Below, one piece after another: positions 1-64,000 of a stretch of DNA of 64,000 nucleotides. The translations under genes were made by a program, and so were the position numbers. This DNA is from Candidatus Hebobacterum abditum (GTDB lineage: Bacteria; Armatimonadota; Hebobacteria; Hebobacterales; Hebobacteraceae), in NCBI GenBank assembly GCA_029821875.1, contig JALGXW010000001.1, positions 88,089 to 152,088 of the forward strand, in the 5' to 3' direction. The notes under the pieces were generated by a model, which was given only the letters and a program-made list of their open reading frames with translations, was not told the DNA's origin and searched no databases. Numbering within the stretch: the first letter of the stretch is position 1; each line of letters starts with the position of its first letter.

Positions 1-978
<978 letters not shown>

Positions 979-1179
979 CGCCAGTGGGCAAGCCGGAACA
1001 GCATTGCCGATCGCTCCTGGGAAGCCCGGTCGAAGCCGCACGCTGACGAGAGAACGGATCCGCCCGGCTGGATGGCGGGCGACAACGGCGGAGCCGAAAG
1101 AGTCGTTGATCGGCGTTCGGAAGCGGGCACGTGCAGCCGGAACCGTCGCGGAGACGGGGCTGCGGAAAGGGGGAGCGAC

Positions 1180-1416
1180 GTGCAGATCGTCTGTCCCAAG
1201 TGCAAGCAGATGCACGACGTTGACGACAAGACGGCCACCTGTCCGGAGTGTCGCGGCGTCCTCAGGCGCTGCGTGGACTGCGAGAAGTACGACGTCCGGG
1301 TTTCCTTCTGCCGCGAGTTCAACCGACCCATAGATGTGGGAGATGCGAACTACCCGACCTACTCCTCTGAAAGCACCTACTGCCGAGAGTACTCTCCCGC
1401 CACCACGGTTGGCTGA
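1180..1416 (+). CDS. Small cysteine-rich protein, probably zinc-binding (78 aa)
   Basis: GTG at 1180 after AAAGGGGGAG. Three CxxC pairs plus two single Cys (CPKC, CPEC, CVDC, C, C). Confidence 0.75.
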   Translation: MQIVCPKCKQMHDVDDKTATCPECRGVLRRCVDCEKYDVRVSFCREFNRPIDVGDANYPTYSSESTYCREYSPATTVG

Positions 1417-1537
1417 CCGCGTGTGTGAGCCGCCGTTTGCAGGGCGTCGAGGCCGGGTAGAATCTAGCTGGTCGAGGTTTGGACCTGTCTCTTCGTGAAG
1501 ATCACCTGCTCACGCTCCCGGGGACGGGAGGACGAGC

Positions 1538-2107
1538 ATGGCAATCGACGTCAGGCAAGCACGGCGGGCGCTCAAGGCCGCCGGCGTTCGGAGTTCGGCG
1601 CTATGCGCCACAGCGTGGCCGTTCGGCCGCGAGCGGCGACTGCGGGCACTGCTGCGGCGACGGCTGGCAGTGATCGAAGCCAAGAACGGCGTCGTCGAGT
1701 TTCTCTTCCGCACCCAGAGACCGCTGGGCGACTTCCGGCTCTTCAGTCTGGATCAGGTGGAGCGCGCCCTGAACGATCCTGACCGGCGCAAACTCGTCGT
1801 CGGGATGAGCGTGAGCCGGGAGGTGATCGCGGAGGAACTCACGTCGCGCTCTGGCGCCGAGGTGGGACGCTCTCTCGATCTAGCACTGTCGGAGTTGCTG
1901 GCCGAAGGCGTGCTGCTTCGGGTCCCCGGCAAGATGGTAATGTCCCGCGAGGAGGTGTTCCTGGCGGTCCAGCGCCGCGCTCGGCCGCACTATGATACCT
2001 CAGAGCTTAATCGCTTGGTTCACCAGGGCAGAAGCCACGCCAAAGAGCTGCGCAGCCGGGCGCGACGAGAAGCCTCGACTACAACCGAGCGAAGCTACGA
2101 ACTCTGA
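1538..2107 (+). CDS. Hypothetical protein (possible winged-helix-like C-terminal part)
   Basis: ATG after GGGAGGA. 189-aa ORF with natural composition, followed by a hairpin. LDLALSELLAEGVLLRV resembles a wHTH recognition helix/wing (weak). Confidence 0.65.
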   Translation: MAIDVRQARRALKAAGVRSSALCATAWPFGRERRLRALLRRRLAVIEAKNGVVEFLFRTQRPLGDFRLFSLDQVERALNDPDRRKLVVGMSVSREVIAEELTSRSGAEVGRSLDLALSELLAEGVLLRVPGKMVMSREEVFLAVQRRARPHYDTSELNRLVHQGRSHAKELRSRARREASTTTERSYEL

Positions 2108-2130
2108 GGTCGCCGAGCCGGAGGAATGGA

Positions 2131-2157
2131 AGACGGGGCGCGGAGAGCGCCCCGTCT
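2131..2157. terminator. Hairpin between convergent genes, probable terminator
   Basis: AGACGGGGCGC-GGAGA-GCGCCCCGTCT is a perfect 11-bp stem, followed by CTACTTCT on +. Confidence 0.6.
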
Positions 2158-2182
2158 CTACTTCTGGCCAAGCTCGGCGGCA

Positions 2183-2539
2183 CTAAGAGTCGGGGGCAGG
2201 ATCGGCCCGGCTGACCGCGGGCTCCGTCTGCGCCCTTTCGTCTCGCACGAACACGAGGCGCCTCTCGCCGGGTCGCACATAGCCCTGACGCCGGGCGGCT
2301 GCCTCCTGTCCTGACTGAGTGGCCAGCTCGGCCCTGTCCGCCTCGAGGGCGCCACGCTGTGCGAGCAAGTTAGCCTTCTGCGTTTCCAACTGCGCGAGGC
2401 GGCCGGACTGATCATGGATGGTCGCCAGCGGAGCCGCGAGCTTCCACAGACCGACCGTCAGGATCAGGCCGGCCAGGGCCAAGACGGCCCTGATCTTCAG
2501 GCGTCGACGCCGGGCACCCGGGCGGCGTCGAGGCAGCAT
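2183..2539 (-). CDS. ftsB: Septum formation initiator family protein (FtsB/DivIC-like)
   Basis: Basic N-terminus, one TM helix, coiled coil, then EAAARRQGYVRPGE (the family ARxxLGxVKPGE motif). RBS AGGAGGGG. Confidence 0.8.
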   Translation of the reverse strand: MLPRRRPGARRRRLKIRAVLALAGLILTVGLWKLAAPLATIHDQSGRLAQLETQKANLLAQRGALEADRAELATQSGQEAAARRQGYVRPGERRLVFVRDERAQTEPAVSRADPAPDS

Positions 2540-2549
2540 GTCCCCTCCT

Positions 2550-4010
2550 TCAGAAGCGGTGGTGCTTTCCCACGACCTCGACCTTGATCAGATTGGTCAG
2601 GCCGGGCACACCGGCCGGCACGCCGGCCGTGACCACAACAACATCACCGTCCCGCACGAGCTTCTCTTCCTGCGCGCGGGCGATGGCGTTGATGATTAGC
2701 TGGTCAGTATTCCGCCCTCGCTTGGCGAGCAGCGGCCGTACTCCCCACGCGAGGGTCAACCGTCTCTGTGTTGCCATGTCTGGAGTGAGCGCTATTATCG
2801 GGCACTCGGGCCTGTGCATGGCCACCATCAGAGCAGTGTGTCCGGTCGTCGTCGCGGTGATGATCGCGCGGGCCCGCAGATCGTGCGCGAGGTTCACGGT
2901 GGCCTGGCTGATGCCGTCCGTCACGGTTTCGCAGGGCCACTGGCTCGACTCGGCCAGGCGCTCGGCGAAGTCGAACGCTCCCTCGCCGCGGGCGGCGACT
3001 CGCGCCATGACCCTCACGGCTTCCACAGGATGGTCGCCGATGGCCGTCTCGCCCGAGAGCATCACCGCGTCAGTGCCGTCGAGCACGGCATTGGCGACAT
3101 CGCTCACCTCCGCGCGCGTCGGCCGCGGACGGCGGATCATCGACTCCAGCATCTGGGTGGCGGTGACCACGGGCTTGCCGGCGGCGTTGCAGCAGCGAAT
3201 GATGGATTTCTGCAGCAAGGGCACGCGGTCCAACGGAAGCTCGATTCCGAGGTCCCCCCGCGCCACCATAAGCCCGTCGGCCGCCTCGACTATCGCGTCC
3301 AGGTGGTCTATGGCCTGGTGTTGCTCTATCTTGGCCATTACGGAGACCGCGGTTCCCGCGCGCTGGATCTCGCGGCGAAGGGGCTTCAGGTCCTCCGCCT
3401 TCCTCACGAACGACATCGCCACCCAGTCGACGCCGCGGGCGAGCCCGAACTTCAGGTCCCGGCGATCCTTCTGCGTGAACGTCCTGATGGGCAGCTCGAC
3501 GTCGGGCAGGTGGACGCCTTGACGGGACCGGAGCACTCCGCCCACGCGGACGCGGCAGCGCACTGCGCGATCGGCCGCCTCGATGACCCGGAGCTCTATC
3601 TGCCCGTCGGCGAGCAGCACGCGCTGCCCGGACGTCAGCGCCGCGAGCACCTCCGGGAACGGGAGCGGGATCTGTCGTGGATCATCGGAGGCCGAGGCGG
3701 CAAGGACGACCTCTGTGGACGGGCGAAGGGCCAGCCCCTCTCCGGGCAGCTGGCCCACCCTGAGCTTGGGACCGGCCAGGTCCTGCAGAATGCCGATCGC
3801 GCGTCCGAGCTTCTTGTCGAGCGACCTGATGTGTGAGATCGTCTGTGCGTGCTCCGAGCGGCTGCCGTGGGAGAAGTTGAGACGCGCCACATCCATGCCG
3901 GCCTCGGCGAGACGCTCGAGCATTCTGGGCGACGCGGTGGAAGGCCCGATCGTGCAGACGATCTTGGTCCGGCGATCCCTCGGGGACACTGGCTTTCCAG
4001 ATCGTGGCAT
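2550..4010 (-). CDS. pyk: Pyruvate kinase
   Basis: RRTKIVCTIGP, ARLNFSHG, MVARGDLGIE, TATQMLESM, PTRAEVSDVANAVLDGTDAVMLSGETA. Confidence 0.99.
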   Translation of the reverse strand: MPRSGKPVSPRDRRTKIVCTIGPSTASPRMLERLAEAGMDVARLNFSHGSRSEHAQTISHIRSLDKKLGRAIGILQDLAGPKLRVGQLPGEGLALRPSTEVVLAASASDDPRQIPLPFPEVLAALTSGQRVLLADGQIELRVIEAADRAVRCRVRVGGVLRSRQGVHLPDVELPIRTFTQKDRRDLKFGLARGVDWVAMSFVRKAEDLKPLRREIQRAGTAVSVMAKIEQHQAIDHLDAIVEAADGLMVARGDLGIELPLDRVPLLQKSIIRCCNAAGKPVVTATQMLESMIRRPRPTRAEVSDVANAVLDGTDAVMLSGETAIGDHPVEAVRVMARVAARGEGAFDFAERLAESSQWPCETVTDGISQATVNLAHDLRARAIITATTTGHTALMVAMHRPECPIIALTPDMATQRRLTLAWGVRPLLAKRGRNTDQLIINAIARAQEEKLVRDGDVVVVTAGVPAGVPGLTNLIKVEVVGKHHRF

Positions 4011-4105
4011 ACGTGACCTAGGGGGAGTCGTGCGGCGGCCTGCGTGCAGCAGGCCGCCGCGGTCAGGACTGGGCTCAGCTCATCACGACTGTCGCTCAGC
4101 TCAGG

Positions 4106-4387
4106 TCAATCCTCTTCCTCATCGGCTTGGGTGCCGCCCGGCGCTGCCTCTGTGGGTGACTCGCCGCCCGGCGCCTGCCTGCCGCCTCGCCTGCCGCGCG
4201 TCCCGCGCTGCGCGGCGTCCGTGTCCGTCTGCCGCTGGCCTCCGCGGCGGGAGCCCATCTGCCCTGGGCCGGGCATGCCCGTGGTGGGCTTCTCCCCCGC
4301 GGTGAGCTTCATCCAAACGAAGGCCACAGCCGCAACTACGATCAAGATGAGGATTACAGCCACGACAGGTGAGATATTGCGCTGCAT
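4106..4387 (-). CDS. Small membrane-anchored protein with an archaeal-pilin-like N-terminal segment
   Basis: ATG at 4387 after GGAGGGAG. MQRNISPVVAVILILIVVAAVAFVW followed by a low-complexity G/R/P/E tail. Confidence 0.7.
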   Translation of the reverse strand: MQRNISPVVAVILILIVVAAVAFVWMKLTAGEKPTTGMPGPGQMGSRRGGQRQTDTDAAQRGTRGRRGGRQAPGGESPTEAAPGGTQADEEED

Positions 4388-4651
4388 GGCATCTCCCTCC
4401 GTGCCGGATCCGGCCGAAGACATCCGGGCCCGGCTGCTTTGTCAGCCCGCGCTCGCTGCGCGCCGCCTGCGGCCGTTCATAGCCGCCGTACCGCAGTATA
4501 CTACCACATGCGCCCCCGACCTGCTATCGCTGCGGCCGGCTTGGCAGCAGCGCCGCGGGACTCATTGGTTAGACGTGACGTGAGAGCGCAGGGTTCCCGC
4601 GAGGCAAGGCGGAAGGTGAGGGCACACCGGACGCTGAGAGGAGCTGTGAGC

Positions 4652-5677
4652 ATGCGGGCCGCGGTGTTCCCCAGGCCGCAGGAATGTGAGACTGTCGAAC
4701 GGGAAGTGCCGGTTCCGGCCGAGCACCAGGCCCTGGTGCGGGTGCACGTCTGCGGCGTGTGTGGGACCGACGCTCACATCTATCGGGGGGAGTTTCCGGC
4801 TCGATTCCCTGTCATCGCCGGGCACGAGTTTGCGGGCGTCGTGGAGAAGGTAGGGACGGGCGTGTCCTCCCTGCGGCCAGGCGATCGGGTCGCAGTCGAC
4901 CCCAACATACACTGCGGCTCCTGTCGGCCTTGCCGGCGCGGGCTGACGCACCTGTGTCGGAACTTGTCCGCAATCGGTGTGACACAGGACGGGGGCTTTG
5001 CCACGCATTGTGTCGTGCCAGCGCGCCAGTGTCACAGAGTCCCCGATGACATGCCATACGAAGTCGCCGCGATGGCCGAGCCGGTCGCCTGCTGTGTGCA
5101 CGGGATCGACCGCGCGGGCATCCGAAGTGGTGACGTGGTTCTGCTACTGGGAGCCGGCACGATCGGGCTCGTGCTCCTCCAGCTCGTGCGGCTGCAGGGC
5201 GCGGCCGTCACGATTGTGTCTGAGCCGAACGCGGGCAAGCGCGACCTGGCAGAGCGCCTCGGCGCGACGACGGCGGTGGACCCGGTGTCGGAGGATTTCG
5301 AACAGGCCGTGAAGGCGGCGACTGGAGGCACCAGGCCCGATGTGGTCATAGAATGCGTCGGCAGTGCCGCTACTGCACAGCAGGCCTTCGACCTGGTCGG
5401 AGAGGGAGGACGTGTGCTCCTGTTCGGAGTGGCGCCGGAGGAGGTCCAGATCACCATCTCTCCCTACCGGGTGTACCGGGAGGAGATCGCCATCACGGGG
5501 AGCTTCACCAATCCCTTCGCCCAGAGCCGCGCCCTCGCCCTGCTGGCCTCAGGTCGTCTCCGAGTCAACGACTTGATCAGCCATCGGCTGCCGCTCGCCG
5601 ACGTATCGCGAGGGATCGAGTTGCTCGAGTCGGGCACGGCGACGAAGGTCGTCATCGAGACTCAGGAACGCGGATGA
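4652..5677 (+). CDS. Zinc-dependent alcohol/polyol dehydrogenase (MDR family)
   Basis: CGVCGTD, GHEFAG, structural Zn motif CGSCRPCRRGLTHLC, GAGTIG Rossmann motif. RBS GAGGAG (alternative GTG start at 4646). Confidence 0.95.
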   Translation: MRAAVFPRPQECETVEREVPVPAEHQALVRVHVCGVCGTDAHIYRGEFPARFPVIAGHEFAGVVEKVGTGVSSLRPGDRVAVDPNIHCGSCRPCRRGLTHLCRNLSAIGVTQDGGFATHCVVPARQCHRVPDDMPYEVAAMAEPVACCVHGIDRAGIRSGDVVLLLGAGTIGLVLLQLVRLQGAAVTIVSEPNAGKRDLAERLGATTAVDPVSEDFEQAVKAATGGTRPDVVIECVGSAATAQQAFDLVGEGGRVLLFGVAPEEVQITISPYRVYREEIAITGSFTNPFAQSRALALLASGRLRVNDLISHRLPLADVSRGIELLESGTATKVVIETQERG

Positions 5678-5773
5678 CCTGAACTTCCCATCCTTCGCTC
5701 GCGTCTAACGTAGCGGTCGGCCCAGATCGTGCGCCGAAGCCGTCTACTGCGCGGCTGACCGCGGAGGGTAGAT

Positions 5774-6301
5774 GTGGCGGCAACGCCCGAACTCATTGAG
5801 GTCATAGTCCGGCTCTTTAAGGCCGCCATCTTCGTGCCCATCATCGGCCTCGTCACCTGGTGGATCCTCTCCAACTGGCTCGTCGAGCAGACGCTGAACG
5901 CCGAAGAAGCATTGATCGGGCTGTTCTTCGTAGCCGTCGCCTTCGTCCTCGGGGTCAGCTCCATCGTTGCCGGCGGCTGGGGCTTCCTCGGCATCCTGGC
6001 GTTCGTGTATGCCGGCCTCCTTGGCCTCGCTGCATGGCAGTACATCTACTGGCGTCGTCGAGAGCATGAGCACTGGCTATCGGAGGTTGACAGGTACACG
6101 GACGCCATCGACAGGGACCCGAGGAATGCCGCCGCCTACTCGTTCTTGGGCGAGGCGTGTCTCAGGCTGAGCCGGTTCGAGGAAGCGCAGGCCGCGCTGG
6201 AGATGGCCCTCGAATTCGACCCCGAGTCAAAACGGGACCAGCGTCTGCTCAGGCAGGCGAGGGAGCGCAGATCCCAGATCCCTTGGCTGCGGTCGGACTG
6301 A
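5774..6301 (+). CDS. Membrane protein with C-terminal TPR repeats
   Basis: About three hydrophobic helices, then DPRNAAAYSFLGEACLRLSRFEEAQAALEMALEFDP (TPR consensus). Confidence 0.85.
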   Translation: MAATPELIEVIVRLFKAAIFVPIIGLVTWWILSNWLVEQTLNAEEALIGLFFVAVAFVLGVSSIVAGGWGFLGILAFVYAGLLGLAAWQYIYWRRREHEHWLSEVDRYTDAIDRDPRNAAAYSFLGEACLRLSRFEEAQAALEMALEFDPESKRDQRLLRQARERRSQIPWLRSD

Positions 6302-6309
6302 TCACTGTG

Positions 6310-6993
6310 TCACGCGCGAGGCCGTCGCGGGCAGACTGCCATGCAGACGCCGCATATCCCGGCCTCTATGCCAGCTGCACGGGAGCGCTGGCCGCACATC
6401 CTGTGGCATGCGTGCGCGTCGAATATCTCCTCCCGTGGGCGACCGGCATGCCAGTGCTCACCGGTGGCCGCGCCTGCGGGGCACGCCTCGACACAGGCGA
6501 CACACTCCCCGCATCGGCTCTCGGCGATGGGCTCGCCCACGAGCAGGGGTGCATCCGTCAATACGGACACAAGGCGAATGGCTGGGCCGTACTGCTCCGT
6601 GACCAGCAGGGCCGTCTTGCCCACCCAGCCGAGCCCGGCCCGGGTCGCAGCTGTCTTGTGCGGGAAAGGTGCGGCCAGCCGGCGCGGGTCGATCTTCTCG
6701 GTTGTTGATGGGTTCGCACGGGCCTCGAATCCTGCCTCCCCCAGCATCTCGGCAATGCCCTGCGCGGCCTCGGTCAGCCGTCGGTTGACCTCGAAGTACT
6801 CGCCCGAGTAGGCCCGGTTGGGCATGTCATCCGCGTCGCGAAGCACGGCCAGCGAATGCGCTATGGCGATAGCCACGGCGCGAGGTAAGTCTGCAATGCC
6901 CTGGAGGTCCGCGAAGCCCACCAACTGCGCGCCGCCTGCGCGGGCTCTCTCCTCGACCTCACGAGTGAGCGTGCTGTCGTCGGATTCTCTCAT
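6310..6993 (-). CDS. QueG/reductive-dehalogenase-like 4Fe-4S protein (epoxyqueuosine reductase family, short form)
   Basis: HKTAATRAGLGWVGKTALLVTEQYGPAIRLVSVLTD, CGECVACVEACP and C..CGVCMAVCP. RBS GGAGG. Confidence 0.88.
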   Translation of the reverse strand: MRESDDSTLTREVEERARAGGAQLVGFADLQGIADLPRAVAIAIAHSLAVLRDADDMPNRAYSGEYFEVNRRLTEAAQGIAEMLGEAGFEARANPSTTEKIDPRRLAAPFPHKTAATRAGLGWVGKTALLVTEQYGPAIRLVSVLTDAPLLVGEPIAESRCGECVACVEACPAGAATGEHWHAGRPREEIFDAHACHRMCGQRSRAAGIEAGICGVCMAVCPRRPRA

Positions 6994-7018
6994 GCGGCCT
7001 CCATTCGGCGGCCGGCCC

Positions 7019-7579
7019 TCAAAGGCCTGGCCTCTCTACGTCGCGCTGAGGCTCCCGTGCGCGCGGTTGGAAGATGAGGCCGGGATGCAGGGCCCGGCGC
7101 TGGGTGACGAAGACCTGTATGCCGGGCTCTCTCTCGCCCAGTACAGCAGCATCTTGTTGCTGCACCAGCCGCACCGTCGATAACATCTGGAGTTCGATCT
7201 GGAAGAGGTTGTCAGGGCTGACCCACACAGCGTTGAAGAGATCGCGCGCTTCCTCGTCCGTCGCCTTCCTGGCCCACTGGGGCTCTCCCTCGGCGAGTGG
7301 TCGCCAGCCCTCGGCCTCAAGCAGGTTCTTGTAGAAGTAGTAGACAGACTTGGATGGGTAGTCCTCGTTGAGGGTGAACCAGTACTTCCGGAAGCCCAGG
7401 TTCTCGGCCGTCTGCTCCTCGACATCTTCGTAGCCGGGATAGTGCACGAGCGGGGGGCCGGTCGGCGCCCGACCGGGCTTGGCGGAGCGCTGCAGCTTGG
7501 TGAGGACCAACACGATCAGCACCCACGCCGCGGCGATCACGAACACCGTGCGCATCAGCTCGCGGCGATTGGGCCTCAT
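7019..7579 (-). CDS. Hypothetical single-pass membrane protein
   Basis: ATG at 7579 overlaps the LysE stop (ATGA). N-terminal TM helix (TVFVIAAAWVLIVLVL) followed by a soluble domain (SVYYFYKNLLEAEGW). Confidence 0.75.
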   Translation of the reverse strand: MRPNRRELMRTVFVIAAAWVLIVLVLTKLQRSAKPGRAPTGPPLVHYPGYEDVEEQTAENLGFRKYWFTLNEDYPSKSVYYFYKNLLEAEGWRPLAEGEPQWARKATDEEARDLFNAVWVSPDNLFQIELQMLSTVRLVQQQDAAVLGEREPGIQVFVTQRRALHPGLIFQPRAREPQRDVERPGL

Positions 7580-8319
7580 GACGGCGCGCCTCTCTGGCCT
7601 GCGGGCCGGACTTCCCTTGCGAGGGTCCTCATGGCCGCCGCAGCGAAGATCGCGCCCAGCGCTATCAGGAAGGCTGCACAACCCAGGTAGATTCCCTTCA
7701 GTGCCCCCGCCGACAGCAACGCTCTTCCCGTGCCGAGCGCAATCGACACAGCAGTATACCATAGCACATCGGAGAGCACGTGACCCGTGAAGTATGCGGC
7801 TGCTCCCAGCCGGCCTCTCTGTACCGCCCAGGCAGTATGTGCCGCGCCGATGGTCGCCCACCACAGCCACCAGTAGGGGTTGACCATGCTCATCAGGGCA
7901 CCCAGCCAGACCAGCCCCAACCACCCGCTCGCCGTGCCGCCGCCGCCAGCCGTCCGCAGCGCCTCCGATGCTGTTCCCGCGGGAATCAGGGCCGTCTCGT
8001 ACCCGAGGTAGATGAGAACACCTCCCCCGGCCAAGCCGATTAGACCTCTGGCGATGGCCGGCCGAGCGAACCTGATCAGGCCCGTCATCAGCAGCATGAT
8101 GGCGACCAGTTCCAGAAGGCCGTGCCCAATCATCATGACCGGCCCGGCGGCCCAGCCAACACGCACCGACTCTCGCACGACGACCGCGAGCAGCGACCCG
8201 GGCACGACCGCGCCGGAGAAGCCTGTGGCAAGCGCCACGCCGAAGATCACGGGCACGCCGCGGTGGGCCGGGAGTCGAGTGCCCTCGACCGCCGGAGACT
8301 GCGGCTGCGCGCAGTTCAT
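7576..8319 (-). CDS. LysE family transporter
   Basis: GFSGAVVPGSLLAVVV, GHGLLE, NPYWWLWWATIG, GHVLSD and about six TM helices. ATGA overlap with the upstream gene. Confidence 0.9.
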   Translation of the reverse strand: MNCAQPQSPAVEGTRLPAHRGVPVIFGVALATGFSGAVVPGSLLAVVVRESVRVGWAAGPVMMIGHGLLELVAIMLLMTGLIRFARPAIARGLIGLAGGGVLIYLGYETALIPAGTASEALRTAGGGGTASGWLGLVWLGALMSMVNPYWWLWWATIGAAHTAWAVQRGRLGAAAYFTGHVLSDVLWYTAVSIALGTGRALLSAGALKGIYLGCAAFLIALGAIFAAAAMRTLAREVRPAGQRGAPS

Positions 8320-9434
8320 TCCTGGATGATCTCCAGGTTCGCTCGCGGGACGCGAGCGTCGGCTCCGTCGTCCAGCTTCACGCTCGCGATCCGCACGGCC
8401 GATTCGGTCTCGATCTCTGTCAGTTCCGCGGGCAGGGCGGTGACGCGGCCGAGGGCGCCGAAGTGGGGTGCCCGAATGACTCGCACCCTCGATCCTGACT
8501 GGAGGATCTGCTCGGGCTCGGGCTCCGCCGTCTCCTCTTCTGTCGCCTCCCCGGTCACGATGACCTCGGGCCGGATGACGCCGGCGCGGATCTGTGTCGC
8601 GCCGTCGATGGACGCGAGCTGCCCTTCCAGCGAGCTGAGCAGATCCCACGTACGGGTCGCCATCGCGAGGTCGCCGAATCCCTCGGTGAGGATCAGTGTC
8701 ATCGGCACGGGCTCTTGACCTGTTATCGCCACGCCGATGTCATAGCCTACGTACTCGCGCAGCGCCTGGTCCCGGACGGCGGCTACGACCAGACCCACTG
8801 CTCCGGCCTCGGCCGCCGCTCCTATCGCATCGGCGCCGGCAGACGCGCCTCCTACGATGACGCATCCCTCGCACTCGGCGATGCGATCGCGGCGAAGGAC
8901 GTCGCCGGGGCCTCCGGCCAGCACGCGGAGCGGGCCGCGTCGCTCTCCGCCAACTCCGAAGATGCCCTGCACCAGGGAGCCCTGTGCCTCGATGACAGCT
9001 CCCTCATCCTTGATGACCTCGGCGACGCGGCCTCTGATGTGAGCTGCTACCTCGACGCGGCGGGGTGCTTCCCGCACCCGGAGATGCCCCGAGGCCGCGC
9101 TGACCTCCTCGAGCGTTCCCGAGATGGGCGTCCGGAGCTCTGACTTGAATAGTCCCCAGAGCCCCTTCGTCTGAGCGATGACCTCGCCGGCCCGCACTGT
9201 GTCGCCGGGACCTCTGAGCAGATGTGATGCTAGTTCCTGTGGCTCCACGCGCAGTATCTGGGCAGCCCTGAGGGTGTGGAGGTTCCCCGGCATCTCCGCC
9301 CGTGCGACGACGTGGTCCGCCTCGATAAACTGCCCCTCTTCTACCAGCACCTCGCCGCGAAGCGGGAGACGGCGCTCCTCTACGACGAGTGCACGCGCCA
9401 TGACCCGAAGTCCCGGCGTGTAGGCGACGGCCAT
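8316..9434 (-). CDS. Uncharacterised partner of GlmL-like proteins (lipoyl/biotinyl-like barrel-sandwich segments, KOW-like C-terminus)
   Basis: MAVAYTPGL start overlaps the upstream stop (TGATG). Contains RRLPLRGEVLVEEG, QGIFGVGGER, YDIGVAITGQE, ILTEGFG, GATQIRAGVIRPEVI, VRVIRAPHFG, VPRANLEII. Confidence 0.85.
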   Translation of the reverse strand: MAVAYTPGLRVMARALVVEERRLPLRGEVLVEEGQFIEADHVVARAEMPGNLHTLRAAQILRVEPQELASHLLRGPGDTVRAGEVIAQTKGLWGLFKSELRTPISGTLEEVSAASGHLRVREAPRRVEVAAHIRGRVAEVIKDEGAVIEAQGSLVQGIFGVGGERRGPLRVLAGGPGDVLRRDRIAECEGCVIVGGASAGADAIGAAAEAGAVGLVVAAVRDQALREYVGYDIGVAITGQEPVPMTLILTEGFGDLAMATRTWDLLSSLEGQLASIDGATQIRAGVIRPEVIVTGEATEEETAEPEPEQILQSGSRVRVIRAPHFGALGRVTALPAELTEIETESAVRIASVKLDDGADARVPRANLEIIQE

Positions 9435-11218
9435 CACTCCGGCCCTCCCGGCGTTGCGCCCGCAGACTCCATCCACTCGGTGAGCTTCTGCCTGCGCTCC
9501 CCGTCATCGTCCGGCAGCCGCAGGGGCCGACCGCGCCCATCGAGAATCACGCCGGCCGGGCCTCCCTCGACCCCCCCGGACCACACGCGGCCTCGTCCTG
9601 CGCCGACATCCGTGCCCCGGCTCGGGCTGAACTCGGCCGGCGCCCTTTGCCCGGCCGGCAGTGGGAGGCGGACAAGCTCTCCCGCCCGAAGCTGCCCGCG
9701 CTCGCCGCCCATCTGCCACTCGAGGATGGCGTCTCCGTCTCGGAAGCGTCCGACCGGAGCTACGACCGTGCCGAGCGGCACGAGGCAGTCGCGCCTGAAC
9801 ACCTCCGTCGCCGCCTCCGGCAGGACCGACGCGAGTACTCCCAGCTGCGGCATCATGAATATCGAGTCGACCGCCAGGCGCGTCACGCCCTGTGGCTCGA
9901 ACGCGTCGATGAGCATGAGGGCGGCCTGCTGCCGGCGCGGGGCATGGGATAGGATGCCGCCGCTTCCGATGATGAGTCCGAGCGACATCATGTCGACCAG
10001 GGTCTCGCCGGCCGAGGCCTGTACGAAAAGGTCTGCGACCGTCCGGGCCTGCGCCACACCCTTGAGGCCCGAAGCAAGAGCTCCATGGTGGGCAAGCGCA
10101 AGGCGAAGGGCCTCCCGCGCAACGGCCTGCTCTATGAGCAAGTCCTCCCGGGTCTGAGGAATGGTCGTGGGGCGGATCATCTTGTTGCGAAGCCGGTTGC
10201 GCAACTCATCTTCCTTCAGGGGCATTGCGAGCCAGCGGCGGATGCCGTCGGCCCCGGCCTCGACAAGCACGTTGCCTACGCTGTAGCTCATGCCGAGGTT
10301 CGCCGACACCGTCCGGTTGAACTGGCCCCCGAAGACGGAGAAGATGTCGGTAGTGGCGCCGCCAATGTCCACAGCCAAGACGTCCGTGTCTTCGGTCTGC
10401 GCTGCGAGCTGCACCATCTCCCCCACCGCTCGGGGTGTGGACATGACGGGCGCGCTGGTCCACATGAGCAGCTTGTCATAGCCAGGGGCCTGGGCCATCA
10501 CGTGTTCGAGGAAGAGGCGATGGATGGCTTCGCGCGCCGGCCCCAAGTTCTCCAGCTCGAGCTGCGGCCGCAGGTTCTCCTCGACGATCAGGTTAACGCC
10601 ACCTCCGAGCACTTCGCGGATCTGATCGCGGGCATCGATGTTGCCGGCATAGATCACCGGGAGCTTAAAGTCGCGGCCGAGGCGGGGGCGCGGCGCGGCG
10701 GCTACTAGTATCTCGGCCGCGTCGAGCAAGTGTTGGACCGTGCCTCCCTCTGTCCCTCCAGACATGAGGATCATATCAGGGCGGATCGCGCGGATACGAG
10801 CGACGCGCTCGTGATCTTCCCGGCCGTCGTCGACCGCGATCACGTCGATCACGATGGCGCCGGCCCCGAGAGCGGCTCGCTGAGCGGACTCGGCCGTCAT
10901 CGTCTTGACGACACCCGTGACGAGCATCTGGAGGCCCCCGCCTGCGCTGGACGTGGACACGTAGAGGTCCGCGCCTGCGTCAGCGGCGGTTGGCGTGCCG
11001 ACGCGGGCCTGCTCGATGAAGCGCCGCTCGGTGAGTTCTTCGAGCTCGCCCACGGCGTTGAGCACACCGACGGTGACATCGTCGAAGGGCGCCTCGACCG
11101 TGGTGGGGGCTTCGCCGCGGCCCTGCAGACGATACTCACCGTTGCGCCGCTCGATGAGAATCGCCTTCGTGGTGGTGGAACCGCAGTCCGTAGCAATGAT
11201 TCGCGATGGGTCTGGCAT
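9434..11218 (-). CDS. Glutamate mutase L (GlmL/MutL-like) ASKHA-fold ATPase
   Basis: TDCGSTTTK phosphate-1 motif, EAPTTVE, TSSAGGGL, ALGAGA, MSGGTEGG, VDIGGATTDIFS, RTVSANLGMSYS. Confidence 0.9.
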   Translation of the reverse strand: MPDPSRIIATDCGSTTTKAILIERRNGEYRLQGRGEAPTTVEAPFDDVTVGVLNAVGELEELTERRFIEQARVGTPTAADAGADLYVSTSSAGGGLQMLVTGVVKTMTAESAQRAALGAGAIVIDVIAVDDGREDHERVARIRAIRPDMILMSGGTEGGTVQHLLDAAEILVAAAPRPRLGRDFKLPVIYAGNIDARDQIREVLGGGVNLIVEENLRPQLELENLGPAREAIHRLFLEHVMAQAPGYDKLLMWTSAPVMSTPRAVGEMVQLAAQTEDTDVLAVDIGGATTDIFSVFGGQFNRTVSANLGMSYSVGNVLVEAGADGIRRWLAMPLKEDELRNRLRNKMIRPTTIPQTREDLLIEQAVAREALRLALAHHGALASGLKGVAQARTVADLFVQASAGETLVDMMSLGLIIGSGGILSHAPRRQQAALMLIDAFEPQGVTRLAVDSIFMMPQLGVLASVLPEAATEVFRRDCLVPLGTVVAPVGRFRDGDAILEWQMGGERGQLRAGELVRLPLPAGQRAPAEFSPSRGTDVGAGRGRVWSGGVEGGPAGVILDGRGRPLRLPDDDGERRQKLTEWMESAGATPGGPE

Positions 11219-11348
11219 ATCCCGCTGCTGCCAAGTCGCCGTTCTGTGCGCACCACAGATGTGCGCTCGGGCCGCCGCCGCGCCCCGCACACCGTTGAGA
11301 AGGCGTCGGGAGCGCGCACTGCCGGCGGGTGCCCGGACGGCGCCGCGA

Positions 11349-11384
11349 ATCATAGCACGTGAGATTCCGGCGGGTCAATTGACA
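11349..11384. promoter_or_regulatory. Sigma70-type promoter for the GlmL-like operon, back-to-back with a + strand -35 box
   Basis: Minus strand: TTGACC (11378-11373), 18 nt, TG-C-TATGAT (11354-11349). Plus strand: TTGACA at 11379-11384 with a poor -10. Together they form the palindrome GTCAATTGAC. Confidence 0.55.
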
Positions 11385-11461
11385 TAGGTTCCCGCGGTGG
11401 CGAATGACAGGGGGCACGGCGGATGCGCGGCACGGCCGGTGTTGCAGCAACACCTCCTGGT

Positions 11462-12385
11462 GTGGAAGAAGACGACGAAGGAACGAGAGATCCCTGGTCT
11501 GGCGCAATGCTCGATCACACAGAATGCCCACGGTGCGGCGCTCCCAACCTCGGCAGCGAAGTGTGCTGCTTCGCTTGCGGAACGCGCTTGAAAGTACTGC
11601 CGAAGCGGTACGGACCACCGCCTGCAGGCCCGACGCCGTGGCCGTTGTGGATCGGCCTTGTCATACTGCTGATTCTGTTCGGCCTCACCGCCTACTATGC
11701 GGTGGGCTGGCTGGTGGGCTATCGAGACCGCGCGGCGCTGCCTCCGTGGTATCTACCCGTGGGGGGACTCGTGCTCGTCGCGGCCGGCCAAGTGGCCTTC
11801 TGGGAGGCGCGCCGGCGGGACGCGCGCAGTTGGCGATTGCGGCGCGCCCCCGAGTTGCCGCTGTCTCAGGCCCATACGGGAGACGCGGTCTGGGCGAGGG
11901 GGAAGGTCGAGTGCGACACTCCGGTCGTTCCCGCCTACTTCCCCCAGGAGTGTGCCTACTACCACTATGTGCTGCGGGAACGCGAACAAGGGGAGGCGGG
12001 CTGGCGCGTCAGCGACCGCGAGACCAAGGCCGTGGACTTCCGCCTGGTCGACGGCGATGAGTCTGTCTACGTGCCTTCGGGCTGTGTCCGCTTCGACGCC
12101 CCCATCTACATGGAGACCTACGTCGATCCCGGCGCGACCATGCAGGTGAAGCTCTGGGCGATCCCCGTGGGGCTTCCGGTGAGCCTCTGCGGCCGCATCG
12201 CCGGCCAGACCTCCAAGCCGCGGGTAGATCGGCTCGGAGAGGACCTGCCCGGTGTGGTAACCTGGAGATCGCCGGCCGATTACGTCAAGATGGTGGCGCG
12301 TCGCGCGCGGCTTGCGGCGCTGGGCGGTTGGGCGCTGACCACCGCTGGTGTGCTGGCCGCCATCGCAGGGATCGTCAGTGCCTAG
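11462..12385 (+). CDS. Membrane protein with a zinc ribbon and a GIDE-like domain
   Basis: CPRCG..CCFACG ribbon, two TM helices, then GKVECDTPVVPAYFPQECAYYHY..DFRLVDGDESVYV (GIDE-like) and a C-terminal TM. Start uncertain (11423, 11462 or 11507). Confidence 0.75.
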   Translation: MEEDDEGTRDPWSGAMLDHTECPRCGAPNLGSEVCCFACGTRLKVLPKRYGPPPAGPTPWPLWIGLVILLILFGLTAYYAVGWLVGYRDRAALPPWYLPVGGLVLVAAGQVAFWEARRRDARSWRLRRAPELPLSQAHTGDAVWARGKVECDTPVVPAYFPQECAYYHYVLREREQGEAGWRVSDRETKAVDFRLVDGDESVYVPSGCVRFDAPIYMETYVDPGATMQVKLWAIPVGLPVSLCGRIAGQTSKPRVDRLGEDLPGVVTWRSPADYVKMVARRARLAALGGWALTTAGVLAAIAGIVSA

Positions 12386-12474
12386 TCGGCCGCGCAGAGA
12401 TGCTGTTGGATCATCCGCGCCTCTCTGATCGCCTGGAGACGCCCCTTGGCGCCCGGGGCGCGTCAGACAAAGAC

Positions 12475-12500
12475 GAAGCCCCGGCGGCCGCCGGGGCTTC
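12475..12500 (-). terminator. Intrinsic terminator between convergent genes
   Basis: Perfect palindrome GAAGCCCCGGCGGCCGCCGGGGCTTC, followed on the minus strand by GTCTTTGTCT. Confidence 0.65.
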
Positions 12501-12521
12501 CAGAAGGCAAGCTACCAGATG

Positions 12522-13910
12522 CTACTCGCTGGCCGGCTTTGCCGGACCCAGATCAGGCAGATGCTCTCTGACAAGGGCCTCCATTTCCTCATCCGACATC
12601 GCGGTCGTCCGCCCCGCATCGTACTCTACCTGGATCGCCTCCACGATCTTGGCGATTCCCGGGTCTGACTTCTGGAGTATGTGGTCCGCCGTGAGGCCAT
12701 AGTAGGCGTTGACCCAGTGGGCGACGCCCGCGCTGCCAGAAGTATTGCCTATGGCGACAGCCACGGGCCTGTTCAGCAGAGCGTCCGTGTCGAAGATGTT
12801 GTAGATCTCCTCGTCCTTCAGCAGCCCGTCGGCATGGATGCCTGCGCGCGTGACATTGAAGTCCTTGCCGACGAACGGCTGGTTGTGTGGGATCTCATAC
12901 CCGACCTCGTTCTCGAAGTAGTCGGCGATTTCGGTGATGACCTGCGGCTGCATGCCGTTGTCATCGCCCCGGATGCCCATGTACTCAAAGACGAGGGCCT
13001 CGATCGGCGTGTTGCCCGTTCGCTCACCGATGCCCAGCAGTGTTCCATTGGCGGCCGCGCATCCGTAGAGCCAGGCGGTAGAGGCATTGCTGACCGCGCG
13101 GTAGAAATCGTTGTGCCCGTGCCACTCCAGCCATGAGCTCGGCACGCCTGCGTGGTGGACGAGGCCGTAAATGATCCCCTTCACACTGCGGGGCATAGCC
13201 ACGCCGGGGAAGGCGATGCCATAGCCCAGAGTATCGCAGGCCCGCACCTTCACTGGCATCTCCGCTTCCTTCGCCAGGCGCATCAGCTCCTGAACGAACG
13301 GCACCACGAAGCCATAGAAATCCGCCCGCGTGATGTCCTCGAGGTGGCAGCGCGGCACGACGCCGGCCTCCAGGGCAGACCGGACAATGTCGAGATACAT
13401 GTCCATCGCCTCGCGCCGCGTCTTCTTGAGCTTAAGGAATATGTGATAGTCCGAGACCGACGTGAGAATGCCCGTCTCCCGCAGGCCGATCTGTCGGACG
13501 AGCTTGAAGTCTTCCTTCCGCGCGCGAATCCACCCCGTTATCTCCGGGTATCGGAAGCCCTGCTCCAGGCAGGCGGCGACTGCCTTCTTGTGAGCGTCCG
13601 AGTAGAGGAAGAACTCACACAAGCGGATCATGCCGTTGGGCCCGCCGAGCCGGTGAAGCATGGTGTAGAGGTCCACTATCTGCTTGACAGTGAACGGCGG
13701 CCGGGCTTGCTGGCCGTCGCGGAAGGTCGTATCCGTGATCCAGATCTCATCGGGGGGATCCATTGGCACCAGCCGATGGTTGAACGAGACCATCGGGGGC
13801 TGATGATAGGAGAACAGGTCCCGGAACAGATTCGGTTCGGAGATGTCCTGAAGCTCGTAGTGATATGTCTCCTGTTCGAGCGTATTCCGCCTCTTGTTGA
13901 ACGCGATCAT
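12522..13910 (-). CDS. Re-citrate synthase (DRE-TIM / isopropylmalate synthase superfamily)
   Basis: IWITDTTFRDGQQARPP, LGGPNG, EFFLYS, PEITGWIRA, SDYHIFLKL, HLEDITRAD, EWHGHNDF, TRAGIHADG. This motif set is typical of the anaerobe Re-citrate synthase clade, and there is no LeuA regulatory domain. Confidence 0.85.
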   Translation of the reverse strand: MIAFNKRRNTLEQETYHYELQDISEPNLFRDLFSYHQPPMVSFNHRLVPMDPPDEIWITDTTFRDGQQARPPFTVKQIVDLYTMLHRLGGPNGMIRLCEFFLYSDAHKKAVAACLEQGFRYPEITGWIRARKEDFKLVRQIGLRETGILTSVSDYHIFLKLKKTRREAMDMYLDIVRSALEAGVVPRCHLEDITRADFYGFVVPFVQELMRLAKEAEMPVKVRACDTLGYGIAFPGVAMPRSVKGIIYGLVHHAGVPSSWLEWHGHNDFYRAVSNASTAWLYGCAAANGTLLGIGERTGNTPIEALVFEYMGIRGDDNGMQPQVITEIADYFENEVGYEIPHNQPFVGKDFNVTRAGIHADGLLKDEEIYNIFDTDALLNRPVAVAIGNTSGSAGVAHWVNAYYGLTADHILQKSDPGIAKIVEAIQVEYDAGRTTAMSDEEMEALVREHLPDLGPAKPASE

Positions 13911-14151
13911 CGGTTTGCTCCTCCGGTCTGGGGGAAGTCAGGAACGCTCCCTAAGATTACCCGAAAGAGGGACAGATTGTCCAGGGGACGGCCCTCCATC
14001 TGTTGGGCAAGAGGCTAGCGGCCCCCCGGCCACGCACGGCCTGGGTCGCTGTGAAGAGGGGCTGCGGCTCTGGCGATGCACGGCGAGAGGCCCGTACCGG
14101 CCCGGGAGGCACTGTGCTCACGACCGACGAACAGCCCGGAGCCATCGCCGT

Positions 14152-14892
14152 CTAGTAGGTCCGGGGCCTGGGAAGATCGAACGTCGCGCTCCCCTCCGCC
14201 TCCCCGTCTCTCACTAGGAGGGAGAGAGAGCGCACGTTGGGCCCTACCGGTGGAACCCCCGGCCCCCCCTCAATAGGGAACCGCACGACATAGTAGTACA
14301 GCGCGGCCGGTGGCGCGGACTTGTCGAACGTGGGACTGATGTCTCGCACCCACTGCGGCGTCTCCACCGCAACGGGAGGATACTCAACGCCGAGATTGGT
14401 GCGTAGCGCGAAGTCGACGCTGGCCGGGTCTCTGTCCTTCGGAACCTGCACCGTGGCGACGCACCGCAGCTCGCGCTCGATGGTCCTCAGCGCCTTGTTC
14501 ACCGCCCGGCGCACGCCCGCATCGCTCCTATCCCCGCCCAGCGCAACCTGATAGCAGACCTCGTCCTGCGGCCAGCAGCATCCGGCCGAGCGGAGGATCA
14601 CATCGGCCGAAATGCGCACGTTGACATCCATGAGCCGCCACTTGAAAACGTCCGCCGGATCGCCCCCGCTTGCGATCGTGCTCTTGCCTCGGTTCACCGC
14701 GCGCGTCATGTCCTGGTCGCTGACCTGCAGAGCAGGATGGAGGGTCTCGCGGCTGCTGCAACCCCCGGCAGCCAGGATCAGGGACAGGATGCTCGCCGCC
14801 GCGACGCCCACTAAGAGGTGGCTCGGCAGGAGGGAGCGGAAGGCGCGAGGCAGGAAGGTGGTGCGACACTGGCCGTAGGCACACGTACCCAT
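14152..14892 (-). CDS. Hypothetical lipoprotein
   Basis: Hydrophobic stretch ending in the lipobox-like LAAGGC. A promoter lies upstream. Start uncertain (14904 or 14892). Confidence 0.65.
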   Translation of the reverse strand: MGTCAYGQCRTTFLPRAFRSLLPSHLLVGVAAASILSLILAAGGCSSRETLHPALQVSDQDMTRAVNRGKSTIASGGDPADVFKWRLMDVNVRISADVILRSAGCCWPQDEVCYQVALGGDRSDAGVRRAVNKALRTIERELRCVATVQVPKDRDPASVDFALRTNLGVEYPPVAVETPQWVRDISPTFDKSAPPAALYYYVVRFPIEGGPGVPPVGPNVRSLSLLVRDGEAEGSATFDLPRPRTY

Positions 14893-14948
14893 GGCTTTGC
14901 TCAATCCCCCACGCAGTCGTCTCTCCTTTCAGAAAGAGACCCAGTGTA

Positions 14949-14977
14949 GGATACCACAACCACGCGCGAAGGTCAAA
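14949..14977 (-). promoter_or_regulatory. Putative sigma70 promoter
   Basis: Minus strand TTGACC, 17 nt, TG-G-TATCCT upstream of the lipoprotein gene. Confidence 0.5.
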
Positions 14978-15198
14978 GTCAACTCGCACGCCGTTCGCGC
15001 ACCTTTTTGCTTGGCCGCTTCGGAACTGCTGTGTCCTGCAACCGAGATTCGCCGCCCCCCGCAGGATGATTGCACAAGAGGCCTCTGGCGAGGCCGTCAC
15101 TCTGAGTGCAGCAGAGGGCTTGCCTTGCAGAGCCCTGGAGCCGCCGTGAAGGTGTGGCGCGTCAGGGCGAGCTGGCGATGTCGTCTTGCCCCGATTGA

Positions 15199-15939
15199 CT
15201 AGGCAGCATACTTGGCGCCGTACGGGCGGTGCGAGATGGCGGCAATCCGGATGAATCCATCGCTGAGGATGTCGTCGGCGCTGAGGCCAAATGCGTCGGA
15301 GAAGGCCTCGATGTGCGGTCGCAGGCCCTCTTTCTCGCTCTCCTCTGCCCCCCGCACGCCCGCGAACTGCGATGCAACGCGCCACGGCTCGACTTCTCCA
15401 CGCACGAACACCTCGCCGCCGTGCATGCCGGTCGCGCACCAGTCACCGACGAGCGGCTCGCCGCGGCGACGGTCCAGGCCGAGGATGATCAAGAGCCCTC
15501 CGGCCATGTACTCACTTAGGAAGTCGCCAGCTGTGCCTCCCGCGACCAGCACGGGCCGCCTGCCGCGGTAGGCCTTCATGTGAATGCCGACGCGATAGCC
15601 GACGCGCCCGCGGACGAACAGCTCTCCGCCGCGCATTCCATACCCGAGCACATCGCCGGCATGGCCCTCGATGATGATGCGGCCGGCATTCATCGTATTC
15701 GCGACTGCATCTTGCGCATTCCCGAGCACCCGCATTGTCGGTCCGTCCATGAAGGCGCCGAGGTCGTTGCCGGGCACGCCCTTGATAACGATCTCGACAT
15801 CGGCGCCTTGCAGCCCGTCTCCGATGTACCGCTGGCCATTCACGTTTACCAGCTCGAGCGACTTCTCGCCGGCCGCCAGGGCCTCTCGTATCCGCTGGTT
15901 CAGGTCTCGGTAGTGCAGGTTGTCCGCGTCGATCCGCAT
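15199..15939 (-). CDS. Glutamate synthase domain 3 (GXGXG beta-helix) stand-alone subunit
   Basis: NVNGQRYIG, GVPGNDLGAFMDG, GDVLGYGMRGG, GYRVGIHMK, GDFLSEYMAGG, TGMHGG. Confidence 0.93.
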   Translation of the reverse strand: MRIDADNLHYRDLNQRIREALAAGEKSLELVNVNGQRYIGDGLQGADVEIVIKGVPGNDLGAFMDGPTMRVLGNAQDAVANTMNAGRIIIEGHAGDVLGYGMRGGELFVRGRVGYRVGIHMKAYRGRRPVLVAGGTAGDFLSEYMAGGLLIILGLDRRRGEPLVGDWCATGMHGGEVFVRGEVEPWRVASQFAGVRGAEESEKEGLRPHIEAFSDAFGLSADDILSDGFIRIAAISHRPYGAKYAA

Positions 15940-15983
15940 CGCTCGCCCTTCCTAATCGGCATTCGTCATCTTGCAGCGCCGGC

Positions 15984-17564
15984 TCAAGCTCCGACGCCGG
16001 CCGGCTTGACTCCGAGTATCTCCATGGTCGTGTGGTCGAGGCCGACCGCGCGCAGCCGCTCGCGGCTGCCGCGCAGGCTCTCGATCGCATTCACTCCCAT
16101 TGCCCCCAGTATCTCCTCGAGTTCGGCGCTCCACCCCCGAAGGAGGTTGGCGACGCGGCGGGAGCCGAGGTAGGGGTCGAGGCGGCGGGTGAGCGCCGGG
16201 TCCTGGGTGGTGATCCCCCAGGAACAGCGGCCTGTATAGCACTTCTGGCACAGGGTGCACCCGAGGGCCAGCAGGGCGCCCGTGCCCAGAGCGACCGCGT
16301 CGGCGCCAAGCGCAATCGCCTTCGCGGCGTCGGCACTCGACCGGATGCCGCCGGCGGCGACGATGGCGGCCTGATTGCGGATGCCCTCGTCGCGGAGCTG
16401 CTGATCCACGACGGCGATGGCGATTTCGATCGGAATGCCGAGGTGATCCCGGATGATCGTGGGCGCGGCGCCGGTCCCGCCGCGGAATCCATCGAGGTAG
16501 ACGATGTCGGCCCCCGCCCGGACGATGCCGCTGGCGATCGCGGCGACATTGTGCACAGCGGCGATCTTCACCGAGACGGGCTTCTCGTACCTGGAGGCTT
16601 CCTTGAGCGCGTAGATAAGCTGGCGCAGGTCCTCAATGGAGTAGATGTCGTGCTGTGGGGCCGGGGAGAGGGCGTCGCTTCCCTGGGGGATCATGCGCGT
16701 CTGCGAAACCTGCTGCGATACCTTCTCGCCGGGGAGGTGTCCGCCGATGCCGGGCTTGGCCCCTTGGCCGATCTTGATCTCGATTGCCGCGCCCGCGTTC
16801 AGGTAGTCCGCCGTGACACCGAAACGACCGGAGGCGCACTGCACGATGGCGCGGTGACCATATGGCTTCAGATCCTCGTGCAGGCCCCCCTCGCCGGTGT
16901 TCCAGTATGTCCCGCACTCCTCGGCCGCCATCGCAATCGCCTTCTGTGCGTTGAGGCTGATTGACCCATAGGACATGGCGGCGAAGATTATCGGCGTCTC
17001 CAGCTCCAGAGTCGGCGCGATCTCCGTCGCGAGCTCTGGGCCGTCATCTGTGATCTCCAACCCGACCTGGTCCGGCAGGCGGCCCAAACAGGTGCGCAAT
17101 TCCATCGGCTCCCGGAGGGGATCGATGGAGGGGTTGGTGACCTGACACGCGTCGAGGAGCAGGCTATCCCATAAGATCGGGTAGGGGAGGTCGTTACCCA
17201 TGCCGGTCAGCAGCACGCCGCCAGTCTCCGCCTGAATCCAGAGGTTCTTTCGATGTGCCTCGCTCCACAGCGGGTGCGGCCGCAGGTACTGCGGGTCGGG
17301 CTGTATCGTGATTGCCTTCTGCGCACAGAAGGCCTCGCAGCGATGGCAGCCCACGCATTTCGCGGCGTCGACAACCGGACCGTTCTCCCAGGTTATCGCG
17401 TCGAACCCGCACTGCTGCACGCACCGCTTGCAGAGCGCGCAGCGCTCAGCATCCCGCGTCCATTCGAAGTCGGACGGCCGGTAGATGGGAGCCCGCGTCG
17501 TCCGCGCCGGCCTGGCCGTCGCCGCGTCCGCGTTCCCTCTTTTCTTCGTCGTTGCGCTACTCAC
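15984..17564 (-). CDS. FMN-binding glutamate synthase subunit with an N-terminal 2x[4Fe-4S] domain (archaeal-type GltB2)
   Basis: CALCKRCVQQC and CVGCHRCEAFC; QVTNPSIDPLRE, MSYGSIS, NTGEGG, ASGRFGV, EIKIGQGAKPGIGGHLPGEKV, SPAPQHDIYSIEDL, CTLCQKCYTGRC. Confidence 0.96.
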   Translation of the reverse strand: MSSATTKKRGNADAATARPARTTRAPIYRPSDFEWTRDAERCALCKRCVQQCGFDAITWENGPVVDAAKCVGCHRCEAFCAQKAITIQPDPQYLRPHPLWSEAHRKNLWIQAETGGVLLTGMGNDLPYPILWDSLLLDACQVTNPSIDPLREPMELRTCLGRLPDQVGLEITDDGPELATEIAPTLELETPIIFAAMSYGSISLNAQKAIAMAAEECGTYWNTGEGGLHEDLKPYGHRAIVQCASGRFGVTADYLNAGAAIEIKIGQGAKPGIGGHLPGEKVSQQVSQTRMIPQGSDALSPAPQHDIYSIEDLRQLIYALKEASRYEKPVSVKIAAVHNVAAIASGIVRAGADIVYLDGFRGGTGAAPTIIRDHLGIPIEIAIAVVDQQLRDEGIRNQAAIVAAGGIRSSADAAKAIALGADAVALGTGALLALGCTLCQKCYTGRCSWGITTQDPALTRRLDPYLGSRRVANLLRGWSAELEEILGAMGVNAIESLRGSRERLRAVGLDHTTMEILGVKPAGVGA

Positions 17565-18726
17565 GTGTCACCTCCTGGCCGACGGTCTGGGCTGAGATCA
17601 CATTGCCGTCACGGCTCGGCTCGCCGATCACGATGTCGCTCCCGAGACGGCCGATCACTGGATACCCAGCCCTAGGAGTCCACACGAGGTCGGGGTCTGG
17701 ACACATCGCCCGAATTCCGGCCTCCTCGCTCGATATGAACAGCCAACTCCCCTTCCGCGCCGCCACCAGCGGCCGCAGCTTGATCCGATCATTCACTCCC
17801 ACCATCTCCCCCTGCCGTCCGAAGATGATGGCGAACGGTCCGTTGACCAGGGCGCTGCCGTAGACCTGCCGGAGCGCCTGGTAGAGCCGGCGCCTCGGTC
17901 CTGGCAGCCGATCGATCTGCTCCCAGAAGGGAGCGGCCATTACATCGCAGGCGACCTCGACGGGAAGGCTGTGTCGCCTTATCAGTAGATCGAGCAGGTA
18001 GGCCATGACCTCCGTGTCGGTGCGCATCGTGCACTTGTAGCCGAACATCTCGAGATACCTTCTGTTGATCCCGTAGGAGGAGATCTCACCATTGTGCACG
18101 ACGGCCCAGTCCAGAAGTGTGAACGGATGGGCCCCCGCCCACCACCCCGGCGTATTCGTCGGGAATCGTCCGTGAGCGATCCAGATATAGGCCTCGTACT
18201 CCTCCAGCCGGAAGAAGTCGGCGATGTCCTCTGCGTAGCCAACGGCCTTGAAGGCGCCCATGTTCTTCCCGCTGGAGAAGACGAAGGCTCCGGGCATCTC
18301 GGCGTTGATGCGCATGACTCGCTCGAGCACGAAGTCTTCCGGGGTGCTGCCGGACTCCTGCAGCTGCAGCGGGCGCGGCTGCACGAAGTACCTCATCAGC
18401 AGCGGGGGATTGACTATGTTCGGGTTCGGGCGGGTCGGAATCCGCTCGTCAAGATCCACATCGAAGTCCTGCTCCAGCAGCGCTTCCGCGCCCTCCTGCG
18501 CGGAGGCCGTATCGAACATCATGTGCAGCGCGAACTGATCCGCTCGGTCCGGGTAGATGCCATAGCAGGCGAAGCCGCCGCCAAGGCCGTTGGACCTCTC
18601 GTGAAGGATAGCGATCGAGGAGCGGATGGCACTTCCGTCCACCCTCTCTCCTGTGAGGCTCATCATCCCGCTCAGGCCGCAGCCCGATACGTTGCGCCGG
18701 CCTCGGTCGAAGCTAGCTTGAGTCAT
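17557..18726 (-). CDS. Class II (Ntn) glutamine amidotransferase, glutamate synthase domain 1 subunit
   Basis: SGCG with the Ntn nucleophile Cys; ERSNGLGGGF, SSGKNMG.FK, HGRFPTNTPGWW.GAHPF, HNGEISSY, DTEV, NDRIKLRP. Confidence 0.94.
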   Translation of the reverse strand: MTQASFDRGRRNVSGCGLSGMMSLTGERVDGSAIRSSIAILHERSNGLGGGFACYGIYPDRADQFALHMMFDTASAQEGAEALLEQDFDVDLDERIPTRPNPNIVNPPLLMRYFVQPRPLQLQESGSTPEDFVLERVMRINAEMPGAFVFSSGKNMGAFKAVGYAEDIADFFRLEEYEAYIWIAHGRFPTNTPGWWAGAHPFTLLDWAVVHNGEISSYGINRRYLEMFGYKCTMRTDTEVMAYLLDLLIRRHSLPVEVACDVMAAPFWEQIDRLPGPRRRLYQALRQVYGSALVNGPFAIIFGRQGEMVGVNDRIKLRPLVAARKGSWLFISSEEAGIRAMCPDPDLVWTPRAGYPVIGRLGSDIVIGEPSRDGNVISAQTVGQEVTRE

Positions 18727-20092
18727 CGTCGCTGTCCTCCGTCTCCGCCCTATCTTCGCTCGTCGCGGGTAGTGGGCTCGGCCCGAGGAGTTCTCGCAGT
18801 TCCTCAATGGCGACCTCGGGCGGGGGTGGGAGCCCCAGTCGCCGGCGCTGAGCCACAGATGCCTGTGTGAGCTGGCCCTTGTCGCGGAAGGTCCGCATGC
18901 CCTCGAGGGCCGCTGGGGGCGCCAACCCCTGCTCAATGGCAAGGTGCTTGGCCTGGCGCAGGATGGACATCTGATCGTACTTGCTGGGGCAAAGTTCCGC
19001 GCATGTGTAGCACTCGACACACTTCCAGAGGTCAGGTGAGCGCAGCACCTCATCTACCTGTCCGGCCGCCAGCGCGCGGATGAGCGCGTTGGGATCATAC
19101 GTTGGGTCAGCGTGTGCGACGGGACAGTCATCGACACAGGCGCCGCACTCGGCGCATGCGCGCAAGAGATTCAGATCCCAGTGGTTCGTCACGAGGTCGA
19201 AGGCCTCAGTGCGTCCGCGCCAGCGGTCGAGGAAGGGCCCGACATCGACTCTGTGTCGGTCGAGTCCTAGCTCGGCCGGCTCCATGCCCAGCGAGAGGCC
19301 AAGGAGTTCGGGGTAGTACAGGACCGGGAGGTGGACAGCTTCTCCTTCCCGCTGGAGCAGGAACTGCATGTTGTCGTACTGCATCATGCATGACGGGCAC
19401 ACGAGAGTCAGCGCGTCGGCTTCTTCGTCGATCATGTCCCGCAGCTTGCCCCGGCACATGGCGCGAGCCGTATCCTCTTCGCCCGCGCGCAGAAGCAGAT
19501 TGCCGCAGCACTCCATCTTGGAGGGGTAGGGGAGACTGTCGGCGCCAAGGGCCTCGACGAGTTCGTCGAACTTCTTGGGCCAGAACGGATCGTCGAACAG
19601 CAGCTCGCCGCTCGGACGGAGAAGGTGGCAGCCGTAGTGCACCGCGATCCGGAGGCCGGTCATGGGGTAGACGACACGGTTCCGCAACGCGCCCGGCCCC
19701 ACGTCCTGGTAGAGCAAATCGAGCACATGCATGACGTCGGTCGTGCCGCGGTAACGCCGTCCGATGCGCGCCAGCTCGGTGTTGACCTCCTCCCGGAGCG
19801 CGGGCTCGGAGAGAAGCTTGACCTGCGCCTCCTTCAACGTCGAGAAGCAGCCAGTGCATGGCGTCACGAACACCCGCCCGGCCTCCTCCGCTACCGTGAG
19901 ATTCCGAGCAGCAGTCAGAAGCCAGTCCCGGTAGCTCATGTTGCGGATCATGGTCTTCTCCGGACAGCAGGTGAGGCCGTCCACATCGACCGCATCGATC
20001 CCCAGTCGCTCAAAGACAGCGCGTGTGGACTTCTCCATGTAGGGAAGACGCCCCGGGACGTAGCAACCCCAGAAATAGGCGTAAGCAGGCAT
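18713..20092 (-). CDS. Heterodisulfide reductase-like HdrB-HdrC fusion protein
   Basis: Two CCG domains (WGC..TCCP..PCTGC and HYGCHLLRP..ECCG..VCPSC) followed by two ferredoxin motifs (CAECGACVDDCP, CVECYTCAELCP). RBS GGAGG. The 3' end overlaps the GATase start. Confidence 0.92.
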   Translation of the reverse strand: MPAYAYFWGCYVPGRLPYMEKSTRAVFERLGIDAVDVDGLTCCPEKTMIRNMSYRDWLLTAARNLTVAEEAGRVFVTPCTGCFSTLKEAQVKLLSEPALREEVNTELARIGRRYRGTTDVMHVLDLLYQDVGPGALRNRVVYPMTGLRIAVHYGCHLLRPSGELLFDDPFWPKKFDELVEALGADSLPYPSKMECCGNLLLRAGEEDTARAMCRGKLRDMIDEEADALTLVCPSCMMQYDNMQFLLQREGEAVHLPVLYYPELLGLSLGMEPAELGLDRHRVDVGPFLDRWRGRTEAFDLVTNHWDLNLLRACAECGACVDDCPVAHADPTYDPNALIRALAAGQVDEVLRSPDLWKCVECYTCAELCPSKYDQMSILRQAKHLAIEQGLAPPAALEGMRTFRDKGQLTQASVAQRRRLGLPPPPEVAIEELRELLGPSPLPATSEDRAETEDSDDDSS

Positions 20093-20186
20093 GTGCGCCT
20101 CCGCAAGGCGTGCCCCGCCACTGGCCGACAGGGCTTCAGGGGGGGCGGCGGTAGGTGACCTACTGCCGGCCGCCGCTCCTACTCCG

Positions 20187-20216
20187 AGTATACCCTTCCA
20201 CGTCCGGCTGAGTCAA
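20187..20216 (-). promoter_or_regulatory. Sigma70-type promoter of the hdrBC-glutamate synthase operon
   Basis: Minus strand TTGACT, 18 nt, TATACT, about 95 nt upstream of the ATG. Confidence 0.65.
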
Positions 20217-20401
20217 CCCCTTGTGTCTCACCTGCAGCTTCGTTGGTGGGCGGGCCTCCAGCGAGACGCAAGCCTGTGTGGGGGTGCTGTGGGGAGAGGG
20301 TGAAGGCTGTTGGGAGCTGGCGGCGAGGGGTGGAGCGGAGCGCTAAGGAGGGGGGAGAACTGCCGGATGAAACGCCCGAGTGCAAGGGCGGAGAGGTGTC
20401 G

Positions 20402-21361
20402 CTAGGCGCCGCCGCGCGCGCGGAGGACCTCTATGGTGTCGGGGTCCTCCGCGATTGCGATGGGCGTGTTGCCCTCGCTGTTCTCTGGTTGGGAGCGGGC
20501 GCCGGCGATGAGGATGAGGTCGGCGATCTCCGCATGCCCGCCCTGGGCCGCGAAGTGCAACGCGGTCCAGTCGTTGGGATTCGTGGCATCCGGATCGGCT
20601 CCGGCGCAGAGAAGGCGCTCGACGATGATGACATCTCCCCGCGAGGCGGCGGCCATCAGCGGTGTCCATCCGTCGCCCGACAGGGCGTTGACATCCGCGC
20701 CGCGCTCGATCAGCAGGTTGGCGATCTCGGTGGTATGCGCGAGGCGCAGCGGAGCGATGTCGTTATCATCCATCGCGTTGACATCCGCGCCCGTGTCGAG
20801 CAGACGCTGGACTGTCCGAGCACTCACCCCGCGTGCAGCTTCATGGAGCGGCGTGCGGCCGTCAATGCCCCGTGCGTCGGTCCTCGCGCCAGCGTTGAGC
20901 AGCAGTTCCACAACGTCGGCGCGCCCGCGTCGAGCCGCGAAGATAAGAGGAGTCTGACCGCCGCGCAACGAGCAGTTCGGGTTCGCTCCGTGCTTCAGCA
21001 AGAGATCAACTACCTTCCTCGATGCACGAACGTCCCTACACCAGACGGCATCGATCAGAGGCGTGTCGCCGTGGTCTGAACGCGCCTCCAACTCCGCGCC
21101 GTTGTTGAGCAGGCACTCAACAACCTGCACCTGACCACGACTGGCGGCGAAGTGGAGTGGTGTCTCGCCCCACCGATGGCGCGCGTTGATGTCTGCCCCG
21201 CGTTGAAGATGACGTTCGACGGCCTCCACATCGCCGTGCGCAGCCGCGCGATGAAGCCCCGGGCAGGCAGTAATGCAGCCCCGGCCCTTGCCCAACATCA
21301 CCGAACACACAGCGATGAGGGCAAGACTCAAGCAGGCGAAGACTATCCCGCTCTTCTGCAT
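20402..21361 (-). CDS. Ankyrin repeat protein with an N-terminal signal/anchor
   Basis: About eight repeats of G.TPLH.AA..G....V..LL..GAD.N; hydrophobic N-terminus. Confidence 0.95.
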   Translation of the reverse strand: MQKSGIVFACLSLALIAVCSVMLGKGRGCITACPGLHRAAAHGDVEAVERHLQRGADINARHRWGETPLHFAASRGQVQVVECLLNNGAELEARSDHGDTPLIDAVWCRDVRASRKVVDLLLKHGANPNCSLRGGQTPLIFAARRGRADVVELLLNAGARTDARGIDGRTPLHEAARGVSARTVQRLLDTGADVNAMDDNDIAPLRLAHTTEIANLLIERGADVNALSGDGWTPLMAAASRGDVIIVERLLCAGADPDATNPNDWTALHFAAQGGHAEIADLILIAGARSQPENSEGNTPIAIAEDPDTIEVLRARGGA

Positions 21362-21610
21362 CTAGCCGGGCCTCCTGCGGGGGGCACGTGCTGGGTCTCC
21401 CTGAGCCCTGGTAGGCATGTTTCCACAGAGATGGCCGATTTGGCAGAACTTACTTGCTGGGCAAGCCTGGCGGCGTGAGAGCGCTCTTGCACACGTGTGC
21501 CGGTTGGCGCGGCACGGCCCGCACGGCAGGAGCGCACGTAGGCTCCGGGGAAGTCGACGGGGGCATTTGGGGCGGAGACGCGGTTCGAGATCAAGTAGAC
21601 CACAGCTGAG

Positions 21611-23779
21611 ATGGCGAAGCCGCAGCGGCTGGCAGCAGCGTACGCAATAGGCCTTGTCCTTCTGGTCGTGCTCCCCTTGGCCGGCGTAGCCGACGAGGCG
21701 GTGCCGATCGGCCCCGGCGCGACCTACCAGAGCATGTATCGCCCGGAGGGGCCCTGGGCCATCCACATCCTCGAAGCTGATCTGGGAGCGGAGTACCTCG
21801 AGCTGCGGGCCCTGCTGGGCGGAGGCGATACCATGGCCCGGGGGCAGCTCTCCCGGGTGCTAGAAGCCGCCGAGTCGGATGTCATCCGTCCGGTGGCCGG
21901 GGTGAACGGCGACTTCTTCTCGCTGGCCGGAGGGAGCCACGAGGGCATCCCGCTGGGCCTCCACGTGGAGAGTGGCGAGCTTGTCAGCTTCCCCGACCCG
22001 GCCCGGTCCGTCTTCTACATACTAGAGGATGGCACACACCACATTGACAGGCTGAGGGCCAACGCTTGGGTGCGCGGGCCAGGCAATCTGCTGTTCCCAT
22101 TGATGGAGCTGAACCGACCGCCGAGGTTCGCCGAGCTGGCGCTGTTCACGCGGCACTTCGGCGAGTACACGAGATCGGAGAAAAAGGCGACGCAGATAGC
22201 CCTGGTCGGCCTGTCCGACCGGCTTCACCCGAATGCGGATGTGAGCGCGCGTATCGCCAGCATCTCGACGGGAGTCAGTCAGCGGATACCGCCCGAAGGG
22301 GCCGTCTTGGTGGCGCGAGGTATTGCCGCGTACGCGCTGCGGAAGCTGCAGGTCGGCGATGAAGTGACCCTGTGCCTGGACCTCCTCCCAGAGAAAGGCC
22401 GGATCGATCAGGCCATCGGAGGTGGTCCGCGGCTGGTGAGGAACGATGTGGGTCTGGTGGAGCATGCCAGGGAACGGTTCGCCACCAGTTTCGCAACGAG
22501 GCGGCATCCCCGCACGGGGCTGGGACTGCGCGATGGTACGCTGGTCATGGCCGTCGTCGACGGACGGCAGCCCGGCTACAGCGAGGGAATGACGCTCTAC
22601 GAGTTCACCCAACTGTTCCTGGAACTGGAATGCTCCGATGCGATGAACCTCGATGGTGGCGGCTCCGCGACCATGGTGGTACGGGATCGTCTTATGAACT
22701 CACCATCGGGCGGATACCAGCGGGCGGTGGCGAATGCGCTGGGCCTCCTGACAACATCACCCCTTGGCCCCCCGGTGCGGCTTGCCCTGGAGCCGAGGAC
22801 GATGACAGTCCTCAGCGGGGAGCGGGTGGAACTGCGGCCCTTGGCGCTGGACAAGTACTACAACCCTGTCCCGGTTGATCCGGCCGACGTCAGATGGCGC
22901 CTGCCAGCGATACTCGGGGCGGTGGACGACGCGGGTGTGTTTAGAGCGGCCGATCTTTCAGTGTCGACCATGGCCCGTGTATCGGCGAGATTGGAGGGTC
23001 TGTCTGCCTCGGCGATAGTGAGGGTGGCACCCTTCCCTGACCGCATCGTGGTGACGCCTCCGCGAGCTGCGCTGATGCCAGGCGCCTCCCAGCAGTTCCG
23101 CGCGCGAGCCTATGACAGCGAGGGCCAGCCGATGCGCCTGTCGCCGGAGCGGCTGGAGTGGCGCCTCTCGCCCGAGGAAGCGGGCGGGGAACTCAACCAG
23201 GCGGGCCTGCTGCGCGCCCCAGGGAGGGGCGGGAAGATCTCAGTCCTGGCATGTGTCGGCGATGTCTGCGGCGGGGCCGAAGTGACCGTGGCGACACGCC
23301 TTGCCATGCTGGAGGACTTCGAGCGCGCCGGGCAGTGGTCGCGCCAATCTCAGCCCGCGGGGATCCCAGTGGCCGTCCACTGGGTGACGGACCCCTTGAG
23401 GGACGACAATCACTGTCTCCGTCTCGGATACGATTTCACCCAGGGCGAAGGCACACGAACGGCTCATGCTGTTCTCGCGGTCCCACTGCCAGATGCGGGG
23501 TCCTTCTCCGTGCGTGTGCTGGGCGATGGTCGTGGATGCTGGCTGCGCGCGCGCCTTCGAGACGCTGCCGGCCGCGGATTCACAGTCGACCTGGCGGACA
23601 AGGTCACTTGGTCTTCGGCCTGGCGAGAAGTGGACGCGGCCTTGCCGGAGGAAGCAGAGCCGCCCGTCACGCTCGAGTCCGTCTACTTGGCCGAGTTCCA
23701 CGAGGATCGGAGGCCGGTGGGCGCGGTCTACTTCGATGACATATGTGCCGGCCCTGGGGGCTCAGAAGAAGGACGATAG
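21611..23779 (+). CDS. Secreted phosphodiester glycosidase (NAGPA/DUF2233) family protein with Ig-like and CBM-like domains
   Basis: Signal peptide; AGVNGDFF, AIGGGPRLV, RHPRTGLG, VVDGRQ, AMNLDGGGS; C-terminal Ig-like repeats and a jelly-roll-like domain. Confidence 0.9.
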   Translation: MAKPQRLAAAYAIGLVLLVVLPLAGVADEAVPIGPGATYQSMYRPEGPWAIHILEADLGAEYLELRALLGGGDTMARGQLSRVLEAAESDVIRPVAGVNGDFFSLAGGSHEGIPLGLHVESGELVSFPDPARSVFYILEDGTHHIDRLRANAWVRGPGNLLFPLMELNRPPRFAELALFTRHFGEYTRSEKKATQIALVGLSDRLHPNADVSARIASISTGVSQRIPPEGAVLVARGIAAYALRKLQVGDEVTLCLDLLPEKGRIDQAIGGGPRLVRNDVGLVEHARERFATSFATRRHPRTGLGLRDGTLVMAVVDGRQPGYSEGMTLYEFTQLFLELECSDAMNLDGGGSATMVVRDRLMNSPSGGYQRAVANALGLLTTSPLGPPVRLALEPRTMTVLSGERVELRPLALDKYYNPVPVDPADVRWRLPAILGAVDDAGVFRAADLSVSTMARVSARLEGLSASAIVRVAPFPDRIVVTPPRAALMPGASQQFRARAYDSEGQPMRLSPERLEWRLSPEEAGGELNQAGLLRAPGRGGKISVLACVGDVCGGAEVTVATRLAMLEDFERAGQWSRQSQPAGIPVAVHWVTDPLRDDNHCLRLGYDFTQGEGTRTAHAVLAVPLPDAGSFSVRVLGDGRGCWLRARLRDAAGRGFTVDLADKVTWSSAWREVDAALPEEAEPPVTLESVYLAEFHEDRRPVGAVYFDDICAGPGGSEEGR

Positions 23780-23825
23780 CGCGCGGGCGGAGGATCGGCG
23801 GGCCCGCAGTGTAAGGAGGCCGGAC

Positions 23826-24509
23826 ATGGGCGATGTGCCGACCTATGTGTGTCGCCGGACGCCTGAGCCGATCACGATAGACGGCCACCTGAGCGAGGCC
23901 GTGTGGCCGCGGTCGCAGCCCGTGGGCGATTTCGTGCTGGCCGACGGCACCGCGGCCCCACAGCTTCCAACCGAGGTGCGGGCCTGCTGGGACTCCGCCA
24001 ACCTCTACCTAGCCTTCACAGCCATCGACACCGACATCTGGGGGAACATGAGCCGACGGGACGATGCCATCTACGACGAAGAGGTGGTCGAGGCATTCGT
24101 CTGCTCGGGTGAGGATGTGACCCGCTACTTCGAGTTCGAGTTCAGTCCCCACAATGTGGTCTTCGATGCGGCAATCGAGTGTCCTGAATCGGGGGATCGG
24201 CGGTTCATGAAGGTGGACGCCGGTTGGGACTGCAATGGCCTTGCCTCGGCCGTTCACGTCGTCGGGACTCTGGACGACCACGCCGATGTCGATGAGAAGT
24301 GGACCGTGGAGGTGGCCCTGCCTTTCAGCCAGATCGGCCGAGCTGGCAAGCCGCCGACCGAAGGAGAGACGTGGCGGGCGAACTTCTACCGGATCGACCG
24401 AGCTGGCGAAGGTGAGTTTAGCTGCTGGTCGCCGACGCTGGCCGATCCGCCCAACTTCCACGTCCCGCGCCGTTTCGGCCTCCTGAAGTTCTCCCTTGAG
24501 ACGGCCTGA
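23826..24509 (+). CDS. Carbohydrate-binding family 9-like (DOMON-like) protein
   Basis: RBS AAGGAGG; ITIDGHLSE.VW, WDSANLY, EEVVEAF, WTVEVALP, WRANFYR, WSPT...NFHVP.RFG. Confidence 0.88.
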   Translation: MGDVPTYVCRRTPEPITIDGHLSEAVWPRSQPVGDFVLADGTAAPQLPTEVRACWDSANLYLAFTAIDTDIWGNMSRRDDAIYDEEVVEAFVCSGEDVTRYFEFEFSPHNVVFDAAIECPESGDRRFMKVDAGWDCNGLASAVHVVGTLDDHADVDEKWTVEVALPFSQIGRAGKPPTEGETWRANFYRIDRAGEGEFSCWSPTLADPPNFHVPRRFGLLKFSLETA

Positions 24510-24650
24510 GCGCGAAAACTGGCGAGACGACGGCCGGGCGGGGCAAGGGCCGATGTCGCAGTCGCAACGGCGCCGCGAGGATGACGGCCAAGGGATCGAG
24601 TTGCCTTCACTCGCCTCGGGGTGGTAACCTGAGGGCCAGGGAGGGATGAC

Positions 24651-26018
24651 ATGAGACCCGAGCGTGCTCTGCTTGTGTTACCTATGCTGTTCCTGCTGGC
24701 GAGCGCTGCCTTCGGCGCGAATGTCGAGATCACCTCACCGGCGAGCGGCGCCCGACTCACCGCCCTCATCACCGTGACGGCGAGAGTCGATGCCGGACCG
24801 GACGAGGATCTCACGCCGCCGGTTCTCCAGACCATCGACGGCCGCCAGATCCCCATGGTGCTCGAGTCTGATGGGGTCTACACAGGACAAGTCGACACGA
24901 CCACACTGCCGAACGGCCACCAGTCGCTGCTCGTGTTCGTCACGCCCAAGGGGGTCGAGCCCGAACGCAGAGACGACTATGCCGACTCCTCTTGGGGGGC
25001 TGACAAGCTCATCTCCGGCGCTGAGACGCGGGTCGTTGTGCGCAATCCCTACAAGTTCTACTGGGGAGACCTTCACGCCCACAGCACCTACTCCGATGGC
25101 GCCTGGTATCCCAAGGAGGTCTACGAGTTCGCGCGCGATGAGGCCAAGGTCGATTTCTTCGCAGTCACGGATCACGCGGAGATCCTCACGGTCGAGGAGT
25201 ATGCCGATGTTGTCGCTCAGGCAAACGCAGCTGACGAGCCCGGACGCTTCGTTGCCCTGTACGGTGTCGAGAGCACCAACACGGACACGGGGCACGCGAA
25301 CTTCTACATGTCCCCGGTCCATGTTCTGCCATACGACCTCAATGACTTCTATCGGACCCTTGGCGAGATGGACCTCATCGGCCACTTCAACCACCCGTGG
25401 AAGGTGTACCCGGAGCAGAGCTCGTTCAACGACTTCCAGGGCTTTCGCTACGCGCCCGAGGGGGACAGCTGCATGGCAATGGTGGAGCTGCGCAACGAGG
25501 GCGAAGAGGAGTGCTACATCGCCATGCTGGACAACGGGTGGCACGTGGGCGCCGCGGGCTGCGCAGACAAGCACTCGCCGGAGTGGGGGCAGGGCCCCAC
25601 CTGGACCGTGGTGCTGGCGCGGGAGCTGACGCGCGAAAGCGTCCTGGAGGCAATGCGGGCCCGGCGCATCTACAGCACAGCCGATCGGAACATGAAGCTG
25701 GAGTTTACGCTGGACGGCGAGGATATGGGGGCGCGGATCTCGCGACCGGCCGGGGAGTACGACTTCTCGGTATCTGTGGATGATCCGGATCTGGCGGATC
25801 GGGTCGAGCAGGTCGACGTGTTCCTGGATGGGCGCATCGAGGCGAAGATGGGGTCGGAGCCGGCCGCTCGGGTCGCGTTCGGGGGTCCTCTGACGTTCTC
25901 GGCGGGGAATCACTACTGCTTCGTCCGCGTGACCCAGCCCGAGGGGCGGACGACCTGGTCGAGTCCTATCTGGGTGAGCGCCTACGAGTACTCGCCCGAA
26001 GTCGAGGCCGGGCAGTAG
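24651..26018 (+). CDS. Secreted PHP-family metallohydrolase (CehA/McbA/DUF3604-like)
   Basis: Signal peptide and Ig-like domain; WGDLHAHSTYSDG, VTDH, GHAN, NHP, D.H metal ligands; C-terminal WSSPIWV. Confidence 0.87.
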   Translation: MRPERALLVLPMLFLLASAAFGANVEITSPASGARLTALITVTARVDAGPDEDLTPPVLQTIDGRQIPMVLESDGVYTGQVDTTTLPNGHQSLLVFVTPKGVEPERRDDYADSSWGADKLISGAETRVVVRNPYKFYWGDLHAHSTYSDGAWYPKEVYEFARDEAKVDFFAVTDHAEILTVEEYADVVAQANAADEPGRFVALYGVESTNTDTGHANFYMSPVHVLPYDLNDFYRTLGEMDLIGHFNHPWKVYPEQSSFNDFQGFRYAPEGDSCMAMVELRNEGEEECYIAMLDNGWHVGAAGCADKHSPEWGQGPTWTVVLARELTRESVLEAMRARRIYSTADRNMKLEFTLDGEDMGARISRPAGEYDFSVSVDDPDLADRVEQVDVFLDGRIEAKMGSEPAARVAFGGPLTFSAGNHYCFVRVTQPEGRTTWSSPIWVSAYEYSPEVEAGQ

Positions 26019-26062
26019 TCTGCTCAGATCCCGATGCCGCCTCGGGCGGCGGAGCGGACACG

Positions 26063-27796
26063 ATGAGAGAGCTGCGCGTTGCCCTTGCACAGATAAACGT
26101 GACCGTTGGCGACCTCGACGGGAACGCTCAGCGGATCGTCGACTCGATCCGCGAGGCGGAGTCGCTCGGCGCGGATGTGGTCGCCTTCCCGGAGCTGGCC
26201 GTCACCGGCTATCCGCCTGAGGATCTGCTGCTGAAGCCAGAATTCATCGCGGCCAACCAGAGAGCGCTGGCGTCCATCGCCGAGAAGACTGAAGACGTCG
26301 TAGCGGTGTGTGGCTTCGCGGATCGTGCCGACGATCTCTACAACGCGGCCGCTCTGCTGCGCCGCGGACAGCTGGCGGCCGTCTATCACAAGAACTACCT
26401 CCCCACCTACAGTGTCTTCGATGAGGACCGGTACTTTCGGGCGGGCAAGGAGCGGCCGGTCTTTCGCATCGGCGGCGGCATCGTAGGGGTCAGCGTGTGT
26501 GAAGACATATGGTATCCCGATGGCCCGCCAACCGAGCAGGCATTGGCGGGCGGCGCGGAGCTGCTGCTCAACATCTCGTCTTCGCCCTACTGCATGGGCC
26601 GCTTCGAGACGCGGCGAGAGATGCTCGCCACGCGCGCCTCGGACACCGGCGCATTCGTCGCCTACGTGAATCTGGTCGGCGGACAGGACGAGCTTGTCTT
26701 CGACGGTCAGAGCATGGTGTTCGCACCTGACGGCGAGCTTGTGGCCCGGGGCCCTGCCTTCGAAGAGACGATGCTCGTCGTCGATCTCGATCTCGAGGCC
26801 GCCTTCCAACATCGGCTTCATGACCCCAGGCGGCGGAAGCGCACCTCCCCCTCTGACTCGGCTCCGCTAGTGATCAACGAGACGGTCAAGTCGGACAAGC
26901 CGGGCCTAGGCCGGCCGGTGATGGCCGAGCCACCGGTGAGTGAGGATGAAGTTTACCGTGCCCTCGTCATGGGGACCCGGGACTACGTCCGCAAGAACGG
27001 ATTCCAGAGGGTCGTCATCGGGCTGAGCGGCGGCGTGGACTCTTCGGTGGTGGCGAGCATCGCGGCCGACGCGCTGGGGCCGGAGAATGTGGTCGGCGTG
27101 TCTATGCCCTCCCGCTATTCTTCAGATGGCAGCCGAACCGACGCGGAGGCGCTGGCGAAGGCTCTCGGCATTGAGCTACGGCTCGTGCAGATCGAAGACG
27201 TCCACGTCGCCTACGAGTCGATGCTCGCGCCGCAGACGGAGGGCTCTCCCAGCATCGTCTTCGAGAACATCCAGGCCCGCATCCGTGGGAACATCTTGAT
27301 GGCCCTGTCGAACGCGCACGGCTGGCTCGTCCTCACAACTGGCAACAAGAGCGAGATATCGACCGGCTACTGCACCCTCTACGGCGACATGGCCGGCGGC
27401 TTCGCCGTCCTGCGGGATGTGCCGAAGACGCTCGTCTATGAGTTGGCGCGGTTCAAGAACGAGTCCGCGGGCCGGGAGATCATCCCCCAGAGCGTCATAG
27501 GCAAGGTGCCGTCGGCCGAGCTGCGTCCCGACCAGAAGGACACGGACTCGCTTCCGCCCTACGAGGTGCTCGACCCCATCCTGCGCGCCTATGTCGAGGA
27601 GGATCGCCCGGTCGCCGAGATCGTGGCGATGGGCAACGACCCGGAGGTCGTGGCCCGAGTGGTCGAGCTGGTGGACCACAACGAGTACAAGCGCCGCCAG
27701 GCGCCGCCTGGACCGCGGATCACCTCCCGGGCCTTTGGCCGCGACCGGCGGCTGCCGATCACGAATCGGTTTCGAGGCGGTCCGCTGACGCGATAG
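26063..27796 (+). CDS. nadE: Glutamine-dependent NAD+ synthetase
   Basis: Nitrilase domain (FPELAVTGYPPEDL, VCEDIW) plus IGLSGGVDS, ENIQARIRG, TGNKSE, PSAELRPDQKD, EYKRRQAP. Confidence 0.98.
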   Translation: MRELRVALAQINVTVGDLDGNAQRIVDSIREAESLGADVVAFPELAVTGYPPEDLLLKPEFIAANQRALASIAEKTEDVVAVCGFADRADDLYNAAALLRRGQLAAVYHKNYLPTYSVFDEDRYFRAGKERPVFRIGGGIVGVSVCEDIWYPDGPPTEQALAGGAELLLNISSSPYCMGRFETRREMLATRASDTGAFVAYVNLVGGQDELVFDGQSMVFAPDGELVARGPAFEETMLVVDLDLEAAFQHRLHDPRRRKRTSPSDSAPLVINETVKSDKPGLGRPVMAEPPVSEDEVYRALVMGTRDYVRKNGFQRVVIGLSGGVDSSVVASIAADALGPENVVGVSMPSRYSSDGSRTDAEALAKALGIELRLVQIEDVHVAYESMLAPQTEGSPSIVFENIQARIRGNILMALSNAHGWLVLTTGNKSEISTGYCTLYGDMAGGFAVLRDVPKTLVYELARFKNESAGREIIPQSVIGKVPSAELRPDQKDTDSLPPYEVLDPILRAYVEEDRPVAEIVAMGNDPEVVARVVELVDHNEYKRRQAPPGPRITSRAFGRDRRLPITNRFRGGPLTR

Positions 27797-27820
27797 TGCC
27801 AGCGAGAGCTGTCCCGTCCG

Positions 27821-28582
27821 CTACCTGAACGGAGCGAACGCATCGGCGAGCCGCCTCATGCCCTCGGCCAGCACGCTGCCGTCTGAGCCCAGCCCGATGA
27901 AGGTGAAGCCGTCCTCTATGGTGCGCGCGATCTGGTCGGGGCTGTTGAGCAGTATCCCAGCGGCCTTCCCACGGTTCTTCGCCGCGTCGGCCACCCGCTT
28001 CAGGGCCTCCCGGAATCGCGGATGGTCGAACTGCTGCGGGATGCCCATACTCACGCTGAGGTCGAGCGGCCCGACGAACAGCACGTCCGCTCCGTCTACC
28101 GCTGCGATGTCGCCCACTACGTCGAGGGTCGCCTCGGTTTCGATCTGAAGCACGGTCAGCAGCCTCTCGTTCGCCGTGGCGAGGTAATCCGTGAAGCTCG
28201 CGCCGAAGTCGCAGGCCCGGTTGAGGCTGGCGGCGCCCCGAATCCCCTGGGGCGGATAGCGCATGGCCGCGACGGCCTGCTGGGCCTCGGCTTGGCTGGT
28301 GACATAGGGGACGACCACGCCGGCCGCGCCGAGGTCGAGCACGCGCTTGAAGCGTGGCGCTTCGTTCCAGGCGATGCGGACGATGGGCGCGGCAGGCGTT
28401 CTCGCGACGGCCTGCAGTTGGTGCAGACAGCCCTCGTGGTCGCCCGCCCCATGCTCGAGGTCGATCACGACCCAATCGAAGCCGGCCGTGGCCGCGATCT
28501 CGGCCGTCATGCTCGAACCGAGGTTCAGCCAGGTGCCGGTCGCTAGCTCCCCCCGCAGAACTCGCTCTCGTATCCGCTGCAT
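27821..28582 (-). CDS. HpcH/HpaI (GarL-like) class II aldolase
   Basis: GFDWVVIDLEHG, KRVLDLGA, RYPPQGIRG, QIET, LFVGPLDLS. Alternative start at 28624. Confidence 0.93.
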   Translation of the reverse strand: MQRIRERVLRGELATGTWLNLGSSMTAEIAATAGFDWVVIDLEHGAGDHEGCLHQLQAVARTPAAPIVRIAWNEAPRFKRVLDLGAAGVVVPYVTSQAEAQQAVAAMRYPPQGIRGAASLNRACDFGASFTDYLATANERLLTVLQIETEATLDVVGDIAAVDGADVLFVGPLDLSVSMGIPQQFDHPRFREALKRVADAAKNRGKAAGILLNSPDQIARTIEDGFTFIGLGSDGSVLAEGMRRLADAFAPFR

Positions 28583-28735
28583 CAGATGGCTCCCGTACAG
28601 GACGTTGTCTGCGCGGTCTTCCATGTCGAGCCTGCGCGTCCTCTAGGACCTGCCATGCAGGTGAGCCGTCACAGGCGGCAAACTACGGACCCCGACCTAT
28701 GGCTGAACTGCGGCGCAGCGGGAGGAAAGAGAAGC

Positions 28736-29572
28736 GTGGAGATCGGATTGCTGACAGCCCCCCTCGGGGACAAGAGCCTGGAATGGGTAGCTGACTTCGC
28801 ACATGTGCACGGCTTCGGTGCCCTCGAAGTGGTCGCGCGGCCGGGCGGCGGGCACATTGATACCGCAACCCTCACGGAGGAGAAGGCCGGGCAGATCAAG
28901 GACCTCGTCCACCGGGGCGGCGTCCGGATTTCGAGCCTCGCCTGCTACGTGAATCTGCTCGAGCCGGATGCAGCGAAGCGCTCCCAGTTGGCAGAGGACA
29001 TGCGTTCCGTCATCGACGCCGCGCAGGCCCTGGGAGTTGAGGTGGTGTGCACGCTGGCCGGCATGCCGATGCCGGGCAAGGACAAGATGGCGACCATCGA
29101 GGATGACTTCCCGGCCGTGTTTGCGCCACTGACGGAGTACGCGGGCGAGCGGAACGTGAAGATAGCTTTCGAGAACTGGTTCGCGACCAACCTGCAGAAC
29201 CTGGCCCACTGGGAGCGCGTCTTCGAGGTCGTGCCGGCGCCGAACCTCGGGCTGAACTACGACCCCTCCCACCTCCTCTGGCAGGGAATCGACTACCTCG
29301 AGGCAGTCGAAGACTTCCGGGACCGCATCTACCATGCCCATGCCAAAGACACTGAGATCAAGCAGCACATGCTGCGGCGGCTGGGCAATCAGTCGATGGA
29401 GTGGTGGCGGTACTGCATCCCGGGCTACGGTGAGGTGGACTGGGGTGTCCTCATCGCTCGCCTGCGCGATGTCGGATACGATGGCGTGCTCAGTATCGAG
29501 CACGAGGACCGCGCCTTCGGTGTGGAGGAGGGCTTCATCAAGGGGCAGCGGTATCTGGCGCAGTACCTGTAG
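28736..29572 (+). CDS. Sugar phosphate isomerase/epimerase (xylose isomerase-like TIM barrel)
   Basis: GTG after GGAGG; IAFEN, GLNYDPSHL, HAHAKD, PGYGEVDW, GYDGVLSIEHED. Confidence 0.93.
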   Translation: MEIGLLTAPLGDKSLEWVADFAHVHGFGALEVVARPGGGHIDTATLTEEKAGQIKDLVHRGGVRISSLACYVNLLEPDAAKRSQLAEDMRSVIDAAQALGVEVVCTLAGMPMPGKDKMATIEDDFPAVFAPLTEYAGERNVKIAFENWFATNLQNLAHWERVFEVVPAPNLGLNYDPSHLLWQGIDYLEAVEDFRDRIYHAHAKDTEIKQHMLRRLGNQSMEWWRYCIPGYGEVDWGVLIARLRDVGYDGVLSIEHEDRAFGVEEGFIKGQRYLAQYL

Positions 29573-29610
29573 ACCGCAGTCTGCTGTCATCAGAGCCGAA
29601 CCGGGTCGCG

Positions 29611-29640
29611 TTGACGCCCTTTCTTGCGGCGTGCTAGAAT
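29611..29640 (+). promoter_or_regulatory. Sigma70-type promoter upstream of rarA
   Basis: TTGACG, 18 nt, TG-C-TAGAAT. Confidence 0.6.
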
Positions 29641-29657
29641 CCCCGCGGAGATGATCT

Positions 29658-31043
29658 ATGGGTGGTGAGGAGGCGGCGGGGAGCCTGTTCCCGGAGGAGC
29701 GGCGGGCCGCGCAGGAGGCCAAGACGCAGGCCATGCCGCTCGCCGCGCGTATGCGGCCGCGCATGCTTGACGAATTCGTGGGGCAGGAGCAGATCGCCGG
29801 GCCCGGCACCTACCTGCGGCAGGCCATTGAGGAGGACGAGCTCTCGTCCGTGATCTTCTACGGGCCTGCGGGGACGGGCAAGAGCACCCTCGCTCACATC
29901 ATCGCCCATTACACGAAGGCTCAATTCGAACCCTACAGCGCGGTCACGTCCGGAGTAGCCGACATCCGCCGGGTCACACAGCAGGCCAGGAAGCGGATGC
30001 AGGTGCAGGGGCGGAGGACGATCCTCTTCGTCGATGAGATCCACCGCTTCAACAAGGCGCAGCAGGACGCATTCCTGCCCTTCGTGGAGGACGGCACGAT
30101 CATCCTCATCGGCTCCACCACTGAGAATCCTTTCTTCGAGATCAACGCGCCGCTGGTGAGCCGCTCCCGCATCTTCGTCTTCGAGCCGCTGACTGCCGAG
30201 CAGGTCGGCACGATTGTCGACCGGACCCTGGCCGATGCAGAACGCGGCCTCGGTGGGCAGAACATCGAGGTGACAGCGGAGGCGCGAGAGCACATCGTCA
30301 ACCTGGCCAATGGCGACGCGCGGGCGGCGCTCAACGCGCTGGAGGCGGCCGCGCAGCAGGCCGCGGCTGGGCGGGACAAGCGTGTGGTCACGCTGGAGAT
30401 GGTGGAGGACGCCGCTCAGCGCCGGGCACTCACGTACGACAAGGCCGGCGACACTCACTACGATGTGATTTCCGCCTACATCAAGAGCATGCGCGGCGGA
30501 GACCCGGACGCGGCCCTCTACTGGCTGGCACGGATGATCTCGGCGGGGGAGGACCCGCGGTTCATCGCCCGGCGGCTGGTGATACAGGCGGCGGAGGACG
30601 TCGGCAACGCCGACCCGATGGCGCTCATGGTCGCCACCGCGGCCGCGCACGCGGTGGAGTATGTAGGTCTGCCAGAGGCCCAGATCCCGCTCGCCCAAGC
30701 GACAGCCTATGTCGCTGCCGCGCCCAAGAGCAACGCCTCCTATCTGGCCATCGCCCGGGCGATGGAGGATGTGCGGAATCGAGTGGTTCCCCTCGTGCCG
30801 AAGCACCTGCGGGACGCGAACTACCCCGGCGCGAAGCAGTTCGGGCACGGCGACGGCTACCAGTACCCCCACGACCTTCCGGGGCACTTCGTCTCACAGG
30901 AGTACCTGCCGAAGGGCACCAAGTCGCGCCGCTACTACGAGCCGGCCGAGCAGGGCTACGAGAAGAAGATCAAAGCGCGGCTGGAGGAGTGGCGCCGGCG
31001 GCGCCGCGAAGCGGGAGGGGACGAGGGGTCCGCGAACCCATGA
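29658..31043 (+). CDS. rarA: Replication-associated recombination protein A (RarA/MgsA AAA+ ATPase)
   Basis: PLAARMRP, GPAGTGKST, FVDEIHRFNKAQQD, TTENP, HYDVISAYIKSMRG, EDVGNADP. Confidence 0.97.
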   Translation: MGGEEAAGSLFPEERRAAQEAKTQAMPLAARMRPRMLDEFVGQEQIAGPGTYLRQAIEEDELSSVIFYGPAGTGKSTLAHIIAHYTKAQFEPYSAVTSGVADIRRVTQQARKRMQVQGRRTILFVDEIHRFNKAQQDAFLPFVEDGTIILIGSTTENPFFEINAPLVSRSRIFVFEPLTAEQVGTIVDRTLADAERGLGGQNIEVTAEAREHIVNLANGDARAALNALEAAAQQAAAGRDKRVVTLEMVEDAAQRRALTYDKAGDTHYDVISAYIKSMRGGDPDAALYWLARMISAGEDPRFIARRLVIQAAEDVGNADPMALMVATAAAHAVEYVGLPEAQIPLAQATAYVAAAPKSNASYLAIARAMEDVRNRVVPLVPKHLRDANYPGAKQFGHGDGYQYPHDLPGHFVSQEYLPKGTKSRRYYEPAEQGYEKKIKARLEEWRRRRREAGGDEGSANP

Positions 31044-32131
31044 GCGGACGGCGCGTCGCTGTCGCGATGAGCGGCGGGGTGGACAGTTCAGTCGCGGCAG
31101 CGCTTCTGCTGGAGCAGGGGTGTGAGGTCGTCGGGTTCACGATGCAGATCTGGCCCCGTGAGGCGGAGGAGAGCGCGCCACCGGGACTGCGGGGGTGCTG
31201 CGGACTGGAGGCGATCGACTCGGCCAAACGCGTGGCCAGCACTCTCGGCATCCGGCACTACGTACTGAACCTCCGCGAACCGTTCGAGCAACTAGTGATA
31301 GATCCATTCTGCGACGAGTACGCCGCGGGCCGAACTCCCAACCCCTGCATTCGGTGTAACACCTTCGTGAAGTTCGGCCCGCTGTTGAGGCGGGCGGCCG
31401 AGGTCGAGGCGGCGAAGCTGGCCACGGGCCACTACGCCGGGACGGCATATGACGAGCAGTCGGACAGATGGCAACTGCTCTGTGGGGCCGACGAGGCGAA
31501 GGACCAGTCGTACAGCCTCTACTCACTCAGTCAGGGGCAACTGTCGCGAGCGATGTTCCCTCTGGGCGAGATGACGAAGAAGGAGGTGCGGAGCAAAGCC
31601 GGCGAGCTCGGTTTGCCGTCGGCGGATCGGCCTGAGAGCCAGGAGGTTTGCTTCCTCTTCGGGGAGAGCTACCGGGAGTATCTGGCGCGTCAGCGGCCCG
31701 AGCTCGTTCGACCTGGTCCCATCGTTGACAGCGAGGGCAGGCAGGTCGGGCGGCACCGGGGCACGGCTTTCTACACAGTCGGGCAGCGGGAGGGCCTCGG
31801 CGTCTCCCGTCACACACCTCTGTATGTGACTGATATTGATGTGGGCTCCAATCGCCTGGTCGTCGGCGAAGCGGAAGAGGCGGCGGCGCGCGGTCTCGTG
31901 ATGGGCGACGTCAACTACGTGTCTATTGCGGATCTGCCAACGGAGGGGAGGCAGCTGAGAGCGAAGATCCGATCCGCAGGTCGCGCCGCGGCCTGCGTCG
32001 CGCGACCCGATGGAGACGGCGTGCGGGTGGAGTTCTCGGCCCCGCAGTGGGCTGTGTCTCCCGGGCAGGCCGCCGTGTGTTACGAAGGCGACGCAGTGGC
32101 GTTCGGCGGGATCATCGAAGCTGGATTCTGA
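31040..32131 (+). CDS. mnmA: tRNA 2-thiouridine(34) synthase
   Basis: AMSGGVDSS, TPNPCIRCN, ATGHYA, KDQSYSL, ESQEVCF, YTVGQR, SPGQAAV. ATGA overlap with rarA. Confidence 0.97.
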   Translation: MSGRRVAVAMSGGVDSSVAAALLLEQGCEVVGFTMQIWPREAEESAPPGLRGCCGLEAIDSAKRVASTLGIRHYVLNLREPFEQLVIDPFCDEYAAGRTPNPCIRCNTFVKFGPLLRRAAEVEAAKLATGHYAGTAYDEQSDRWQLLCGADEAKDQSYSLYSLSQGQLSRAMFPLGEMTKKEVRSKAGELGLPSADRPESQEVCFLFGESYREYLARQRPELVRPGPIVDSEGRQVGRHRGTAFYTVGQREGLGVSRHTPLYVTDIDVGSNRLVVGEAEEAAARGLVMGDVNYVSIADLPTEGRQLRAKIRSAGRAAACVARPDGDGVRVEFSAPQWAVSPGQAAVCYEGDAVAFGGIIEAGF

Positions 32132-32145
32132 GGAGGGACTCGTCG

Positions 32146-32559
32146 ATGGAGAAGGTGGCGTTGGGGGCAGCAACGCTGGCTGCTCTACTAGTCGCTGTGG
32201 TCGCGATCAGGCTGTACATACTAATCTCGCGCGCGCAGTCGGCAGTCGACCGGCTCGAGCGCCTGGTGGAATCGGAGGCGGTGTCGGCTGTGCGTGCCTG
32301 GGAGGGGGCGGCGCGAGGGGTTAGGGAGGCGGCAGGGAAGTTAGGAGCCGGGCTGGAGTCTCTGGCGAGCGCCCTGCGCCGATTGGATCGAGTCACCGAG
32401 AAGCTGGAGCCAGAGGTGCTTCGCCTGACGGCGATTCAGCCCGCCGTGGCCAAGGTGGCCTCGTGGCTGGGCGGCGTCAGCAAGGGCCTGGCAGACGTCA
32501 TGGGGCGCCGGCCCAAGACGAAGGCGGCCGGAGAGGGCGTCGAGACAGAGGCCGGGTAG
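32146..32559 (+). CDS. Hypothetical membrane-anchored helical protein (DUF948-like general-stress type)
   Basis: RBS GAGGAGG; N-terminal TM helix then amphipathic helices; directly upstream of the partner-switching genes. Confidence 0.65.
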   Translation: MEKVALGAATLAALLVAVVAIRLYILISRAQSAVDRLERLVESEAVSAVRAWEGAARGVREAAGKLGAGLESLASALRRLDRVTEKLEPEVLRLTAIQPAVAKVASWLGGVSKGLADVMGRRPKTKAAGEGVETEAG

Positions 32560-32568
32560 GAGAGCCAG

Positions 32569-32922
32569 ATGACCACGCCGCTGAAGATCGCCTCCCGAAC
32601 AGAGGGTAAGGACACGGCCATTCTGTCGCTTACCGGTGAGGTGGACGTGGCGAACGCCGGCCGGGTCCGCGACGCCGGCCTCAAGCTGATCTCAGACGGA
32701 ATCAAGCATTTGATCATCGATCTAAGCCCTACCGACTATATGGACAGCACGGGTTTGGGAACGCTTGTCGGGCTGCACAAGCGCCTCGTGGAGTCGGAGG
32801 GAGAGCTGATCGTCGCCGGGCCGCAGCCTCGGGTAGAGCGGTTGTTCGAGATTACGGGCCTGACTCAGGTCTTTAGAATCTTCGATGACGTGGACGCTGC
32901 TCTGAAGGAGGTGCGGGGATGA
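32569..32922 (+). CDS. rsbV: Anti-sigma factor antagonist (STAS domain, RsbV/SpoIIAA-like)
   Basis: GEVDVANA, YMDSTGLG (phospho-Ser motif), LFEITGL. Confidence 0.92.
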   Translation: MTTPLKIASRTEGKDTAILSLTGEVDVANAGRVRDAGLKLISDGIKHLIIDLSPTDYMDSTGLGTLVGLHKRLVESEGELIVAGPQPRVERLFEITGLTQVFRIFDDVDAALKEVRG

Positions 32923-33347
32923 AGACGACGACCCCCGACCAGGTGGAGATTCGGCTCCCGCGCAGGGCCGAGTTCGTGCGGGTGGCGCGGATGGCCGCGT
33001 GCGCGGTGGCCTCCCAGCTCGACTTCACCTATGACGTTGTCAAGGACGTAGAGCTCGCCGTGGGAGAGGCGTGCGCGAACGCCGTGGAGCACGTCGCCGA
33101 AGAGGGCTGCAATGAGATCTTGGTCAGGTTCGGCATCGATCCCACGCAGCTCACAATTGAGGTCCTCGACCGGGGACAGGGGTTTGACCCGAACGAGGCC
33201 GGAGGCGGGCGGGAGCAGGACTGGGATGACCCCGGCGGGCTGGGGCTTGGACTTGTGGTCATCAGGGAACTGATGGACGACATGGTCATTGAGTGCGACG
33301 AGGCGACCGGGACCTGTGTCCGGATGGTGAAGTACAGGTCGAGGTAG
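32919..33347 (+). CDS. rsbW: Anti-sigma factor / serine kinase (RsbW-like)
   Basis: LAVGEACANAVEH, DRGQGFDP, GGLGLGL; ATGA-coupled to the STAS gene. Confidence 0.92.
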   Translation: MKTTTPDQVEIRLPRRAEFVRVARMAACAVASQLDFTYDVVKDVELAVGEACANAVEHVAEEGCNEILVRFGIDPTQLTIEVLDRGQGFDPNEAGGGREQDWDDPGGLGLGLVVIRELMDDMVIECDEATGTCVRMVKYRSR

Positions 33348-33352
33348 GGCAC

Positions 33353-34171
33353 ATGACCCCGCGGAAGGCCGCGGAAGCGAAAGAGGTCGAGGAGAAGGCG
33401 AAGGCCGGAACCAGGCCGGGCCGGGACGCGGCCACGCCAGAGCTCTTCACGAAGTTCCAGCAAACCCGCGATCCGCAGGTGCGGGAAGAGCTGATACTGG
33501 CCCACATGAACCTCGTGCGCTACCTCGCGCGGAAGTTCGCCAATCGGGGTGAGCCCCTGGAGGACCTGATTCAGGTCGGGATGGTTGGCCTCATCAATGC
33601 CATAGACCGATTCGATTCGAGCCGCGGCATTCGGTTTGCGACCTACGCCACTCCGACGATCCTGGGGGAGATCAGGCGCTACTTCCGTGACCGGGGATGG
33701 GCCGTGAAGGTGCCCCGCCGGCTGCAGGAGCTCAATCTGGCGGCCAACAAGGTGGTCGATGAACTGACTCAGCGACTGACCCGGCCGCCTACGGTTCGCG
33801 AGATCGCGTCGGAGATGGACGTCACCGAGACCGAGGCCCTGGAGGCGATGGAGCTCAGCGAGATGTACGAGCTGCCTTCTCTCGATGGCGAACTCGGCGC
33901 GGAGTCCGACGAGGCGCGGAGCCGACTGCAGGACTATGTCGGACACGTGGATGAGGAGATCGAGCAGTTCGAGCGGAAGAGCCGACTGGCCGAAGCGCTG
34001 CGAGCCCTATCGCCGCGGGAGCAGAGCATCATAAAGATGCGCTTCTTCGACAACCTGTCTCAGACGCAGGTCGCCCAGGAGCTCAACATATCGCAGATGC
34101 ATGTCTCGCGGCTCCAACAGCGAGCCCTGGCGAAGCTGCGAGAGCTGCTCCGCGAGCAGGAGAACGAGTGA
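33353..34171 (+). CDS. sigB: RNA polymerase sigma factor, SigB/SigF/SigG family
   Basis: EDLIQVG..GLINAIDRFD, FATYATPTILGEIRRYFRD.GWAVKVPRRLQE, SQMHVSRL. Confidence 0.9.
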   Translation: MTPRKAAEAKEVEEKAKAGTRPGRDAATPELFTKFQQTRDPQVREELILAHMNLVRYLARKFANRGEPLEDLIQVGMVGLINAIDRFDSSRGIRFATYATPTILGEIRRYFRDRGWAVKVPRRLQELNLAANKVVDELTQRLTRPPTVREIASEMDVTETEALEAMELSEMYELPSLDGELGAESDEARSRLQDYVGHVDEEIEQFERKSRLAEALRALSPREQSIIKMRFFDNLSQTQVAQELNISQMHVSRLQQRALAKLRELLREQENE

Positions 34172-34255
34172 CGGGGGCACGGGGGGGCTGGGGGATGGCG
34201 CCCGGCGGTTTGGGATGGCGTCAGGCTGGGAGCGAGCACATCGGGGAGGTACAGC

Positions 34256-35467
34256 TTGGACCTGCCAACAGCTGTTGTCGCCCTCATAGCGGTCGCAGTC
34301 ATTGCTTACATCGTGACTATCGTTCACGCCGCGACGACGCGTACGCTTGGGCTCCAATCGGAGACTTACCGGCCTGAAGAAAGGCTGCTCGCCTGGCCGA
34401 AGTGGCTCTTCGGCCTCATCGGCGTGCTGCTGGTCATCTGGCTGCTCTATCGTGTACGCGGGATACTTCTCCCCTTCGTGCTGGGAGCGCTCATCGCTTA
34501 CCTGTTGAATCCCGGCATCGCGCGCCTCGAACGGAAGGGGTGGAGGCGAGGCAGAGCGATTCTCGTTGTGTTCGGCGTCTTCCTGGCGCTATTAGTGCTG
34601 GCCGTCATCCTCCTCGTTCCCCAATTCATCACCGATGCGAACAACCTGGTCCAGGAGTACGAGTACTACGCGAAGGCGTCGCGGCAGCTGTGGGAGTCGC
34701 TGAGGGAGACCGTCGAGGGTTGGGGTCAGGTCGTGGGCATGCTTCCGGAGGAGGTGCGCAGCGCGTTCAGCGACTTGGCGGACGCAGCTCAAGCGTATGG
34801 CCGTAATGTCCTGAGCAAGAGCATCATATGGCTCAACCGATCGGTCGTTCTCGTGTCTCTGCTGGTGATCACCCCGGTCGTGGCCTTCTGGGTGCTGCGC
34901 GACTACCAGAGGCTGGGGCAGCGACTGCTTCGCGCAGTGCCTGAGCCGCGTCGGCGCGCCCTGGTGGAGGTGCTCGGAGAGATCAACAAGCTTGTGGGGA
35001 GCTACCTCCTCGGCATGGTCACTATGATGGTCGTTGTCGGGATCTTCGCCATCATCGTGCTCACGGCCACGGGTGTCCCCTTCTCGGTGCTGCTCGGCAT
35101 CATGACGGGCGTGCTCTACGTGATCCCCTACATCGGGTTCCCGGCCGCCATGATCGTCATTGTCGTCACGATGGCCGTCACTGACAAGGGCCTCGCTATG
35201 ATCCTGGTCACGCTGGGCATCATGATGGCGGGCAACATCGCCTTTGATTACGGTGTTCAGCCGAGGGTCATCGGAAAGCGGGTGGGGCTCCATCCGCTCG
35301 TCGTGATTTTCTCGATCCTCGCCGGGGCCAGCCTCCTCGGCTTCGTGGGGATCGTGCTGGCCGTCCCGGTTGCGGGGTCGATTAAGGTCGTCTTGCTCCA
35401 CTTCTGGCCGGAGCTCTTCTCTTCCGAGGGCGAGGTCGCTCAGGCCGGGGATGCAGAGACCGGATGA
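34256..35467 (+). CDS. AI-2E family transporter
   Basis: TTG after GGAGG; LPFVLGALIAYLLNP, IPYIG, PRVIGKRVGLHPLVVI, GIVLAVP. Confidence 0.93.
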   Translation: MDLPTAVVALIAVAVIAYIVTIVHAATTRTLGLQSETYRPEERLLAWPKWLFGLIGVLLVIWLLYRVRGILLPFVLGALIAYLLNPGIARLERKGWRRGRAILVVFGVFLALLVLAVILLVPQFITDANNLVQEYEYYAKASRQLWESLRETVEGWGQVVGMLPEEVRSAFSDLADAAQAYGRNVLSKSIIWLNRSVVLVSLLVITPVVAFWVLRDYQRLGQRLLRAVPEPRRRALVEVLGEINKLVGSYLLGMVTMMVVVGIFAIIVLTATGVPFSVLLGIMTGVLYVIPYIGFPAAMIVIVVTMAVTDKGLAMILVTLGIMMAGNIAFDYGVQPRVIGKRVGLHPLVVIFSILAGASLLGFVGIVLAVPVAGSIKVVLLHFWPELFSSEGEVAQAGDAETG

Positions 35468-35577
35468 GTCTGCTATAATAGGCGTACCACTTGCGCCGCG
35501 CCCGAGTGCGCCGGCGCAATTGTTATAGCGGCCAGCGCGGCACACAGCAGACGAGACTCGACGGGAGACGAAGGCGC

Positions 35578-38211
35578 ATGACGAGCCGGGAACTCCGGCA
35601 AAGCTTCCTGGACTTCTTCGCCCAGCGGGATCACCGCGTGATGCCCAGCGCGCCCCTCAAGCCCACCGACGAGACGACGCTCTTCACCAGTGCTGGCATG
35701 CAGCCTTTCGTTCCGTGGTTTCGAGGCATCGTGCCCCCAGAGGTGCCGAGAGCGGCAACATGCCAGAAGTGCTTCCGCTCCGATGACGTAGAGGAGGTCG
35801 GGCGCACCCCCTGGCACCTCACCTTCTTCGAGATGCTCGGCAACTTCTCGTTTGGCGACTACTTCAAGCGCGAGGCCATCGTCTACGCTTGGGAGTACGT
35901 CACCCAGGTCCTTGGGGTGCCGAAGAGCCGCATCTGGATCACCGTCTACCCGGAGGATGACGAGGCGCCGGAGATCTGGGCGAAGGACATCGGTGTCCCG
36001 CGGTCGCGGATCGTCCAGGATGAGACGAACTGGTGGGGGCCGATTGGCGACTCGGGACCGTGCGGGCCGGACACGGAGCTGCATCTCGACAGTGGAGACG
36101 ACCGAGGCTGTGGGCGGCCCGAGTGCGATCCGACATGCGATTGCCCGCGGTTCAATGAGGTCTGGAACCTCGTCTTCCAGGTGTATAACAAGACTCCGGC
36201 GGGCGAACTCGAGCCGCTGCCGCAACCTGGAATCGACACTGGCATGGGCATGGAGCGGCTCACCGCCCTCATCCAGGATGTGCCCTCGATCTTCGAGACC
36301 GACCTGCTCGCGCCGATCGTATCGGGAGTAATCGCGCGGGCGCGCGAGTCGGGACCGGAACTGCCGGAGCATCTCGACGAGAAACAGACGCAGGCGACGA
36401 GAGTGATCGCCGACCATACGCGCGCGCTCGCCTTCCTGCTTGCCGACGGCTTTACGCCCTCGAATGAGGGCGCGGGCTACGTGCTGCGCCGGGTGCTCCG
36501 GCGGGCCTACCGTTCTGGGAGGCGACTCGGCGTCGAGGAGCCATTCCTGAGCGAACTCGTCCCGTCGATCGTGGAGACGATGGGGCCTGTCTACCCGGAG
36601 CTCGTCGGTGCCCAGGAGCGTATCACGACCTGGATCAGGCAGGAGCAGCAGCAGTTCGAAGACACGCTGGAGCGCGGCCTCGGTCCGCTCATGGCGGCCG
36701 TCGAGCGGGCACGAGCAGCTGGGCTTGATGTCCTGCCGGGCGAAGACGGGTTCAAGTTGCACGACACTTACGGCCTGCCGAAAGAGCTAGCTGCCGATAT
36801 CGCTGCGGAGAGCGGCCTGCGGCTCGACGAGGAGGGCTTCGAGCGGGCCATGGCGGAGCAGCGGGAGCGGGCCCGCTCCCGGGCCCAGCAGGACTTCGCC
36901 TCCGCGATGCGCTCTGGCTATCAGAGCTTCGCCGGCAAGACGACCTTTCTCGGCTATTCGAGCTGTGCGGCCGAGAGCACGATCATTGGCATCATCAGAG
37001 ATGGCGGCCCCGTCGATCGGCTCGGCGAGGGCGAGGAGGGAGAGCTGTTCCTCGACACGACGCCGTTCTACGCCGAGAGTGGCGGCCAGGTCGGCGACCG
37101 GGGCACGGTGACGGCGGACGACACGGAGGCGGCCGTGCTCGACACCTACTATCCCGTGGAAGGCGTGCACGCGCACACCGTCCGGGTCGAGAGGGGCGAG
37201 CTTCGGGCGGGCCAGTCCGTGACGGCGCGGGTAGACGAAGAGCGACGCCAGGCCATCGCGAGGGCCCACACCGCGACCCACTTGCTCCATCATGTGCTCC
37301 GAGAAGTGCTCGGCGAGCACGCGGTGCAGTCGGGTTCGCTCGTCGATGCGGATCGGCTTCGCTTCGACTTCGCGCACTTCTCGGGCCTGACAGATGAGGA
37401 GCGTCAGCGAATAGAGGAAGGTGTCCTTAGACTGGCCCTGCAGGACTCGGCGCTCACTGCCCAAGAGATGACCTTGCGGGATGCCCAGGACATGGGCGCG
37501 ATCGCGCTCTTCGGCGAGAAGTACGGCGAGCAGGTCCGCGTCGTCCAGATCGGCGAGTTCAGCCGGGAGCTCTGCGGGGGCACTCACCTTGTTCACGCGG
37601 GCGCCATCGGGGGCTTCTTCATCGTGAGCGAGAGCAGCATCGGCGCGGGCCTTCGACGGATAGAGGCAGTGACCGGCACGGAGGCACAGCGATTGGCTCT
37701 TCGTCAACGGAGTCTGCTGGCGGAGGCGGCTGGGACGCTGAAGTGCCAGCCCGACGATGTCGCCGAGCGCGCGGGGGCGCTCCAAGGCGAGATACATGAG
37801 AAGCAGAGAGAGATCAGCCGCCTCCAGCAGAAGGGCGCGGGCGAGGCCGCGGCCGATCTGGTGAAGCAGGCTGTGGACGTACATGGCGTGAAGCTCGTGG
37901 CGGCGCGAGTGGAGGGTCTGGGGGACGATGCCATTCGCGGTCTCGTCGACGACCTTCGGACCCGACTCGGGTCGGGCATCGTGGTGCTCGGGGCAGCGGC
38001 CGACGAGGGTGTGCGCTTCATCTGCGGCATCACCGAGGACCTCGTCAAGGTTGGCTACCACGCGGGTAACCTGGTCCGGGAGGTAGCAAAGATCGCAGGC
38101 GGTGGGGGAGGCGGCCGGCCGGACTTCGCACAGGCCGGGGGCAAAGACCCGGAGCGGCTCGATGAAGCTTTGGCCAAAGCGAAAGATCTGGTCGCCGCGC
38201 AGAAGGAGTAG
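35578..38211 (+). CDS. alaS: Alanine--tRNA ligase
   Basis: TLFTSAGMQPF, TFFEMLGNFSFGDYFK, GPCGPD.E, IDTGMGMER, HTATHLLH, ELCGGTH, GGGGGRPDFAQAGG. Confidence 0.99.
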   Translation: MTSRELRQSFLDFFAQRDHRVMPSAPLKPTDETTLFTSAGMQPFVPWFRGIVPPEVPRAATCQKCFRSDDVEEVGRTPWHLTFFEMLGNFSFGDYFKREAIVYAWEYVTQVLGVPKSRIWITVYPEDDEAPEIWAKDIGVPRSRIVQDETNWWGPIGDSGPCGPDTELHLDSGDDRGCGRPECDPTCDCPRFNEVWNLVFQVYNKTPAGELEPLPQPGIDTGMGMERLTALIQDVPSIFETDLLAPIVSGVIARARESGPELPEHLDEKQTQATRVIADHTRALAFLLADGFTPSNEGAGYVLRRVLRRAYRSGRRLGVEEPFLSELVPSIVETMGPVYPELVGAQERITTWIRQEQQQFEDTLERGLGPLMAAVERARAAGLDVLPGEDGFKLHDTYGLPKELAADIAAESGLRLDEEGFERAMAEQRERARSRAQQDFASAMRSGYQSFAGKTTFLGYSSCAAESTIIGIIRDGGPVDRLGEGEEGELFLDTTPFYAESGGQVGDRGTVTADDTEAAVLDTYYPVEGVHAHTVRVERGELRAGQSVTARVDEERRQAIARAHTATHLLHHVLREVLGEHAVQSGSLVDADRLRFDFAHFSGLTDEERQRIEEGVLRLALQDSALTAQEMTLRDAQDMGAIALFGEKYGEQVRVVQIGEFSRELCGGTHLVHAGAIGGFFIVSESSIGAGLRRIEAVTGTEAQRLALRQRSLLAEAAGTLKCQPDDVAERAGALQGEIHEKQREISRLQQKGAGEAAADLVKQAVDVHGVKLVAARVEGLGDDAIRGLVDDLRTRLGSGIVVLGAAADEGVRFICGITEDLVKVGYHAGNLVREVAKIAGGGGGGRPDFAQAGGKDPERLDEALAKAKDLVAAQKE

Positions 38212-40234
38212 CGGGCCCCTCTGGTGTGTTGCACTGGGCCTCCTTGGGCTGGCTGCTCAGCCTCATCCCGCAGAGGGCACTACCGTCGCTCCGCCGCGCG
38301 CATCATCCTTCCGCGCAGGCTCGCGGGGCGCCCGCTCCCTCGTCATCGCACTCCCATCGGCATCGTGGCAGGACCTGCGCCAGTCGAGCGCCCCTAGCCT
38401 CCGCGATCTGACGGTGAAGGGCGGGATCGGGCTCATGCCTGCTCCCCCTGTGTCCAGTTCCGACCAGAATGGGATGTGGGTGACACTGGGCGCTGGACGG
38501 GCTGCAGTGGGCCCTTCGGCTATGCCAATCCCCGAGCCGGCGGGCGGGAAGTGGCGCATTGACCTGGATGGCGTCCGGCGGGCCAACGCGCATGCCCACA
38601 CGGGAGCGACACCCGGGCTGCTGGGTCAGAGGCTGCACGAGCTCGGTCTCACCACGGCAGTCGTAAGTCCAGGGGGAAGCGGCGGCGAGGCGGCACTGGC
38701 GCTGGCGGACGAGGAGGGGATCGTTGACGGTGTGTGGGCGGGGGAGGAGCTGAGAGACCCGGACAAGCTTCGGGACGCGCTTGCGGAGGCCCTGCGCCAG
38801 CACGCTGTTGTGCTCGCAGACCTCTCGGGGATGGACTCCCTGGAAGCGGCCGATCGCGCCATCGGGGAGGGGCTTGGTCTTCTCTGGCCTTCCGCGTTCT
38901 CCCTCGTTGTCGTGCTGTCGCCGAGGGCCGACGGCCTCACCAGCGCGGCCCATCCCCGACTGTCGCCGGTCGTTGTGGGGAGTGTCCGACGGCAGATCGA
39001 GATCAGGCCCGGGCTTCTCACCAGCGCGAGCACGCGGCGGGAAGGGCTGGTGACAGCGGCTGACATCGCACCGACGCTCCTGGAGTGGTGGGGGCGCGGG
39101 CCCTTCGCCGCGGCAAGTGGGGCGACAGGACATGTGATTCGCATCGTCGAGTCGCACGAGGCAGCCCAGGAACTCGACCGGCTCGACCTGATGCTGGTGG
39201 AGCGACAGAGGCTGCTTGCGCTTGCCGCGCAGCTCTACGCCGTGTACATGGGGGCACTGCTTGCGGCGGCGCTGGCGGTGGGCAGCTGGTGGCGGAGACA
39301 GTTCAGGTGGCTGGCGGTGCCCGCGCTCGTGGGAGCGCTCTTGCCCGTGGGGCTCCTCGTCGCACCACTGGCCGGACTGGGGCAGGCGCGGCAGTTGCTG
39401 GTGGCGGCCGGACTGGCAATCGGGGGAGCACTGGCGGCCTCGTGCCTGCCGCGGCCGGAGCGGTCCCTTGCCGTCGCGATGCTGATCGGCGCGGCTGTGA
39501 TAGTTGCCGATACCCTCCTTGGGTCTCCTCTCATGCGGCGCTCCGCAGTCGGCTTCTCGGTTGTGTCGGGCTCTCGCTTCTACGGCATCGGCAACGAATG
39601 CGTCGGCGTCCTTGCGGCAATGGCGGCCATCGGGTTGGGGGCGCTGCTCCAGGAGGCGCCGCAGCGGCGAAAGGCCGCGGCACTCATCGGCGTCGCCGTG
39701 GCGCTCGCGGTTGGCGCGCCGTGGTGGGGGGCCAACTGGGGTGGATACGTGGCCATCTTGGTCGGCCTTGTCTCGATGTGGATGCTTGCTAGCAGGCGTC
39801 GGGCAGGTGCAGTGATTCTCGGCCTCGCGCTGATCGTGGTTGCTGCTTCCCTTCCGGCCTTCCTGGATCTCTTGAGGCCGGTGGGCGAGAGGACTCACAT
39901 TGGCTCGGCCGCAGCACTGGTGGGGTTGCGCACAGACGTGCTGGCCGGTACGGTCGTGCGGAAGCTAGAAATGAACTCGGGGATAGCACGTGTCGCGGGC
40001 TGGTGGTGGCTTCTCGCGCCGCTCGCCGGCCTTGCCGCGCTGGGTATGCTGAAGAGGGTCGGCACTGCTCGACAGTCCCTCGCCGGGAAGCTGTATCTCT
40101 GTGCCGGCCTGTGGGGCGCTGTGGTAAGCGCGCTTGTGGCGATGGTAGTAAATGATTCAGGGGTAGTCTCAATGGCGATGGCACTTGCGGTCGCATCGAG
40201 CGCAGTTGTCTTCATAGGGGCGCGCAGTACGTGA
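38162..40234 (+). CDS. Polytopic membrane protein with an N-terminal alkaline-phosphatase-like extracytoplasmic domain
   Basis: Signal-like N-terminus; LTSASTRREGLVTAADIAPTLL; about ten TM helices with GSRFYGIGNE and VNDSGV. Start uncertain (overlaps the alaS end). Confidence 0.75.
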   Translation: MKLWPKRKIWSPRRRSSGPLWCVALGLLGLAAQPHPAEGTTVAPPRASSFRAGSRGARSLVIALPSASWQDLRQSSAPSLRDLTVKGGIGLMPAPPVSSSDQNGMWVTLGAGRAAVGPSAMPIPEPAGGKWRIDLDGVRRANAHAHTGATPGLLGQRLHELGLTTAVVSPGGSGGEAALALADEEGIVDGVWAGEELRDPDKLRDALAEALRQHAVVLADLSGMDSLEAADRAIGEGLGLLWPSAFSLVVVLSPRADGLTSAAHPRLSPVVVGSVRRQIEIRPGLLTSASTRREGLVTAADIAPTLLEWWGRGPFAAASGATGHVIRIVESHEAAQELDRLDLMLVERQRLLALAAQLYAVYMGALLAAALAVGSWWRRQFRWLAVPALVGALLPVGLLVAPLAGLGQARQLLVAAGLAIGGALAASCLPRPERSLAVAMLIGAAVIVADTLLGSPLMRRSAVGFSVVSGSRFYGIGNECVGVLAAMAAIGLGALLQEAPQRRKAAALIGVAVALAVGAPWWGANWGGYVAILVGLVSMWMLASRRRAGAVILGLALIVVAASLPAFLDLLRPVGERTHIGSAAALVGLRTDVLAGTVVRKLEMNSGIARVAGWWWLLAPLAGLAALGMLKRVGTARQSLAGKLYLCAGLWGAVVSALVAMVVNDSGVVSMAMALAVASSAVVFIGARST

Positions 40235-40671
40235 GCGAGAAGCGCGGGAGTGTGATTGGCCTCGACTTCGGAGAGAAGCGGATCGGCCTCGCGGTCAGCG
40301 ACCCATGCCGCGGCATGGCGCGGCCGCTCGACGTCATCGAGCGCCACTCTCTGTCGGAGGACGTGGCGCGCATCGGCGAGATGGCCAAGCGCCGGGGGGC
40401 GAGCAAGATGGTCGTCGGCCTCCCGCTCAACATGGATGGCTCCGTTGGCCCGCAGGCAAGGCGAGCGCGACGGTTTGCAGCGCGCCTGCGTCGAGAGCTG
40501 GGCCTGGAGGTCACACTCTGGGACGAGCGCCTGACCTCCGTGGAGGCGGAGAGAGCACTGCTGCATGCCGGCGAAGGGCGCTCACGCCGACGCGAGCTGC
40601 GAGATGCAGTGGCGGCGGCCCTCGTGCTGCAGGGGTACCTCGACGCGCAACGACGGAGTGTCGAAGAATGA
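40231..40671 (+). CDS. ruvX: RuvX/YqgF pre-16S rRNA nuclease / resolvase-like protein
   Basis: GLDFGEKRIGLAVSD, VVGLPLNMDG, WDERLTS, DAVAAALVLQGYL. Confidence 0.96.
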   Translation: MSEKRGSVIGLDFGEKRIGLAVSDPCRGMARPLDVIERHSLSEDVARIGEMAKRRGASKMVVGLPLNMDGSVGPQARRARRFAARLRRELGLEVTLWDERLTSVEAERALLHAGEGRSRRRELRDAVAAALVLQGYLDAQRRSVEE

Positions 40672-41687
40672 GGAGGAAGCGGCGCGGGCCGGCCTGCTGG
40701 CTCGCATTAGGCGCGCTGGCTGTGGCCTTCGCCCTGCTGGTGGGGGGCATCGTCCGCGGTCTCAGAACACCGCTTGGCCCGGGCCCGCCGCAGCTCATAT
40801 CGGTCGAGCCGGGGGAATCGGCGAGTGAGGTGGCGATGACGCTGCAGGACCGAGGGCTGGTTCGGAACGCGAACACCCTGGTGCTGGCCGCTTATGTCAC
40901 CGGCAAGTGGCGACGCATACAGGCGGGCCGGCACGAGCTGGCGCCGAGCATGTCCGCTCTGGACATGCTCGATGCCCTCTGCCGGGGCTCGCGCACTGCA
41001 TGGCACTGGATCACGATACCGGAGGGGCACAACCAGCGCCAGATCGCCGCAAGGCTGCAGGAGGAGCGCCTGGGGTCGGAGTCGGAGTTTCTCGCGGCGG
41101 CCGGCGCACCGGCGCGGTTCCAGGTCGCTTTCCCTCTCCCCGACGATAGCCTCGAGGGCTACCTCTTTCCAGACACGTACCGCGTGGATTCCGGCCAGAC
41201 TGAGGAGGGCATCATCGCACAAATGCTGCGCCGCTTCGAGCAGGTTGTGTGGGGAGGTCTCTTCCAGGAAACGGCGGAGTACAACGGGACAATGCTGCAC
41301 GAGATCCTCACCCTCGCCTCGCTGGTCGAGTGGGAGGCCCAACTGGATGACGAGCGTCCGACCATTGCGGGCGTTCTTGCGAATCGCCTCGAGCGAGGGC
41401 GGAAGCTGGAATGTGACGCGACCGTCCAATATGCCCTCGGCGAGAACCGCAGGTCGCGGCTGAGCTACGACGACCTCGCCATCGACAGCGAGTACAACAC
41501 CTATCTGCACACTGGACTCCCGCCCGGCCCGATCTGCAGCCCCGGGGAGTCTAGCATCCGTGCTGCCATGAATCCGGCCGACGTGCCCTACCTATACTAT
41601 GTCGCCCGTCCCGATGGCTCCCACGTGTTCACGACCACCTTCTCTCAGCATCAGGCCGCCATCGCCCGGGTCCGCCGAGAGCGCTGA
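40668..41687 (+). CDS. mltG: Endolytic transglycosylase
   Basis: TIPEG, LEGYLFPDTY, TLASLVE.EA, LECDATVQY, YNTY...GLPPGPICSPG, YLYYV. Confidence 0.96.
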   Translation: MRRKRRGPACWLALGALAVAFALLVGGIVRGLRTPLGPGPPQLISVEPGESASEVAMTLQDRGLVRNANTLVLAAYVTGKWRRIQAGRHELAPSMSALDMLDALCRGSRTAWHWITIPEGHNQRQIAARLQEERLGSESEFLAAAGAPARFQVAFPLPDDSLEGYLFPDTYRVDSGQTEEGIIAQMLRRFEQVVWGGLFQETAEYNGTMLHEILTLASLVEWEAQLDDERPTIAGVLANRLERGRKLECDATVQYALGENRRSRLSYDDLAIDSEYNTYLHTGLPPGPICSPGESSIRAAMNPADVPYLYYVARPDGSHVFTTTFSQHQAAIARVRRER

Positions 41688-41699
41688 GGTGATCGGGCG

Positions 41700-42539
41700 G
41701 TGAGCCGGCGAGGCCCCACGAAGATCGGGACCCCGAAGCCGCAGGTCGGTATGTGGCCGCGGCGGCGCCGGCCGCAGCGCCTGCTCTGGCCACAACTCCT
41801 CGAGTTCTGCGCCATAATCGGCTTCCTGGTGCTGTCGTACTACGGGCTGTTCTGGTATTGGGAGAAGACCGCGCCCCCGTCCACGATAGTGCCGCAGGTC
41901 GTCGGCATGACACAGCTCGAGGCGGCGAAAGTGCTCTCGGCAGCAGGTCTGAGATCTGACGTCGTCGCTCGAAAGACCGACGAGGAGGTCCCTGCGGGGG
42001 CCGTTCTGATTTCAGATCCCCCGCCTGGCCGCGAGGTGAAGCTCGGCCGCCTGGTGCGTGTGACGCTCAGCGCGGGGTCTCGCTGGGCAGTGGTGCCGGA
42101 CGTGCGCGAGATGTCTGTTGCGCGCGCTCGCGCTCTGCTGAGAACGGAGAACCTGACCGTGGGAAAGGAGACCGCCCGCTACAATGACAGCATTCCGCCA
42201 GGCTATGTCATAGGGCACGCGCCCGAGCCCGACCAGCAAGTGCCGCGCGGTACGCCCGTGGATCTGCTCATCAGCAAGGGGCCGGCTCCGCGCGTTCAGC
42301 CTCGCGATGACATAGGCGGCCCGGGCCTGAGGCGAACGGACATAGACTACGTCGTCCCGCCGGGGGCAAGCCTCCAGGAGGTGCGCATAGTCGTCGAGGA
42401 CCGCAACGGGCAGAGGACGGTCTACCGGGAGATGCACCGGCCGGGCGAGCGCGTGCGCGAGGCCGTGGAGGGCGAGGGGCCTGGCGTGACGGTGCGGGTA
42501 TACCTGAGTGGCCTGGTCGTAGAGGAGAGGCCGATTTGA
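41700..42539 (+). CDS. Membrane-anchored PASTA-domain protein (no kinase domain)
   Basis: One TM helix, two PASTA repeats (VPQVVGMT..EA..L; VPDVREMS..RA..L; ISKGP) and a small C-terminal beta domain. Confidence 0.9.
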   Translation: MSRRGPTKIGTPKPQVGMWPRRRRPQRLLWPQLLEFCAIIGFLVLSYYGLFWYWEKTAPPSTIVPQVVGMTQLEAAKVLSAAGLRSDVVARKTDEEVPAGAVLISDPPPGREVKLGRLVRVTLSAGSRWAVVPDVREMSVARARALLRTENLTVGKETARYNDSIPPGYVIGHAPEPDQQVPRGTPVDLLISKGPAPRVQPRDDIGGPGLRRTDIDYVVPPGASLQEVRIVVEDRNGQRTVYREMHRPGERVREAVEGEGPGVTVRVYLSGLVVEERPI

Positions 42540-42558
42540 GCGCGGGCGACCGAGTGCC

Positions 42559-44721
42559 ATGGCGCGTTATCGCATTGGCATAGACGTCGGGGGCACGTTC
42601 ACCCACGCGGTCGCGCTGGAGGCAAGCGGACTCGCCCTGGCCGCACAGGCCAAGGTGCCCACTACTCATCGCGCCGCGCGCGGAGTCGCCGAGGGGGTCG
42701 TTCAGGCCCTGCGCCAGCTCCTCGACACGGCGGACATACGCGCCGCCGACATCAGCTTCCTCGCCTACAGCACGACGCAGGTGACCAACGCCCTCCTGGA
42801 AGGCGACGTTGCCTCGGTGGGCATTGTCGCCTTGGGCTCGGGCCTGGAGGGGCGGCGCGTCGCTCAGCAGACGCGCATCGGCAGCATCCCGCTCGCGCCG
42901 GGGAGAGAGCTAGCCACGGTCCACACATACCTCGACCTGGCTGAGTCCGATGTGAGCAGCGCAGACCGGGCCCTCGCCGAGCTCAAGGAGGCTGGAGCGA
43001 TCGCCATCGTGGCCGCGCAGGCCTTCTCAGTGGACGATCCCCGGAGTGAGCTGGAGGTGATGGCACGGGCGGAGGCGGCCCACCTCCCGGCAACGGGCAC
43101 ACACGAGATAACCGGCAGATATGGTCTCCGCATGCGCACGCGCACCGCCGTCATCAACGCGAGCCTCCTGCCGAAGGCAATCGCCACCGCGGACCTGACC
43201 GAGGAGGCCGCGCGTGATATTGGGATCACCGCCCCGCTGATGGTCGTGCGCAGCGACGGGGGCGTCATGAGTGTGGATGAAGTGCGGAGGCGGCCGCTGC
43301 TCACTCTCCTGTCGGGGCCGGCGGCTGGAGTCGCGGCCGCGCTGATGTACGCCCGCGTCAGCGAGGGCGTCTTCCTGGAGGTGGGAGGCACGAGTACCGA
43401 CATCTCTGCAATCCGCCACGGGCGTGCCCTGCTTCGGACTGCTGAGGTGGGGGGACACAGGCTGTTCATGCGAACCGTGGACGTGAGGACGATCGGTGTG
43501 GCCGGCGGCTCTATGCCTCGTATCACGGGCGGCCAGGTCCACGCAGTGGGCCCACGGAGCGCGCACCTGGCAGGGCTGCCGTATGCCTGCTTCATGCAGC
43601 ACGGGAGGCTGGTCCCGGAAGGTTCGAACCTGCAGGTCAAGTTGGCCTCGCCCATCACCGGCGACCCGGACGACTACGCCATCCTGGAGACCGGTGTCGG
43701 CGAGCGCGTCGCAGTGACCGTGACCTGCGCCGCCAACGCGGCCGGACTGGTCCCGGAGGGCGACTTCGCCCGCGGGGATCTCGGCTCGGCGCGCGCGGCG
43801 GTCGCGGCACTGGGTGGGGTCCTCCACACACCGCCGGAGCAGGCGGCGCGGCGGGTGATGGACGTCGCCGCGGAGGCGCCGGCGACAGTCGTGGATGAGC
43901 TGATAGAGCAGCGGGGCACGACTCGCAGAGGCACCGAGCTGATTGCAGGCGGAGGAGGCGCCAGTGCTCTGGTGCCGGCCGTCGGGCAGAAGCTCGGCCT
44001 ACATGTTCGGCTGGCGCCAAGCGCGCCGGTCATCTCTGCTATCGGCACCGCGCTTGCATTGGTTCGAGAGGTGGTCGAGAGGACGGTTCCCGATGCCTCC
44101 GAGGAGGATCTGCTTCGGATACGGCGAGAGGCCGTTGAGGCCGTCGTCCGACAGGGTGCAGACCCCTCGAGTATTTCGGTTGACATCGAGTACGATGCAC
44201 GGACCGCGCTCCTGCGCGCCTTCGCCAGCGGCCAGACGGAGCTCCGCGAGCGAGATCTCGAGGCCGATGAGGCCAGCGACGAGGAGCGACGGCGCGCGGC
44301 GGCGAAGTCCTTGGCGGCGGCGCTGGAGGATGTCGCGCCGGTTGCCGACGCCGGCCTGCTCCGTGCTTATCGAGCTACCTGGGAACGAAAGCGGCTGCTG
44401 GGTCTGCTGAGAGAGCGCGGGCACGGCATTGCACTGGTGGACCCGCAGGCTGTAGTCCGACTTGTGCTCCCGCGGGGCTCGGTCGCGAGACTCACGGCGG
44501 GGGAGGTGAGAGAGGGGCTCTCGCACCTGCTGGAGGAGGAGACTCGGTACGGTGACGCAGGGGCTGAGCTGCCCCAGTTGTTCCTCGGGCTGCGGGGCCG
44601 GATCGTGAACCTCTCCGGGCTGGTGAGTCAGGCGCAGGTACTGTCGCTCGCCGAGGCCGAGGTGGCAGGAGTGGCACGGGACGAGCCGATTCTGGCCGCG
44701 ACGGCGCGACGCGGGATGTGA
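42559..44721 (+). CDS. Hydantoinase A/oxoprolinase family protein with a C-terminal extension
   Basis: IGIDVGGTFTH, STTQVTNALLEG, RTRTAVINAS, RSDGGVM, LLSGPAAG, EVGGTSTD, GVAGGS, VGPRSA. Confidence 0.92.
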   Translation: MARYRIGIDVGGTFTHAVALEASGLALAAQAKVPTTHRAARGVAEGVVQALRQLLDTADIRAADISFLAYSTTQVTNALLEGDVASVGIVALGSGLEGRRVAQQTRIGSIPLAPGRELATVHTYLDLAESDVSSADRALAELKEAGAIAIVAAQAFSVDDPRSELEVMARAEAAHLPATGTHEITGRYGLRMRTRTAVINASLLPKAIATADLTEEAARDIGITAPLMVVRSDGGVMSVDEVRRRPLLTLLSGPAAGVAAALMYARVSEGVFLEVGGTSTDISAIRHGRALLRTAEVGGHRLFMRTVDVRTIGVAGGSMPRITGGQVHAVGPRSAHLAGLPYACFMQHGRLVPEGSNLQVKLASPITGDPDDYAILETGVGERVAVTVTCAANAAGLVPEGDFARGDLGSARAAVAALGGVLHTPPEQAARRVMDVAAEAPATVVDELIEQRGTTRRGTELIAGGGGASALVPAVGQKLGLHVRLAPSAPVISAIGTALALVREVVERTVPDASEEDLLRIRREAVEAVVRQGADPSSISVDIEYDARTALLRAFASGQTELRERDLEADEASDEERRRAAAKSLAAALEDVAPVADAGLLRAYRATWERKRLLGLLRERGHGIALVDPQAVVRLVLPRGSVARLTAGEVREGLSHLLEEETRYGDAGAELPQLFLGLRGRIVNLSGLVSQAQVLSLAEAEVAGVARDEPILAATARRGM

Positions 44722-44761
44722 GTTCCGGCTGCCGAATCCGCAGCCGCCTCAGGAGGTATTG

Positions 44762-45073
44762 ATGGCCGACGTGGGTCGTTTGACGAAGGAAGAATGGGAT
44801 GATCTTGAGCCTCGGCTGGCCGAGGTCGATCGAGGCACCCACGAGCGCTTCACCAGCAGCGCCGAGGCGAAGTCATTGCTCGGCGAAACCGACAAGACTC
44901 CCGGATACGTGCTGCTCCAACACCTGAAGGAGCTTGGCGACGAGACCGCTGTCAAGCTTTTCCGCGCCACTGAGATGTACCATCACGAGATAACCCGTGC
45001 CGACATCGGCGTCGCGTATCTGCGGGGCAAGGAGGTCGGCCGAACCGAGGCGGAAGGCGAGAAGTCCCGATAG
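44762..45073 (+). CDS. Hypothetical protein
   Basis: Strong RBS AGGAGGT; 103 aa; fills the gap before proS. Confidence 0.75.
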   Translation: MADVGRLTKEEWDDLEPRLAEVDRGTHERFTSSAEAKSLLGETDKTPGYVLLQHLKELGDETAVKLFRATEMYHHEITRADIGVAYLRGKEVGRTEAEGEKSR

Positions 45074-45082
45074 GAGACGACC

Positions 45083-46789
45083 GTGCGGACCCGCGAGCTC
45101 TTTGCCCCCACACTGCGACAGATCTCAGGCGAGGTGGAGTTGGCGAGCCATCGGCTGTTGCTGCGCGCTGGTTTCGTGCGCCAGCTCGCGGCGGGGATGT
45201 ACTCGCTTCTGCCCCTGGGACTGCGGGTGGTGCGCAAGATTGAGAATATCGTACGCGAGGAGATGGACGCGGCCGGCGCGCAGGAGCTGTTCCTCCCGGC
45301 GCTCCATCCGCTCGAACTCTGGGAGAAGACGGGCCGTGCCCAGTACTGGGGCGACGAGCTCATGAAGCTCAAAGACCGGACAGGGCGGCCGTTCTGTCTG
45401 GGGGGAACGCACGAGGAGGTCATCACCCAGCTCGCGTCGGAGGTGAAGTCCTATCGCGAGCTGCCGTTCACCCTCTATCAGATTCAGACGAAGTTCCGAG
45501 ATGACCCGCGGCCGCGAGGTGGGCTGATCCGCGTTCGCGAATTCACGATGAAGGACGCCTACAGCTTCGATCGCGATGTTCCCGGCCTCGACTCCTCGTA
45601 CGAGACGATGGTGGAAGCGTACCATAAGATCATGCAGCGCGTCGGGCTGCCCTACCACGTCGTGGACGCGTCGGGGGGAGGCATCGGCGGGTGGGACACG
45701 AGGGAGTTCGAACTGCCGACCGAGGCCGGCGAGAGCCATTACCTCCGGTGCGACTCCTGTGGCTATGCCGCCACGCCGGAGGTGGCGCAGTGCAAAGCTG
45801 AGATCGAGCCGCCGACCGAGGAAGAGCAGGCCTTGGAGCGCGTCGACACACCGGATCGGCGAACCATTGAGGAGGTCACGGAGTTCCTGGGCGTGCCGCC
45901 GAAGAAGCTCGTCAAGACCCTGATCTATGAGGCCGACGGGCGGGTGGTGGCCGCCTTGGTCCGGGGCGACCGGGATCTCAGCGAGGACAAGCTCCAGCTC
46001 GCCTTGGGCGCGAAGAAGCTCGAGATGGCGGAGGCAGCGACGATCGAGCGAGTGAGCAGCGCGCCGGTCGGTTTCGCGGGGCCGGTCGGCCTCAAGGAAG
46101 CAGAGATCCTGGCCGACAATGAGCTCCGTGGGGAGCGTAACTTCATCACCGGCGGCAACGAGGCCGACCTCCACCTGCGGAACGTGAACTTCGGACGCGA
46201 CTTCGAGGTGAAGGACTGGGCAGACCTGAGGAACGGGGAGGCGGGCGACCTTTGCCCGGGGTGCGGCGAGCCACTGAGGGCCTACCGAGGCATCGAGCTA
46301 GCCCACGTGTTCAAGCTGGGCACGATCTACAGCGAACCGCTTGAAGCACACTTCCTGGACGAGGACGGAGAGCGGAAGCCCATGGTGATGGGCTGCTATG
46401 GGCTCGGCACGACTCGCATGATGGCGGCCGTCGTCGAGCGCTTCAACGACGACGCCGGGATCATCTGGCCCATGGCGGTCGCTCCCTACGAGGCGGTCAT
46501 CATCCTTCTGAACCACGACGACGAGGAGCACCGCGCCATTGCGGAGCAGCTCTATGTCGAGCTTCAGCAGGATGGCTTCGAGGTCTTACTGGAAGACCGG
46601 CCCGAGCGGGCCGGAGTGAAGTTCAAGGATGCGGACCTGATAGGCATCCCGGGTCAGATCGTCGTCGGCCGGCTGGCAGGAGAAGGGAAGGTGGAGGTCC
46701 GTCGCCGAGGTGGCGAGAGCCGGACCGTGCCAGTTGGCGAGGCCGGCGGCACCCTGCGAGAGCTGCTCTCAAGCAACCTCCCAGCCTGA
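45083..46789 (+). CDS. proS: Proline--tRNA ligase (bacterial type with INS editing domain)
   Basis: SHRLLLRAG, THEE, YQIQTKFRD..RPR.GL.R.REF.MKDAYSF, HVFKLG, MGCYG.G, GVKFKDADLIG. Confidence 0.99.
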   Translation: MRTRELFAPTLRQISGEVELASHRLLLRAGFVRQLAAGMYSLLPLGLRVVRKIENIVREEMDAAGAQELFLPALHPLELWEKTGRAQYWGDELMKLKDRTGRPFCLGGTHEEVITQLASEVKSYRELPFTLYQIQTKFRDDPRPRGGLIRVREFTMKDAYSFDRDVPGLDSSYETMVEAYHKIMQRVGLPYHVVDASGGGIGGWDTREFELPTEAGESHYLRCDSCGYAATPEVAQCKAEIEPPTEEEQALERVDTPDRRTIEEVTEFLGVPPKKLVKTLIYEADGRVVAALVRGDRDLSEDKLQLALGAKKLEMAEAATIERVSSAPVGFAGPVGLKEAEILADNELRGERNFITGGNEADLHLRNVNFGRDFEVKDWADLRNGEAGDLCPGCGEPLRAYRGIELAHVFKLGTIYSEPLEAHFLDEDGERKPMVMGCYGLGTTRMMAAVVERFNDDAGIIWPMAVAPYEAVIILLNHDDEEHRAIAEQLYVELQQDGFEVLLEDRPERAGVKFKDADLIGIPGQIVVGRLAGEGKVEVRRRGGESRTVPVGEAGGTLRELLSSNLPA

Positions 46790-46801
46790 AGCGAGGAGAC
46801 C

Positions 46802-47455
46802 ATGGATCCGCTCTCGGTGCTGGAGAAACTAGCTGTCGCAGTTGTCTGCGGCGGGGTTGTAGGATGGCAGAGAGAGGCCCGCGACCGACCGGCCGGCCTG
46901 CGGACCCATGTTCTCGTCTGCCTCGGTTCAGCCGTCTATACGCTGGCCTCGCTGAGCTTCAGCAGTCCTCCGGCCGACCCAGGCCGTGTTGCCGCGCAGG
47001 TGGCCACGGGGATGGGGTTCCTGGGCGCGGGCACCATCATCCGGCACGGCAACATCGTCAGGGGGCTCACCACGGCGGCCAGCCTCTGGGCGGTTGCTGC
47101 CATTGGCCTGTGTGTGGGCATCGGGGGGCAGGCCATGTGGATCGCCGGCATCGCGACGTTGATAGTGCTCCTGACTCTCACTGTTCTACGTCGGCTGGAG
47201 GCGGTTCTTCTGCCTGGCATGCGCGTCTCACACCTCAGCGTGCGTGTGCGATCGGGCTCCGGCCGGCTGGAGGCCATTCGGCGGGCCCTGGGTGAGAAAG
47301 GGGTCGAGATAGAGTCGATCGAGATGTCGGAGGTGGGCCCGGACGGTGTTCAGGAGCTCCACCTGCGCGTGCTGCTGCCGAGAGACTGCGATGTGACCGA
47401 TCTCGGTTCCGACCTGGCAGAGCTCGAAGGCTTCGTCGGGCTCCGCTGCGAGTAG
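46802..47455 (+). CDS. MgtC/SapB family membrane protein
   Basis: RPAGLRTHVLV, DPGRVAAQVATGMGFLGAGTI, GLTTAASLW; ACT-like C-terminus. Confidence 0.95.
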   Translation: MDPLSVLEKLAVAVVCGGVVGWQREARDRPAGLRTHVLVCLGSAVYTLASLSFSSPPADPGRVAAQVATGMGFLGAGTIIRHGNIVRGLTTAASLWAVAAIGLCVGIGGQAMWIAGIATLIVLLTLTVLRRLEAVLLPGMRVSHLSVRVRSGSGRLEAIRRALGEKGVEIESIEMSEVGPDGVQELHLRVLLPRDCDVTDLGSDLAELEGFVGLRCE

Positions 47456-47477
47456 CCCCTTTCGCCCCCGCGCGACG

Positions 47478-47506
47478 TTGACAGGCACGACCCTCTGTCC
47501 TATACT
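47478..47506 (+). promoter_or_regulatory. Near-consensus sigma70 promoter of the ABC cassette
   Basis: TTGACA, 17 nt, TATACT. Confidence 0.8.
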
Positions 47507-47688
47507 ACTCGCTCCTTCTGAGTTCTCAGTTCGGGATAGGTTGAGCGTCCGTCCCTGAGCGTCGGGCGCCCAGGCCCGTCTTTGACATCTCTCTCCCTCG
47601 TACCACTCCGACGTGTCCGCAGGCGCGGGCGCGTCGGCGTTTGGCGTGGCCCCGGGCGTGTGTCGAGATCGCTTCTAGGGGGATAGGC

Positions 47689-48672
47689 ATGCCGCAGATA
47701 GTCGTCGACGATCTCGTCAAGACCTTCCGCGTCGCCGAGCGCCAGCCAGGCCTATGGGGCGCCGCTCGCGGACTGCTGAAACGGCGACACCGCACGGTCG
47801 AGGCGCTGGCCGGCGTCTCGTTCGGCATCGAGACGGGCGAGCTGGTCGGATACATCGGGCCGAATGGCGCGGGGAAGTCAACGACCGTCAAGGTGCTCGC
47901 GGGCATCCTCGTGCCGGACTCCGGCCGCTGCGAGGTGCTTGGCCGCGTCCCGTGGCGGGAACGGGTCGCCAACGCGCGCGAGATAGGCGTCGTGTTTGGG
48001 CAGCGGACACAGCTATGGTGGGACCTGCCTGTGATCGAGTCCTTCGAGTTGCTGCGGGATATCTACCGGGTGTCCCCACAAGCCCACCTCCGGTCCCGCG
48101 ATGAGCTCGTGGACATGCTCGACATGGAGCCCCTTCTCGATGTGCCGGTACGGCAGTTGAGCCTGGGCCAGCGCATGCGGTGCGACCTGGCCGCGGCGCT
48201 GTTGCACTCGCCGCCGGTTCTCTACTTGGACGAGCCGACCATCGGGTTGGATGCCGTGTCCAAGCTCGCAGTCCGCGACTTCGTGCGCCAACTGAATCGG
48301 GAACGCGGCGTCACCATCATCCTGACGACTCACGATATGGATGATATCGAGGCGCTGTGCACCCGCATCATCGTCATCAACGAGGGACACATACTGTCCG
48401 ATGGCACGCTCAACGACCTGCGAGCCCGCGTCACCACCGAGCGTTGGCTCATCGTCGACCTGGCCGAGGAAGACGGAGACGTTGCCGATCCGCAGGCCAC
48501 CGTCATCAGCCGGGAGGGCCATCGCGTGTGCCTGCGCTTCGATCCGGACGAGGTCAGCGCGGCCGAGCTGATTGGTCGGATCACTGCTGGGCACGCCATC
48601 CGTGATCTCTTCGTGGAGAACCCGCCCATCGAGGAGATCATCGCGCGGCTCTACGGGGAGCAGTGCCGATGA
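47689..48672 (+). CDS. ABC-2 type exporter ATP-binding protein
   Basis: GPNGAGKST, FGQRTQLWWDLP, LSLGQRMR, YLDEPTIGLD, TTHD. Confidence 0.96.
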   Translation: MPQIVVDDLVKTFRVAERQPGLWGAARGLLKRRHRTVEALAGVSFGIETGELVGYIGPNGAGKSTTVKVLAGILVPDSGRCEVLGRVPWRERVANAREIGVVFGQRTQLWWDLPVIESFELLRDIYRVSPQAHLRSRDELVDMLDMEPLLDVPVRQLSLGQRMRCDLAAALLHSPPVLYLDEPTIGLDAVSKLAVRDFVRQLNRERGVTIILTTHDMDDIEALCTRIIVINEGHILSDGTLNDLRARVTTERWLIVDLAEEDGDVADPQATVISREGHRVCLRFDPDEVSAAELIGRITAGHAIRDLFVENPPIEEIIARLYGEQCR

Positions 48673-49460
48673 CACCATACTGGGCCATCCTCAGCGCGCG
48701 CTTCCGGATGCTCCTCCAGTACCGCGCGGCGGCCGCCGCCGGCTTTGGCACGCAGCTCTTCTGGGGCCTCATTCGCGTCATGATATTCGAGGCCTTCTAT
48801 CGCTCCACCACCAGCGCGCAGCCGATGAGCTATCAGGAAGTCGTCACCTACATCTGGCTCGGCCAGGCGCTCCTCGCCCTCCTCCCGTGGAACTACGACC
48901 GGGACATCCACGCTCTGGTTCGGTCCGGCAATGTGGCCTATGAGCTGCTGCGCCCCCTCGACCTCTACTGGCACTGGTATGCGCGAGCGGTGGCCTGGCG
49001 AGTGGCTCCGGCGGTGCTCCGCGCGCTTCCCATGTTCATCGTCGCCGGCCTGTTCTTCGGCCTGCAGGCGCCGGTCTCGTGGGCATCCTTCGGGGCCTGG
49101 CTCATTGCATTGGTCGGCGCGCTGCTACTGTCCGCCGCCATTACGACTCTCGTCAACATCTCGCTCATGTGGACGATCGCCGGTGACGGCATCGCAACAC
49201 TAGTCTCGACGCTGGTCATCATACTGTCCGGCATGGTCGTCCCGCTTCCGTTCTTCCCGGACTGGGCCCAATCTATCCTCAACTTCCTTCCATTCCGTGG
49301 ACTCGTCGACGTCCCATTCCGGCTCTATATGGGCCACCTCCCGCCCGGTGACATCTATGGGTTGTTCGCCCATCAGCTCGGTTGGACGCTCGCCCTGGTG
49401 GCCGTCAGCCACCACGTGCTCGGCCGAGGCACGCGCCGACTCGTGGTGCAGGGAGGCTGA
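48669..49460 (+). CDS. ABC-2 family permease (DUF990-type)
   Basis: LQYR, YIWLGQ, GNVAYELLRP, SG.VVPLPFFP; ATGA coupling. Confidence 0.92.
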   Translation: MTPYWAILSARFRMLLQYRAAAAAGFGTQLFWGLIRVMIFEAFYRSTTSAQPMSYQEVVTYIWLGQALLALLPWNYDRDIHALVRSGNVAYELLRPLDLYWHWYARAVAWRVAPAVLRALPMFIVAGLFFGLQAPVSWASFGAWLIALVGALLLSAAITTLVNISLMWTIAGDGIATLVSTLVIILSGMVVPLPFFPDWAQSILNFLPFRGLVDVPFRLYMGHLPPGDIYGLFAHQLGWTLALVAVSHHVLGRGTRRLVVQGG

Positions 49461-50266
49461 TGATGCTGGGCGACTTCCGCCTCTACTTCCGCTACATCGG
49501 CATATCCGTCCGCTCACAGATGCAGTACCGCTGGTCCTTCATCATGATGACCATTGGGCACTTCCTCACCACCGGGATTGAGTTCGTCGGCATCTGGATC
49601 CTGTTCCAACGTTTCGGCAACATCAGGGGATGGTCGTTGGCCGAGGTCGCGCTCTGCTATGGGATCGTCAACATTGCCTTCTCCATCTCCGATGCCACGA
49701 CGCGCGGCTTCGACATGTTCCACATTATGGTGAAGGGCGGGGAGTTCGACCGCCTTCTCCTCCGGCCTCGGAGCACAGCCCTGCAGGTGGCCGGCCAGGA
49801 GCTCACTATGAGGAGAATCGGCCGGCTCACGCAGGGCCTTATCGTGCTTCTGTGGAGCGCGCACACCCTCGGCATTGTGTGGTCTCCTGCGAAGGTCGCC
49901 CTCACTGGCGCGGCGGCGCTCGGCGGCGCCTGTCTCTTCTGCGGCCTCTTCGTTCTCCAGGCCACGCTCGCGTTCTGGACCGTCGAGACGCTGGAGATCG
50001 TCAACACCGTCACCTACGGCGGAGTGGAGACGGCACAGTTCCCGCTGTCCATCTACCGGCCGTGGCTTCGCCGGTTCTTCACCGGTGTGATCCCCCTCGC
50101 GACTGTCAGCTACTTCCCCGCGCTGGCCATCCTTGGGCGGGGCGCGGGTTCAGCGGTGCCGCCGGCCCTACAGTGGGGCGCGCCGCTGGCCGGATTCGCG
50201 TTCCTGCTTGCCGCGCTGCAGGTGTGGAAGTTCGGCGTGCGGCATTACACTTCCACCGGAAGCTAG
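49460..50266 (+). CDS. ABC-2 family permease (DUF990-type)
   Basis: MQYRWSF, GEFDRLLLRP, FPLSIY, W..GVRHYTSTGS; TGATG coupling. Confidence 0.92.
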   Translation: MMLGDFRLYFRYIGISVRSQMQYRWSFIMMTIGHFLTTGIEFVGIWILFQRFGNIRGWSLAEVALCYGIVNIAFSISDATTRGFDMFHIMVKGGEFDRLLLRPRSTALQVAGQELTMRRIGRLTQGLIVLLWSAHTLGIVWSPAKVALTGAAALGGACLFCGLFVLQATLAFWTVETLEIVNTVTYGGVETAQFPLSIYRPWLRRFFTGVIPLATVSYFPALAILGRGAGSAVPPALQWGAPLAGFAFLLAALQVWKFGVRHYTSTGS

Positions 50267-50418
50267 GTGGTGAAGCTCCTCGCCGCGCGGAGGCCTCTGG
50301 CTCCCTCCCGAAGGCGCATGCCACGTGCTTCCGCAGGGCTGTGCCGCAGCAGGGGAGGAATAGGCAGCGGGGCGCAACAGACACGCCGGTTCGGCGAAGC
50401 TGGAGAGCGCGCTGTAGC

Positions 50419-50447
50419 TTGTCAATGGGTTCCCGCTGTGCTATACT
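50419..50447 (+). promoter_or_regulatory. Sigma70 promoter of the nusA-infB operon
   Basis: TTGTCA, 17 nt, TG-C-TATACT. Confidence 0.7.
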
Positions 50448-50476
50448 GACTTCGGGAACGAGGTTCTCGCGTTGGC

Positions 50477-50502
50477 GAAGAGTGGGAGTTGTCCCACTCT
50501 TC
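50477..50502 (+). promoter_or_regulatory. rimP-leader-like hairpin
   Basis: GAAGAGTGGGA-GTTG-TCCCACTCTTC is a perfect 11-bp stem with the AGAGTGGG/CCCACTCT core typical of rimP-nusA leaders. Confidence 0.75.
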
Positions 50503-50523
50503 AGCGTTAGAAAGCGTGCTGTG

Positions 50524-52119
50524 ATGCAGGTTGACTTCGTTCAAGCGCTGCGCGACATAGGTCGGGAGAAGGATATCCCGCTCGAGACGCTGAGCGAGAT
50601 AATCGAGGCCGCGCTTGTCTCAGCCTACAAGAAGCACTACGGCGCGAGCTGCGAGATCCATGTGGATATCGACTGGGACAACGGGACGGCCGCGGTATTC
50701 TGCCGCAGGCAGATCGTGGAGCACGTCGAGAACCCGCACACGGAGATGTCGCTTGCCGATGCCCGCCGGCTCGATCCGACGGTGGAGGAGCACGAATACC
50801 TCGACATCGAGGTCTCTCCTCGGGAGTTCGGACGCATTGCGGCGCAGACTGCCAAGCAGGTGGTTGCCCAGCGGATCCGCGAGGCCGAGCGCGACATCAT
50901 ATACGAAGAGTTCAGCAACCGAGACGGCGATGTTGTGACAGGCGTCGTGCAGCGGCGCGACGGCAGGACTGTCTTCATCGACATGGGCAAGGTCGAGGCC
51001 GTTCTTCCGGGGTCCGAGCAGAGCCCGATAGACAGTTACCGACCTGGCGAGCGGTTGAAGGTTTACATATTGGAGGTCAAGCGGACCACCAAGATACCGC
51101 GCGTCCTGGTCTCGCGAAGCCATCCTGGACTTCTGCGGAAGCTGTTCGAGCTCGAGGTGCCGGAGGTCCACGAGGGAATTGTCGAGATGAGGGCCCAGGC
51201 GCGGGAGGCAGGACACCGCTCGAAGGTAGCCGTTGTGTCCAAGCAAGAGAATGTTGACCCCGTCGGGGCCTGCGTGGGACACCGCGGGAGCCGTGTTCAG
51301 GCCGTCGTTGACGAGCTGCGCGGTGAGAAGGTAGATATCGTCCGTTGGGGCGATGATCCTGCGAAGTACGTCGCGAGCGCTCTGAGCCCGGCCAGGGTGA
51401 GCCGAGTCATCATCGACGAGGAAACTCGATCCGCAACCGTAGTCGCGCCCGACAATCAGCTGTCCTTGGCAATCGGCCGCGAGGGCCAGAACGTCAGGCT
51501 GGCAGCCCGGCTGACGGGCTGGCGCATCGACATAAGAAGCGAGGCCCAGATCGCCGAGCAGGCGGCGGCCGAAGCAGTCGCGCCAGAGGCCGAGCAGGAG
51601 GCGGCTGAAGCGGTCGCGTCAGAGGCCGAGGAGGGGGTGGCTGAAGCGGTCGCGTCAGAGGCCGAGCAGGCGGAGGCTGAAGCGGTCGCGTCAGAGGCCG
51701 AGGAGGGGGTGGCCGAAGCGGTCGCGTCAGAGGCCGAGCAAGAGGTGGCTGAAGCGGTCGCGTCAGAGGCCGAGCAAGAGGTGGCTGAAGCCGTCGCGTC
51801 AGAGGCCGAGGAGGTCGAAGAGGCGACGCTGCCAGCGACAGTGGATGGCGCAGGCGATGAGCCGGCCGGGGAGGGGGCCGCTGCCGCTCCGGTGGCGCCA
51901 GAGGTATCTGAGGAGGAGCCAGGCACTCCCCAAGCAGAGCCTGGCGAGCCGGTTCCGGTGGGCGCTGAGCAGGTCGAGGCAGAGGAAGAGGCGCCGCTCG
52001 AGGCAGGCGCGGCGGAGATGGCCTCCGAGGACGAGCGCAACGAGAAGAGGGAATCCGCGCCCGAGGCCGGCGCGGCGGTTGCCAACGACGAGCCCTCGTC
52101 TACGGCCGGAGCCGAATGA
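50524..52119 (+). CDS. nusA: Transcription termination/antitermination factor with a long acidic tail
   Basis: FGRIAAQTAKQV..QRIREAER, LEVPE, REAG.RSKVAV, DPVGACVG.RGSRV, SLAIGREGQNVRLAARLTGWRIDI. Confidence 0.98.
   Translation: MQVDFVQALRDIGREKDIPLETLSEIIEAALVSAYKKHYGASCEIHVDIDWDNGTAAVFCRRQIVEHVENPHTEMSLADARRLDPTVEEHEYLDIEVSPREFGRIAAQTAKQVVAQRIREAERDIIYEEFSNRDGDVVTGVVQRRDGRTVFIDMGKVEAVLPGSEQSPIDSYRPGERLKVYILEVKRTTKIPRVLVSRSHPGLLRKLFELEVPEVHEGIVEMRAQAREAGHRSKVAVVSKQENVDPVGACVGHRGSRVQAVVDELRGEKVDIVRWGDDPAKYVASALSPARVSRVIIDEETRSATVVAPDNQLSLAIGREGQNVRLAARLTGWRIDIRSEAQIAEQAAAEAVAPEAEQEAAEAVASEAEEGVAEAVASEAEQAEAEAVASEAEEGVAEAVASEAEQEVAEAVASEAEQEVAEAVASEAEEVEEATLPATVDGAGDEPAGEGAAAAPVAPEVSEEEPGTPQAEPGEPVPVGAEQVEAEEEAPLEAGAAEMASEDERNEKRESAPEAGAAVANDEPSSTAGAE
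51568..51819 (+). repeat. In-frame tandem repeat, about 7 x 36 bp (AEAVASEAEQEV-like 12-mer) in nusA
   Basis: GC(T/C)GAAGCGGTCGCGTCAGAGGCCGAG recurs with a 36-nt period. Confidence 0.92.
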
Positions 52120-52379
52120 GACGATCGCCGCGGGTGCCACAGCGTACGTGCGTCGCCTGTCGCCAAGTCCGGCCGAAGGGGGAGTTGCTTCGTGTCGTTC
52201 GGACGCCGCAAGGAGACGTGCTGGTCGACGCGACCGGAAAGTCGGCCGGCCGCGGCGCCTATGTGTGCCGTAGTCGGCAGTGCGCCGAGCGAGCGGTGGG
52301 GCAGAAGAAGCTGGCGCGGGCGCTCGGAGTCGCCGTCGAGTCACATCTGCTTGAGTGCATCGTGAGTGAGTTGGGGTGA
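52116..52379 (+). CDS. ylxR: YlxR (RnpM) family RNA-binding protein
   Basis: PQRTCVACR, LLRVVR, GRGAYVC; coupled to the nusA stop. Confidence 0.93.
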   Translation: MRRSPRVPQRTCVACRQVRPKGELLRVVRTPQGDVLVDATGKSAGRGAYVCRSRQCAERAVGQKKLARALGVAVESHLLECIVSELG

Positions 52380-52521
52380 GCGGGGAGACGAGGTGATGGG
52401 CGCTACACTGTCGCGATGGCATGACCGAGGCGGGCGTGCGGTGCTGGGAGACCTGCGCCTCTATACGGTGATGCGCGGGTCTTCACGGGGATGAAGTGCC
52501 TGGAGGAGAGGCGAGCGCCGA

Positions 52522-54684
52522 ATGAGGGTCTATGAGCTCGCGAATCAGCTAGGGGTCAAGAGCAAGGACGTCCTGCTGCTCCTGGAGGAACTCGGGGTCG
52601 GCGGCAAGACGGCCAGCTCGACCGTGCCGCCTGTCTACCTCGGCCAGATAAGAGCTCGGTTTGGCGGCGAGGAAGAAGCAGCCGAGGCCGAAGCGCCCTC
52701 GCCTGCTCCCGAAGAGAAGAAGCCTGTCGCCGAGAAGAAGCCCGAGGAGGCCGCGGCGGCAGTCGCCGGGCAGCCGGAGACTCCGAGCGCGCCGGTCGAA
52801 GAGGAAGCCGCTGAGGGCGGGGAAGAGAGGGTGAAGCTCAAGGCTCCCTTCACGGCAGTGGACTTTGCTGCCGCCCTCGACACTGATGCAGAGAACATCG
52901 TGAAGGCGGCGGCCGACCTTGGGGAGTCCATCGAGGAGAACGCTGTCGTGCCGACAGAGCTCGCCCTCCTCATCGGCGAGCAGTGGGGCTACGCAGTACA
53001 GATCGAGGAGCCGGAGGTCGTCGAGGAGCCGGCCGAGCCTGCCGAAGAGGAGGCGCCGGCCGAAGCGGCAGCAGTTGAAGAAGCCGTTGCCGAGGCCGCC
53101 GAAGAGGCGGAGGCGCCAGCGCCACCACCTCTCAAGGTCGTCCCGCGGCGGACTGCGCCGCCGGATGCTCCGCCGCGGCCGCCTGTCGTGACGGTGCTCG
53201 GGCACGTGGATCACGGCAAGACGACGCTGCTGGACGCGATCCGTGAGAGCAACGTTGTCGAGCAGGAGCCCGGCGCCATCACTCAGCACATCGGCGCCTA
53301 TCAGATAGAGGTCAAGGGCAAGCCCCTGACTTTCATCGACACGCCCGGGCACGAGGCCTTTACTGCGATGCGAGCGCGCGGCGCCCAGGTGACAGACATT
53401 GCCGTGCTCGTCGTGGCCGCCGACGACGGCGTAATGCCGCAGACGCTTGAGGCCGTCGATCACGCGCAAGCGGCCGGCGTACCGATAGTCGTGGCCATCA
53501 ACAAGATAGACCGGGCGCCTGCTGGCTCCGACGCGGTCAAGCAGCGGCTGACTGAGAAGGGCCTGGTGCCCGAGGAATGGGGCGGGGAGACGATCTACGT
53601 GCAGATGTCCGCGCTGGAGAAGACCGGCATAGGCGACCTCCTGGACATGATAGTGCTGATGTCGGAGATGAGGGAGTTCCGCGCGGAGAGAGACAAGCCC
53701 GCGGAGGGAGTGGTGCTGGAGGGGGAGCTCGATAAGCGCCGCGGCAGTGTGGCAACGCTGCTGGTGCAGGAAGGGGTCTTGCGCAGGGGCGACAGCCTGG
53801 TGGCTGGTCCTGTGGCTGGCAAGGTTCGGGCGATGATGGACGACCGGGGCAACCGGCTGAAGGAGGCCGGCCCCTCCACCGCCGTCCAGGTGATGGGCTT
53901 GTCCGAGGTCCCCGAGGCGAGCGAGCTGTTCCGGGTCGTCGAGAGCGACAGGACGGCGAGAACGCTGGCGACGGAGGAGAGGGAAAGCCAACGCGAGGCC
54001 GAGCTGAGGGCCGCCGGCCCGACATCGATGCTGGAATTGTCGCAGCTCTTCGCGGAGGGGGGCGCCAAGATCCTGAACCTCGTGCTGAAAGCCGATGCGC
54101 AGGGAACGGCCGAGGCCATCTCGGCCGCGCTGTCACCGATCGGCAATGAAGAGGTGGGTCTCGACATACTGCACTCGGGTGTGGGCGATGTGAGCGAGTC
54201 AGATATCAGCCTGGCCGCCGCCACCAAACCGACGATCGTGATCGGCTTCCAGGTAAGCGCCGACGCGCAGGCGAGGCGGCTGGCCGCGGACGAAAGCATC
54301 GAGATCCGGCGTTACGAGGTGATATACGACCTGCTCGAAGATGTCCGCAGCACACTCTCCGGAATGCTCGAAGCCAAGATGGAAGAGGTCGTGATCGGCC
54401 AGGCCGAGGTGCGCGCTCTCTTCCAGTCATCCCGTCTGGGCACAATCGCGGGCTGCTACGTGCTGGAGGGCAGGATTGCCCGAGGCGGCACGGCCCGGGT
54501 CAGGCGGGGAGGCGAGGTCGTATTCGAGGGCCGGATCGGGTCGATGCGGCACCTGCAGGACGACGTGAGCGAGGTGGCTCAGGGCTTCGAGTGTGGGATC
54601 GTGCTGGAGGACTTCAACGACGTCCAGGTGGGAGACATCATCGAGTGTGTGGAAGAACGGGAGCTTCGCCGCGCCGTTCTCTAG
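52522..54684 (+). CDS. infB: Translation initiation factor IF-2
   Basis: RVYELA; [52 protein letters not shown]. Confidence 0.99.
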
Positions 54685-54696
54685 GTTGCCGAAGAG

Positions 54697-54978
54697 ATGC
54701 ATATCGCTTCTCTCCGAGTCGTGCTGGAAGTCACTGACGGCCTCACTCTGAAGGACAAGCGGCAGGTCGTTCGGAGTCTGCTGGACCGTATCAGGAACCG
54801 CTTCAACGTGAGCGCCGCGGAGGTAGGAGCGAACGATTCGGTTCGCTACGCGGAGCTCGGCGCCGTCGCCGTTGCCAACGATCGCTCGTTTCTCGACCGG
54901 ATGATGGCCAAGGTGCTCGATCTCATCGAGGGGGAGCCGCGGGCCGTGCTGCTGGAGCAAGATCTCGAGTTCTACTGA
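54697..54978 (+). CDS. DUF503 (YlxP) family protein
   Basis: LKDKRQVVRSL...RNRFNVSAAEV; canonical position between infB and rbfA. Confidence 0.92.
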   Translation: MHIASLRVVLEVTDGLTLKDKRQVVRSLLDRIRNRFNVSAAEVGANDSVRYAELGAVAVANDRSFLDRMMAKVLDLIEGEPRAVLLEQDLEFY

Positions 54979-54992
54979 GGCGAGGCGGGCGT

Positions 54993-55391
54993 ATGCCATC
55001 ACAGCGCATCGAGCGCGTTCAGAAGTTGCTGCGCTCAGAGATCAGCACGGTCCTTCGGACCAAGCTGAAGGATCCAAGGGTAGGCATGGTGACGATCACC
55101 GAGGTGGATGCCAGCCCCGACCTGCGCAACGCTCGAGTCTTCGTGAGCCTCGTCAAGGAGGAGGAGTCGGAGTCCGAGGCCCTGGCCGGACTGAAGAGCG
55201 CGGCCGGCTTCATTCGCTCCGAGCTCATGAGGGCATTGCACCTGCGGCCGATGCCCGTGCTCGAGTTCGAGCTCGACAGATCGCTCGCCCGGGGCGCGCG
55301 CACGCTAGACCTGTTGGATCGGATCAGAGATGAGCGAGAGCGGGGCGGCTCGCGAGTGGACGCGGGCGATCCGTCTGATAGAGACGAGTAG
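54993..55391 (+). CDS. rbfA: 30S ribosome-binding factor
   Basis: LKDPRVG.VTITEVD.SPDLRNARVFVS, GFIRSEL, P.LEF.LD.S. Confidence 0.96.
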   Translation: MPSQRIERVQKLLRSEISTVLRTKLKDPRVGMVTITEVDASPDLRNARVFVSLVKEEESESEALAGLKSAAGFIRSELMRALHLRPMPVLEFELDRSLARGARTLDLLDRIRDERERGGSRVDAGDPSDRDE

Positions 55392-56331
55392 CGGGATCTA
55401 CGTCGCCACGCACATTCGCCCGGATGGCGACGCGCTGGGCTCTCTGCTCGGGCTGTCGTTGGCCCTCGAGAAGGCTGGACTGCAGGTCGCCGCGCTGTGC
55501 GCGGATCCAGTGCCGAGCACCTACGCGTTCCTCCCCGCCGTGGACTGGATCCTCTCCTCACCACCCGACTGGCAAGCGGATGTGGGAATCGTCGTCGACT
55601 GCGACGGGTTGGCTCGAGTTGGAGCCCTCGAGCCGGCCCTCGCGGGTCTTCCGTCTCTCATCGACCTGGACCACCACGATACAGAGCAGGCGTTCGGGCA
55701 AGAGCAACTGATCGATCCGACAGCAGGCGCCTCCGCCGAGATCGTGTACGACCTCCTCCGCGAGATGGAACTCCCCCTCGACGCCGAGATCAGCACCTGC
55801 CTCTACGCCGCAGTGCTTACAGACACGGGCCGTTTCTGCTACGGCAATACGACGGCCAGATCGCTTCGCATTGCCGCGGAACTGGTGGCCGGCGGCGCCG
55901 ACCCGCATGCCATTGCGCGGAAGGTGTATGAGGAGCGATCGATGGCGGCGACCCACCTGCTCGGAGTGGCGTTGTCCCGCCTCGCCGCCACAACGGACGG
56001 CCAAGTCGTGAGCTCTGTGCTCCGGCCGGCGGACTTCGCGGAGACGGGGGCCTCCTCGAGCGACACTGACGGGATCATCGCCCATCTGCGAGCGATCGGC
56101 GGCCCGCGAGTGGCGATCCTCTTCGTTGAGCCGGACCACGATGCCGTTCGCGTAAGCTTGAGGTCCGATGGCAGCGTGGATGTCAGCGAGATAGCGCTTG
56201 AGTTCGGCGGCGGTGGACACGCGATGGCCGCCGGCTGTACGGTGACGGGCAAGGCCGAGCTCGTGGAGCGGAGAGTGCTGGACGCGGTCAGCCTCGCGCT
56301 GAACCGGCCGAGTGAGCAGGATGCAGGCTGA
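55330..56331 (+). CDS. nrnA: DHH/DHHA1 phosphoesterase (NrnA-like oligoribonuclease/PAP phosphatase)
   Basis: H.RPDGDALGS, VVDC, DHH, TDTGRF, VSLRS, GGGGHAMAAG. Confidence 0.93.
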   Translation: MSESGAAREWTRAIRLIETSSGIYVATHIRPDGDALGSLLGLSLALEKAGLQVAALCADPVPSTYAFLPAVDWILSSPPDWQADVGIVVDCDGLARVGALEPALAGLPSLIDLDHHDTEQAFGQEQLIDPTAGASAEIVYDLLREMELPLDAEISTCLYAAVLTDTGRFCYGNTTARSLRIAAELVAGGADPHAIARKVYEERSMAATHLLGVALSRLAATTDGQVVSSVLRPADFAETGASSSDTDGIIAHLRAIGGPRVAILFVEPDHDAVRVSLRSDGSVDVSEIALEFGGGGHAMAAGCTVTGKAELVERRVLDAVSLALNRPSEQDAG

Positions 56332-57229
56332 CGGCTTCGTCAACGTGCTCAAGCCCCCGGGCATGACATCACATGACGTGGTGGCGTGGGTCCGGCGCTG
56401 CTCGGGCGCAGCGCGAGCAGGTCACCTAGGCACCCTCGATCCGGCCGCCGCTGGTGTCCTGCCGGTGTGCCTCGGCCGGGCCACGCGCCTCTTCCGCTTC
56501 GCGGGAGGCGATGAGAAGGTCTACCGCGCCGAGATCGTGTTCGGCACTCGCACCGACACCATGGATGCAGAAGGGAAGGTGGTTTCGCAGGTCGACAGCA
56601 GTGGGCTGACAGAGGCGGGCCTGCGGAGAATACTCGACAGCTCCGTCGGTCAGAGAGAGCAAGCTCCCCCGCCCTTCTCGGCCGCAAAGGTGGGAGGCCG
56701 CGCGCTCCACAAGCACGCGCGCAGTGGTGTCATGGCCAGGGGACGCCCGAAGCCGGTGACGGTGCTGTCGCTGGACCTGGTCGAGTTCGTGTCCGGCCCA
56801 GGCGCTCACGCGGTGCTGGACATCACGTGCAGCCCCGGCACGTACGTGCGGGTGCTGGCCGATGACATGGGCCAGGCCGCAGGCTGCGGAGCCTATGTGG
56901 CTTTTCTCGTGCGAACGCGCGCGGGCCGCTTTGAGCTAGGTGATGCGCTGACGCTGGAGGAGATGGCGGAGGCCGGCGACGAATGCGAACTGCGTGCGCG
57001 CGTCCTGCCTCTGGACTGGCCCCTGGCGCACTTGCCGGAGTTGGGTCTGGAGGCGCCGGCAGCTCGCACCTTCGTCAGCGGCAGCCGCGTGTTCGCCGGC
57101 ATAGAGGCCGCATGGCCGATGCGCGTGTACGGTCCGAGTAGACTCTTCCTCGGGCTGGGGGAGGTGCTGGGTGAGGGGCAGCTTCAGCCCAGGGTAGTGC
57201 TGAGTGAGGGGCCGGCGGGCACGACATGA
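56321..57229 (+). CDS. truB: tRNA pseudouridine(55) synthase
   Basis: KPPGMTSHDVV, GHLGTLDP.A.GVL, PP.FSA.KV.G, CSPGTYVR.L. Confidence 0.96.
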   Translation: MQADGFVNVLKPPGMTSHDVVAWVRRCSGAARAGHLGTLDPAAAGVLPVCLGRATRLFRFAGGDEKVYRAEIVFGTRTDTMDAEGKVVSQVDSSGLTEAGLRRILDSSVGQREQAPPPFSAAKVGGRALHKHARSGVMARGRPKPVTVLSLDLVEFVSGPGAHAVLDITCSPGTYVRVLADDMGQAAGCGAYVAFLVRTRAGRFELGDALTLEEMAEAGDECELRARVLPLDWPLAHLPELGLEAPAARTFVSGSRVFAGIEAAWPMRVYGPSRLFLGLGEVLGEGQLQPRVVLSEGPAGTT

Positions 57230-58161
57230 GAGTGGTTCGCGGTCTGGGCAAGCGGCTGCGGCGACCCTTGTGCCTGGCGCTAGGCGTGTTCGACGGCGTG
57301 CACTTGGGCCATCGCAGGGTCATCGACGCGGCCGTGAGCCAGGCGAGAGGGCGGCCTCTCCTCCCCGGCGTGCTCACCTTTGACCCACACCCCGATGCTG
57401 TCATCAGCGCGGCCGGTGCTCCTGGCCTTCTCACCACAACTGAAGAGAAGCTGTCGCTGCTGCGGGAACTCGGCGTCGAAGTAGCGGTAGTCGCGAGATT
57501 CAGCCGACGGCTTGCAGACATGCCGGCCGAGAGATTCGTGGAAGACGTGCTGGTGGACCAGCTCCAGGCACGATGTGTCGTTGTTGGGGAGAACTGGCGC
57601 TTCGGAAGGAGTGGCGAGGGGACGCCAGAACTGCTCCGCACACTGGGAGCCGCGCTCCGGTTCAGAGTCTCAATGGTGCCGCCAGTGTCGGTGAAGAGAG
57701 GCAAGGTCAGCAGCACGCGCATCCGCGAGCTGCTCCTTCGGGGCCGCCTGGAGGCTGCGAACGAACTGCTGGGCCGGCCGTACGGCCTGGCGGGACGGGT
57801 CGTGGGAGGGGAGGGTCGCGGGAAACATCTCGGGTTCCCGACGGCGAACCTCGACGTCCCTCCTACGAAGCTGATCCCGGCCGACGGCCTATACGCCTGC
57901 TTCGCCGGGCTCAGGAAGATGCGGCCCGCGATGGCCTACATCGGCGCCAGACCGACATTCGGGGAGGGGGCCGAGCGGCGCGTGGAGGTCCATCTCCTTG
58001 AGCGCCCAGGCCATCGCGATCTACACAGACGCCTGCTTCGGGCCGACCTGATCGCGCGGGTGCGCGGCGACCGCAGGTTCGGCTCCTCGGAGGCGCTCGT
58101 GGCGCAGATGGAGCGCGACCGTGTGCGCACACGCGCTCTGCTAGCGTGTTTACACGAATGA
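57226..58161 (+). CDS. ribF: Bifunctional riboflavin kinase/FAD synthetase
   Basis: GVFDGVHLGH, TFDPHP, VSSTRIR, LGFPTAN, G.RPTF, EVHLL. Confidence 0.97.
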   Translation: MRVVRGLGKRLRRPLCLALGVFDGVHLGHRRVIDAAVSQARGRPLLPGVLTFDPHPDAVISAAGAPGLLTTTEEKLSLLRELGVEVAVVARFSRRLADMPAERFVEDVLVDQLQARCVVVGENWRFGRSGEGTPELLRTLGAALRFRVSMVPPVSVKRGKVSSTRIRELLLRGRLEAANELLGRPYGLAGRVVGGEGRGKHLGFPTANLDVPPTKLIPADGLYACFAGLRKMRPAMAYIGARPTFGEGAERRVEVHLLERPGHRDLHRRLLRADLIARVRGDRRFGSSEALVAQMERDRVRTRALLACLHE

Positions 58162-58177
58162 CGCGATGTGGTATGCT
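58149..58177 (+). promoter_or_regulatory. Putative sigma70 promoter of rpsO
   Basis: TTTACA, 17 nt, TG-G-TATGCT, overlapping the ribF stop. Confidence 0.6.
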
Positions 58178-58242
58178 TGCCTGTGACCACCCGGGCGAGC
58201 CCGGGCGCCTCAGCGAGTGAGGATCACGCAAGGAGCAGTCGG

Positions 58243-58533
58243 TTGCCGCTCGTAAAGGAACAGAAGGACGGTATCGTCGAAGAGAATCGTCTCCATCCCA
58301 GCGATACTGGGTCGCCCGAGGTACAGGTCGCGCTCCTCACGGCGCGAATCAACCAACTCCAGGAGCACCTGCGCCAACACAAGCGGGATCACCATTCCCG
58401 GCGCGGGATGCTGGTGATGATCGGGCGGCGGCAGCGGTTCCTCGACTACCTGGGCAAATCGGACATCGATCGGTATCGCGCGCTCGTCGCTAAGCTGGGG
58501 CTGCGCGACAAGACAAGGGCTAGACGGCTGTAG
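58243..58533 (+). CDS. rpsO: 30S ribosomal protein S15
   Basis: TTG after AAGGAG; [26 protein letters not shown]. Confidence 0.97.
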
Positions 58534-58794
58534 GGCGGCCACCTTCGCTCGCAGCCGAGACGTTCTTTCACAACTGGCTAGGGAAGCGCCGCAAGAAGTT
58601 CAACGGCGACGACCGGGATCTTCCCCGGGAACTCCCCTGAACCGATGTGTGCCGGAGGTCGGCCTGCGGGCCGCTCTACCTACTACACCCCGTTGTGGGT
58701 GTCGGCAGACATAGGTGCAGGAGTTGTTCCTGTCTGGGGGAGGGACCGCGGATTGCTGTCACCTCCGGCGAGCGCACCCAGATAGGAGCAATAA

Positions 58795-60945
58795 GTGGCA
58801 ATCGAACAACGTGACCTCGACGGTCGATCCATCTCCGTCGAAACTGGCACTCTGGCCAAGCAGGCTGATGGTGCGGTCTGTGTCCGGCTAGGTGACACAA
58901 TCACCCTCGTCACGGCGACAATGGCGCCACCGCGCGAGGGCATCGACTTCTTCCCCCTGCTCGTCGACTTCGAAGAGAAGATGTATGCGGCCGGCAAGAT
59001 CCCGGGCGTCCGCTACATCCGGCGAGAGGGACGTCCAAGCGAGAACGCAATCCTGTCGGCCCGTCGCATCGACCGCGCCATTCGTCCCCTCTTCCCCAAG
59101 GGGTTCCGCAACGACATCCAGGTAGTCGCCACAGTGCTGTCGGCGGACATGCAGAACGCGGCCGACATCCCCGCCATGGTGGGGGCTTCGGCCGCGCTGT
59201 GCGTCTCGCCTGTGCCGTTCCTGGGGCCTGTGGGAGCGGTGCGCGTTGGTCGGGTCGAAGGCCGCTTCGTGGTCAATCCGACGTATGAGGAGCGAGATGA
59301 GAGCGACCTCGAGCTGACGGTCGCAGTCTCGCCGGACGGCGTCGTGATGTTGGAGGGGATGACCGATCAGCTGCCGGAGGAGGTGGTTGGCGAGGCAATC
59401 GCGTTTGCCATCCCCTACGCGGAACAGGTCCTCGAAATGCAGCGCGCACTAGCGGGGGCCGCCGGGAAGGAGAAGATCGACTTCACGCCTCTCCAGATCG
59501 GCGAGGACATCCGCTCGGCCATATCGGGCTCCGCCGCGACCATCCGAGGGGCGATCCAGCACCCGGACAAGAAGGCTCGGGAAGAGGCCACGACCGAGAT
59601 CGTCGAGCAGTTGCAGACCGATCTCTCGGACCGGTTCCCGGAGCGAATCCCCGAGATCCGGGCGGCGCTCGAAGAGCAGATGGAGGCGGAGCTTCGAGGT
59701 CTCGTTCTGGACGACGACCGACGGCCCGACGGCAGGAGTATGGAGGAGATCAGGGATCTGTCCTCCGAGGTGGGGGTGCTGCCGCGCGCACACGGGTCAG
59801 CACTCTTCACGCGCGGCCAGACCCAAGTGATGTCAGTCGTCACGCTCGGCGGCGTCGGCGACGAGCAGCTCATCGACGACCTCGGCGTCGTCGAGTCGAA
59901 GCGGTTCATGCATCACTACAACTTCCCGCCCTACAGCGTGGGGGAGGTCCGGCCGATGCGCGGGCCCAGCCGTCGCGACCTCGGTCACGGGTCGCTGGTC
60001 GAACACGGCGTTCTGCCGGTGCTGCCCGACGAGGAGGAGTTCCCCTACACCGTGAGGGTGGTCTCAGAGGTGCTCGAGAGCAATGGCTCCAGTTCCATGG
60101 CCAGCGTGTGCGGGAGCAGTCTGGCGCTGATGGATGCCGGTGTGCCCATAAAGGGCGGCATCGCCGGGATCTCGATCGGCATGATCAGCGATGGTGACAG
60201 GCGCAAGCTGCTCACGGACATCCAGGGGCTGGAGGATTTCAGCGGCGAGATGGACTTCAAGGTCGCCGGAACGCGGGAGGGTGTGACCTCGCTGCAGATG
60301 GATGTGAAGCTCGCCGGGCTGTCGATGGAGACGGTCCGGGATGCTCTCGCGCAGTCGAAGCGCGCACGGGACGTTCTGCTGGACACGATGGCCGAGGCGA
60401 TCTCCGAGCCCCGGGCCGAGCTTGCCCCTCATGCGCCGCGCGTGTTCACGATCGAAATAGATCCGGAGAAGATCGGCGATGTCATCGGCCCCGGCGGCAA
60501 GATGATTCGGAAGCTCGAGGGCGACTTCAACTGCAAGATCGACATCGAGCAAGAGGGTCGCGTGTTCGTGGCCGCGCCCGACCAGTCATCGGGCCAGCAG
60601 GCTGTGAAAGCTATCGAGGACCTGACCCGGGACCTGCAGGTAGGCGAAACCTACGTGGGGAAGGTCGTGCGGATCACGCCCTTCGGAGCCTTCCTCGAAC
60701 TTCTGCCCGGCCGCGACGGACTGTTGCACATCTCGCAGGTTGCGCGGGAACGGATCGACCGCGTAGAGGACGTCCTCAAGATGGGCGATGAGGTGCCGGT
60801 TCGCGTCATCGAAATCGACCCCCAGGGCAAAGTGCGGTTGAGCCGCAAGGATCTCCTTCCGGGCGGCAAGGACGGCGAGTCCGAGGGCGAACGCGGCGGG
60901 CGACGGGAGGGCGGCCGCCCGCGCCGCCACCGGCCGCGCCGCTGA
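58795..60945 (+). CDS. pnp: Polyribonucleotide nucleotidyltransferase
   Basis: LAKQADG, DFFPL.VD, AAGKIPG, RREGRPS, HGSALFTRGQTQ, HYNFPPYSVGE, ESNGSSSMASVC, MDFKVAGT; KH and S1 domains. Confidence 0.99.
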   Translation: MAIEQRDLDGRSISVETGTLAKQADGAVCVRLGDTITLVTATMAPPREGIDFFPLLVDFEEKMYAAGKIPGVRYIRREGRPSENAILSARRIDRAIRPLFPKGFRNDIQVVATVLSADMQNAADIPAMVGASAALCVSPVPFLGPVGAVRVGRVEGRFVVNPTYEERDESDLELTVAVSPDGVVMLEGMTDQLPEEVVGEAIAFAIPYAEQVLEMQRALAGAAGKEKIDFTPLQIGEDIRSAISGSAATIRGAIQHPDKKAREEATTEIVEQLQTDLSDRFPERIPEIRAALEEQMEAELRGLVLDDDRRPDGRSMEEIRDLSSEVGVLPRAHGSALFTRGQTQVMSVVTLGGVGDEQLIDDLGVVESKRFMHHYNFPPYSVGEVRPMRGPSRRDLGHGSLVEHGVLPVLPDEEEFPYTVRVVSEVLESNGSSSMASVCGSSLALMDAGVPIKGGIAGISIGMISDGDRRKLLTDIQGLEDFSGEMDFKVAGTREGVTSLQMDVKLAGLSMETVRDALAQSKRARDVLLDTMAEAISEPRAELAPHAPRVFTIEIDPEKIGDVIGPGGKMIRKLEGDFNCKIDIEQEGRVFVAAPDQSSGQQAVKAIEDLTRDLQVGETYVGKVVRITPFGAFLELLPGRDGLLHISQVARERIDRVEDVLKMGDEVPVRVIEIDPQGKVRLSRKDLLPGGKDGESEGERGGRREGGRPRRHRPRR

Positions 60946-61029
60946 GGGTGTGCGTCGCTTCCCGGCTCGGAGTTGGCGGGCAGACACATGTTCGCCAGAC
61001 GTGAGCGCTGGCGAAGGCAGGTCACCTGG

Positions 61030-62307
61030 ATGAATCCCCAGCCTGAAGGCCCGGGACCGCACGTCAGGAAGACCGTTCTGCCCAACGGCGTGAGGGTGCT
61101 TACCGAACGGCTCGAGCATGTGAACTCCGCCTCGCTTGGCCTCTGGAGCACCTCCGGGTCGCGCGTCGATCCACCCGGACACGAGGGCATCACCCACTTC
61201 CTCGAGCACATGCTGTTCAAGGGCACCGCCACACGATCGGCTCTCGAGATCGGCGAAGCCATCGATGACATCGGCGGCTATGTCAACGGACTGACAGACC
61301 GTGAGCAGATGCATCTCTTCGCCCGCACCACGGGGGAGTATGGGGAGGCGGCCCTGGATCTCCTCTTCGATCTCATGCTGCGCTCGCAGTGTCCGGAGGA
61401 GGATGTTGCCCGGGAGCGGGAGGTCGTCCTCCAGGAGATCGCTCACGTACGGGACTCGGCCGAGGAGTGGGTGCACGAACTCGTGCCGCAGACAGCCTGG
61501 CCAGATCACGTGTTGGGCCGGCCGCTCATGGGGACGGACGACAGCGTCGGCGCCATTGATCGCGAGTCCCTGCTCAGGCACCTCGCGGACCAGTTTCATG
61601 TGAGCGGCCGACTGGTCGTGACAGGTGTTGGTCGCGTCGACCACGAGCGCATCGTCGCGCTGACTCAGAAGAATACCCGAGGCCTCGGCCCGAGCGCGTC
61701 GGGGATGGACACACGGGCCCCGACGTTTCTTGCAGAGCAGACTGTCGTGACGAGGCCGGGTGAGCAAGTGCACCTCTGCCTGGTCTACCCCGGAATTGCG
61801 GGGACAGACGAGGCGCGGCATACGTTCGCTGTTCTCGACACGGTCTTGGGGGGAGGGAACAGCTCTCGGCTTTTCCAGGAGATCCGCGAGAAGCGCGGCC
61901 TGGCTTACAACATCGGCTCCTACGTGCAGTCCTATCAGACGGCCGGGCTGTTCGTCATAGCGGCGGGTACATCGTCGGAGAACTTCCAGACTGTCGTGGG
62001 CCTTATCGAGCGTGAGATCGAACGACTACAAGCGGACGGCCCTTCAGAGGACGAGGTGGCTCGGGCGAAGGTCCAGCTGAAGGTCGCGCTCGCGCTCGCG
62101 GCGGAGAGCACGGGCTTCCGAATGCAGCATATTGCGCTCTCGGAGATATACTGGGGCCGCGTCCTGTCCATCGATGAGATCGCCGCAGGGGTTGATGGCG
62201 TCACCAGCGAAGACGCGCACGAGCTGGCTCGAAGCGTGCTCGGCGGGGATCGTCGGGCGCTGGTCGCGGTCGGGCCGTTCGATGGCGAGGGAGGCCGACA
62301 TGAGTGA
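61030..62307 (+). CDS. M16 (pitrilysin) family zinc peptidase
   Basis: HFLEHMLFKGT (HxxEH), EREVVLQEI, LGGGNSSRLFQEIREKRGLAY. Confidence 0.95.
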   Translation: MNPQPEGPGPHVRKTVLPNGVRVLTERLEHVNSASLGLWSTSGSRVDPPGHEGITHFLEHMLFKGTATRSALEIGEAIDDIGGYVNGLTDREQMHLFARTTGEYGEAALDLLFDLMLRSQCPEEDVAREREVVLQEIAHVRDSAEEWVHELVPQTAWPDHVLGRPLMGTDDSVGAIDRESLLRHLADQFHVSGRLVVTGVGRVDHERIVALTQKNTRGLGPSASGMDTRAPTFLAEQTVVTRPGEQVHLCLVYPGIAGTDEARHTFAVLDTVLGGGNSSRLFQEIREKRGLAYNIGSYVQSYQTAGLFVIAAGTSSENFQTVVGLIEREIERLQADGPSEDEVARAKVQLKVALALAAESTGFRMQHIALSEIYWGRVLSIDEIAAGVDGVTSEDAHELARSVLGGDRRALVAVGPFDGEGGRHE

Positions 62308-63091
62308 GATCGGAGTGCTCGTTGTTGGCGCAGCCGGCCGGATGGGAAGAGAGGTCGTGCGCGCACTCGCGCAGGCAGAGGACATGAAGCTCGTGGGTGC
62401 GGTGGACAGAGCCAGGGTGGGGGAGGATGCAGGTCGGGTAGCCGGTACGGAGACGACTGGCGTCATCCTGACCGATTCGCTCAGCGATGCCATCACGCAG
62501 TCCTCGCCGGACGTCGCTGTGGACTTCACGCTGCCAGATGCAGTGATGGCGAACACGAGGACGGCCGTGAGGGCAGGTGTGCCGTGCGTGGTCGGCGCCA
62601 CCGGCCTGACCGAAGAGAACATGTCAGAGCTTAAGGCCCTCTGCGAGGAGCGAAAGCGCGCCGTCTTCGTCGCGCCGAACTTCGCCATCGGCGCGGTGCT
62701 GATGATGCAGTTTGCGGCCCAGGCCGCCCGCCACTTCTCCGCGGCGGAGATCGTCGAACTCCACCACGCGGGGAAGGTAGACGCTCCGTCGGGCACGTCC
62801 CTGCGCACGGCCCAGCTGATGAGCAGTGTCTCCGGCAGCAGATTCGCCGGATGCGAGTCCACGGACGGCCGGGCCTCGCGCGGTCAGGCGGAGGGCGCAA
62901 TTCATATGCACAGCGTGAGGCTGCCGGGACTTGTGGCGCATCAGGAGGTGATCTTCGGTGGTCAGGGCGAGACGCTTACCATCCGCCACGACTCCACGAG
63001 CCATGAATCCTTCATGCCGGGAGTACTACTCGCCATCCGGAAGGTGCGCGGCCTACGAGGCCTGGTGGTCGGGCTAGAGAACATCCTCTAG
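62300..63091 (+). CDS. dapB: 4-hydroxy-tetrahydrodipicolinate reductase
   Basis: GAAGRMG, VDFT, APNFAIG, ELHH..KVDAPSGT, HSVRLPGLVAHQEVIFG. Confidence 0.97.
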   Translation: MSEIGVLVVGAAGRMGREVVRALAQAEDMKLVGAVDRARVGEDAGRVAGTETTGVILTDSLSDAITQSSPDVAVDFTLPDAVMANTRTAVRAGVPCVVGATGLTEENMSELKALCEERKRAVFVAPNFAIGAVLMMQFAAQAARHFSAAEIVELHHAGKVDAPSGTSLRTAQLMSSVSGSRFAGCESTDGRASRGQAEGAIHMHSVRLPGLVAHQEVIFGGQGETLTIRHDSTSHESFMPGVLLAIRKVRGLRGLVVGLENIL

Positions 63092-63166
63092 CAGATGCCG
63101 GCGCGGTTGAGGGTGGTTGTAAGCGCGGTTGTGCGCGGGCGCGGCGCTCGCATGCCATGCAAAACA

Positions 63167-63198
63167 GACATCGCGGCCCCGATGGGGGCCGCGATGTC
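63167..63198. terminator. Bidirectional intrinsic terminator between dapB and spoVS
   Basis: GACATCGCGGCCCC-GATG-GGGGCCGCGATGTC is a 14-bp perfect stem flanked by AAAACA and ATTT. Confidence 0.8.
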
Positions 63199-63230
63199 AT
63201 TTCGTAAGCCTATGATCTGCGACGGCGGAG

Positions 63231-63491
63231 CTACTTGGGCTCGATCATAAGCCGAATGGCGGTTCGTTCCTGTCCGTCTACCGTGATGTCGGCGAACGCG
63301 GGCCGACATATGAGATCAACTCCCGAGGGAGCCATGAAGCCTCTCGCGATGGCAACGGCCTTCACTGCCTGGTTCAGCGCCCCCGCCCCGATCGTCTGGA
63401 TCTCGGCCGCGCCCTTCTCGCGCACAACTCCGGCCAGCGCGCCGGCGACAGCGTTCGGATTCGACTTAGTCGAAACCCGTAGGACCTCCAT
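63231..63491 (-). CDS. spoVS: Stage V sporulation protein S (Alba-like) family protein
   Basis: MEVLRVS.KSNPNAVAGALAG, IGAGALNQAVKAVAIARGF, PAF, ERTAI; RBS AGGAGG. Confidence 0.96.
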   Translation of the reverse strand: MEVLRVSTKSNPNAVAGALAGVVREKGAAEIQTIGAGALNQAVKAVAIARGFMAPSGVDLICRPAFADITVDGQERTAIRLMIEPK

Positions 63492-63575
63492 TTCTGAAGT
63501 CCTCCTGCAACCGTTTGATTGAACCCGGCCTGCAAACCTCGCTGCGGGCGAACCCGAACTCCCGGGTTCACGGCT

Positions 63576-64000
63576 CTACTGGTGAGCGTCGGTCAATTCT
63601 ACCACACGCTCGATGGAGCGTGCACGTCCGCTTTCGATATCGAGTGCGACTACAACCCCACTTAGTATGGCGGGGCCGGTGGCGACTTCGAATCGGGTGG
63701 GCATCCCGGTCAGGAAGCGATCGATGACCGGCTTCTGTTTCATCCCGATGACCGAGTCTCGCGGCCCAGTCATGCCGGCGTCTGTTATGTAGGCGGCGCC
63801 GTTCGGAAGCAGTGCCTCGTCGGCTGTCTGGACGTGGGTGTGAGTGCCGATCGCGGCCCCCACCCGCCCGTCGAGATACCGGCCAAGCGCTATCTTTTCG
63901 CTGCTCGCCTCTGCATGTATGTCTACCACAATCAAGTTCGTTTTTCCACGAAGGGCCTCGATTTCCCTATCGGCGGCCCGGAAGGGGCAGTCCAAGGGAT
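63576..64000 (-). CDS. ymdB: YmdB/TIGR00282 family metallophosphoesterase (5'-truncated by the window edge)
   Basis: VDIHAEASSEK, GTHTHVQTAD, YITDAGMTGP..SVIG, RFLTG.P.RF; canonical ymdB-spoVS order. Confidence 0.95.
   Translation of the reverse strand, partial: PLDCPFRAADREIEALRGKTNLIVVDIHAEASSEKIALGRYLDGRVGAAIGTHTHVQTADEALLPNGAAYITDAGMTGPRDSVIGMKQKPVIDRFLTGMPTRFEVATGPAILSGVVVALDIESGRARSIERVVELTDAHQ

Follow-up and report, generated by a model that had tools for sequence, protein, structure and literature searches.

The window, i.e., the whole stretch of 64,000 nucleotides that was analysed, contains a compact gene cluster in which a fused hdrB-hdrC gene (hdrBC) precedes three genes for glutamate synthase subunits. 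The open reading frames for HdrBC, the glutaminase, the FMN/Fe-S subunit and the GXGXG subunit were all found on the minus strand, at the location given in the original prediction. The locus has the following features (window coordinates):

20187..20216, minus strand: sigma-70-like promoter site, TTGACT-18 nt-TATACT (consensus match only, 10 of 12 matches), about 95 nt 5′ of the hdrBC start codon
18713..20092, minus strand: hdrB-hdrC fusion gene, 459 aa, domain order B-C, acidic C-terminal tail
19223..20083, minus strand: HdrB-like domain, aa 4-290, two CCG motifs (from alignment to solved HdrB chains)
18815..19171, minus strand: HdrC-like domain, aa 308-426, two CxxCxxCxxxC motifs for 2x[4Fe-4S] (E about 1e-14 against HdrC chains)
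17557..18726, minus strand: glutaminase subunit of the Ntn type, 389 aa with the ATG at 18726 as start codon
15984..17564, minus strand: FMN/Fe-S synthase subunit, 526 aa
15199..15939, minus strand: GXGXG subunit (GltB C-terminal domain/FwdC-like, from Pfam/NCBIfam), 246 aa
14985..15001, minus strand: weak terminator-like hairpin, candidate operon end, about 200 nt 3′ of the GXGXG stop codon

A single promoter in front of four tightly packed genes had been predicted, and the site was confirmed as a consensus match; between positions 13800 and 20500 two promoter-like sites were found versus 0.7 expected from shuffled sequences. The one terminator-like hairpin compares with 2.5 expected from shuffles, and a count below that expectation is not significant. 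The computed gene junctions are an overlap of 14 nt, an overlap of 8 nt and a gap of 44 nt, in agreement with the two overlapping junctions and the final 44 bp gap described before. The operon and the window had also been said to be devoid of gltD, a FAD oxidoreductase, frhB and hdrA, and indeed no such gene (including frhB-like and hdrA-like ones) was found among the 48 window ORFs scanned. These comprised 8 plus 40 ORFs; the 40 were made up of the ORF at 20243-21079, which was also among the first 8, and of 39 out of 53 ORFs that had been called greedily with a minimum length of 110 aa. Genome-wide, all matches to GltD-like and HdrA models were located outside the window, except for the ferredoxin domain of the FMN subunit itself.

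Alignments of the complete HdrB-like domain to HdrB chains of known structure gave E-values from 5e-67 to 2e-62 (5e-67 to 6e-65 for 9sfi_C, 8rvu_b and 5odc_B), and, judged by its sequence, the domain is closely related to these chains, in which the CCG motifs ligate two non-cubane [4Fe-4S] clusters. The fusion possesses both CCG motifs typical of HdrB, with all cluster-ligating cysteines, as well as the two CxxCxxCxxxC [4Fe-4S] motifs typical of HdrC, and it matched Pfam CCG (PF02754) twice with 97.7 bits, together with a 4Fe-4S dicluster. In 13 and 45 aligned homologues the CCG cysteines C42, C43, C79, C82, C155, C195, C196, C232 and C235 and the HdrC-type motifs C313/316/319/323 and C358/361/364/368 were invariant, so the view that all cluster ligands are intact held for every cysteine. 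The scores of the fusion were below the cut-offs of the HdrB equivalog model TIGR03288 (279 versus 345.15 bits), the HdrC model TIGR03290 (65 versus 160 bits) and the TfrB model NF004898 (69 versus 385 bits). The fusions of the window, Methanoperedens and Peptococcaceae had similar bit scores against solved HdrB (230, 240 and 226, respectively), so that these scores do not discriminate between the three with regard to CoM-S-S-CoB as substrate.

The three downstream genes encode what characterizes a split archaeal-type glutamate synthase, i.e., an Ntn glutaminase with its conserved cysteine, a barrel for FMN next to an Fe-S cluster, and a GXGXG subunit. The glutaminase matched GATase_2 and carries Cys16 after a 15-aa leader, which is probably removed; all 18 sequences of the alignment share S14-G15-C16, RFPTNT and HNGEISS without variation. 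The FMN subunit matched Glu_synthase (PF01645) with 456 bits at model positions 4-369, and its TIM barrel spans aa 129-492. Its N-terminal domain, of the 2x[4Fe-4S] type, contains Cys 42/45/48/52 and Cys 70/73/76/80, and a further cluster motif with four cysteines (436/439/442/447) was invariant in the aligned sequences. The GXGXG subunit matched PF01493 with 122 bits. A known electron-input partner of glutamate synthases (GltD, a ferredoxin site or FrhB) was found neither in the operon nor among the 48 window ORFs, and the GltD-like genes that the genome does have are part of other clusters.

Conservation of the gene cluster and its distribution

For the comparison 80 related loci were available, 75 with at least 300 bp and 64 with at least 3 kb downstream of hdrBC. 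The co-localisation of CCG, Glu_synthase and GATase genes in genomes, which the original prediction had put forward as a check, was clearly observed: The glutaminase gene starts -14 to +700 nt from hdrBC in 72 of the 75 assessable loci (including L001-L003, in which its start overlaps the end of hdrBC), and the order hdrBC, glutaminase, FMN subunit was found in 61 of the 64 loci with the longer downstream regions, whereby these counts are not independent, because the compared genomes are mutually related. The loci span Armatimonadota, Nitrospirota, Bacillota and Methanoperedens/ANME-2, and they carry four or more different bacterial phylum labels. Of the three exceptions, two have the same gene set in another order; in L012 it is GAT-FMN-GXGXG-Lpd-LplA/B-LipA-LCP-HdrBC (Lpd, dihydrolipoyl dehydrogenase; LplA/B, lipoate ligase; LipA, lipoyl synthase; LCP, lipoyl-carrier protein), and in L079 the cluster is broken over two contigs, L130 being the other part. 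In L057 the glutamate synthase cluster is followed by glnA. The linkage of hdrBC with the glt genes is not due to chance, and in several phyla of bacteria and archaea the gene for the HdrBC-like protein is a conserved fourth gene beside those of the split glutamate synthase.

The full-length fusion was present in 19 of 251 genomes in the sample of the window's phylum, and all 19 belong to the window's class. All 18 fusion-bearing genome entries (18/18) had exactly one PF01645 match, which was in an open frame of 334-648 aa, whereas matches in frames of at least 1,400 aa did not occur; in 16 of the 18 the match was on the same contig as hdrBC. In contrast, five of the seven class members without the fusion had an open frame of 1,529-1,555 aa, the size of a conventional GltB. 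The genome of the window has a single full PF01645 gene, that of the operon, as well as a GS that is 68% identical to that of L057, and an ELFV-type GDH was not found in it with tblastn. The claim that HdrBC occupies the electron-input slot was thus strengthened by the linkage across phyla and by the exclusivity with GltB-sized frames in the class, while its mechanistic part is still a deduction.

Lipoate genes and the search for HdrA

In ten loci (L012, L028, L029, L038, L040, L055, L059, L060, L067 and L072) a single lipoyl-domain protein, the LCP, is encoded directly 5′ of hdrBC and 3′ of an Lpd gene. The called proteins are 76-88 aa long and consist of a lipoyl domain of the E2 type (PF00364), with a 77-aa core and an invariant Lys in the motif EMxTxKAVF. 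The clusters of L012 and L079/L130 additionally contain LplA/B and LipA, and in L079 LipA is fused to a lipoyl domain. A reverse search of metagenome contigs with the LCP alignment yielded 18 loci; at the eight loci with an LCP identity of at least 77%, hdrBC was directly downstream in 8/8 cases and Lpd upstream in 7/8. Of the relatives with 62-64% identity, L100 (with LipA) and L103 (with TfrB-like and OFOR genes) had no HdrBC-fusion gene in the available DNA, and L101 and L102 had too little downstream DNA for a judgement. Lpd and lipoyl genes were absent from the flanks, searched up to 8 kb on each side, of the window and of 68 loci (tblastn, E 1e-8; LCP HMM, E 1e-3), namely 67 loci labelled Armatimonadota, Nitrospirota, uncultured or archaeal and L074 (Thermodesulfobacteriota); therefore, the link to GcvH in the organism of the window is solely one of gene content. 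In two Peptococcaceae genomes the cluster Lpd was the only Lpd found and gcvH-gcvP were also present, so that Lpd by itself is not specific to this enzyme.

The genome of the window is 95% complete and encodes GcvH with the lipoyl-Lys motif ESVKA (contig C15), Lpd (contig C27), LipA and an LplA/B-type ligase, and neither GcvH nor Lpd is linked to the operon. GcvP, GcvT and E2 were not found in this genome, in which the sole strong biotin/lipoyl-domain match carries EAMKV and is thus BCCP. In the family of the window (f1) E2 was present in 0/12, GcvH in 12/12 and GcvP in 5/12 genomes, and the close relatives G001 and G002 (contig C1 of the latter spans 3,149,615 bp) have GcvH and Lpd without GcvP and E2. 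In three cluster-bearing Nitrospirota genomes GcvH directly adjoins Lpd, away from gcvP; these GcvH proteins and the solo GcvH proteins of f1 did not form a cross-phylum clade (FastTree, supports not printed). Among 151 sampled genomes of the Methanoperedens class, the fusion was present in five and a GcvH-like protein in seven, which included all five. Of the two branches of the original prediction, coupling to a thiol/disulfide pool thereby gained support, i.e., from Lpd, LCP, LplA and LipA against hdrBC in Bacillota-type clusters and from the orphan GcvH, Lpd and LipA in the window's genome.

The other branch, docking to an HdrA-type bifurcating complex encoded elsewhere, fared differently. 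Canonical HdrB works with HdrA (or HdrE) in a heterodisulfide reductase complex, and the proposed search of the genome for hdrA and mvhD revealed a best HdrA-model match of 34.7 bits (cut-off 1400), confined to ferredoxin-domain positions, so that HdrA was not found in the 95%-complete genome. The only MvhD-bearing protein is a GltD-like/Fer4/MvhD fusion (C58) beside MetF/MetV-like genes, and the docking reading is unsupported. The genome contains one other CCG protein only, which is GlcF/GlpC/LdhH-like.

A possible thiol-driven glutamate synthase

It is proposed that the four genes encode one enzyme, a split archaeal-type glutamate synthase with the HdrB-HdrC fusion as electron input in place of GltD, which would be driven by a thiol; we put the probability of this reading at roughly one half. 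The anatomy of the genes, their intact ligands, the conserved linkage and the patterns of gene content were observed, whereas it is inferred that the four proteins form one complex, in which direction the electrons flow and which thiol is used. The HdrB-like domain would oxidise a dithiol at its two non-cubane [4Fe-4S] clusters, i.e., in the reverse of the Hdr reaction. The electrons would then pass via the two HdrC-like [4Fe-4S] clusters, the two clusters of the N-terminal ferredoxin domain of the FMN subunit and its four-Cys cluster to the FMN, which would reduce 2-iminoglutarate formed from 2-oxoglutarate and ammonia channelled out of the Cys16 glutaminase. In this organism the donor would most likely be dihydrolipoyl-GcvH, re-reduced by Lpd with NAD(P)H, while in Bacillota-type clusters the dedicated 77-aa lipoyl carrier would take the role of GcvH. 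For Methanoperedens/ANME-2, GcvH-like proteins and CoM-SH plus CoB-SH are alternative candidate donors. The conservation of hdrBC as the fourth glt gene suggests, on circumstantial evidence, that a thiol, e.g., protein-bound lipoate, powers the main nitrogen-assimilating enzyme of these microbes.

The linkage and exclusivity data would fit equally well if HdrBC were a subunit of the glutamate synthase that acts as a mere Fe-S wire, with the CCG domains as relay or docking site and a donor that is not a thiol, which could be reduced ferredoxin or a flavoprotein encoded elsewhere such as the C58 fusion or the NfnAB-like pair on C64. The CCG domains also score to GlpC, GlcF, LdhH and SdhE, names that give no thiol substrate, GltD-like flavoproteins, including one that is fused to MvhD, are encoded elsewhere in the genome, and the window and 68 of the 80 related loci are devoid of lipoyl and Lpd genes. 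However, the MvhD flavoprotein shares its operon with MetF/MetV-like genes, the scores of the C64 pair are those of the NfnAB/gltA type, and no HdrA was found. In addition, such a wire leaves unexplained why genes for the lipoyl carrier, LplA and LipA lie against hdrBC (in ten loci plus L079/L130 and in eight metagenome loci), and why the CCG cysteines are invariant in a close homologue of HdrB. We regard this explanation as rather unlikely.

It is quite improbable that the enzyme is thiol-driven with another dithiol as donor in this organism, e.g., a low-molecular-weight thiol or a protein resembling thioredoxin or DsrC, and that the orphan GcvH and Lpd serve elsewhere. The location of both genes apart from the operon would agree with this, as would the orphan GcvH in genomes without the fusion (G034, G262 and G177 (81% complete), and G342 and G370 of the archaeal sample) and locus L104, in which an Lpd-LplA/B-LCP module directly follows genes for the C-terminal part of GltB and for a GltD-like protein and hdrBC is absent from the 5 kb downstream. 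Yet no alternative thiol-carrier gene was conserved beside the cluster in eight fully annotated loci, and the carrier encoded within the cluster was a lipoyl protein in every case.

The molecule names of the solved HdrB chains refer to disulfide reduction and the glutaminase has an essential Cys16, so that HdrBC might also be a reducing maintenance or regulatory module that acts on a disulfide or oxidised cysteine of the glutaminase or on a redox switch and delivers no catalytic electrons. This is very improbable, because the split enzyme would then be left without an electron-input subunit where it is the sole glutamate synthase and no GDH was detected, and the exclusivity with GltB-sized open frames would not be predicted. 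An incidental adjacency, with hdrBC serving an unrelated pathway, is hardly credible in view of the glutaminase gene following hdrBC directly in nearly all loci that could be assessed, under four or more bacterial phylum labels as well as in Methanoperedens/ANME-2, and of overlapping coding regions in the window.

Literature searches yielded no description of such an enzyme. With slightly less than even odds, it could represent a fourth glutamate synthase class that runs on a dithiol, either protein-bound or a coenzyme, instead of ferredoxin, NAD(P)H or F420. If so, Lpd, a lipoyl carrier (GcvH or the 77-aa protein) and the HdrBC fusion would replace GltD in bacteria, lipoate would gain a role in anabolic nitrogen assimilation, and the full lipoate system of anaerobes without glycine-cleavage P and T proteins or a 2-oxoacid dehydrogenase would be explained. 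In Methanoperedens/ANME-2 the enzyme might then oxidise CoM-SH plus CoB-SH, which would tie archaeal glutamate synthesis to the regeneration of the heterodisulfide used in reverse methanogenesis.

Comparison with known systems

The CCG cysteines and both HdrC [4Fe-4S] motifs are common to the fusion and to HdrABC-MvhAGD of methanogens (5odc, 8rvu, 9sfi). In contrast to that complex, B and C are fused here, no HdrA was found in the genome, the partners are glutamate synthase subunits, the relatives of the organism are labelled Armatimonadota, the scores are below the HdrB and HdrC equivalog cut-offs, and the proposed direction is thiol oxidation instead of disulfide reduction. The thiol:fumarate reductase TfrAB of methanogens uses CoM-SH and CoB-SH as donor. 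The logic is alike, since a CCG Fe-S subunit passes electrons from a thiol pair to a biosynthetic flavoenzyme, whereas here the reductase is a glutamate synthase, the match to TfrB is far below its cut-off, the neighbouring genes encode Glt subunits and a lipoyl protein is proposed as the bacterial donor.

In the sHdr-LbpA system HdrB-like CCG proteins and GcvH-type lipoate-binding proteins function in dissimilatory sulfur oxidation, together with HdrA and sulfur transferases; its gene set is hdrC1B1A-hyp-hdrC2B2 with HdrA and an adjacent GcvH-like LbpA. This sulfur-oxidising heterodisulfide-reductase-like system (bioRxiv 10.1101/2023.12.18.572138) resembles the proposed enzyme in the pairing of an HdrB-like CCG protein with a lipoyl carrier. 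Unlike sHdr-LbpA, the clusters described here have Glt subunits as partners and an E2-type carrier, and in the window's genome HdrA was not found, there is just a single CCG protein besides the fusion and GcvH is unlinked.

FGltS, which was proposed to be F420-dependent, and FrhB10/GltS clusters are mentioned in PMC9012536. Classical NADPH-GltBD, Fd-GltS and FGltS consist of the same three modules, i.e., Ntn glutaminase, FMN barrel with Fe-S cluster, and GXGXG. Here, in contrast, the modules are separate polypeptides, the HdrBC fusion is the proposed electron-input gene in place of GltD or FrhB, and the cluster beside the FMN has four invariant Cys. The methylene-tetrahydrofolate reductase MetFV-HdrABC-MvhD of acetogens contains HdrA and MvhD. 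It is likewise a case of HdrBC-type subunits recruited to a flavoenzyme of non-methanogenic bacteria; in the genome of the window, however, the MetF/MetV-like genes are located beside the GltD-like/MvhD fusion, and hdrBC is found elsewhere, together with the glt genes.

The operon and its encoded proteins

All domains of the four proteins were backed by Pfam and NCBIfam, and the genes are arranged on the minus strand as listed.

Features of the hdrBC-glt operon (positions in the window)
20216-20187, minus strand: sigma-70-like site TTGACT-18-TATACT, consensus match
18713-20092, minus strand: ORF for the HdrB-HdrC fusion (HdrBC), 459 aa
17557-18726, minus strand: ORF for a class-II (Ntn) glutaminase, 389 aa counted from ATG
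15984-17564, minus strand: ORF for the FMN/Fe-S glutamate-synthase subunit, 526 aa
15199-15939, minus strand: ORF for the GXGXG subunit, 246 aa

The gene junctions within 15199-20092 are an overlap of 14 nt, an overlap of 8 nt and a gap of 44 nt, and the four-gene operon with a promoter-like site, as described earlier, was confirmed. The HdrB-like part of the fusion (aa 4-290) matched solved HdrB chains along its whole length (E 5e-67 to 2e-62), and the HdrC-like part (aa 308-426) aligned with solved HdrC (E about 1e-14). The CCG cysteines and the two CxxCxxCxxxC motifs were all invariant in 45 aligned homologues, in agreement with the earlier claim that these ligands are intact. In the glutaminase Ser14-Gly15-Cys16, RFPTNT and HNGEISS were invariant in 18 of 18 sequences, and thus the catalytic cysteine appears to be retained behind a short leader. 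Three four-cysteine cluster motifs are retained in the FMN subunit (residues 42-52, 70-80 and 436-447). As had been claimed, no GltD, FrhB, HdrA or other FAD oxidoreductase was found among the 48 window ORFs scanned. Rfam yielded no riboswitch or leader match at the gathering threshold across the whole window, and none within the operon leader region (19900-20400) even at E values up to 1. Co-folding of HdrBC (aa 1-440) and the FMN subunit (aa 25-526), with a 45-row alignment for each and without controls, gave a score of 0.00, which counts neither for nor against an interface.

Several neighbouring genes lie on the same strand. The gene at 20402-21361 (minus), immediately ahead of the hdrBC promoter, encodes a 319-aa ankyrin-repeat protein. 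The operon is followed by an ORF of 250 aa whose signal sequence is lipobox-like and which matches no family (14152-14904, minus), and by an HMGL-like synthase (12522-13910, minus), which by score resembles homocitrate, isopropylmalate and citramalate synthases and stays under all cut-offs; this gene order is kept in L003, a related locus. Further on, a 639-aa PF13941 protein is encoded ('MutL protein', 9434-11353, minus, 418 bits), which we take to be of the glutamate-mutase-associated type and not the mismatch-repair MutL.

Linkage of hdrBC with split glutamate synthase genes

One-genome-per-species contigs were searched with a profile of the fusion, and the best 80 of 194 related stretches were used. 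The labels among these best 80 were Armatimonadota/'Hebobacteria', Nitrospirota, Bacillota (Peptococcaceae, Thermacetogeniaceae, Clostridia), one Thermodesulfobacteriota, one 'Deltaproteobacteria' and many Methanoperedens, ANME-2, Methanogaster and Argoarchaeum archaea. Five of the 80 loci stop less than 300 bp past hdrBC, leaving 75 in which the glutaminase could be assessed. The predicted co-localisation was found in nearly all of this set: among the best 80 of 194, hdrBC is directly followed by the start of a glutaminase gene in 72 of the 75 assessable loci, and the order hdrBC, glutaminase, FMN subunit was present in 61 of the 64 loci whose downstream sequence reaches 3 kb or more. Where it reaches 4.5 kb or more (58 loci), the GXGXG gene was downstream (49), upstream (7) or missing (2), all of these being counts that overstate independence because the compared genomes are related to one another. 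Three loci are exceptions. L012 has the same gene set in a different order; L079 has this order split across two contigs, and a second contig of its genome (L130) ends with glutaminase, FMN subunit, GXGXG, dihydrolipoyl dehydrogenase (Lpd) and lipoate ligase (LplA/B) genes; in L074 separate hdrB and hdrC genes are followed by the FMN subunit alone. In an Argoarchaeum locus (L057) glnA comes after the cluster. Among longer proteins of 805-2,295 aa no fused 'Rosetta-stone' form turned up with an E value of 1e-30 or lower, a weak line of evidence. Compared with the Methanoperedens/ANME archaea of this set, the window's FMN subunit is 64-70% identical and its HdrBC fusion only 43-47%. Evidently, the cluster was transferred across domains, and its parts seem to be under unequal constraint.

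A full-length fusion was present in 19 of 251 sampled genomes of the phylum, all 19 of the same class as the window's organism. In each of 18 fusion-bearing genomes compared, exactly one strong PF01645 match was found (open frame of 334-648 aa), which shares a contig with hdrBC in 16 of the 18, and none of the 18 contained an open frame of at least 1,400 aa with PF01645. Open frames of conventional GltB size were present in 5 of 7 fusion-less class members (1,529-1,555 aa) and in 7 of 13 more distant members of the phylum (1,491-1,581 aa). In the window's genome, which is 95% complete, the Glu_synthase gene of the operon is the only full one, glutamine synthetase is encoded on contig C42, and an ELFV-type glutamate dehydrogenase was not found by tblastn with a single query; therefore, the operon is most likely the organism's sole route to glutamate. 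Taken together, it is partly supported that the hdrBC gene occupies the place of GltD and would mark the electron-input slot of a split glutamate synthase.

The original prediction had left two branches for such an input, docking to an HdrA-type complex encoded elsewhere or coupling to a thiol/disulfide pool. Docking to a canonical HdrA is not supported, as the best HdrA-model match in the genome reached 34.7 bits versus a cut-off of 1400, and the genome's one protein with an MvhD domain is part of a MetF/MetV-like cluster. This protein, 691 aa long, joins a GltD-like NAD(P)H flavoprotein to ferredoxin domains and an MvhD/FlpD domain (C58:57553-59502; L083:7467-9542, minus). Its gene lies outside the window, just ahead of MetV- and MetF-like genes, and the arrangement resembles a methylene-tetrahydrofolate reductase that is connected to a GltD/MvhD protein in place of HdrA. 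The same genome also contains a pair of NfnA-like and NfnB-like genes (C64:131876-134186; L086:7877-10186); the NfnB-like protein scores above the cut-off of TIGR01316 'gltA' (606 vs 472 bits), and thus might be mis-annotated as glutamate synthase.

Lipoyl proteins as candidate thiol donors

The thiol branch is favoured by genes that adjoin hdrBC in other lineages, and the predicted role of HdrBC as electron input is partly supported. Ten loci that carry the labels Bacillota, Clostridia, Eubacteriales, Peptococcaceae or Thermacetogeniaceae share the order GXGXG, Lpd, lipoyl-carrier protein, hdrBC, glutaminase, FMN subunit. The Lpd has Pyr_redox_2 and Pyr_redox_dim domains, and the carrier consists of one lipoyl domain (76-88 aa as called, 77-aa core) with an invariant lysine in EMxTxKAVF. 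In L012 and the L079/L130 genome genes for an LplA/B-type lipoate-protein ligase and a lipoyl synthase lie between Lpd and carrier. In L079 (121-1293) the radical SAM lipoyl synthase LipA, encoded directly upstream of hdrBC, is C-terminally fused to a lipoyl-carrier domain, which it presumably modifies. In L050 the Lpd gene immediately precedes hdrBC without a carrier gene. No lipoyl or Lpd gene was found in the flanks of the window operon and of 68 of the 80 loci (best 80 of 194). In two Peptococcaceae genomes the Lpd of the cluster is the only one found, and thus it may also serve glycine cleavage.

A reverse search of metagenome contigs with the carrier alignment yielded 18 loci. Where the carrier was at least 77% identical, hdrBC followed immediately in 8 of 8 loci and Lpd was upstream in 7 of 8, and glt genes were present wherever the DNA reaches. 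L101 and L102 have too little downstream DNA to judge the presence of hdrBC, and L100 and L103 encode related carriers without an HdrBC-fusion gene. In L103 (2-5255) the order is an FrdA C-terminus, a TfrB-like protein (515 aa, 2Fe-2S, 4Fe-4S dicluster and two CCG domains), 2-oxoacid:ferredoxin oxidoreductase alpha, beta and gamma, and a 116-aa lipoyl-domain protein; it may be a lipoyl-linked equivalent of thiol:fumarate reductase in bacteria. L104 (1-5898) encodes the C-terminal part of a GltB-like protein, GXGXG included, and a GltD-like protein, tightly followed by Lpd, an LplA/B-type ligase, a carrier and ilvN. That the lipoyl module directly follows GltB-/GltD-like genes without hdrBC counts against the proposal, and the module is tied to glutamate synthase even in this locus.

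In the window's genome GcvH with the lipoyl-lysine motif ESVKA is encoded on contig C15 between pseudouridine synthase and hsp20, Lpd on contig C27 ahead of an AsnC/Lrp regulator and an aminotransferase, and LipA and an LplA/B-type ligase are present. No GcvP, GcvT or E2 acyltransferase was found in this 95% complete genome, and the carrier HMM gave no match at E 1e-3 or better. The sole strong biotin/lipoyl-domain match bears EAMKV and is thus BCCP. The genome contains a lipoate system without a known client.

In the genome's own family GcvH was found in 12/12, GcvP in 5/12 and E2 in 0/12 genomes. At least four of the five gcvP-bearing genomes have a second, divergent GcvH, in three of them next to gcvP, and in a FastTree phylogeny the 'solo' copies form a clade apart from the gcvP-linked ones; a cross-phylum 'GOGAT-type' GcvH clade was not seen in this tree. 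Two relatives, G001 and G002 (contig C1 of the latter spanning 3,149,615 bp), have GcvH and Lpd and lack GcvP and E2, and in three cluster-bearing Nitrospirota genomes gcvH adjoins lpd away from gcvP. The 151 genomes sampled from the Methanoperedens class include 5 with the fusion; these 5 all belong to the 7 that have GcvH-like genes, usually as tandem pairs, and the remaining 2 carry hdrC-hdrB in unfused form only. GcvP was missing from 8 of 9 archaeal genomes checked. Two Methanoperedens genomes without GcvP, G011 (L087:5458-6353) and G013 (L088:6421-7316), have tandem GcvH-like pairs that keep the lipoyl-lysine position, and the surrounding genes are uninformative. Orphan GcvH also occurs in the fusion-less genomes G034, G262, G177, G342 and G370.

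From the cofactor-binding motifs and gene associations, which were observed directly, we infer an electron path in which NAD(P)H would reduce Lpd, and Lpd would reduce lipoyl-GcvH or a dedicated carrier. The dithiol would be oxidised at the HdrB-like non-cubane clusters, and the electrons would pass via the HdrC-like clusters and the three clusters of the FMN subunit to FMN, which would reduce 2-iminoglutarate made with ammonia from the Cys16 glutaminase. Lipoamide has a potential of about -290 mV, CoM-S-S-CoB of about -140 mV, and 2-oxoglutarate + NH4+/glutamate of about -140 mV, a value that glutamine hydrolysis raises; on this basis, lipoyl and CoM-SH/CoB-SH donors are both thermodynamically feasible for assimilation, and the reverse is uphill.

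A pure Fe-S relay, with HdrBC fed by ferredoxin or a distant flavoprotein, would fit the linkage data equally, but it leaves the lipoyl genes unexplained and is somewhat unlikely. The chance is clearly smaller that the window's organism uses a different thiol donor. Similarity to solved HdrB does not discriminate between substrates, since the fusions of the window (230 bits), Methanoperedens (240) and Peptococcaceae (226) score alike. HdrBC as a repair or regulatory disulfide reductase is very improbable, as it would leave the sole glutamate synthase without an electron input, and chance adjacency of hdrBC and glt genes can practically be dismissed.

Significance and relation to known systems

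The GS-GOGAT pathway is a main route of ammonium assimilation, and to our knowledge the physiological electron donor of split archaeal-type glutamate synthases has so far been unclear. The electron-input slot seems to be marked by a single conserved gene in a set of lineages, nitrate- and metal-dependent methane oxidisers among them, and the neighbouring genes of one bacterial group point to a testable chain of NAD(P)H, Lpd, lipoyl protein and HdrBC. If true, this would add a new class of donor for glutamate synthase and an anabolic, thiol-oxidising role for HdrB-type non-cubane clusters beyond thiol:fumarate reductase, and it would give the 'orphan' GcvH/Lpd/LipA sets of anaerobes a function. 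It would also improve annotation, because such proteins of non-methanogens are now named heterodisulfide reductase subunits: database names of homologues were only heterodisulfide reductase subunits or 4Fe-4S proteins, and the ESM Atlas gave only generic 'Cysteine-rich/4Fe-4S dicluster' cluster names.

The article text of PMC9012536 mentions FGltS, and FrhB10 in clusters with glutamate synthase subunits. A search of full texts, which took in the matching passages of PMC9012536, PMC12054007, PMC6046458, PMC5736913 and PMC12008871, found no paper linking HdrBC or lipoyl proteins to glutamate synthase.

By motifs and similarity to solved chains the fusion is HdrB- and HdrC-like, but it stays under the curated equivalog cut-offs and the window's genome lacks HdrA; therefore, it was not filed as a heterodisulfide reductase. 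In their domain features the three Glt proteins conform to glutamate synthase, but none of its known electron-input partners accompanies them. Among the curated-family matches of the fusion, TfrB (CoM/CoB) appears as a family name only, and in its logic thiol:fumarate reductase is the closest precedent.
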